From: Candidatus Velamenicoccus archaeovorus
GTDB lineage: Bacteria > Omnitrophota > Gorgyraeia > Velamenicoccales > Velamenicoccaceae
Length of the DNA: 32,000 nt
Reading direction: 5' to 3'
Assembly: GCF_004102945.1 (NCBI RefSeq)
Contig: NZ_CP019384.1
Span: 840,001 to 872,000 of the forward strand
The position numbers were made by a program, and so were the translations under genes. Of this stretch, positions 1-32,000 are shown piece by piece. The first letter of the stretch is position 1. The number at the start of each line of letters is the position of its first letter. The notes beneath the pieces were generated by a model. It ran no database searches. It saw only the letters and a program-made list of their open reading frames with translations, and was not told the origin of the DNA.

Positions 1-657
1 GATGTCAACAATTTGTGCTTCAAGTGAAGGCATTAAATGGGGTTCTAGCTCTCTGGGGATGCGCGCCTTGTCGTAGGAAGTGGTGTGTTTGACGATCCCC
101 TCGCGCGTTTCCCATGTCAGATTGAGGCCCGGGAATTCCGGATAACGCTCCTCGAGTTTATCGACGATCTTTAAGGTGTGGAGATTGTGGTTGAAGCCGC
201 CGTAGTCCTTCATGAGCTTGTTGAGGATCTCTTCTCCTGCGTGGCCGAAAGGCGTGTGGCCGAGATCATGCGCCAGCGAAAGCGCTTCCGTAAGTTCTTC
301 ATTGAGCCTCAGGGCCTTGGCCAGGGTTCGTGCGATCTGCGAGACTTCCAGGGAGTGGGTCAGGCGGGTGCGGTAGTAATCGCCCTCGTGGTTGACAAAG
401 ACCTGGGTTTTGTATTCCAGCCTTCTGAAGGCGGCGCTGTGGATGATGCGGTCGCGGTCGCGTTGATAGAGGCTGCGATAGGCGTGTTCCGGTTCTTTGT
501 AGCGGCGGCCGCGGGAATCTTTCGACTTGGCCGCGTAAGATGCCAGATACCGGTCTTCCAGTTCGTGGATGTTGACTCCTCCAGGAAAGACCGGAACTTT
601 TTCTGTCGATGAGGTTTGAGCGGCGGCTTTCCTGACGGCCTTGACGGGAGAATTCAT
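1..657 (-). CDS. dgt: dGTP triphosphohydrolase-like HD-domain protein (N-terminal 219 aa; C-terminus lies beyond the window start)
   Basis: Absent from the ORF track because it runs off the edge. My translation from ATG at 657-655: [10 protein letters not shown]...[28 protein letters not shown]...[19 protein letters not shown]...[16 protein letters not shown]. This gives the HD motif and the dGTPase-family signature. The start forms an ATGA overlap with the stop of the upstream HIT gene. Confidence 0.85.
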
Positions 658-1124
658 CGCGTCAGTTCCTTGTATAAAGATTGCAGAGATTGAGAAATTA
701 CTTTCGTATCGGCGATGACGGGCATAAAGTTCGAATCTCCCCGCCATCGCGGCACGACATGGATGTGAAGATGGCCTTCAATGCCGGCGCCGGCCACGCG
801 TCCCTCGTTGATCCCGATATTGAATCCTTCGGGTTTCAGGATCTTCCGCAGGAGCGCCTGGGATTTTTTGAGGCAGTCCATCAGATCCGACATTTCCTCC
901 CTGCTTAGCCTGTCCAAGGAGGCAACATGGCGCGAGGGCGCCACCATGATATGGCCGTTGTTATAAGGGTAAATGTTGAGCATGGCCAAGGAAGTGCGGG
1001 TGCGCAGGAAGACATAATGCCTGCAGTCGTTTTTCTTCAGGCGGGCATGGCAGAAAAGGCATCCCTTTTCTTTTTTGATCTTTTTGATGTAGCCGATCCT
1101 CCACGGAGCCCAGAGTTTATTCAT
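654..1124 (-). CDS. HIT-family nucleotide hydrolase/phosphorylase (Ap4A-phosphorylase-like)
   Basis: Histidine triad [11 protein letters not shown]. The N-terminal [10 protein letters not shown] plus CLFC is typical of the Rv2613c-like HIT branch as I recall it. I chose the internal ATG (MNKLWAPW, 1124) over the TTG at 1223, because family members start just before LWAPWR. Confidence 0.8.
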
Positions 1125-1229
1125 TCCGCCAGACCCCCCTCTTCTTGTGGATTTCACGCCATAAGACGCCGGTGTCATCGTAAAACACAAGTTTCCCGGG
1201 AGATGTTTCATCGTAAGATGCAACGGGAT

Positions 1230-1718
1230 TCATGGCCCTATCCTTTCGATCTTTGCGCGCAAGTCTCCGTTGATCTCGACGATCCCGAAGGTATTATATG
1301 GAGCAAAGATCTTGTCGGTGGGGCTTCCCGGATTGAGATAGGTCGTCTTGCCGGATTTTTCCTGGAAAGGCGTGTGCGAATGTCCGAAAACGACGAGGTC
1401 GAAGGAATTATCGAAATTTTCCTTGATTGTTTGCAGCATCATCGCGGGGTTGCCGTAACCATGCATGATGCCGATTTTGAAATTTTTGACGGTGAATGTT
1501 TCTTTTTCTTTCAGATGCTCGCGTAACTCCGGGGTATCCATGTTGCCGAGGACCGCCTTGAGCGGTTTGAGATGCCTGATCTGCTGATAGAGATCATAAG
1601 ATGTAAAGTCGCCCGCATGAATGACGAGATCCGATTGTTTTATTTCTGAGACGAGCTGGACTGGGAGTTCTTCATATCTGTCCGGTATATGGGTATCGGA
1701 AATGATGCAGATGCGCAT
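1230..1718 (-). CDS. YfcE/MJ0936-family metallophosphoesterase
   Basis: MRICIISDTHIP..., GDF..., GNMD, GHSH motifs of calcineurin-like phosphoesterases; 162 aa. The start shares 1 nt (TAATG) with the stop of the upstream ATPase gene. Confidence 0.85.
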   Translation of the reverse strand: MRICIISDTHIPDRYEELPVQLVSEIKQSDLVIHAGDFTSYDLYQQIRHLKPLKAVLGNMDTPELREHLKEKETFTVKNFKIGIMHGYGNPAMMLQTIKENFDNSFDLVVFGHSHTPFQEKSGKTTYLNPGSPTDKIFAPYNTFGIVEINGDLRAKIERIGP

Positions 1719-3343
1719 TATTTTATGATCCCCGGTTTGCCGTAGAGTTCCAAGAGGTCATTGATGTTTTCGATACCCCAGGTGGCGATACGGGATTCTT
1801 TGGCCAGGAGTTTTGCATTGCGGTCGATCTCTCCCAGTCCGATGATGATCTTGTGTACCTTTTTCTGTTTGAAGGATTTGACCATGGCAATGAATTCCGT
1901 GACGTCGTGTTCGTTGATGCCGTCTTCTTTGATGGCGGCGATCCAGAGGTTGTCCTGGGTTTTACCGAAGATGCCGACGCGCAGATTGGAATTTTCGAAC
2001 GTGACGAGTTTAAGCTCTTTGAAGGCGTCGAGCTGGAATTTCTTGCGGTCGATGAGGATCTCATCGTCGATCTCGAACTGGTTGAAGACTTCGCAGATCC
2101 TGTCGGCAACCGGTTTTTTGGAGACGTTGAAGAAGGCGTCGATCTCGTTTTGGATCTGGCGGTGGAAATGGGCCACCTGTTCCGTCAGGTCGTGGCTCAA
2201 GCTGTTAAGTTTTTCCGCGTGGGCGAATTTGAGCCAGAAGGCCAGAAGCCTGTCCGTGATGACATAAAAAGATCCGTTCTTGGTCAGGATGCCGAGATCG
2301 ATGAGTTTGTTGCATTTCTGGATGACCTGTGAACGTTGCTGTCTTAACTGGGGCGCCAGGTCTTTGAGGCGGTTTTTTCCAAGGGCGACGGCATCCAGAA
2401 GATAGACGAAGTCGTTTTTATTGCGTCCGAGGGTCAGGAGGGCCAGGCGCATCGTGAAGCGCAGGTTGAAGACCCCCCAGTCGTGGAAGAGGAGCTTTTC
2501 AAGGGTCTGGATGAGGATGTCGGCGGTCAGGGTTTTTTGCTGGGCGGCGCGGCATGCAACGGCCGCTTCTTCGGAAAGGATCTTGAGGTAAAACGGGTGG
2601 CCTCCCGTGAAGTAGATCAGGAAATCCATCAGATCTTTCGAGATCTCGACATCGCCGAAGATTTTCGCAATGATCCGTTCGCTGCCGGGCCCTGTGAAAT
2701 TTTCCAGTTCCAGCGTTTCAAAATTCCCGAAGAGAAGCGAAAGGTCGCTCAGGAGGATGTCTTTGGCAAGGGCTTTATGGGAACTGGAAAAGATAAAAAG
2801 GGTGTTCTTCTGCAGCATGATCCTTTTGCCGAGATCGCTGCAGATCTCGTCATACCCTAGTTTTTTCAGGTGGTGGAATTCGTCGAAGACGATGACGATC
2901 CGGCGCTGGCTTTCCGTAGCGAAGAGGTCGAAGAGGTCGAAGAGCTCCGAAAACAGCCGTTCGGGGCGGTCTTTATCAATTTTTTTCAATAGGGATTCCG
3001 CAGCTGCCGCCGTTTGGGGCAGGAGGTCTTTGGTGCGTTTGACCAGGATGTCCAATGTTTCTCTGGAGGAGAGAAGCTGGGCGTCTTTAAGATAGTTGAA
3101 CAAAAGGCTGTTGAGGCATCTTTTGAGGAAGAGGGAATATTCATGGGGGAAGATTTCCACATAGATCGGGATGATCCCCTCTTCTTTGAACCCGTCCAGG
3201 AATTTCTTCAGAACGGTGGTCTTGCCGATCAGCTCTTCGCCGAGGATAGCGACATTCTGCCGGTATCCGTCCCGGAAATCCGAGAGGCGTTTATGGAGCA
3301 GATCCAAGATTTCTTTGCGTAAAGACGCAATGACGTTATCCAT
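1718..3343 (-). CDS. P-loop ATPase of the archaeal-ATPase (PF01637-like) type with wHTH and a DUF234/PD-(D/E)xK-like C-terminal domain
   Basis: Walker A GEELIGKTT, Walker B IVIVFDEFHHL, and the TGGHPFYL motif typical of this family. A wHTH-like segment follows (LIDLGILTKNGSFYVITDRLLAFWLKF). The C-terminus has restriction-endonuclease-like topology. Start set to ATG 3343 (MDNVIASL), 1 nt after the nlpD-like stop, rather than the overlapping ORF start at 3430. Confidence 0.75.
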   Translation of the reverse strand: MDNVIASLRKEILDLLHKRLSDFRDGYRQNVAILGEELIGKTTVLKKFLDGFKEEGIIPIYVEIFPHEYSLFLKRCLNSLLFNYLKDAQLLSSRETLDILVKRTKDLLPQTAAAAESLLKKIDKDRPERLFSELFDLFDLFATESQRRIVIVFDEFHHLKKLGYDEICSDLGKRIMLQKNTLFIFSSSHKALAKDILLSDLSLLFGNFETLELENFTGPGSERIIAKIFGDVEISKDLMDFLIYFTGGHPFYLKILSEEAAVACRAAQQKTLTADILIQTLEKLLFHDWGVFNLRFTMRLALLTLGRNKNDFVYLLDAVALGKNRLKDLAPQLRQQRSQVIQKCNKLIDLGILTKNGSFYVITDRLLAFWLKFAHAEKLNSLSHDLTEQVAHFHRQIQNEIDAFFNVSKKPVADRICEVFNQFEIDDEILIDRKKFQLDAFKELKLVTFENSNLRVGIFGKTQDNLWIAAIKEDGINEHDVTEFIAMVKSFKQKKVHKIIIGLGEIDRNAKLLAKESRIATWGIENINDLLELYGKPGIIK

Positions 3344-3344
3344 G

Positions 3345-4049
3345 TCAATCCAGATAAAAGAGCGGGTTTTGCGGCCTGTGTTTTCTGCGGATTTCAAAAT
3401 GGAGCGAGTCCGTATCCTTGCCGGAAACATTGCCTGCCTTGGCGAGGACGGTCCCCTGTTTGACTTCGTCCCCCAGCTTGACGCTGGATGTCGCGTAGCC
3501 GCAGTAGACGGTGCGTAATCCGTCTTTATGATCCAGGATGATGGTCTGTCCGTATCCCGTCAGCTTTCCGATGAAAACAACCCGCCCGTCCCGCGAGGCC
3601 ATGATGTTTTGCGTGTCGCGTGTCGAAATGTCGATGCCTTTATTGTTGGCTCCCCTGGTTTTTTGACGGAAATAGGCTGTGATGTGTCCCTTGATGGGCC
3701 AGATGAAGTCTTCGGTGCCGCCGCCGGCCGTAAAATTGGATGCCGGCGTAATTTTCTTGCGTTGTCCTCCGGGGATGACGAGCCTTTGGCCTGCCGAAAT
3801 TATCGTTGAATCCTGGATTTTGTTGAAACGGGCAATCTCTTCCGGGTCCGTTTGGTACATGCGGGCGATGCGCCAGAGGGTTTCTCCTGCGGCGACCGTA
3901 TGTGTGGTTGCCGGTAATGAGGAAGAAGGCGATACGACGGGCAGGGCGGCAACGGTGTCTTGACGGGCTTGGGGCGTTGTTGGTGCGCTTGCGCATGCAG
4001 ATAATCCAACCACAAGCCATACAGCTACGAGGAATTTTATGTAAGACAT
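3345..4049 (-). CDS. nlpD: NlpD-like lipoprotein: LysM domain plus degenerate LytM/M23 domain (probable amidase activator)
   Basis: Signal peptide with lipobox (VVGLSAC). LysM segment HTVAAGETLWRIARMY...GQRLVIP. The M23 core carries NKGIDI and SLHFEIR in place of HxGxD and HLHFE, the same degenerate pattern as E. coli NlpD. Confidence 0.85.
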   Translation of the reverse strand: MSYIKFLVAVWLVVGLSACASAPTTPQARQDTVAALPVVSPSSSLPATTHTVAAGETLWRIARMYQTDPEEIARFNKIQDSTIISAGQRLVIPGGQRKKITPASNFTAGGGTEDFIWPIKGHITAYFRQKTRGANNKGIDISTRDTQNIMASRDGRVVFIGKLTGYGQTIILDHKDGLRTVYCGYATSSVKLGDEVKQGTVLAKAGNVSGKDTDSLHFEIRRKHRPQNPLFYLD

Positions 4050-4125
4050 ATAATGAAACCGACAGCTAAACGAATTTTAAGCGAGCAAGAGGAATCCCCG
4101 GCAGGGAACCCACAAATTTTTCCTA

Positions 4126-4196
4126 AGCGGGTGAGCGGAATCGAACCGCCGTGTACAGCTTGGGAAGCTGCCATTCTACCATTGAATTACACCCGC
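4126..4196 (-). tRNA. tRNA-Gly (anticodon CCC), 71 nt, no encoded CCA
   Basis: Hand-folded cloverleaf on the minus strand: GCGGGTG-TA-ATTC-AATGGTA-GAAT-G-GCAGC-TTCCCAA-GCTGT-ACAC-GGCGG-TTCGATT-CCGCT-CACCCGC-T. It has a 7-bp acceptor stem, a TTCGATT T-loop and CCC at positions 34-36. Confidence 0.9.
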
Positions 4197-4246
4197 AAAT
4201 CAGGTAGCTCGCAAATTTTTAAACATCCTGTCCGCACAGGTGTTTT

Positions 4247-4275
4247 ATTCTATCACCAGGAGGAATCTTCGTCAA
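4247..4275 (-). promoter_or_regulatory. Sigma70-type promoter for tRNA-Gly (TTGACG-17 nt-TAGAAT)
   Basis: Minus strand: -35 TTGACG (4275-4270), 17-nt spacer, -10 TAGAAT (4252-4247). It lies about 50 nt upstream of the tRNA 5' end and directly after the thiC stop. Confidence 0.6.
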
Positions 4276-4281
4276 TAAGTC

Positions 4282-5613
4282 TTAATGATGGCTTTTGGCT
4301 TTTTTACCGGTAGGTCTGCCTTTGGCGATCGGCCGGGTCGGCAGGCAGGTATCGATGAGTCTGATCGAGCAGAATTCTCCGCACATGGTGCAGACGCCTT
4401 TGGTTTTTGGTTTGGAAGACAGTTTGTATTCTTTCGTTTTTTTGGGGTCGATGGCACACCGGATCTGTTTCTGCCAGTCCCTGTGCTTTCTGGCGATAGC
4501 CATAAGACGGTCTTGTCCGGCAGCGCCCTTGAGGCCGCGGGCGATGTCGGCGGCATGGGCGGCGATCTTTGATGCCACGATCCCCTGGCGGGTATCTTCT
4601 ACGGACGGATGGCGGATATGCTCGGCAGGAGTCAGATAACACAGGAAGTCGGCGCCGTAATATGCGGCCAAGGCCCCTCCGATCGCACCCGTGATGTGGT
4701 CGTATCCGGCTCCGATATCCGTTACCAGAGGGCCCAGGACGTAAAATGGGGCCCCATCGCAGATTTTTTTCTCCAGCTCCATATTTTTTTTGATTTCATG
4801 CAAGGGGATATGTCCGGGGCCTTCGATAATGACCTGGACGCCGGCTTTTCTGGCTCTCTGCGTCAATTTTCCGAGTTCTTTCAGTTCGGCTATCTGGGGG
4901 GCGTCTGTTGCATCGGCAATACATCCCGGCCGCATGCCGTCGCCGAGGCTCAGGGTGATCCTGTAACGCCGCGCAATGTCGAGCACCCTGTCGAAATATT
5001 CGAAGAGAGGATTTTCTTTTCCATTTTTCCTCATCCAGTTGACGAGGATGGCCCCTCCCCGGCTGACGATATCCAGGAGCCTTCTGGACTTCAGGAAGAC
5101 TTCAAGACTTTTTTTGTTGATGCCGCAATGGATCGTGAAAAAATCAACTCCATCGCAGGCCTGTCCTTCCAGCACATCGAAGATGTCCTCGGCCTCCATC
5201 TTGAGAAAAGAACCCCGTTTTTTTTGTGCCCCCATGGCGGCCTCGTAGATCGGAACGGTGCCGACTGGAAGCGGTGATGCCTCAAGGATAGACCGGCGTA
5301 TTTTTTTTAAATCGCCCCCCAGGCTCAGGTCCATGACGGCGTCTGCGCCGAGGTCGACGGCCAAGGCGAGCTTTTCGAGCTCTGCTTTAAGGTTGATCTT
5401 GTCCGGCGATGTTCCGAGATTTACATTGATTTTAGTGGAGAGATTCTCCCCGATGCCGCAAGGGGACGTGATTTGTCTGCGGTTATTGAGCGGGATGACG
5501 CAACGGCCGGCGGCCACGCTTTTGAGGAGTGTTTCGCAAGAGATCTTCTCTTTTTCGGCGGCGAGCGCGGCCGTTGCACGGAAATGTTCATCTCGGAGCA
5601 GTTCATTATACAT
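4282..5613 (-). CDS. thiC: Phosphomethylpyrimidine synthase ThiC (radical SAM)
   Basis: 443 aa with full-length ThiC-like sequence and the C-terminal CTMCGEFCS cluster motif (CxxCxxxxC). Start overlaps the thiE stop by 8 nt. Confidence 0.95.
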   Translation of the reverse strand: MYNELLRDEHFRATAALAAEKEKISCETLLKSVAAGRCVIPLNNRRQITSPCGIGENLSTKINVNLGTSPDKINLKAELEKLALAVDLGADAVMDLSLGGDLKKIRRSILEASPLPVGTVPIYEAAMGAQKKRGSFLKMEAEDIFDVLEGQACDGVDFFTIHCGINKKSLEVFLKSRRLLDIVSRGGAILVNWMRKNGKENPLFEYFDRVLDIARRYRITLSLGDGMRPGCIADATDAPQIAELKELGKLTQRARKAGVQVIIEGPGHIPLHEIKKNMELEKKICDGAPFYVLGPLVTDIGAGYDHITGAIGGALAAYYGADFLCYLTPAEHIRHPSVEDTRQGIVASKIAAHAADIARGLKGAAGQDRLMAIARKHRDWQKQIRCAIDPKKTKEYKLSSKPKTKGVCTMCGEFCSIRLIDTCLPTRPIAKGRPTGKKAKSHH

Positions 5614-6253
5614 GGTTTTTTTTCAAAATGGCTTTGAGTTTACGGGTTGTTGAGGCGATATCCTTTGCCAGGCAGATTTCCCTGCAGACGGCTGTGCGGT
5701 CCGACCCGGCCGACAGGATGCTTGGGAGACGGCCGAGATCGATGCCGCCGATGGCAAAGACAGGTCGAGATGTCAAGGAGAGGGCTTGACGCAAAAGTGC
5801 TAATCCGCGGGGACGCATGCCGGGCTTGGTAAGAGTGGCAAAAACAGGTCCGAATCCCAGGTAGTCGACCGGCATTTTGCGGCTTGCGCGCACGTCCTTT
5901 AAGCTATGGCATGAGATGCCGATAAGCGCATCTGGGCCGAGCAATTTCCTGGCCACGGCAACGGGCGCATCATCCTGGCCTAAATGGACGCCGTCGGCGT
6001 CAACCGCTTTCGCGACATCGATACGGTCGTTGACGATGAACAGGCGTCCGGCCTTGCGGGTCATGGATGCCAGCGGTTTGGCGAAGGCGATCATTTCCCT
6101 TGCCATGGACGTCTTGTCGCGTAATTGCACGATGTCCACGCCGCCTGCAAGCGCTGCAGCCATGATGCTTTTAAGTTTTTGCGGCCCGCAGACGTCTTTA
6201 TCGAGGATCAAGTAAAGACGGGAATTTTTTAAGACTTGTTTTTTCCAATTCAT
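5606..6253 (-). CDS. thiE: Thiamine-phosphate synthase ThiE
   Basis: LYLILD..., GVDIVQLRDK, IGISCH, DYLGFGPVFAT.TK, VFAIGGI motifs of the ThiE TIM barrel. ATG at 6253. Confidence 0.9.
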   Translation of the reverse strand: MNWKKQVLKNSRLYLILDKDVCGPQKLKSIMAAALAGGVDIVQLRDKTSMAREMIAFAKPLASMTRKAGRLFIVNDRIDVAKAVDADGVHLGQDDAPVAVARKLLGPDALIGISCHSLKDVRASRKMPVDYLGFGPVFATLTKPGMRPRGLALLRQALSLTSRPVFAIGGIDLGRLPSILSAGSDRTAVCREICLAKDIASTTRKLKAILKKNHV

Positions 6254-6647
6254 AAGTGTCGAAGCGCGTCTTTTGGATTTTTCGGCTGGCCTGGTTGTCC
6301 AGCAGTTTTAAAAATTCCTCAAGGACCCGGAGGGCCTCTTTTGTCCTCTGCATGTTCGCCAAAAAAAGGTGGGCCGTAGAGCGTTTCGTCGTCTTATTGG
6401 CGAATGTCCTGCCAGGGTCTTGCGCGCTCTTGCGTTCCAGGACCATCCTGAGGCGGTCGACACGGCTGGATTTGAGGATTTTTGTTACGGCATGGCGCAG
6501 GCAGCGCAGGCGTCGGCTGAGAGATGCGTCTTTGAGGCAAAATCTTGCGATGTCTTCGCAGACCCGCAGGCCTTCTTTGGCGCGGTTGACATTTGCGTCC
6601 AAGACCCTGTAAATTTCTCTTTCGGCGTCTTTGGAATTTTTTTGCAC
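6198..6647 (-). CDS. ThiD2-like domain protein (the domain often fused to the N-terminus of ThiE)
   Basis: IYRVLDANVNRAKEGLRVCEDIARF resembles the ThiD2/ThiE-N-terminal family as I recall it. GTG start at 6647. The 3' end overlaps thiE by 56 nt in another frame. Confidence 0.6.
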   Translation of the reverse strand: MQKNSKDAEREIYRVLDANVNRAKEGLRVCEDIARFCLKDASLSRRLRCLRHAVTKILKSSRVDRLRMVLERKSAQDPGRTFANKTTKRSTAHLFLANMQRTKEALRVLEEFLKLLDNQASRKIQKTRFDTYELEKTSLKKFPSLLDPR

Positions 6648-6661
6648 TCGGTTTTTGGAGT

Positions 6662-7132
6662 TTAAGATAACCGCCTGATCTTCTCAATGATTGCGGTTGT
6701 CGATCTGTTTTTGATATAAGGGATTACGCAGACCTTGCCTCCGTCGGCGAGGACTTCTTCGGCGCCGACAATGCGGGAGACGTTCCAGTCGCCCCCTTTG
6801 GCCAGGACATCGGGTTTGAGCGCCCTGATGAGTTCCAGGGGCGTGTCCTGGCGGAACAGAACGACATAGTCCACGCATGCCAGGGCCGCCAGGACGTGCG
6901 CCCTGTCTGTTTCATCGTTGACGGGCCGTTTTTTTCCTTTCAGGCGGCGGACAGAGACATCGCTATTGAGTCCGACGATGAGAATATCGCCGAGTGTTTT
7001 GGCTTTTTCCAGGTAGGCCACGTGTCCGTAATGCAGGATGTCAAAACAGCCGTTGGTAAAGACGACTTTTTTCGCGGAAGAACACCGTAAAATATCTTTC
7101 AGGCGGCGGAGCGTTACGATTTTTTTGTGCAT
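6662..7132 (-). CDS. hldC: D-glycero-beta-D-manno-heptose-1-phosphate adenylyltransferase (RfaE/HldE domain II type)
   Basis: VVFTNGCFDILHYGHVAYLEKAKTLGDILIVGLNSD...RLKG..RPV...DTP..LI..LKPDVLAKGGDW closely matches the nucleotidyltransferase half of HldE. 156 aa. Confidence 0.85.
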   Translation of the reverse strand: MHKKIVTLRRLKDILRCSSAKKVVFTNGCFDILHYGHVAYLEKAKTLGDILIVGLNSDVSVRRLKGKKRPVNDETDRAHVLAALACVDYVVLFRQDTPLELIRALKPDVLAKGGDWNVSRIVGAEEVLADGGKVCVIPYIKNRSTTAIIEKIRRLS

Positions 7133-7135
7133 GGC

Positions 7136-7705
7136 CTACGCGCGGTCTTCGATCATCTGGCAGATGATATGGATGACAAGGATGTGGATTTCCTGGATCC
7201 GGGCTGTTGTTTTTGAAGGGACGATCAAGGCCAGGCCGGCTTCCTGGGCCAGCCCTCCTCCTGTGCCGCCTGTCAGGGCGATCGTTTTCAGGCCTTTGGC
7301 TTTGGCGGTCTGGACGGCAGCCACGACATTTTTGGCCCCTCCGCTTGTCGAGATGGCAAAGGCAATGTCCCCGGCGCGTCCCAAAGCTTCGATCTGGCGC
7401 GCGAAGACCCTGCTGAAATCGTAATCGTTGCCGATGGCGCTCAAGAGGGATGTGTCCGTCGTGAGTGCAATGGCCGCATAGGCTTCCCGTTCTTTCTGGA
7501 AGCGGCTGACGAGTTCTGTGGCGAAGTGCTGGCTGTCGGCTGCGCTTCCGCCGTTGCCGAAGATAAGGACTTTGTTCCCTGATTTCAGGGCAGCCGCAAT
7601 CATGCCGGCCGCCTTCTCGATGCGGGAAACCGCATCCTCGTCCTGCAGGATCCTGGTATGAATATCCAGAGAATCCCGCAGAAGGGTTTTAATGGCTTGC
7701 TTCAT
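7136..7705 (-). CDS. gmhA: Phosphoheptose isomerase GmhA (SIS domain)
   Basis: LIFGNGGSAADSQHFATELVSRF and FAISTSGGAKNV motifs. Start set to ATG 7705 (MKQAIKTLL), preceded by AAGGA, rather than 7783, which would overlap the pfk 3' end. Confidence 0.9.
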   Translation of the reverse strand: MKQAIKTLLRDSLDIHTRILQDEDAVSRIEKAAGMIAAALKSGNKVLIFGNGGSAADSQHFATELVSRFQKEREAYAAIALTTDTSLLSAIGNDYDFSRVFARQIEALGRAGDIAFAISTSGGAKNVVAAVQTAKAKGLKTIALTGGTGGGLAQEAGLALIVPSKTTARIQEIHILVIHIICQMIEDRA

Positions 7706-7721
7706 CTTCTTATCCTTCGGC

Positions 7722-8744
7722 TCAGCCAAAGAATTCCTTGGCGATATCGTAGAGCTCCATATCGACGGTTTTGAGTTTTTCAACGCCTCTTTCCAGGGGG
7801 ACGCCGATGATCTTTGTTCCGGCGAGGCTGACCATTTGGCCGAACTGTTTGTTCTCGACCAGTTCGACGGCCTTGATGCCGAAGCGCGTGCCCAGGACCC
7901 TGTCGAAGGCCGTGGGGGATCCGCCTCTCTGGATATGGCCCAGGACGCTGACGCGCGTCTCGAAGCCCGTGCGTTTCTCGATCTCCTTGCCCAGGTAATC
8001 GCCGATGCCCCCGAGCTTCACGTGTCCGAATTCATCCAGACTTTGATCTTTGGTGACATCGGATTCTTTGAGGCGGGCGCCTTCGGCGACAACGACGATG
8101 CTGAAGGTCCGGCCTCTCTGGTGTCTCTTTTTGAGGATCTCGCATGTCTTGTCGAGATCGATGGGGATCTCCGGGATCAGGACGACGTCCGCCCCGCCGG
8201 CGATGCCGGCGTGCGTGGCGATCCAGCCTGCGTGGCGGCCCATGACTTCGGCGACCATGATGCGGTGATGGCTTTCCGCGGTCGTATGGAGCCTGTCGAT
8301 GCACTCCATGGCGATATTGACGGCCGTGTCGAAACCGAAGGTGTAGTCTGTTGCGTTGAGGTCGTTATCGATCGTTTTCGGGACGCCGACGACGTTGAGA
8401 CCTTCCTTGACGAGTTTATTGGCGACACCCAGGGTGTCTTCTCCGCCGATGGCGACGAGGGCGTCGAGTTTAAATTTTTTAAACGATTCTTTGACATTCT
8501 CGACGCCTTTGTCTTTTTTATAAGGGTTGGTGCGGCTGGTGCCCAGGATGGTCCCGCCCTTCGGCAGGATGCCGGAAACGGCGTTGAGGTCCAGCGGCAC
8601 GGTGTCGCCTTCTATGATGCCTTTCCAGCCGTTCTTGAAACCGATGACTTCATGCTTGTCGTTATACGCTTTCCTGACGATGGCGCGGATGACGGGGTTT
8701 AATCCTGGGCAGTCCCCTCCGCCCGTGAGTACTCCGATTCTCAT
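7722..8744 (-). CDS. pfkA: 6-phosphofructokinase, actinobacterial-like short (about 340 aa) type; phosphoryl-donor residues look PPi-like
   Basis: MRIGVLTGGGDCPGLN, IGGEDT, PKTIDNDL, VMGRHAGWIA, GHIQRGG. Near-collinear with the Mycobacterium PfkA sequence from memory. The symbol is tentative (it could be pfp). Confidence 0.9.
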   Translation of the reverse strand: MRIGVLTGGGDCPGLNPVIRAIVRKAYNDKHEVIGFKNGWKGIIEGDTVPLDLNAVSGILPKGGTILGTSRTNPYKKDKGVENVKESFKKFKLDALVAIGGEDTLGVANKLVKEGLNVVGVPKTIDNDLNATDYTFGFDTAVNIAMECIDRLHTTAESHHRIMVAEVMGRHAGWIATHAGIAGGADVVLIPEIPIDLDKTCEILKKRHQRGRTFSIVVVAEGARLKESDVTKDQSLDEFGHVKLGGIGDYLGKEIEKRTGFETRVSVLGHIQRGGSPTAFDRVLGTRFGIKAVELVENKQFGQMVSLAGTKIIGVPLERGVEKLKTVDMELYDIAKEFFG

Positions 8745-8849
8745 GTTTTAGTCCTCTCGATTTCCCGCTGAATCGTTTTGTCTGAAATCGATCCCGCGTC
8801 TCCATCAGCGTCTTTTTTTAAGAGACAAGGGACCGTTATGGTTTGACCT

Positions 8850-9449
8850 TTAGATCTTGATCCCCTGATAAGGGATGGAGATCTCGTCCCGCGGAGGTTC
8901 CTGCCGTTTCTTGTTGTTTTTGTCCGGTCCCGAGACGATCTTGGCCACATGGATCCTGACGTTGATCGCTTCGTCGATACCAAAGACCTCTTGGATCTTC
9001 GTGGCGATCAGGTCTTGGAGCTTGGCCGTGAAATCGGGAATATGCGTTTCCTGCGCCAAAACGACACGCATGCCGATGGAAATCTCTTTTTTATGCGCCC
9101 GGACATCCGCCTTGGCCTCCCTGATCTCGCTCATCTGCTGGGCGAGACGTTTGATCAGATCTTCGACGGCCGAAAGGGTGATGGTGACCTGGCCGTTGGG
9201 GTTGGAGAAGGCGATTGTTTTTTCTCTCTGGATCTTTCCTGTGATCGCCTGGGCCGCGGCAAAGCTCAGGAGAATGAAAATGAATCCGGACAACCCCGTC
9301 AGGAAGCGCAGATAGCTGTCGGTATAGAAACGGTTGAGCTGCATCACGACATCGCGGATGTCTAAGACATGGAAAGCAAAACACATGGCAAGCGTTCCCA
9401 GGAAGGCGAAGACGACCGTATAAAAAAATATGCTTAATGCGGTTCTCAT
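8850..9449 (-). CDS. amaP: AmaP-like alkaline-shock-response membrane anchor protein
   Basis: Two N-terminal TM helices followed by a soluble domain; 199 aa. It sits immediately downstream of an Asp23-family gene, which is the canonical pairing. Confidence 0.7.
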   Translation of the reverse strand: MRTALSIFFYTVVFAFLGTLAMCFAFHVLDIRDVVMQLNRFYTDSYLRFLTGLSGFIFILLSFAAAQAITGKIQREKTIAFSNPNGQVTITLSAVEDLIKRLAQQMSEIREAKADVRAHKKEISIGMRVVLAQETHIPDFTAKLQDLIATKIQEVFGIDEAINVRIHVAKIVSGPDKNNKKRQEPPRDEISIPYQGIKI

Positions 9450-9526
9450 GAGCTCCCTCTCTTTCGCGTGCTAAATCTTTCCGTTCGACCCCGGTTCGGG
9501 ATCCCGCGGTTTTCGTCCGCGGAGCT

Positions 9527-9880
9527 TCATTTGTCCACGCCTTTGATTTTAATGACGACGTCGCGTATCGTCAAATCCGTGGCTTCCTCTACGGCCGCCT
9601 TTATCCTCTCTTGCACTTTCATGGCCACATCCGGGATCTTGTGTCCGTATTTGATGATGATGGGCACGATGATGGAGATTTCTTCGTTTTTTTCCGAGCG
9701 GATGTCAATGGCGCCGCTCTGGGTCTTTTTGCCGATGAAGTGCAGCATCCGCGATTTCATATCATCGCATACCCTGGAAACGCCGTCAATCTCCAATGCC
9801 GCCAGATAGGCGATGGAGGCAATGACATTATTGTGGATCTTGATGATGCCCAGCTCTGTTTTGTCTGCTTCGGGGATCAC
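9527..9880 (-). CDS. Asp23/Gls24-family envelope stress protein
   Basis: [27 protein letters not shown]...[48 protein letters not shown] is typical of Asp23. GTG start forms a GTGA overlap with the accC stop. Confidence 0.85.
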
Positions 9881-11253
9881 GTTTTTGCCTCCTTGGATTC
9901 CCCTTCCGTGTTTGTTTTGAGGATTTGCTCGATAAAATGGGTCGAGATGTCCCCTTTTCGGAATGACGGGTGGTTGAGAAGCTGTTTATGGAAAGGGATG
10001 GTCGTTTTGATGGGTTCAATTACGAATTCGTCGAGCGCGCGCAGCATCGTTTTGATGACCTCGTGCCTGTTTTCCCTGTGCACGATCAATTTGGCGACCA
10101 TCGAATCGTAATGCGGACTGATCTGGTATCCCTGGTAGACATGGGTGTCTATCCGTACACGAGGTCCGCCCGGAAGGTTGAGGGTCTCGATACGGCCGGG
10201 CGAAGGCATGAAATTGTTCTGGGGGTCTTCGGCGTTGATGCGGCATTCCATGGCCGCGCCTTCTATCTTGACGTCTTCCTGGCGTATTTTAAGCTTCTCT
10301 CCAGCCGCGATCTTGATCTGTTCCTTGATAAGGTCGATTCCCGTGACCATCTCCGTGACGGGATGCTCGACCTGGATGCGCGTGTTCATTTCCATGAAGT
10401 AGAAATTTTTTTCCTTATCCAGCAGGAACTCGATCGTGCCGACGTTACGGTAGCCTGCGGCCTTGACGCCTTTGATGACCAGGTCTCCGATCTTTTTGCG
10501 GAGTTTGCTGTCGAGGGCGGATGACGGGGATTCCTCCAGGAGTTTTTGATGGCGTCTCTGGATGCTGCAGTCACGTTCGCCCAGGTGGATGACGTTGCCG
10601 TAATGGTCGGCGATGATCTGGAATTCGACGTGTCGGGGTTCTTCGATGTACTTTTCGATATAGACGTCCTGGACCCCGAAGGCCTTCTCCGCCTCTGCCT
10701 GCGCCGTCATCAGCGAACTGATGAGGCGGATGTCGTTATGGCAGATACGCATGCCCCGGCCGCCGCCGCCGGCGGTCGCCTTGATGATGACGGGATATTT
10801 GATGCGGCGGGCGATTTTAAGCGCTTCTTCCTTGGTTTTGACGACGGAGTTTGAGCCGGGCGTGATGGGCAGGCCCGCCTTGCTCATGGTCTCTTTGGCG
10901 GCCATCTTGTCGCCCAAAAGGCGTATGTTCTGCGGCGACGGCCCGATAAAGGCGATCTGGCAGGATTCGCAGATCTCCGCGAAGTGCGCGTTTTCGGAGA
11001 GGAACCCATAGCCCGGATGGATGGCTTCTACATCCGTGATTTCGGCCGCGCTGATGACGGCCGGAATGTTGAGATAGCTGGCCGACGGCGCGGCGGGACC
11101 GACGCAGACGGCCTCGTCCGCCATGCGCACATGCAGGGAATCTTTGTCGGCCACGGAATAGATGGCGACCGTCTTGATGCCCATTTCCTTGCAGGCGCGG
11201 ATGATGCGCAGGGCGATTTCACCACGGTTGGCGATAAGGATTTTCGAGAACAT
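9877..11253 (-). CDS. accC: Acetyl-CoA carboxylase biotin carboxylase subunit
   Basis: [26 protein letters not shown]..., ATP-grasp GGGGRGMR, 458 aa. Confidence 0.95.
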
Positions 11254-11259
11254 GAGATT

Positions 11260-11739
11260 TTAGGCCGGCTCAACCAGGAATAATGCCTGTCCGAATTCGA
11301 CGGGCTCGGCGTTGTTGACCAGGATGTCGACGATCTTGCCTCTGATTTCGGATTTGATCTCGTTCATCAGCTTCATGGCTTCGACGATGCAGACGACCTG
11401 GCCGATTTCCACGTTTTGGTTGATTTCGATGAAGGGCGGCGATTCCGGAGACGGGGCTCGATAGAACGTCCCGACCATGGGAGACTTGATCTCGATAAGG
11501 TTTTTTCCCGATGCGCGTTCACGGGGGGCCTCTTTGGCGGCGGCCGGCGTCTGGACGGGATGGAACTCCGGCATGACCGGGACAGACAGGGGTGTTTTAT
11601 GTTGCGGCTGTTCAACGATTACCTGGCCTTCGGAGCCTTTTTTTAGCCGAACCCGCAGGCCTTCCTTTTCAATCTCGAGTTCCGTGAGATTGTTCTCATT
11701 CATGAGATTAATCATTTCCTTAATCTCTTTGATATTCAT
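11260..11739 (-). CDS. accB: Biotin carboxyl carrier protein
   Basis: C-terminal biotinyl domain with the EAMKLMNEI biotinylation motif and a Pro/Ala-rich linker. 159 aa. Confidence 0.95.
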   Translation of the reverse strand: MNIKEIKEMINLMNENNLTELEIEKEGLRVRLKKGSEGQVIVEQPQHKTPLSVPVMPEFHPVQTPAAAKEAPRERASGKNLIEIKSPMVGTFYRAPSPESPPFIEINQNVEIGQVVCIVEAMKLMNEIKSEIRGKIVDILVNNAEPVEFGQALFLVEPA

Positions 11740-11800
11740 ACCGCAGGCCTCCCTTTGCCTTCAATCTCCGCTTTTAAGAACAAACAGACGGCACGGCCCG

Positions 11801-12367
11801 TTATACGGCCCGTTCAATATATTCACCGGTCCTGGTGTCGACCTTGATGCGCGTCCCCACGTCGATGAAGAGCGGGACCTGGACGACGGCGCCGGATTCC
11901 AGCGTTGCCGGTTTTGTGCCGCTCTTGGCCGTATCGCCTTTTATGCCCGGTTCGGTGTGGGTGATCGTATAGACGACGAAATTGGGAAGATTGACGGCGA
12001 TCAGCTCTCCCTTGTAGTAAAGGGCGGCGACTTCCAGGTCGTCTTTCAGGAATTTTTCGGTCGCGCGAAGCTTGTTCTTTTCTATGGCGAGGTCTTCATA
12101 GGATTCCGAATCGATGAAGTGGTAAAAATCTCCGGAATGATAAGAATACTGAAGGTTGCGCTCTTCGATGAAGGCCTCTTCGATCTTGTCGTCGGATTTA
12201 TACGTCCTGTCCAGCACCGCATCGTTTTTGAGGCTTTTAAGCTTTGTCCTCACGAAAGCAGAGCCTTTGCCGGGCTTGACGTGTTCGACATTAACGACCA
12301 TAAACGGCGTCCCATCCAAATCGATGGTCAGCCCCACTTTTACCTGGTTAATCCCTATTGTTGCCAC
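11801..12367 (-). CDS. efp: Elongation factor P
   Basis: VEHVKPGKGSAFVRTKLK loop with the conserved Lys. 188 aa. Confidence 0.95.
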   Translation of the reverse strand: MATIGINQVKVGLTIDLDGTPFMVVNVEHVKPGKGSAFVRTKLKSLKNDAVLDRTYKSDDKIEEAFIEERNLQYSYHSGDFYHFIDSESYEDLAIEKNKLRATEKFLKDDLEVAALYYKGELIAVNLPNFVVYTITHTEPGIKGDTAKSGTKPATLESGAVVQVPLFIDVGTRIKVDTRTGEYIERAV

Positions 12368-13415
12368 TTAGTACCTCCACTCCTTCTTGAGTTACAAGCA
12401 CCATTTCCTCCATCCGTATTCCAAATCGGCCCGGAAGGTAGATGCCGGGTTCTATCGTAAAAACCATTCCTGGTTCAAGCTTGCGAGTGTTCTTTTTATT
12501 GATGGAAGGCGATTCGTGAACCTCGAGACCGACTCCATGGCCTAACGCGTGCCCGAAATTCTTTCCAAATCCTTGTTGCGCAATATAATGGCGCGCAATT
12601 TCGTCTATGGAACAGATGGGGATCCCAGGTTTGATACCGCGGATAGCCAGTTCCTGGGCCTTGCGGACAACCTTTGCGGCTTTAAGAACAACGGGTTTAA
12701 TTTTACCCAAAAAAAATGTGCGTGTCAAGTCGCTTTTGTAGCCGTTGACCTCGACACCCATGTCCACGACCACGGCGTCTCCTTCTTTGAGGATCCTGTC
12801 GGTCGGGCGGGCATGCGGATAGGACGAATTTGGGCCTGAGGCCACGATGGTTTCGAAAGCGACGGCGTGCGCGCCGTTGAGGCGGGCAAACCGTTCGATA
12901 TCTGCGGCAACTGCCATCTCCGAGCGGCCTGGTTTCACCTTTGCCTTGGCGAAGGCAAGGGTCTTTTGGGCGATCCGGATGCCCTGGCAGATATGGGCGA
13001 TCTCCTGTGCGTCTTTGATTTCCCGCAGGTGTTCGATGGTCTGCTGCAAGGGGATGAAAGAGGCCTTTTTTCCGAGCAGTTTATTCAGGACTTCACATTC
13101 TGCGAATGTCAGATGACGCGCCTCAAAGCCGATCTTTTTTGTTTTGTGTTCAAGGATCAGGCGGGCAGCTGTGTCAAAAAGGGATTTTTCATATTGGAGG
13201 ATATGGACAGGAGATTTGGCAAACCGCTTGAAGTCTTCGACGTAGCGGAAATCTGTAATGATGGAGACGCTTTTCCCGGAGACAAAGCCGTAGGCATCCG
13301 GCGCATCGAAGCCGGCGGCATAGGAGACATTCGCCTCTGAATTGAGCAACAGGCCGTCGATGCCCTCTTGGACGAGCAGGGCGCGGATATTTGAGAGGCG
13401 TTTGTCGGCCTTCAC
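12348..13415 (-). CDS. pepP: Xaa-Pro aminopeptidase/dipeptidase (M24B)
   Basis: Creatinase-like N-domain plus M24 pita-bread domain (DMG...[18 protein letters not shown]). Start set to GTG 13415, a GTGA overlap with the aroQ stop, rather than the ORF-track start at 13502 inside aroQ. Confidence 0.85.
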
Positions 13416-13858
13416 TTGTTCCTGTTCTTGAGGAGCGCCTCGGCGGCGAAAAGCGCCAGAGAGTAGCTCCGGGCGCCGAAGCCGGATATCTGGCCGATAC
13501 AAACGGGCGCGATCAGAGAGGTCTGCCGGAATTCTTCGCGGGCATGAATGTTCGACAGGTGCACTTCGATGGTTTTGACCGCAGAAGCCGCAATCGCATC
13601 CCTGATGGCGATGCTCGTGTGGGTGTAAGCCGCCGGGTTGATGATGATCATGTCGAATTTTCCGCGGGCGCCGCCGATAAGGTCTACGATCTCTCCTTCA
13701 TGATTGGATTGGGCGATGGTCAGGCTGATTTTTGATTTTTTAGCCGTTTGTTTCAGGGAGCGGTTGATTTCGGCCAGGCTTGTTTTGCCGTAGACCTGAG
13801 GCTCCCTTTTTCCCAAAAGGTCCAGGTTGGGGCCGTGGATCACGAGGATTCTTTTCAT
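13412..13858 (-). CDS. aroQ: Type II 3-dehydroquinate dehydratase
   Basis: [24 protein letters not shown]...[16 protein letters not shown]...[14 protein letters not shown]. Confidence 0.95.
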
Positions 13859-13868
13859 GGTTTATCCT

Positions 13869-14225
13869 TTATTGAACTTTCGTTGTTTTACCCACGTAGG
13901 CCATGCGTAATTCATAAAGGAGGTGTTCGAGCATTTCCGCCTCCTCTTTGTCGAGATTTCCCTTGGTTTTCTGTTCGAGCATCTCAATGCTGTCGATCAG
14001 GAATTTGGCCTGGGCGATGTCTTCTTCCGTTTTATCGGTCATGGGATTCGGGATGGCCCCCAGGGCAATCCACGCCTGCATGGCCAGACTTGTCACGAAA
14101 AGGCGAAAGCTCGGCTCGGGTATTTCTTTTTCTTTTCCGGCATCCGGCGGGACATCTGCCGGTTCCTGCTTGATCTTGTCTTTCCAACCCTCGTCTACTT
14201 TCTTTTTTAAATTTTCGTCCATCAT
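13869..14225 (-). CDS. DUF1844-domain protein
   Basis: PEPSFRLFVTSLAMQAWIALG...A.FLIDSIEMLEQKTKGNL..EE..L.HLLYELRM matches my recollection of the DUF1844 family. Confidence 0.7.
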   Translation of the reverse strand: MMDENLKKKVDEGWKDKIKQEPADVPPDAGKEKEIPEPSFRLFVTSLAMQAWIALGAIPNPMTDKTEEDIAQAKFLIDSIEMLEQKTKGNLDKEEAEMLEHLLYELRMAYVGKTTKVQ

Positions 14226-14256
14226 GCGCCCTCGCTGTTATTTTGTCGAATTCATA

Positions 14257-15066
14257 TTAAGAGATCACGATCCCGGCATACCCGACGACTGATGAGTAGT
14301 CGCCGGAAACATCTCCGCTTGTCTGATAAGCGGCCAGCCGTGCGGTCCTGGCCCCGAGTTCTTTGGCTGCCATGATCGCGACGATGGCCGGTATGTATCC
14401 GCACATAGAGATCTGGAGGCGCTGGATTCTTTCTTCCAGGCCGTCTGCATCCAGGGCCAGGACCGCCTCGATGGCTTTTTGATCTTTTTCCATCGCCAGT
14501 TTCTGCGGTTCGTAATGAGTCATATCGGAACTGGCAACGATGAGGACGTCTTTTTTAGCCTCCTGGACCGCCGTCGCGATGCTGTGCGCTATATCTTTAT
14601 ACATCAATTTTTCATCGCTGGCAAGGATGATGGGCACAAAACGGAACGTTGCGCCTTTGATCTGGCGGATGAGGGGCAGCTGGACTTCGATCGAGTGTTC
14701 ATAGGCGTGGGCCACTTCGTCTTCCTGCAGATAACTGGAGCGTTTCAGGATGGAATGGGCCATTTTATCGTCGATGTCGATCGTTCCGAAAGGCATCTGC
14801 CACTTCCCTTCTGTCATGATGCCGGCAGGTGTCCCGAAACCCGTATGGTTCGGCCCGAGGATGACGCAGGTATCTGGCAGGTCGATCGAAGACAGCACCG
14901 CAGCCGCTACTTTGGCTGAATAGACGTAACCTGCATGCGGCAGGACACAGGCGACGGCCCGCTCCTTCTTTGTCTCTTTCTTGTCCAGAAGAGAGGCAAT
15001 GAGGCTTTTGAGACGTTGGGGATCCGAAGGATAGAACTGGCCTGCGACAGCCGGTTGCCTAATCAC
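14257..15066 (-). CDS. Memo-like protein (AmmeMemoRadiSam system protein B family)
   Basis: MIRQPAVAGQFYPSDPQ...VLPHAGYVYS...GPNH...SSDMTHY... are the characteristic Memo/dioxygenase-B-like motifs. 269 aa. Confidence 0.85.
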   Translation of the reverse strand: MIRQPAVAGQFYPSDPQRLKSLIASLLDKKETKKERAVACVLPHAGYVYSAKVAAAVLSSIDLPDTCVILGPNHTGFGTPAGIMTEGKWQMPFGTIDIDDKMAHSILKRSSYLQEDEVAHAYEHSIEVQLPLIRQIKGATFRFVPIILASDEKLMYKDIAHSIATAVQEAKKDVLIVASSDMTHYEPQKLAMEKDQKAIEAVLALDADGLEERIQRLQISMCGYIPAIVAIMAAKELGARTARLAAYQTSGDVSGDYSSVVGYAGIVIS

Positions 15067-15973
15067 CGAAGGTCTCCCGGAAATAAACGGCCGATTGCCT
15101 GACTTCGTCCTGCGTCACGTGGCCGTGGAGCTCCATGACTTTGATGGTTTCAGGCCGGACGTAAGGCTTGAAATCGTTGAAATTCACCTGGCCGGTCATG
15201 GCCGCCTGGTGGTCGACGAGGTTGTTGACATTGTGCAGATGAATGCCGATCAAGCGGTCGCCGTAATCTTTCAGGAGTTTTCCGTGCGGCAGAAAACCCA
15301 GCTGCTCGAGGATGAAGTTATGGCCGACATCGAGCCATAATCCTACGGGCCTGCCTTTGAGCGCGCAAAAGATTTCCCTGAATTCGTCCAGAAAGGGGAT
15401 TTCGCGGTAATAGAACCTGTTTTCGATGCCGAGCTTGAGGCCGCATTCTTCGGCCGTGTCGCTCAGGGCTTTTAGGCTTTTGATGAGTTGCGGGATGTGG
15501 TCGCGGCTTTTGGTTTTGCGTTCTTTGACGAAGGCTGCGAAATCCTCCCGGTATTGCGGCGTTTCCTTCTTGCTTTCCTGCGCCAGCCGGATGAGATGCC
15601 GCGTCTTGTCTCTTATCTCCGCGCGGCCGCAATGCAGGACGACACACGACGCCCCGCAACGGTGGGCCACAAGCAGGGTATTGCGTGTATGGGCAACGGC
15701 TAAAAGCCTTTCGGTTTCGTCAAGGCTGGCAAGCGAAAAGTGATCTGGAAGAGTTTTGAGGCGTTCCAGTCCATCGGGGACCGGACAAAAATTATGGAGA
15801 CTGACGATGGAAAGTCCGTGCGTGCGGCAATAATCCAGGATCTCTTCCACCATCTTTGAGTCGAGAAAAAAGTTCAACTCAACGCAAGAGATGCCGGTGT
15901 CCTGGATTTCTTTGATAACCTCAAGGCCTGTCTCTCTTCGGCCGGCATTCCAGACGGTGGACAGCGCCAACAT
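15059..15973 (-). CDS. Xylose-isomerase-like TIM-barrel protein (sugar phosphate isomerase/epimerase family)
   Basis: Family-level resemblance only (VELNF..., GIEN..., LDVGH..., HLHN metal-ligand-like positions). 304 aa. The stop overlaps the Memo-like start by 8 nt. Confidence 0.7.
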   Translation of the reverse strand: MLALSTVWNAGRRETGLEVIKEIQDTGISCVELNFFLDSKMVEEILDYCRTHGLSIVSLHNFCPVPDGLERLKTLPDHFSLASLDETERLLAVAHTRNTLLVAHRCGASCVVLHCGRAEIRDKTRHLIRLAQESKKETPQYREDFAAFVKERKTKSRDHIPQLIKSLKALSDTAEECGLKLGIENRFYYREIPFLDEFREIFCALKGRPVGLWLDVGHNFILEQLGFLPHGKLLKDYGDRLIGIHLHNVNNLVDHQAAMTGQVNFNDFKPYVRPETIKVMELHGHVTQDEVRQSAVYFRETFGD

Positions 15974-15976
15974 AGG

Positions 15977-16138
15977 TCAGAATTTCCTGCGGGCCTTTTT
16001 TCTCTTCTTTTCGCTGGGTTTTTCGTAGTGCTTGCGGTCTTTGACCTCTTTGAGGATGCCTTCGCGTTCGATCTTCCTCTTGAAACGCCGAAGTGCCGCC
16101 TCGAAAGACTCGTCTTTCCTGACTTCAACTTCCGACAT
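15977..16138 (-). CDS. rpsU: 30S ribosomal protein S21
   Basis: Below the ORF-track size cutoff. My translation: MSEVEVRKDESFEAALRRFKRKIEREGILKEVKDRKHYEKPSEKKRKKARRKF (53 aa). A GAGGAG Shine-Dalgarno lies 5 nt upstream of the ATG. Confidence 0.9.
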   Translation of the reverse strand: MSEVEVRKDESFEAALRRFKRKIEREGILKEVKDRKHYEKPSEKKRKKARRKF

Positions 16139-16287
16139 CGATTCTCCTCATCCCGCCTCTGGCGGGATGACTCTGAGGCCTGCGTTAAGTCAATTTCACG
16201 AACGACTCTGGCGTTTGTGAGTGAAATTGACAAGCGTTTTGGCCGAAGAGTCTCTCTTTGATGTATTTTTCCGCCTCTGGCGGAATT
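16139..16287. repeat. Leader element copy A (paralog of 20396-20580), directly abutting the rpsU Shine-Dalgarno
   Basis: Shares collinear blocks with copy B: CCGCCTCTGGCG[G/A]GATGACT, ATTTC[A/G]C...G[T/C]GAAATTG[A/G]CAAG, GAGTCT, GGCGGAAT. Contains hairpins at 16148-16170 (10 bp), 16189-16231 (11 bp or more) and 16269-16285 (7 bp). Confidence 0.7.
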
Positions 16288-16569
16288 AGGCCCTCCGCTA
16301 TGTGGTATTGCGGAGGCCTACCCTTTCTGGGTTAACTCCACCACTTGGCCTTATCGGAAAGGCCAGTGCGCCGCTTCCTGCGGCGGTGTATCTTGAGAAT
16401 TTATGGCTGCACCTGGCCCCAGATGAACGGGCCACACCTTGCCTTATCTGACCGGCAAGTGCACCATTTCCTGTGGCGGTATTCCGCTTCCTGCGGAACC
16501 CGCCCCGTTACAAATGGAATTTGTAACGGGGCCCGTCCGAGTCCTGGCCCGACCTGTCGGTCAGGGCCG
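16288..16569. repeat. Array of imperfect palindromic stem-loops / degenerate direct repeats (REP/BIME-like, or a structured RNA)
   Basis: Hand-identified inverted repeats at 16288-16319, 16342-16368, 16369-16385, 16414-16434, 16435-16461, 16482-16498, 16502-16532 (perfect 14 bp) and 16545-16569. Two ~50-nt modules about 93 nt apart share CCTTATC...GTGC.CC..TTCCTG.GGCGGT. Confidence 0.65.
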
Positions 16570-16653
16570 AGACGAGGCTGGGTGAGACAGAAATTTCCAA
16601 GATGTAAACACAAGGGGTAACGTTTGTCCCTTTCCCCTCTTCACAATTCGCTA

Positions 16654-16682
16654 ATCATATCATTTCGTTTCAAAGCTGTCAA
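16654..16682 (-). promoter_or_regulatory. Near-consensus sigma70 promoter (TTGACA-17 nt-TATGAT) firing toward the hairpin region and rpsU
   Basis: Minus strand: -35 TTGACA (16682-16677), exactly 17 nt, then -10 TATGAT (16659-16654). It is about 510 nt upstream of the rpsU ATG. Confidence 0.65.
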
Positions 16683-16715
16683 CAGGCAGATTCATCCGTT
16701 TCAGGCGTGTTGAAA

Positions 16716-16733
16716 GCCGCAACATTTTGCGGT
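16716..16733 (-). terminator. Weak candidate terminator hairpin after the tonB-like gene
   Basis: Minus strand CCGCAA-AATG-TTGCGG followed by CTTTCAA. The stem is short (6 bp) and the U-tract poor. Confidence 0.3.
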
Positions 16734-16773
16734 TCTTGTTGTTGCGCCTGCCTGGCTCTTCGAGGAGGGCGTA

Positions 16774-17451
16774 TTATTTCAGCTCGAAAGAGATGATGAC
16801 ATTAAAGGCAAGCTGTTCTTTATCCTGGAGTTTTATCGGGAATTCCGGGAAAGGCGATGATTCCTGGACGCTCTCTAAGGCAATCCGGCGCAGATACTCG
16901 TCATTCACGGATTTGGCCGTATCCACATGCGCTTCTTTGAGTTCGCCTGAGCGCGTGAGCGTGAAAGTCAAAAAGACCTCTCCTTCTTGGATATGCCTGT
17001 AGTTCCTGTACGCCTGTCTGCGGATCTTTTCGCGTACGATCTGGTAATAATTCTTATATTCCGGCGACTGAAAAACTTCGCCGGGGATATTGGGGGTCTG
17101 GACGGATTTCTTTTTTGGGCCCTCGGCTGCCGGCTTCATTTGTTGAGGGAGGTCTTCTTCCCGCTCCTGCCGGAAGATCTCCGCCTTGAGGAAATCATCA
17201 AGGATATTTTTGCGGTCTTCAGAGGCTTGTATCTGCGGGCTCGGTGTCTGAATGCGTTCTTTTTGGGCGACCGGCTCAGGCGAGATATCCCTGCCTTCTT
17301 TTTCATGACCGAAGCTCTGGACATAAGCGACTTCGATAGGCCTTTGGCTCGGCGCGTATGTCAGGATGTGGTAAGGCAGGGCCGCTATCAATCCAGCGTG
17401 GAAGATGGCTGAGAACGCCAGACACCTGTAGAAAAGGGTGTTTTCCTTCAT
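16774..17451 (-). CDS. TonB-family energy transducer (C-terminal TonB domain)
   Basis: N-terminal TM helix (FYRCLAFSAIFHAGLIAAL) and a charged/Pro-containing linker. C-terminal EGEVFLTFTLTRSGELKEAHV...SPFPEFP is typical of TonB_C. Start set to ATG 17451. Confidence 0.75.
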   Translation of the reverse strand: MKENTLFYRCLAFSAIFHAGLIAALPYHILTYAPSQRPIEVAYVQSFGHEKEGRDISPEPVAQKERIQTPSPQIQASEDRKNILDDFLKAEIFRQEREEDLPQQMKPAAEGPKKKSVQTPNIPGEVFQSPEYKNYYQIVREKIRRQAYRNYRHIQEGEVFLTFTLTRSGELKEAHVDTAKSVNDEYLRRIALESVQESSPFPEFPIKLQDKEQLAFNVIISFELK

Positions 17452-17457
17452 AGCAAT

Positions 17458-17487
17458 ATTGTAACAGAATATATGGCTGGATGGCAA
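17458..17487 (-). promoter_or_regulatory. Candidate promoter with extended -10 (TTGCCA-18 nt-TGtTACAAT), 6 nt upstream of the tonB-like ATG
   Basis: Minus strand: -35 TTGCCA (17487-17482), TGTTACAAT (17466-17458), then ATTGCT and ATG at 17451. There is no Shine-Dalgarno in between. Confidence 0.5.
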
Positions 17488-17490
17488 CGT

Positions 17491-17528
17491 GATCCTCCCC
17501 GCCCCGGACATGACCGGGGCGGGGATCC
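17491..17528 (-). terminator. GC-rich perfect hairpin after the TonB-dependent receptor gene (terminator-like, lacks a U-tract on the sense strand)
   Basis: CCCCGCCCCGG (17497-17507) / CCGGGGCGGGG (17514-17524), an 11-bp perfect stem with a 6-nt loop, flanked by GATC/GATC. Confidence 0.4.
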
Positions 17529-17538
17529 TTATTTCATT

Positions 17539-19533
17539 TCAGAACGTCAGGCGGCAGCCGGCCATGAACCGCCGTCCGGGCGCCGGATAGAAGTTGCGCG
17601 TGCTGCTGAATACGGAGACAACGCCGTATTCGGAATATTCCGCATCAAAGATATTGTCGATGCCGGCAAAGAGTTCCATATTCTTCCAGCGACGGCTCGC
17701 ATTCAGATCGACCGTGACGTAATCAGCCATTTTTGGATAAGCGTTTTGTTGGTCGCTGACGAGATACATGGATCCGACATAGTTGACCAGAAAATTGAGC
17801 GTGAAGGCCTGGTCAGGCGTCCAACGGAAGCCTCCGGAAGCCTTATGCATGGGGACCGCGGGGATGGTGTTGCCTTCGAACGATCCCTTGCCGAACACGG
17901 CGTCCGTATAAGTGTAATTGGCCGTGAGTTTGAATTGAGAGTTGACGGCGTATTCGCCCTGGGCTTCGAGGCCCTGGTGGGTTGTCTTGTCGTAATTACT
18001 GTTTTGGTAGGTCATTGGATTGAGGTATATTTCATTGGTGATCGCATGATGGAAGTAGTTCAGGGTGACGTTGGCCTGACGGGAGATCTTGTGGCGGATG
18101 CCCACCTCGATATCTTTGCCTTCCTGGGGTTTGAGTCCTGTGTTGAGTCCTCCGGAACCCCAGGTGTTGGAGGTAAAAAATTCGTCCACAAGAGGAAAGC
18201 GGAAGCTTGAGGAATAGTCGCAGTAAAAGTTTGTCGTGTCTCCGAGGAGATAGACAATGCCTATGTCATAGACGTCTGTTGTGAGGTTTTTCTTTTCTTT
18301 CAGGTCGACCTGCGTGATCTGGTGAAAGAGATATTGCGCCATCTCGTGGCGGTAACCCGCTTTGAGCGACAGGCGATCCGTCGCCTGGATACGGTCTTGC
18401 AGATAGATGCCTTGTGTATGTTTGGTGATGAGGATCTTATCGTTGGCAGCGCCCATCATGCCGTCTAAGATGTTGTCTTCGTCAAAATACAGGTCGGCGC
18501 CGAAAATAAGCGTGTTCGGCATATTGGCCAGAGAAGCGTCTATCGTATATTTGGGCGTGATGCCGACGGTCGTAATGTGGTTCTCGTTCGACCAGGACGA
18601 CGAGAAATACTGTGAATCGACGTCCCTGTTGCGGAAGGAGACGTTGGTTTGAAGTTGTCCCTTTTCTTTAAAATCCGCCTTGAGTTCCAGATCCGTATAG
18701 TAGTCTTCCGTCTGCGCCAGGTCGTCGGGCTTGGTCGTGGCGCGCCGGCCGAAGGCGAGCATCTGGGCTTCGCTCAAGGCGCCCGGGAGGCGATAATTAT
18801 CCGTATGATAACCAAAAGACAGGCCGCTGGACCAGGCCTGGCCGAAGGCATGGTTCAGCCGCATGGCGAAATCGTCGCGCAGCAGGTTGCTGTTTTGGCG
18901 GTATCCTTTTGTATCGTAATATTCGCCGGATGCCCATGCCGAGCTTTTATCGTTGGCCGCCGAGACTTCCACAAGCGTGCCGAAGGTGTTGTAGCTGCCT
19001 CCTTTTGTTTCCAGCTTGAAGGCAGGCCGGCCTTTTCCTTTCTTCGTGATGATGTTGATGACGCCGCCCGATGCGTTGTCGCCATAAAGGACGCTGGAAG
19101 CGCCCCTGACGATCTCGATGCGTTCGACCTGCGAGAGGGATATCTGGCTCCAGTCGGTATTGCTGAGGTCGATGGCATTGACCCTGCGGCCGTCGATCAG
19201 GACGAGCATGTTGCTGGGCCCTGTTTCGCCGAATCCGCGCATATCGACATTGACTGTTTTCCCCGTACCCGTATAGTCGCGGATCTCGATTCCCGCCTGG
19301 GCGCGCAGGATGTCCGGGATCGTCTGGGCATTGGATTCCCGGATATCCTCTTCGTCGATGATGGTCGTGTATTTGCTTGCGTTCTTGATCTCTTCGGCTG
19401 CACGTGATGCCGTCACCACGATGCGTTCCATTTCGATGACGTCTTCTTTCTTTCCTTTTGTTTCGGCCCAGGCCATCCGGACGGATGACAAGACGAGGGC
19501 CATCGCCACAACGATCCCTGTTCTTTTTCTCAT
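17539..19533 (-). CDS. TonB-dependent outer-membrane receptor, probably cobalamin/corrinoid (BtuB-like) given the upstream riboswitch
   Basis: Signal peptide MRKRTGIVVAMALVLSSVRMAWA, TonB box ERIVVTASR, plug plus beta-barrel sequence, terminal ...RLTF. Start set to ATG 19533 (GGGGGAG upstream). The ORF-track start at 19629 lies inside the riboswitch expression platform. Confidence 0.9.
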   Translation of the reverse strand: MRKRTGIVVAMALVLSSVRMAWAETKGKKEDVIEMERIVVTASRAAEEIKNASKYTTIIDEEDIRESNAQTIPDILRAQAGIEIRDYTGTGKTVNVDMRGFGETGPSNMLVLIDGRRVNAIDLSNTDWSQISLSQVERIEIVRGASSVLYGDNASGGVINIITKKGKGRPAFKLETKGGSYNTFGTLVEVSAANDKSSAWASGEYYDTKGYRQNSNLLRDDFAMRLNHAFGQAWSSGLSFGYHTDNYRLPGALSEAQMLAFGRRATTKPDDLAQTEDYYTDLELKADFKEKGQLQTNVSFRNRDVDSQYFSSSWSNENHITTVGITPKYTIDASLANMPNTLIFGADLYFDEDNILDGMMGAANDKILITKHTQGIYLQDRIQATDRLSLKAGYRHEMAQYLFHQITQVDLKEKKNLTTDVYDIGIVYLLGDTTNFYCDYSSSFRFPLVDEFFTSNTWGSGGLNTGLKPQEGKDIEVGIRHKISRQANVTLNYFHHAITNEIYLNPMTYQNSNYDKTTHQGLEAQGEYAVNSQFKLTANYTYTDAVFGKGSFEGNTIPAVPMHKASGGFRWTPDQAFTLNFLVNYVGSMYLVSDQQNAYPKMADYVTVDLNASRRWKNMELFAGIDNIFDAEYSEYGVVSVFSSTRNFYPAPGRRFMAGCRLTF

Positions 19534-19544
19534 GACACTCCCCC

Positions 19545-19585
19545 CAAAATAAAAAACCCTTGACCTCATAAAGAAGTCAAGGGTA
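19545..19585 (-). terminator. Intrinsic terminator forming the riboswitch expression platform
   Basis: Minus strand: CCCTTGAC-TTCTTTATGAG-GTCAAGGG followed by TTTTTTATTTT. It ends about 15 nt before the receptor's Shine-Dalgarno. Confidence 0.75.
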
Positions 19586-19639
19586 AAGCACCAAATGTAT
19601 CGTGCCTCGGCCTGAACCCTCGCAGCCAAAAGGTCTGAA

Positions 19640-19872
19640 ACTATAGGCAGGTCTTCTGGCTTACCTGCAGCTTAAGAGACGAGCCTTCCCGCTCTTTTAA
19701 AAAAAGAGCAGTGGCTGTGTGAGTCTCTGCTTTGCCCCGGCAATTCTAGCCGGGACGCAGGATTACAGCGGCGGGACCGCGGCCGAATTTCCAGCATGAA
19801 TTTTAAATAAAATTCGTGCTGAATCACGACACTTCCCTTGTTCCGTTACTGGGTGGTGCTGACGGAACGGCC
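19640..19872 (-). promoter_or_regulatory. Cobalamin (B12) riboswitch aptamer
   Basis: Minus-strand core motifs in canonical order: AAGGGAAG (19839-19832), GGAAATTC, GGTCCCGCCGCTGTAA (19778-19763), GCCACTG (19715-19709), GGGAAGGC (19690-19683), and B12 box AGCCAGAAGACCTGCC (19662-19646). Confidence 0.85.
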
Positions 19873-19888
19873 TATAGAAATAATAATG

Positions 19889-20395
19889 TTACTTCAAAAG
19901 AGCGGTTTCCAGGCGTGTTCCTTTGACGAGCCTGGCGGCAATCTCGTAGGTGCCGAAGAGAACGACGCTGGAAACAAGCGTTCCAGCGAGAAAATATCTG
20001 AAGAAAGGCACGGCGGCGATGAAGCACGCCTGCAATCCCTGCAGGGTCTGGGGGTACCACCCGGCGAGCCAGACGCCGAAATTTGTCACGACAAAAAAGA
20101 CCAGGGAAGACAAAAGCGAGCCGGCCAGGACGGTCGTGACCGCACGGGCATGGCGCAGGGAGATGCCGATCATGCTGATCAAAAGGACGGACCCCCAGGT
20201 GAAGATGACGGTGTTGTACATGCCGAGGAACAGGTCGCTGGTGATCATGAGGACGAGCGGCACGATGATAGCCAGTCTGCGACTAGGCAGGTGCGCGGCA
20301 GCAAAGAGCGCTATCGCGGCTACAGGGGTGACATTGGGAACATGAGGCAGAAATCTGCATAAAACGCCGATGACGATCAGGATCCAGGCTAACAT
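19889..20395 (-). CDS. Small polytopic membrane protein, DUF6580-like (putative vitamin/corrinoid transport component)
   Basis: 168 aa with 5-6 predicted TM helices. RFLPHVPNVTPVAAIALFAAA and FFVVTNFGVWL...YP.TL.GL.AC..AA.PFFR match my recollection of the DUF6580 family. AAGGAGG Shine-Dalgarno upstream. Confidence 0.65.
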   Translation of the reverse strand: MLAWILIVIGVLCRFLPHVPNVTPVAAIALFAAAHLPSRRLAIIVPLVLMITSDLFLGMYNTVIFTWGSVLLISMIGISLRHARAVTTVLAGSLLSSLVFFVVTNFGVWLAGWYPQTLQGLQACFIAAVPFFRYFLAGTLVSSVVLFGTYEIAARLVKGTRLETALLK

Positions 20396-20580
20396 CGAAC
20401 CTCCTTACTTCCGCCTCTGGCGAGATGACTTCCTGCCTGCCCCTTGGCAGGCCAGGCCGATTTCGCGAGCGCCCTGGCTTGCCTCCGGCGAGACCAAGGC
20501 GCCTGCGAGCGAAATTGGCAAGAGGTCAAGCGGGGAGTCTTTTTCTTTCTTTATCCAGTTTTTGGCGGAATGAGTCTTTT
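20396..20580. repeat. Leader element copy B (paralog of 16139-16287), directly abutting the Shine-Dalgarno of the DUF6580-like gene
   Basis: Same block order as copy A, with an expanded central hairpin: 20456-20466 pairs with 20509-20519, and there are inner stems at 20469-20473/20498-20502 and 20478-20492. An extra hairpin lies at 20435-20452. Confidence 0.7.
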
Positions 20581-20619
20581 TGCTGATTTTTCAATACAAG
20601 GAATCAAAACTATTCCTTA

Positions 20620-20647
20620 ATTTTATATACCCCTCTCCAAAAGTCAA
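20620..20647 (-). promoter_or_regulatory. Sigma70-type promoter (TTGACT-16 nt-TAAAAT) for the DUF6580-like gene / cobalamin locus
   Basis: Minus strand: -35 TTGACT (20647-20642), 16 nt, -10 TAAAAT (20625-20620). This implies a 5' UTR of about 215 nt. Confidence 0.6.
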
Positions 20648-20679
20648 GACAATTTTATCTCGTATCTGTGCAGGTTGAT

Positions 20680-21084
20680 CTATCCGTTGATCACAGAGAT
20701 GACCTTGGCGTTTTCCTTGGAGCTGATGACGAGCATGGCGCTGGTTTGCGCGCAGCCGCAGACCGTCCCGTAGACGTAATCCAGATTGATGCCGGCGTCC
20801 TTGATCTTTTTGGCAACGGCGGCCGCCGCTCCCACCTTGTCTTCCAGCATCACCGTGACGACGTCTTCTTCGGCCACTTGGAATCCCTTATTTTTCAATG
20901 CGCTCTTGGCGGCTGCGCTATTGTCCGCGAGGAGGGCGAAGTGGGCCTTGCCTTCTTCTCCCCATGCGCAGATGCCCTTGAGATTGACCTTGGCGTCCGA
21001 CAAGGCTGTCGTGACATTGGCAAATTCACCTACCTTATCATTGGTCGTGACGAGGATCTGTTTGCTCAATTGGGCTTTGGACAT
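20680..21084 (-). CDS. Tandem ACT-domain protein
   Basis: Two ~65-aa ACT-like repeats (ILVTTNDKVGEFANVTTALSDAKVNL... and VVTVMLEDKVGAAAAVAKKIKDAGINL...). AGGAGG Shine-Dalgarno. Confidence 0.75.
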   Translation of the reverse strand: MSKAQLSKQILVTTNDKVGEFANVTTALSDAKVNLKGICAWGEEGKAHFALLADNSAAAKSALKNKGFQVAEEDVVTVMLEDKVGAAAAVAKKIKDAGINLDYVYGTVCGCAQTSAMLVISSKENAKVISVING

Positions 21085-21096
21085 ATTTCCTCCTTT

Positions 21097-21666
21097 TTAT
21101 TGGGGCGTTTTTGGTTCTAGGCCCGTGGCATTATATTGATTGAACGAGTATATTTCCTGGGCGGGTTTCCTGTTTTTTTCGCGCAGCGTCTCATCCGAGT
21201 AGCCCAAAGAGATGAGGCAGACGATTTTTTTGGCGCGCGGCACACGCAGGACCCTTGCGGCTTGTCTTTCGTCGAACCATCCGATCCAGCAAGTAGCCAA
21301 ACCTGATTCGGCGGCCTGCAGGACAAAGTGCTCGACGGCGATTCCTATATCCATCAGCCAATAGGGCGTGCCGCGCAAAGAACCTATCACACGGGTCAGG
21401 AACCCGGCTTTCTCCGTGACGACGGCGATGATCACGGGCGCTTCTTTGACGAAACGGTTCATCGCATAAGGGCCGCTCAGGGACGCCTGACACAATGTGT
21501 CTTTCGTGGCCGGCTCGTCTACGACAATGAAATGCCACGGCTGGGAATTACAGGCGCTTGGCGCCAGACGCGCGGCTTCCAGGCAGTCGAGCACCATCTG
21601 CCGCGGGACGTTTTTGGGCAGGTAGGACCGGCAACTCTGGCGATGTTTGGCGAGTTCGATAAACAT
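21097..21666 (-). CDS. Nitroreductase-family flavoprotein
   Basis: RQSCRSY...APSACNSQPWHFIVV...IAVEHFVLQA..GL.TCWIG are typical nitroreductase motifs. Start set to ATG 21666 (MFIELAKHR), downstream of the zinc-ribbon gene's stop. No obvious Shine-Dalgarno, so the start is less certain. Confidence 0.8.
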   Translation of the reverse strand: MFIELAKHRQSCRSYLPKNVPRQMVLDCLEAARLAPSACNSQPWHFIVVDEPATKDTLCQASLSGPYAMNRFVKEAPVIIAVVTEKAGFLTRVIGSLRGTPYWLMDIGIAVEHFVLQAAESGLATCWIGWFDERQAARVLRVPRAKKIVCLISLGYSDETLREKNRKPAQEIYSFNQYNATGLEPKTPQ

Positions 21667-21677
21667 AAGATCGGTTT

Positions 21678-21869
21678 CTATATTATTTGCAGGAGGATGA
21701 ACGCTGCGATGATGATGGCAAGGACGATCAGGGCTGCGTATTTCCATCTTCCGGCCTTGATCTGCCCCAGGAACCCGGATCCTCTCCGCAGAGACGACCC
21801 GCAATAAAGACACAAAAGAGCGTCGTCATCTTGGATCCATCTGCCGCAGTGGGGGCAACCGGGGGACAT
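21678..21869 (-). CDS. Zinc-ribbon miniprotein with a C-terminal TM anchor (63 aa)
   Basis: CPHC...x11...CLYC pairs followed by the hydrophobic helix YAALIVLAIIIAAFILLQII. Coding status is inferred from motif and geometry only. Confidence 0.55.
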   Translation of the reverse strand: MSPGCPHCGRWIQDDDALLCLYCGSSLRRGSGFLGQIKAGRWKYAALIVLAIIIAAFILLQII

Positions 21870-21875
21870 GAAAAG

Positions 21876-21884
21876 ATTGTATCA
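21876..21884 (-). promoter_or_regulatory. Extended -10 element (TGaTACAAT), 6 nt upstream of the zinc-ribbon ATG
   Basis: Minus strand TGATACAAT-CTTTTC-ATG. No Shine-Dalgarno and only a poor -35. Confidence 0.4.
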
Positions 21885-21931
21885 CAAATGCGTTCTTAAG
21901 AGAAGAACAGGAATTCGGAAGGATCGGCCGT

Positions 21932-22267
21932 TTACGAATGGGCGTTTTGAGGCGCCTCGCAGAGGTCTATCTTTAAGGTATGGCAGAAGGTGACGAAAAA
22001 GCACTTCCCGTTGGCGATGCAGTAAATGCCGCCTTTCATGCGGATGTGGAATTTTTCCGTCTTTTCGCCGGTGTCCCTGTATTTGAGGACATAGATTTCT
22101 GGCTTTTCGTTCGTGTAGTTTTCCTGGACAGGGACTTCCTTGATGATATAAATGAGATACTTGTGGATCTTCGTGAGAATGCCGTCCTCATTGAAGGTCT
22201 CGGAAGCCCACAGGACCCTCTTTCTCTTGTCCATCGAAGTGAGGTTTTTGAAGACCATGTCTCTCAT
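21932..22267 (-). CDS. Hypothetical protein (111 aa), Cys-containing C-terminus
   Basis: ORF with AAAGGA 5 nt upstream of ATG 22267 (MRDMVFKNLTSMDKRKR...). I do not recognise a family. Local GC is visibly lower than in the neighbouring genes. Confidence 0.5.
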   Translation of the reverse strand: MRDMVFKNLTSMDKRKRVLWASETFNEDGILTKIHKYLIYIIKEVPVQENYTNEKPEIYVLKYRDTGEKTEKFHIRMKGGIYCIANGKCFFVTFCHTLKIDLCEAPQNAHS

Positions 22268-22536
22268 GAGATCCTTTCGCGCTATCCGCGTTCCTCCCCG
22301 CCCCATATAAAAAACGAGCCGAGCTGCCTTTCTTTTTTGCCTGTTTTACTTATGGCAACCCGGCAAATTTTGAAGCTGGGTATCGTAACTGACTCCAGTA
22401 TCTTGCATTAAAAATATGGCACAGAAAAAAAGTGAAAACAATAGCTGGGAAGGCCTCGCGGGAAAGCGCTTTCCTGTAAGGTCTGGCAAAAAAAAGAGAT
22501 AGGATATTTTTTTAGGAAGGGACGAAGGAGATGCCG

Positions 22537-23214
22537 CTATTTAAAGATCTTTTTAAACAGCGAGGTGGTATTGAAACGGGATTCTTTTTTTTGTAACAGC
22601 CTGGAGATGTTGGCTTTATGACGGACAAGCGAGAAGATGCCGAGAACGACGAGGAAGATCTCGATACTGACAGGAAGCTGAAGGATGAGTCCAAGCAAGG
22701 GAAGCGCTGCCGAACAGATAACGGATGCCAGGGACACGAAACCTGTTGCGAGGAAGAGGATAAGCCATGATCCCGTGATGAGGAGGACAAGAATAAAAAA
22801 TCTATCGATCAATATGGAAAATGCAATCAGTACCCCAAGGCTTGTCGCCACCCCCTTCCCTCCCTTAAAACCAAGAAAGATCGTCCAGTTGTGTCCGGCG
22901 ACGGCACAGACAGCAGACAGACAGAGGTAGAACGGCAGCGAAATGCCGGCCTGCGGCATGGCCTGCGGCGCAAAAAAAGCGTAACGCGACAGAAGAACGG
23001 CTGTGGTTCCTTTAAGGATATCAATGATCAGGACCAGGGTCCCTGCGCCTTTGCCGAGGACGCGAAAGGCGTTTGTGGCGCCGAGGTTGCCTGAGCCGTG
23101 TCGACGCAGGTCGATTCCCTTTAAAAGCCGGCCGAAGAGATAGGCCGTCGGGATGGCCCCTAAAAAGTAACTAACCAGAAGTCCGAGTAGTGGTTTTAGC
23201 ATGTGTTGAGCCAT
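22537..23214 (-). CDS. plsY: Glycerol-3-phosphate acyltransferase PlsY
   Basis: GAIPTAYLFGRLLKGIDLRRHGSGNLGATNAFRVLGK signature in a polytopic membrane protein. Confidence 0.9.
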   Translation of the reverse strand: MAQHMLKPLLGLLVSYFLGAIPTAYLFGRLLKGIDLRRHGSGNLGATNAFRVLGKGAGTLVLIIDILKGTTAVLLSRYAFFAPQAMPQAGISLPFYLCLSAVCAVAGHNWTIFLGFKGGKGVATSLGVLIAFSILIDRFFILVLLITGSWLILFLATGFVSLASVICSAALPLLGLILQLPVSIEIFLVVLGIFSLVRHKANISRLLQKKESRFNTTSLFKKIFK

Positions 23215-23761
23215 ATTCAGTGTTCAGGATGTTGATCCCTTTGCGGGCATAGTCGATTCCGGAGATGCATGTAAAGACGGCGGCCAGTTCCCAGACGACC
23301 CATGCCTTGGGGTATTCCAGGATGACCGCAATGACAGTGGCCATCTGGAAGAAGGTCGTGAGCTTGCCCCACCAGGTTGGCGTGATCTGTGTGTTTTTTT
23401 GGGTGGCCAGCAAGATCGCGCTGCCCACAAGGATGATGATATCGCGGCTGATCACGATCAACAAAAACCATAAGGGCAACGCGACTGCCAGATACGTTTT
23501 ACTCGTGCGATAAAGAAAGATAAACGCCGTCAACAGAAGAGCTTTGTCTGCCAAAGGATCGAGGATGGCGCCCGCCTGTGTTTTTTGCCTCTGGCGGCGG
23601 GCGATATAACCGTCGACGACATCGGAAACGATGGCCAGAAGGAAGATGGCCATCGCCAGGTATCGGAGATAATCTTTGGCCGGCGTGTAAAAAACAAGGC
23701 AGGCCACAAAGAACGGCACAGAGATGATCCGGAACAGTGTGATTTTATTGGCAAAGTTCAC
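23171..23761 (-). CDS. pgsA: CDP-diacylglycerol--glycerol-3-phosphate 3-phosphatidyltransferase (CDP-alcohol phosphatidyltransferase family)
   Basis: DVVDGYIARRQRQKTQAGAILDPLADK = D(x2)DG(x2)AR...G(x3)D(x3)D. 196 aa. The 3' end overlaps plsY by 44 nt. Confidence 0.85.
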   Translation of the reverse strand: MNFANKITLFRIISVPFFVACLVFYTPAKDYLRYLAMAIFLLAIVSDVVDGYIARRQRQKTQAGAILDPLADKALLLTAFIFLYRTSKTYLAVALPLWFLLIVISRDIIILVGSAILLATQKNTQITPTWWGKLTTFFQMATVIAVILEYPKAWVVWELAAVFTCISGIDYARKGINILNTEYGSTHAKTTTRTSG

Positions 23762-23791
23762 GCGGCACCCCCTGCTCTCCGGCCTGGGATA

Positions 23792-24376
23792 TTATTTTAA
23801 GATCCTGATCCGGTTTGGCGGCCAGTAGACAAGGAACGCCTTGCCGATGAGGTATTTGTCGTTGAGATATCCCCAGTAGCGGGAATCTTTGGATGAAGCG
23901 CTGTTGTCCCCCAGCGCGAAATAGTTGTCTTGCGGCACGCGCAGGATTTCTCCCTCCCGTCCGTAAGGGCCGCGGTTATAATAATAGATCCGGTTGAAAG
24001 GATCGGTCTTGAGGGCTTTATCATTCAGGTAGATCTGGCCGTTGCGTATTTCGATGGAATCGCCGGGCCTGCCCACGCACCGTTTGATAAAATCCCTCAT
24101 AGGCTCTTCAGGATAATTGAAGACGATGATGTCTCCGGTTTCAGGAGAATGGAATTTGGCGATCCTCTTGTAGGTGAACGGGAGCCTCAGGCCGTAAGCG
24201 TAACGCAGGACAAGGATCCTGTCGCCGGGGATCAGGGTGGGTTCCATTGAGCCGGTGGGTATCTTGAATGGCTGGACCACGAACGTCCGGATGATCAGGG
24301 CCAGGATGACCGCCGTGACAATGGTTTCAAAGAATTCTTTAAGCCACGCTTTTTGCATATCGTTTAATTTAAGCAT
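23792..24376 (-). CDS. lepB: Signal peptidase I
   Basis: N-terminal TM helix, GSMEPTL (catalytic Ser box), GDNSASSKDSRYWG (Lys box region). Confidence 0.9.
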   Translation of the reverse strand: MLKLNDMQKAWLKEFFETIVTAVILALIIRTFVVQPFKIPTGSMEPTLIPGDRILVLRYAYGLRLPFTYKRIAKFHSPETGDIIVFNYPEEPMRDFIKRCVGRPGDSIEIRNGQIYLNDKALKTDPFNRIYYYNRGPYGREGEILRVPQDNYFALGDNSASSKDSRYWGYLNDKYLIGKAFLVYWPPNRIRILK

Positions 24377-24390
24377 AGGGCCTCGCTTTT

Positions 24391-26187
24391 TTAGATTTTC
24401 AGGGCTGCCAGGAAAGCCTCCTGCGGGATCTCGACATTGCCCACCTGCTTGAGGCGTTTTTTCCCTTCTTTTTGTTTTTCCCAGAGTTTGCGTTTACGTG
24501 TGATGTCGCCGCCGTAACATTTCGCCGTAACATTCTTGCCGACAGGCCTGATCTTTTCTGATGCCAGGATCGTTCCGCCGATGGCGGCCTGAAGGTTGAT
24601 GAGGTAAAGTTGACGGGGGATCAGCTCCCGCAATTTTTCCACCAGGAGTCTGCCTTTGGCCTGGGCCTTGTCTTTATGGATCAGGCATGAAAAGGCATCG
24701 CAAATTTTTCCATTGATCAGAATATCGAGCTTGACGAGCTTGGTCGGGTTGTAGCCGTCGAATTCATAATCCAGCGATCCATACCCGCGGGTCACGGATT
24801 TGATTTTGTCGTAAAAGTCCACGATGACCTCCGCCAGCGGCATGCGGTAGATGACCTTGACCCTCTCTTCGCCCAGATAGTCATTGGCGAGGAATTCTCC
24901 GCGGCGCTGTTTGGTCAGCTCGCAGACTTCCTCGATGGCATTTGTCGGCACGATCATGAAGGCGCGTACGAACGGTTCTTCGGCCAGTTTGATCTGGACT
25001 GGATCCGGGAGCTTGGCCGGGTTGTCCACCTCCATGACTTTGTCGTCTCGCGTGGTGATGCGATAGACGACGTTCGGCGTGGTCAGGACGAGGTTCAGAT
25101 TGTATTCGCGTTCCAGCCTTTCCTGGACGATTTCCATGTGGAGGAGCCCCAGGAATCCGCATCGGAAACCGTAACCGAAAGACTGTGACGTTTCGGTTTC
25201 GTACACAAAAGAAGAGTCGTTAAGGCCCAGTTTTTCCATGGCCACCTTGAGCTCGGCGAAATCTTTGGCGTTGACGGGATAAATGCCGCAGAAGACCATC
25301 GGCTTGACTTTTTTGTATCCCGGCAGCGGTTGTTGGGCCGGATGGTCGGCGAGCGTGATGGTGTCGCCGATCAGGATTTCTTTCGGGTCCCGGATGTTGG
25401 CCGTGATGTAGCCGACCTCGCCGCAGTGCAGCGCTTTTGTGGATGTCATCTGGGGTCTGAAGACGCCGATCTCTTCGACCGTGCAGATCTTGTTTGCCTG
25501 CATCATGCGGATGGTATCGCCCAGCGCCAGTTGACCGTTAAAGAGACGTCCATAGATAACGACCCCTTTGTAGGTGTCGAAAGAAGAATCGAAGATCAGG
25601 GTTTCGAGAGGGTTGTTGTCGTCGCCGCTCGGTGCGGGGATCGTTTGGACCACCCGCTCCAGGATCTCTTTGATGCCGATCCCTTCTTTGGCGGAAGCCA
25701 GAAGGATGTCGTCTTCTTCGAGCCTGAGGATGTCCGTGATCTGTTCCTTGACGCGGTCGATGTCGATGCCGGCGATGTCGATCTTGTTGATGACGGGGAT
25801 GATCTTCAAGTTGTGTTCTCGGGCCAAAAAGAAATTGGCAACTGTCTGGGCTTCGATCCCCTGAGAGGCGTCTACCAGCAACAAGGCCCCTTCGCAGGCC
25901 GCCAGCGATTTGGATACTTCATAGGTAAAGTCGACATGTCCGGGCGTGTCGATGAGGTTGAGCGTATAGGTGTGGCCGTCATCGGCCTTATAATTGATCG
26001 TTACTGCCGACGCCTTGATCGTGATGCCTCTTTCCTGTTCGATCTCCATGTCATCGAGGAGTTGGGCATGAAAATGGCGTTTGTCGATAGCGCCGACATA
26101 TTCGAGGATACGATCGGCGAGCGTCGATTTGCCGTGGTCGATATGAGCGATGATGGAAAAGTTTCTGACGTGTTCCCGTGGATTCAT
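24391..26187 (-). CDS. lepA: Translation elongation factor 4 (LepA)
   Basis: IRNFSIIAHIDHGKSTL, DTPGHVDF, NKID, and the LepA-specific C-terminal domain. Start set to ATG 26187 (MNPREHVRNF), 1 nt after the cmk stop, rather than 26220. Confidence 0.95.
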   Translation of the reverse strand: MNPREHVRNFSIIAHIDHGKSTLADRILEYVGAIDKRHFHAQLLDDMEIEQERGITIKASAVTINYKADDGHTYTLNLIDTPGHVDFTYEVSKSLAACEGALLLVDASQGIEAQTVANFFLAREHNLKIIPVINKIDIAGIDIDRVKEQITDILRLEEDDILLASAKEGIGIKEILERVVQTIPAPSGDDNNPLETLIFDSSFDTYKGVVIYGRLFNGQLALGDTIRMMQANKICTVEEIGVFRPQMTSTKALHCGEVGYITANIRDPKEILIGDTITLADHPAQQPLPGYKKVKPMVFCGIYPVNAKDFAELKVAMEKLGLNDSSFVYETETSQSFGYGFRCGFLGLLHMEIVQERLEREYNLNLVLTTPNVVYRITTRDDKVMEVDNPAKLPDPVQIKLAEEPFVRAFMIVPTNAIEEVCELTKQRRGEFLANDYLGEERVKVIYRMPLAEVIVDFYDKIKSVTRGYGSLDYEFDGYNPTKLVKLDILINGKICDAFSCLIHKDKAQAKGRLLVEKLRELIPRQLYLINLQAAIGGTILASEKIRPVGKNVTAKCYGGDITRKRKLWEKQKEGKKRLKQVGNVEIPQEAFLAALKI

Positions 26188-26188
26188 A

Positions 26189-26863
26189 TCAGCGATTGAT
26201 TTCTGCGATAACGGCTGCAACGACCTCGTCGATCGTCATCCGTGTCGTATCGATGTAGACCGCATCCGGCGTCCGCCTGAGAGGGGCGCAGGCGCGGGTC
26301 GAATCGATACGGTCCCTTGTTTCGATGTCGTTCTGCACGCCCTGTTGTTCCACCGGGATGTTTTTTTCTTTCATCTCAAGATAACGCCTTCTGACGCGTT
26401 CCTCGCAGGCGGCGTCCAAAAAAAATTTTTTGTAGGCGTCGGGAAAGACGACGGTTCCGATGTCCCGGCCTTCCAGGATTGCGCGCCTGCCTTCCGCCAG
26501 GCTTCTCTGCAGCCCCACCATGATCTCCCGCACTTCTTTGATTTTGGCGATGACGGAAACGTGCTCGGTGATTTCCGGCCTGCGGATGTCCTGGGACACG
26601 TCGCGTCCGTCAAGGTCTACCCGCAGCGTCCCTTCCCGAGGATCATAGGAAAGATCGATGCGGGTGTGCCGTGCCAGGGCGATGACGGCCGGCGCATCGT
26701 TCGGATCGACGGCTTCCTGCCGCGCTTTCAGGGCCAGGGCCCGGTACATGGCTCCTGTGTCGATGTAGAACAGGCCAAGTTTACGCGCGACGGCGCGGGC
26801 CACGGTGCTTTTTCCCGATCCGGCTGGGCCGTCTATCGCTACGATGGGTTTGAGGTCTGTCAT
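26189..26863 (-). CDS. cmk: Cytidylate kinase
   Basis: IAIDGPAGSGKSTVARAVARKLGLFYIDTGAMYRA. Confidence 0.95.
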   Translation of the reverse strand: MTDLKPIVAIDGPAGSGKSTVARAVARKLGLFYIDTGAMYRALALKARQEAVDPNDAPAVIALARHTRIDLSYDPREGTLRVDLDGRDVSQDIRRPEITEHVSVIAKIKEVREIMVGLQRSLAEGRRAILEGRDIGTVVFPDAYKKFFLDAACEERVRRRYLEMKEKNIPVEQQGVQNDIETRDRIDSTRACAPLRRTPDAVYIDTTRMTIDEVVAAVIAEINR

Positions 26864-26868
26864 TATTT

Positions 26869-27702
26869 TTACGAAAGGATCCGTCGGCGCTTATTGCGGC
26901 TGCAGACGAGGAGTTTCTTGAGTGTTTTTCTGTTTTTCGCAGCGACGGCGCTCTTGAGGCGTTTCAGCGATCGTTCGAAGGCGTCGAGGGATTTGAGGAC
27001 ATTGGTCCGATTGGACAGGAGAATGTCGCTCCAGACTTCCGGATGAGAGAGGGCGATGCGCGTGGTGTCTTTAAGGCCGCCGGCAGCGAATCGTTCGCAA
27101 TGGTCCGGCATGACGGCGGCAAGCGTGAAAGCAACCGCATGCGGCAAGTGGCTCGTGAACGCCAGGGCGGTATCGTGTTTTAGGGCCGAGAGAGTGACGA
27201 CACGGCTGCCCAGGGTTTTCCAGAACCGGCAGACGGTGCGCACACTGCTGCGCGGTGCTTGGTCTGGAATGACGATACAGATAGAGCCCTTAAAAAGGTC
27301 GGGCCGGCTGTGCGATACCCCGCTTTGTTCCGACCCCGCCAGAGGGTGACTGCCGACAAAATTCAATCCTTTGGCTGCCCGGATGATTTCGGCTTTTGTG
27401 CTGCCGACGTCCGTGATGAGGGGTTTGGTCATTCCCAGCCGTTTGAGCGCGCCGAGCTTGGTCTTGATGTCTTCGACGGGCGAGCATAGAATGATGAGGT
27501 CGCTGTGTTCGACGGCTGCGGCGAAGCGGTTTGTCCCTGTATCGATCGCCCCGTATCGTTTGGCCTGCGCTATTTTTTTATGGTTGCGGAAATAACCGCA
27601 GACCTCTTTACTGAGATTGAGTCTTTTGACGGCCATGCCGATCGAGCCGCCCAAAAGGCCGACCCCTACGATCGTTATTTTCCTGAATAAAGGTCTACGC
27701 AT
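26869..27702 (-). CDS. tyrA: Prephenate (or arogenate) dehydrogenase
   Basis: Rossmann [22 protein letters not shown] catalytic region. 277 aa. Confidence 0.85.
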
Positions 27703-28718
27703 CAGATTTCTCTGTGGATCGCCAGTGCGATCTTTTCCAGGTTTTGTATGAGCGTGGTCAACTTTTCAGGGAGGAGCGATTGCGCTCCGTCTGAAAGGGC
27801 TTCCTCGGGTTTTGTGTGGGCCTCGATGATAAGGCCGTCCGCCCCGGCGGCAACGGCGGCGCAGGACAGGGGTGCGACCAGGTTCCATTTGCCCGCGGCG
27901 TGACTCGGGTCGGCGATGATAGGTAAATGCGAAAGCTGTTTGACGACGGGAATGGCGCTGACGTCGAAGGTGTTGCGCGTCGCATCTTCGAAAGTCCTGA
28001 TGCCCCGTTCGCAGAGGATGACGTTATGGTTGCCTTCGGCCATGATGTATTCCGCCGACATGAGGAGTTCCTTGACGGTATTCGCCAGGCCTCTTTTGAG
28101 CAGGATGGGCTTACGGGTCAGGCCGACTTCTTTGAGGAGCGTGAAGTTTTGCATATTGCGCGCACCGATTTGAAGGATGTCGGCATATTGCGCGACCGTC
28201 CCGACATCGCGTACGTCCATGACCTCGGTGACCGTCGGCATATTCAGCTTTTTGCTGACGCGCGAGAGGATCTTGAGGCCTTCCAGGCCCATGCCTTGGA
28301 AGGCATAGGGAGATGTCCTTGGTTTGTAGGCGCCGCCGCGCAAGACGGAGGCGCCGGCAAATTTGACCTCTTCCCCTATTTCCACGAGCAAGTCCTCGTT
28401 TTCGATGGCGCAGGGGCCGGCGAAGATGACGACTTTCTTGGCGCCGATCTTCAGGTGTTCTCCGATAGGGATGACGGAATTTTCTTTTTTGAATTCCCGC
28501 GAGACAAGCTTGTAGGGCGCCAAAATAGGGATGACGTTCTCAACGCCGTGAAAAGCCTCCAGAGGGATGGCCCTGAGGGCATCTTCGGGACCGATCAATC
28601 CGATGATCGTCCTCTCGGTGCCTTTGGAGATGTGGGGCTTGAGCCCCAGCTTGTCGGCGCGGTCCAGGATATGGTCGATATCTTCTTTTTTGGCGTCTGG
28701 CCGCAAAACGATAATCAT
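27702..28718 (-). CDS. aroF: 3-deoxy-7-phosphoheptulonate (DAHP) synthase, type I-beta, with an N-terminal ferredoxin-like regulatory domain
   Basis: N-terminal [43 protein letters not shown], as in the Thermotoga-type enzyme. KPRTSPY.FQG and DPSH motifs. Confidence 0.9.
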
Positions 28719-29815
28719 CTAGAGTCCTCCTTGATAATGTCTCTGAGTGCGCGGATCAATTTTATGTTCTCCCGTCTTGTCCCGATGGTGATGCGGGAAT
28801 AGTTGTCGAGATTGTATTGGCTCATTTCGCGGATGATGACGCCTTTCTTGAGCATTTTTCCAAAGAGGCTCCTGGCATCCATGCCGGTACGCACAAAAAT
28901 AAAGTTCGCCGCGCTTTTTTTGAACCAGACGCCGAGATCTGTCAGCGCCTTCTCCATGAATTTCATTTCTCGGGCAACAAGGGTCATGCTTTTGCGCACG
29001 AATGCCTTGTCGTCCAGGGCGGCGCAGGCCGCGGCCTGCGCCACGGAATTGACGTTGAACGGCTGGCGGATACGCTCCGCTGCGGCGACGAATTCCTCGT
29101 CGGCGATCATGTAACCGACGCGCAGCCCGGCCAAGCCGTAGATCTTGGAAAACGTCCTCAGGATGGCGACATTTTTGTGTCCCAAAAGCTCGAGGATTTT
29201 TGGAAAGTCCTCCTTTTGAGCGAATTCAACGTAGGCCTCGTCAAAGACGACCATGACCTCCCGGGGAATCCTGTCAAGAAATTCAAGCACCTGGCGGGTC
29301 GTGACGTATGTCCCTGTCGGATTGTTAGGATTGGCGATAAAAACGGCTTTTGTTTTCGGAGTTATGCGACCGGCCATCGCCTCCAGATCGAAGGTGAAAT
29401 CCTTGAGGGGTACGCTGATTACTTTGAATCCGTTGATGGAGCCGCTGATCTTGTATTCGACGAAGGTGACGTCTGCCGTGATGATCTCGGCGTCCGGGGC
29501 CTTGATGGTTTTCAGAATGACATCGATAAGTTCGTCCGAACCGTTACCAAATAGAAGGTTGACTTCCTTGATGCCTAAAAGCCGTGCCAGTTTGCGCTTG
29601 AGATAGTAACAGCTTCCTTCCGGGTAACGGTTCAGGGATGGCAGCGCTTTTTTGGCGGCAGCGATGGCCCGGGGCGAAGGCCCCAGGGCGTTCTCGTTGG
29701 ACGCCAGCTTCGTGACGTCGGCAATACCGAGTTCCCGCTTGACTTCCTCGATGGGCTTTCCCGGTTTATAAGCGTCGATATTATCGATATCCTTGCGTAT
29801 GGGTTCCATTTTCAT
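28715..29815 (-). CDS. hisC: Histidinol-phosphate / aromatic aminotransferase (class II PLP)
   Basis: LASNEN..GPSP, YP, NPNNPTG, FSKIYGLAGLRVGY (PLP Lys). Start forms an ATGA overlap with the DAHP synthase gene. Confidence 0.85.
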   Translation of the reverse strand: MKMEPIRKDIDNIDAYKPGKPIEEVKRELGIADVTKLASNENALGPSPRAIAAAKKALPSLNRYPEGSCYYLKRKLARLLGIKEVNLLFGNGSDELIDVILKTIKAPDAEIITADVTFVEYKISGSINGFKVISVPLKDFTFDLEAMAGRITPKTKAVFIANPNNPTGTYVTTRQVLEFLDRIPREVMVVFDEAYVEFAQKEDFPKILELLGHKNVAILRTFSKIYGLAGLRVGYMIADEEFVAAAERIRQPFNVNSVAQAAACAALDDKAFVRKSMTLVAREMKFMEKALTDLGVWFKKSAANFIFVRTGMDARSLFGKMLKKGVIIREMSQYNLDNYSRITIGTRRENIKLIRALRDIIKEDSR

Positions 29816-29821
29816 TGTTTG

Positions 29822-30883
29822 TTATTCCGTGACAGGGTATGACCCCAGAACTTTGAGAAATTTGCACTTGTCTTCCAGGGCCATCAGGGCCTTCTTGACT
29901 TTGTCATCCTGAATGTGCCCCGTCAGGTCCACGAAAAAGAAGTAGTCCCATGCTTTTCGTTTGGACGGCCGCGATTCGATCTTGGTCAGGTTGATGCCGT
30001 ATTTCTTGAAAGGCAGGAGCATGTCGTGCAGGGCCCCCACCCTGTCTTTGATCGAAAACATGATGGATGTCTTGTCGCGTCCCGTTCTCTGGGCCTGGGA
30101 TTTGCCGACCACCAGAAACCGCGTGATGTTGTGCGGGCTGTCTTCGATCTCCCTGGCGACGACCTTCAGCCCGTATTCTTTGGCAGCCAGAAGCGATGCG
30201 ATGCAGGCCGAACGGGGTTCCTTGGCCGCGATCTGGGCGGCCCGTGTCGTGCTGGAAACTTCTATCAGGTCGGCCTTCGGCAGATTGCTTTCCAGCCAAA
30301 GGCGGCATTGACCGAAGACTTGCGGGTTGGAATAGATATTGACTATCGCGTCCTTCAGGTGTTTCGACAAAAGGTTGTGCGAAATATCCAGCATCACCTG
30401 GGAACAGATGCTGAGGTCCGAATCGACGAGCATGTCCAGCGTGTGCGAGATGGCGCCTTCGATGGAGTTCTCTATCGGGATGACACCGTAATCCGCATTG
30501 TCTTTTTCCACCTCCATGAATACGTCCGTAATGGTGTTGCAGGAAAGATACGAGACGCTGGCGCCGAATTTTTTCAGCGCCGCCAGGTGCGAGAAGGTCG
30601 TTCGCGGCCCCATGTATGCGATCACGAGCGGTTTTTCCATGGCGAGAGATGCGCTCATGATCTCGCGCCAGATCGCGGTTAACGTTTCTTTGTTGAGGGG
30701 GCCCTGGTTCTCCCGGATGATTTTCGAGAGGACCTCCTTTTCCCTCGCGGGGGCGTAGACCGCCTCTCCTGTCTTGTTCTTCATTTTTCCGATCTCGAGG
30801 ATCCAGCAGGCCCGTTTATTGAGCAGCTTGACGATTTCCTTGTCGATCGCATCGATGTCTTTGCGCAAATGTTTAATGGCCAT
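29822..30883 (-). CDS. pheA: Bifunctional chorismate mutase / prephenate dehydratase (P-protein)
   Basis: N-terminal CM domain (LRKDIDAIDKEIVKLLNKR), PDT domain (IAYMGP..TFSH, TRF) and C-terminal ACT domain (ESRPS). Confidence 0.9.
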   Translation of the reverse strand: MAIKHLRKDIDAIDKEIVKLLNKRACWILEIGKMKNKTGEAVYAPAREKEVLSKIIRENQGPLNKETLTAIWREIMSASLAMEKPLVIAYMGPRTTFSHLAALKKFGASVSYLSCNTITDVFMEVEKDNADYGVIPIENSIEGAISHTLDMLVDSDLSICSQVMLDISHNLLSKHLKDAIVNIYSNPQVFGQCRLWLESNLPKADLIEVSSTTRAAQIAAKEPRSACIASLLAAKEYGLKVVAREIEDSPHNITRFLVVGKSQAQRTGRDKTSIMFSIKDRVGALHDMLLPFKKYGINLTKIESRPSKRKAWDYFFFVDLTGHIQDDKVKKALMALEDKCKFLKVLGSYPVTE

Positions 30884-31607
30884 CTGTCGTCTCCTTCAGG
30901 ATGGGGGGTTCTGTTTCCTGCGAAGCCCCTTCCGGTGCCGCCGTTTCTTCTTCGCGTATCGGTGGCGTCGTTTCTGCGGCGCCGGATTCCTGGCTCAGGG
31001 TTCGTTCTTCTTCGCTGGAGAGCGGTGTGATCTCGCCCTCGCCGGAAGCCAGTTTCATGTTCATGAGCATGTCTTTCTGGGCGAATTCTTCGATTTTCGG
31101 CAGTTCATTCAGGGATTTGAGCCCGAAATAGTCCAGGAAGAAACGGGTGGTCCCGTACACAAAAGGACGGCCGATCACCTCTTTGCGCCCGACGATGCGG
31201 ATGAGATTTTTTTCAAGCAGGCTTTTGACGACCCCGTCACAATTGACTCCCCGTACGGCCTCAATATCGATGCGCGTCACCGGTTGTTTGTAGGCGATGA
31301 TCGCCAGGGCCTCCAGAGAGGGACCGGTCAGTTTTTCCGTATGCTTGATCTTATAGAATTCCTTGATGGTGGCGGCGCTTTCGGGGGCCGTCGCCATCTG
31401 GAAGCCGCCGGCGATCTCGATGATGCGTATGCCGCTGGAGCGTTCCTCGTATTCTTTCTTGAGCGATTCGATGAGATCGCGGATCTCCGATGTCTGGAGA
31501 TTTGTGAATACTTTTTTGATATCTTCCAGCAGCAACGGTTTGGTGCTGACAAAAATCAGCGCTTCCAGGTCTGTCTTGATTTGAAGGGGATCGAGCATGT
31601 CCGTCAT
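30873..31607 (-). CDS. scpB: Segregation and condensation protein B with an acidic C-terminal extension
   Basis: LEALIFVS..PL..., GG.Q..T...., LS..LE.LAIIAYKQPVTR..IE.VRGV......V..LLE..LI...GR....GRP..YGTT..FL..FGL. 244 aa. Confidence 0.85.
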   Translation of the reverse strand: MTDMLDPLQIKTDLEALIFVSTKPLLLEDIKKVFTNLQTSEIRDLIESLKKEYEERSSGIRIIEIAGGFQMATAPESAATIKEFYKIKHTEKLTGPSLEALAIIAYKQPVTRIDIEAVRGVNCDGVVKSLLEKNLIRIVGRKEVIGRPFVYGTTRFFLDYFGLKSLNELPKIEEFAQKDMLMNMKLASGEGEITPLSSEEERTLSQESGAAETTPPIREEETAAPEGASQETEPPILKETTDGH

Positions 31608-31641
31608 GGGGCACCTAAGTTTTGGTTATTCGCCGGCCGTC

Positions 31642-32000
31642 TCAAGCATATCGCTCCGGGCGCGCCCGGCGCACGGCCGCGGAAGGCGAAGAGTTGATGC
31701 GTTGTTTATAAACGAAATTCAGCAGTTCTTCGGCGTCTTTGAACAGTGGTTGTTTTTTTATGGCTTCTTGGATCATCTCTTTGGCTTCATGTTTTTTATA
31801 TTGCAGCTGCATCAGGATATCCACGGCCTCGTCGATGATATCTTTCGGCAGGGGCGCCGTTTTGGAAGCGCCCTCTTCTTGGATGAGGCCGAATTTTCCG
31901 ATTTTTCCCTGCAGCTTGGCGATGATCTCCTTGGCCCTCTGGGGACCGATGCCCGGCAGAGACTTTAAAAAAGCGACGTCGGCCTCGTCAATGGCGCGCG
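31642..32000 (-). CDS. ruvA: Holliday junction helicase subunit RuvA (C-terminal ~118 aa; N-terminus beyond the window end)
   Basis: My translation from the window edge: ...RAIDEADVAFLKSLPGIGPQRAKEIIAKLQGK... This gives the HhH motif, followed by a domain III-like segment ILMQLQYKKHEAKEMIQEAI. Confidence 0.8.
   Translation of the reverse strand, partial: RAIDEADVAFLKSLPGIGPQRAKEIIAKLQGKIGKFGLIQEEGASKTAPLPKDIIDEAVDILMQLQYKKHEAKEMIQEAIKKQPLFKDAEELLNFVYKQRINSSPSAAVRRARPERYA

Follow-up and report, generated by a model that had tools for sequence, protein, structure and literature searches.

The non-coding region upstream of rpsU is an array of modular hairpin repeats that belongs to a dispersed family found in one narrow clade of Candidatus Omnitrophota. 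We put the probability at about 0.6 that this family is mosaic and REP/MITE-like, carries a Shine-Dalgarno sequence (SD) and is co-transcribed as 5'UTR or intercistronic RNA. The window, the whole 32,000-nt stretch of DNA that was analysed, has its largest intergenic gap at 16139-16773, as had been claimed in the earlier note, with rpsU on one side and a TonB-like gene on the other. The array sits in this gap as a stretch of ~510 nt between an ancestral promoter and the rpsU start codon. It is built from five module types, MB, AP, MC, MA and a small hairpin, H (CGCC-NGA-GGCG), and reads MB, MC, H, MA, H from 5' to 3' on the minus strand (Table 1). MB is an imperfect hairpin ~34 bp long whose tip carries nested small hairpins. 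Its 5' arm pairs with 16386-16409 in the minimum-free-energy (MFE) fold and many metagenome arrays, as well as L004 and L003/L011, have the same 25-nt 3' arm. AP-type hairpins were found again in the apical regions of other arrays, the MC profile (nhmmer) gave 41 matches across loci, and the purine-rich linker ahead of MB resembles an internal junction, RGGAAATWAAC, that precedes MB modules elsewhere. The open reading frames in the gap had been described as not protein-like; they are spurious (e.g. 16345-16620 on the plus strand) and are to be ignored.

Table 1. Positions of the rpsU array, the second array and their flanking features in the window.
Feature	Position	Strand	Support or remark
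TonB-like gene	16774-17511	minus	
rpsU promoter TTGACA-17-TATGAT	16654..16682	minus	11/12 consensus positions + TG extension
Leader start and purine-rich linker GCGAATTGTGAAGAGGGGAAAGGGACAAAC	16622..16651	minus	
Module MB, 5' arm of long hairpin (GTTACCCCTTGTGTTTACATCTTGGAAATTTCTGTCTC...)	16576..16621	minus	nhmmer profile MB5
Apical inserts nested in MB	16410..16575	minus	5 hairpins + D1 copy b
Hairpins of apical insert	16545-16569, 16502-16532, 16482-16498, 16435-16461, 16414-16434	minus	
Module MB, 3' arm CAGCCATAAATTCTCAAGATACAC	16386..16409	minus	nhmmer profile MB3
D1 copy a (hairpins 16369-16385, 16342-16368), then MB closing segment GTGGAGTTAA	16332..16385	minus	
Module MC: CCCAGAAAGGG hairpin, then TAGGCCTCCGC...GCGGAGGGCCTA hairpin	16285..16331	minus	nhmmer profile MC
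Internal H hairpin TTCCGCCAGAGGCGGAA	16269..16285	minus	
Module MA: helix P1 (GACTCTTCGGCC/GGCCTCAGAGTC) around hairpin P2 (16189-16231)	16169..16252	minus	alignments A1, A2
Terminal H hairpin TCATCCCGCC-AGA-GGCGGGATGA, adjoins SD	16148..16170	minus	10-bp stem, -17.8 kcal/mol
rpsU SD (GGAG) and start codon (ATG at 16138-16136)	16136..16147	minus	
rpsU	15977-16138	minus	Pfam Ribosomal_S21
Promoter-like site TTGACT-16-TAAAAT upstream of DUF6580 gene	20620..20647	minus	
Second array, upstream of DUF6580 gene	20393..20539	minus	
MA module of second array, with extra P3 and P4 hairpins	20427-20539	minus	
H hairpin of second array	20407-20426	minus	
SD AAGGAGG and ATG of DUF6580 gene	20393-20406	minus	
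DUF6580 gene	19889-20395	minus	Pfam DUF6580

All 11 of the stem-loops that had been paired by hand fold as described, including the MC hairpin at 16288-16319, and the perfect 14-bp stem at 16502-16532 reaches -21.4 kcal/mol. A 522-nt stretch folds at -235.6 kcal/mol as compared to -171.9 +/- 6.4 kcal/mol for shuffles (z = -9.96), and the opposite strand of this stretch is about as stable (z = -9.32). The two ~50-nt direct-repeat modules reported ~93 nt apart proved real and were designated D1 (16342-16387 and 16435-16480, 93 nt apart, 78% identity). Within the gap CCGCAGGAAGCGG and CCGCCAGAGGCGG each occur 2 times, and the further hairpin copy that had been seen near 20412 in a second element was located as TCGCCAGAGGCGG at 20411-20423. 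When up to one mismatch was allowed, CCGCCNGAGGCGG gave 4 matches in the window vs 0.42 expected. The earlier note recognised no known RNA family, and a cmscan-type check against Rfam (Rfam 15) agreed with this. The whole window gave no match at the gathering score, and at E <= 10 the regions 15900-16900 and 20300-20750, which hold both leaders, returned noise only (CRISPR-DR53 at the 3' end of the TonB gene, P9, RsmY, Lysine, PK-repZ and sR17).

The second array, ahead of the DUF6580 gene, aligns to the rpsU-proximal module and has compensatory changes. No gene-strand terminator was found in its leader, and an exact-protein look-up of the DUF6580 protein found none on record. An SD/anti-SD switch was considered for this leader and rejected: the MFE fold pairs GACCUCUU with the SD, but its counterpart in other copies forms the covarying P1 helix.

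The near-consensus promoter described as firing into the gap is real. The same promoter was present in all close relatives and an equivalent TTGACA/TATAnT in most distant Omnitrophota; it is an ancestral element that predates the repeat and lies outside the repeat unit. No terminator was detected on the gene strand of the rpsU leader, where all terminator-like sites are on the plus strand. From the promoter, the lack of a gene-strand terminator and the intercistronic copies elsewhere we infer that the array would be transcribed within the rpsU mRNA. Many arrays begin 0-20 nt past the stop of a co-oriented upstream gene, for example between rpsM and rpsK, and lie inside operons without a promoter of their own. 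These intercistronic arrays and the lack of a 3' end signal led us to reject an independent large ncRNA, one of the three readings that had been offered for this region. A CsrB/RsmZ-type protein sponge with GGA loops would gain some support from the AGGAA loops at 16369-16385 and 16482-16498 and from the RsmY-like match, but that match is weak (E = 5.9, 11 bits vs a gathering threshold of 57) and the loops of relatives read AGAAA, so that GGA is not conserved. With AGAAA or AGA loops in most copies and no gene-strand terminator before rpsU, a CsrA sponge was rejected as well, and we consider any reading of the region as a separate ncRNA or sponge extremely improbable.

Dispersal of the repeats was measured in metagenome contigs with a scan built to leave out rpsU. 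The scan returned 85 loci with ~58/87 matches sharing the same module ends, a sample biased to SD-adjacent copies as the pattern demanded a strong SD after H. Several matches could fall on one contig, with 4 on one of 138 kb and 3 on another of 73 kb. Together with the module profiles the scan placed 73 arrays ahead of 45 gene families of unrelated function, including S3, S6, S11, S13, L19, GroEL, ClpP, thioredoxin, MetK and IlvC. H sites were classed by direct start-codon and ORF checks; ORF-based classing is unreliable because spurious ORFs run through the GC-rich arrays, and the minus-strand category of the upstream-context analysis, which has the same weakness, was left unused. In 73/73 arrays tested a start codon on the same strand follows 10-23 nt past the H core, and one array outside the 73 (L106, 425-663) runs antisense to the genes on either side. 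Within these loci, internal and unascertained copies are oriented like the SD-adjacent ones. All H units of each array are on the same strand, with no inverted H inside any array. The other intergenic regions of the same loci held no arrays at neutral sites such as gene 3' ends. Module profiles (nhmmer) detected arrays in this clade only, with 0 in 68 other loci, and blastn of both leaders and of single modules against 82 loci found similarity confined to the close clade. Matches to a C-NGA-G hairpin regular expression in distant Omnitrophota were coding sequence and due to chance. A scan of viral contigs for the H-plus-SD cassette gave no matches and a search of the literature on Omnitrophota repeats turned up nothing relevant.

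The constant unit of the family is H, a GC hairpin with the invariant core CGCC-NGA-GGCG and an outer stem that covaries. Its 3' strand leads straight into the SD (...GGCGGAATTAAGGAGG, then 5-9 nt, then ATG), and at family loci H runs into AAGGAGG. As the H 3' strand is continuous with the SD, the repeat supplies or frames the ribosome-binding site. The same hairpin-plus-SD unit stands ahead of all 45 gene families, and the sequence past the SD is gene-specific. Lone H-plus-SD units without the long modules also occur, for example in L128, ahead of a dnaK-like gene, and in L085/L092.

Comparison with relatives demonstrated rapid turnover of the rpsU leader. Among 10 syntenic loci with identical S21, the promoter, the last hairpin and the SD are kept, while leader length ranges from 284 to 635 nt and the module sets differ. 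Arrays of close strains differ by module gain, loss, duplication and nesting. The array element was not found at rpsU in ~40 distant Omnitrophota loci, which have the same promoter type followed by a leader of only 25-60 nt. With such turnover, arrays could be used as strain markers, and the turnover between strains argues against a precise function for any single module.

These data bear directly on the reading of the region as a long structured rpsU leader. As a description this stands: the array lies between a phylum-wide promoter and the SD with no gene-strand terminator. As an rpsU-specific leader it fails, because the same modules precede 45 unrelated gene families, because module content differs among identical-S21 strains and because distant relatives manage with a 25-60 nt leader. 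The strong promoter, the position directly upstream of rpsU and a pyrimidine-rich MA 5' strand (CUCUUC), which by inspection could in principle pair with the SD, would suit S21 autoregulation or a riboswitch. The absence of the element at other Omnitrophota rpsU genes and the lack of any Rfam match argue against either, and we rejected an rpsU-specific or ribosomal-protein autoregulatory leader as contradicted by the dispersal data, leaving it a very small probability. The reading as a REP/BIME-like palindrome cluster came closest of the three. The palindromes are indeed dispersed at many loci; they are also sense-oriented and SD-carrying, unlike plain REP. The earlier note had further listed dispersal among the findings that would refute an RNA role. 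This does not follow here, because nearly every copy is in sense orientation, lies against the start codon and brings the SD with it, again unlike plain REP.

Covariation, which the earlier note had proposed to look for, was found. Alignment of MA plus H (A2) contained compensatory changes in 13/28 pairs, mostly in P2, and alignment of MB plus H (A3) in 18/44 pairs. In the hairpin loops of the sense strand, A makes up 48% and purines 70% of the bases. Folds of the antisense strand are a little more stable than those of the sense strand, by 4 kcal/mol on average and in 50/65 arrays. G.U pairs numbered 218 in sense vs 224 in antisense, a wobble symmetry that gives no hint of selection acting on the sense RNA. 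It could be as DNA that the palindromes are maintained.

Strand symmetry is one of several observations that would fit selfish or neutral DNA palindromes (MITE, REP or foldback-like) which pile up in the few non-coding spots of a compact genome without RNA function, with orientation and position reflecting tolerated insertion or site preference. The covariation is almost all Watson-Crick to Watson-Crick, the long hairpin arms look like terminal inverted repeats, and modules are gained, lost, duplicated and nested among identical-S21 strains. In addition, insertion at TTA(A) would be consistent with a single filled/empty comparison, of L001 with L002/L003: L001 reads ...ACATTA/TCCCG and L003 reads ...ACATTA[CCCC...GGGGTTA]ATCTCG, which fits a TTA duplication in this single comparison. 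The 5' flanks of arrays elsewhere have only WAAC in common. Set against an explanation by DNA alone are the uniform sense placement of the 73 counted arrays just before start codons, with one antisense array outside the set, and the empty neutral sites at gene 3' ends. The H core also remained invariant while the adjacent stems diverged and covaried, and essential genes within ribosomal-protein operons have their SD in the repeat. No association with a transposase was noticed in passing. On balance we consider purely selfish or neutral palindromes unlikely, though they retain appreciable weight.

Within the preferred reading, of a co-transcribed, SD-carrying family, we tentatively propose, at a little under even odds, that the array, as RNA, has a cis effect on how the mRNA is processed, how stable it is and how its translation starts, and does not serve gene-specific regulation. 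H would clamp the 5' edge of the SD and shield it from upstream sequence. The AU-rich linkers between the GC hairpins would be likely entry points for endonucleases, and cleavage in a linker would leave the downstream cistron with a hairpin-protected 5' end. The outcome would be altered mRNA processing, stability and translation initiation.

It is also conceivable, though we think it improbable, that H plus SD is a portable, lineage-specific signal for translation initiation and processing that is recognised by a factor of its own or by some feature of the ribosome in this clade, with modules spread orientation-specifically to just 5' of start codons. If so, a mobile or copy-pasted RBS cassette would have standardised the 5' ends of many housekeeping cistrons, including those inside ribosomal-protein operons. 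Still more doubtful to us is H as an operator bound by a lineage-specific RNA-binding factor, be it a protein or some feature of the ribosome, which would make the family a post-transcriptional regulon or a standardised initiation signal. The core and its SD spacing are fixed over the 45 gene families though the outer stem and modules vary, H-plus-SD units can stand alone, and the recurring loops are A-rich (AGA, AGAAA), all of which speak for an operator. Such a factor, however, is hypothetical, the downstream genes are without a common function, and the core could just as well be invariant because the copies share a recent ancestor.

For annotation, our preferred reading of a dispersed, SD-carrying repeat family means that such gaps in Omnitrophota metagenome-assembled genomes are not to be called riboswitches, sRNAs or rpsU leaders. 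A mosaic family that is nearly always in sense orientation and places a hairpin-clamped SD ahead of genes for ribosomal proteins, chaperones and biosynthesis is notable, all the more so in a phylum that is streamlined and uncultured. The family is also a natural setting in which to test whether the cistrons of an operon are insulated or stabilised by structured spacers, and how such cassettes spread.

Few repeat families carry translation signals, and the REP2 family of Neisseria has been described as very unusual. Neisseria REP2 and Borrelia IR-A/IR-B are dispersed repeats, 120-180 bp long and lacking classical terminal inverted repeats, that lie directly upstream of ORFs, have internal stem-loops and carry an RBS, and are thus a duplicated 5'UTR (PMC3184786). 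Our arrays share the location just upstream of ORFs, the internal stem-loops and the RBS within the repeat. REP2 and IR also hold a promoter and the ATG, whereas the arrays hold neither. REP2/IR repeats number ~25 occurrences, as single units upstream of a co-regulated gene set, in contrast to a mosaic of at least 5 module types, up to ~500 nt long and in many cases intercistronic, that precedes housekeeping genes of unrelated function. Kinship in sequence is not expected.

The REP/BIME elements of Enterobacteria and the REPINs of Pseudomonas resemble the arrays as GC-rich imperfect palindromes at extragenic sites, gathered in mosaic clusters with variable linkers. They vary between strains, as the arrays do, and are co-transcribed with their neighbours, as is proposed for the arrays, and the short GC-rich palindromes described here (H, AP, MC, MA and MB) likewise occur extragenically at dozens of loci. 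Within BIMEs and REPINs the REPs take alternating orientations; they are mostly found downstream of genes and are not known to carry an SD. In the arrays, unlike REP/BIME, all units have one orientation, with no alternating inverted units, up to the start codon of the following gene, where the array ends. Terminal inverted repeats of the kind that mark MITEs can be recognised in the MB arms (~34 bp) and the MA P1/P2 arms and are indistinguishable from an RNA hairpin. Insertion in either orientation at varied intergenic positions, also typical of MITEs, was not seen (73/73 sense, at the start codon), with the single antisense array outside that set.

BOX elements of Streptococcus pneumoniae are modular and variable in length (67-637 bp) and, like ERIC and Correia/NEMIS, are co-transcribed hairpin-forming repeats, which can alter mRNA stability or processing (PMC3184786). 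The arrays are likewise modular, variable in length and hairpin-forming, and would be co-transcribed as well. Unlike the arrays, BOX, ERIC and Correia/NEMIS are inserted in either orientation and at both ends of genes, 5' and 3', and none of them closes with a fixed hairpin-plus-SD unit. Target duplications of TA are a feature of ERIC and Correia. Mycobacterial MIRUs are tandem units in intercistronic operon spacers with the same orientation as the genes. They are direct repeats of 40-100 bp whose small ORFs overlap the stop codon on one side and the start codon on the other (translational coupling), whereas the modules here are hairpins. A conserved small ORF in the modules is unlikely, given the insertions and deletions by which they differ in length. 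Plastid intercistronic expression elements and the RNase III hairpins of phage T7 are structured intercistronic RNAs that yield processed, stable and translatable downstream cistrons. They are unrelated to the arrays in sequence and host and serve as a functional analogy only, one that would extend to the arrays to the degree that the proposed linker processing takes place.

In the compact window, with its genes on the minus strand, the gap between the TonB-like gene and rpsU is the largest intergenic region, as the earlier note had described. The promoter proposed there (TTGACA-17-TATGAT) matched 11 of 12 consensus positions and no terminator-like sites were found on the gene strand of the leader region. 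The 522 nt from promoter to start codon folded at -235.6 kcal/mol as compared to -171.9 +/- 6.4 for shuffles (z = -9.96), and the complementary strand folded about equally well (z = -9.32). All eleven hairpins paired by eye folded as listed, and both the direct repeat at 93-nt spacing and the recurring small hairpins proved real. The leader had no Rfam match at the gathering score or at E <= 10, and the two ORFs in the gap, already judged not protein-like, are artefacts of GC-rich palindromes. Similar spurious ORFs arose from such palindromes in crude gene calls on other loci.

Features of the window and of loci fetched from relatives, other Omnitrophota and metagenomes (L numbers)
Feature	Source	Coordinates	Strand	Remark
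tRNA gene (RF00005)	window	4126-4196	minus	66 bits; inside 232-nt gap 4050-4281
rpsU	window	15977-16138	minus	Pfam Ribosomal_S21
Largest gap	window	16139-16773
ORF, 91 codons	window	16345-16620	plus
ORF, 70 codons	window	16401-16613	minus
rpsU promoter	window	16682-16654	minus
TonB-like gene	window	16774-17511		adjoins gap opposite rpsU
TonB-dependent receptor	window	17539-19629
Cobalamin riboswitch (RF00174)	window	19629-19890	minus	75 bits
DUF6580 gene	window	19889-20395	minus	second array directly upstream
H of DUF6580 array	window	20407-20426	minus	then AAGGAGG and ATG
MA of DUF6580 array	window	20427-20539	minus
AAAAAGACTCATTCCGCCAAAAACTGG	window	20555-20581	minus	upstream of intact DUF6580 array
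Promoter-like site of DUF6580 array	window	20647-20620	minus
ACCTNGNTATAGGCAAAATTAAGGAGG-type end	L109	~5975-6075	minus
ACCTNGNTATAGGCAAAATTAAGGAGG-type end	L130	~867-1085	minus
ACCTNGNTATAGGCAAAATTAAGGAGG-type end	L083	~11590-11690	plus
ACCTNGNTATAGGCAAAATTAAGGAGG-type end	L128	~3114-3250	minus
Lone H plus SD	L085	1103-1113	plus
Lone H plus SD	L092	3279-3289	plus
Lone H plus SD	L128	~9485	minus	upstream of dnaK-like gene
Antisense array	L106	425-663	plus
Tandem repeat CACACGAGTGAACACTTGGCCTTCCGATTGGCCAAGGTGTAA	L054	9608-9686	plus	2-3 copies

An exact-protein look-up with S21, the rpsU product, returned ten loci with the same gene order (TonB-dependent receptor, TonB-like gene, gap, rpsU, AP_endonuc_2, Memo, DUF1844). 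Despite the identical S21 the gap varied from 284 to 635 nt, and the promoter and the last hairpin with the Shine-Dalgarno sequence (SD) were kept in all ten. The stretch in between was assembled from interchangeable blocks, some found at one locus and missing at another, with duplication in L004, a chimera in L002, and nesting. MB is a long hairpin whose tips vary, AP comprises small hairpins at the apex, MC is a pair of hairpins, MA is a hairpin made up of P1 and P2, and H is CGCC-NGA-GGCG, its outer stem being variable. When the downstream 304-aa protein was scanned against a genome collection, UBA6210 and STD1_200 came out among the close relatives within Candidatus Omnitrophota. Among about 40 Omnitrophota further removed, rpsU had an equivalent strong promoter but its leader was just ~25-60 nt long. 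The long leader is therefore a recent expansion between an ancestral promoter and the SD in one clade, a clade drawn from the shared S21 sequence and from a neighbouring protein that is 72-92% identical, and not from a phylogeny. Comparison of filled and empty rpsU leaders (L001 versus L002 and L003) showed ...ACATTA|TCCCGTCAGAGACGGA in L001 (~2845-2870) and ...ACATTA[CCCCTTG...GGGGTTA]ATCTCGCC in L003, a difference that MB insertion at TTA(A) with duplication could explain, as could a deletion between TTA repeats. In L054, a distant Omnitrophota locus, another tandem hairpin repeat sits just upstream of the rpsU promoter; its hairpin resembles the window hairpins CACTGGCC...GGCCAAGTG, with no homology detectable by blastn.

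The array upstream of the DUF6580 gene aligned to the rpsU-proximal MA and H, with compensatory substitutions in P2. Upstream of it AAAAAGACTCATTCCGCCAAAAACTGG looks like a deletion remnant, with the MA 5' end fused to the 5' half of H. The cobalamin riboswitch lies between the DUF6580 gene and the receptor, giving the operon order repeat-leader, DUF6580, B12 riboswitch, receptor, TonB-like gene. The receptor was only about 25% identical in close relatives (L001-L005, L011-L014), so an exchange has taken place in that part of the locus. The window also holds a tRNA gene in a separate gap.

Dispersal was assessed with a single metagenome scan for H plus SD with rpsU left out (CGCCNGAGGCGGRWN{0,1}TRAGGAGB), which returned 87 matches at 85 loci, a sample whose ascertainment required a strong SD following H. 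About 58 of these matches had an MB, MC or MA 3' end immediately to the left, with a start codon 5-9 nt past the SD. The rest look like chance matches or isolated H units from other taxa, and a rough estimate did predict some tens of chance matches. Single contigs carried several matches (four on a 138-kb, three on a 73-kb and three on a 337-kb contig), and the cassette was absent from a viral contig collection. A census using nhmmer profiles (MA, two MB arms, MC, AP) and a regex for H detected arrays in the close clade and in the metagenome loci alone; the 68 loci of other Omnitrophota and other phyla had none. With an array counted as H plus at least one other module, all 73 were followed 10-23 nt past the H core by a start codon opening a same-strand ORF, as called crudely in the fetched loci. 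The downstream proteins fell into 45 families, and these rather than the 73 arrays were taken as independent contexts because orthologous copies inflate the counts. The 20 checked against Pfam included ribosomal proteins S3, S6, S11, S13 and L19, Cpn60, ClpP, thioredoxin, S-adenosylmethionine synthetase, ketol-acid reductoisomerase, a class II tRNA synthetase, an ammonium transporter, an acyl-carrier-like protein, LemA and a ferritin-like protein. Many arrays started 0-20 nt past the stop codon of a co-oriented upstream gene and filled the intercistronic spacer (e.g. rpsM/rpsK). Copies outside the scan selection, internal H units and extra arrays at the same loci, had identical orientation.

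The leader region is thus an array of a dispersed, mosaic, lineage-specific hairpin-repeat family whose copies nearly always point in the direction of the downstream gene and finish with a hairpin abutting the SD. From the promoter, the absent terminator and the intercistronic copies elsewhere we infer that transcription includes the array as the rpsU 5'UTR. The dispersal, the missing terminator and the unconserved GGA loops contradict three other readings: an rpsU-specific leader, an independent ncRNA and a CsrA sponge.

The one array found antisense, in L106, opposes both flanking genes; its H variant (TCCGCCGGCGGCGGA) has GGC as the loop, and an SD of its own serves the downstream gene. In some arrays a unit ...ACCTNGNTATAGGCAAAATTAAGGAGG-ATG, which does not occur in the window, replaces H as the SD-proximal end and could hold a weak promoter (TTGNAA-16-TATAGG). 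H plus SD also occurred without long modules, in L085 and L092 directly past the upstream stop codon in an AT-richer relative, and these lone units point to H plus SD as the family's minimal unit.

Consensus folding of 20 MA-plus-H copies gave 28 pairs, 13 of them changed on both sides with pairing kept, and 12 short MB-plus-H copies gave 44 pairs, 18 compensatory, with MB as a ~34-bp imperfect hairpin followed directly by a 10-11-bp H stem. Within the MA-plus-H copies the H core (CGCC/GGCG and the GA of the loop) was invariant and the outer stem covaried, one pair changing from UA to CG in 7 of 20 and another being CG, UA or AU. Minimum-free-energy folds of 65 distinct arrays held 218 G.U pairs in sense and 224 in antisense, with the antisense strand stabler by 4 kcal/mol on average, and this wobble-pair test gave no demonstration of selection on the sense RNA. 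Strand asymmetry was seen in the sense hairpin loops (48% A, 70% purine; mainly AGA, AGAAA and GGA), in part because the same loops recur across many copies. Strand-symmetric folding, nearly all Watson-Crick covariation, fast module turnover and nesting favour the main rival explanation, in which the arrays are selfish DNA palindromes that only these positions tolerate. However, the near-absolute position and orientation bias, the invariant H core and the presence within the repeat of the SD of essential genes argue against it. With less confidence than for transcription, we infer that the family has a role at the RNA level. H would act as a clamp that insulates the SD, AU-rich linkers separating the GC hairpins would be endonuclease entry points leaving hairpin-protected 5' ends, and stability and translation of the downstream cistron would thereby be decoupled from upstream context.

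A literature search turned up nothing on repeats of this kind in Omnitrophota. The earlier suggestion of a REP/BIME-like cluster holds for dispersal, GC palindromes and mosaic clustering and fails for orientation and position, in which the family also departs from BOX, ERIC and Correia elements, though it has in common with these modularity and probable co-transcription. Among described classes the Neisseria REP2 / Borrelia IR type comes closest, repeats directly upstream of ORFs with stem-loops and a ribosome-binding site that have been called very unusual (PMC3184786). Those repeats, though, occur as single units that also hold a promoter and the ATG; the present family holds neither and is a multi-module mosaic.
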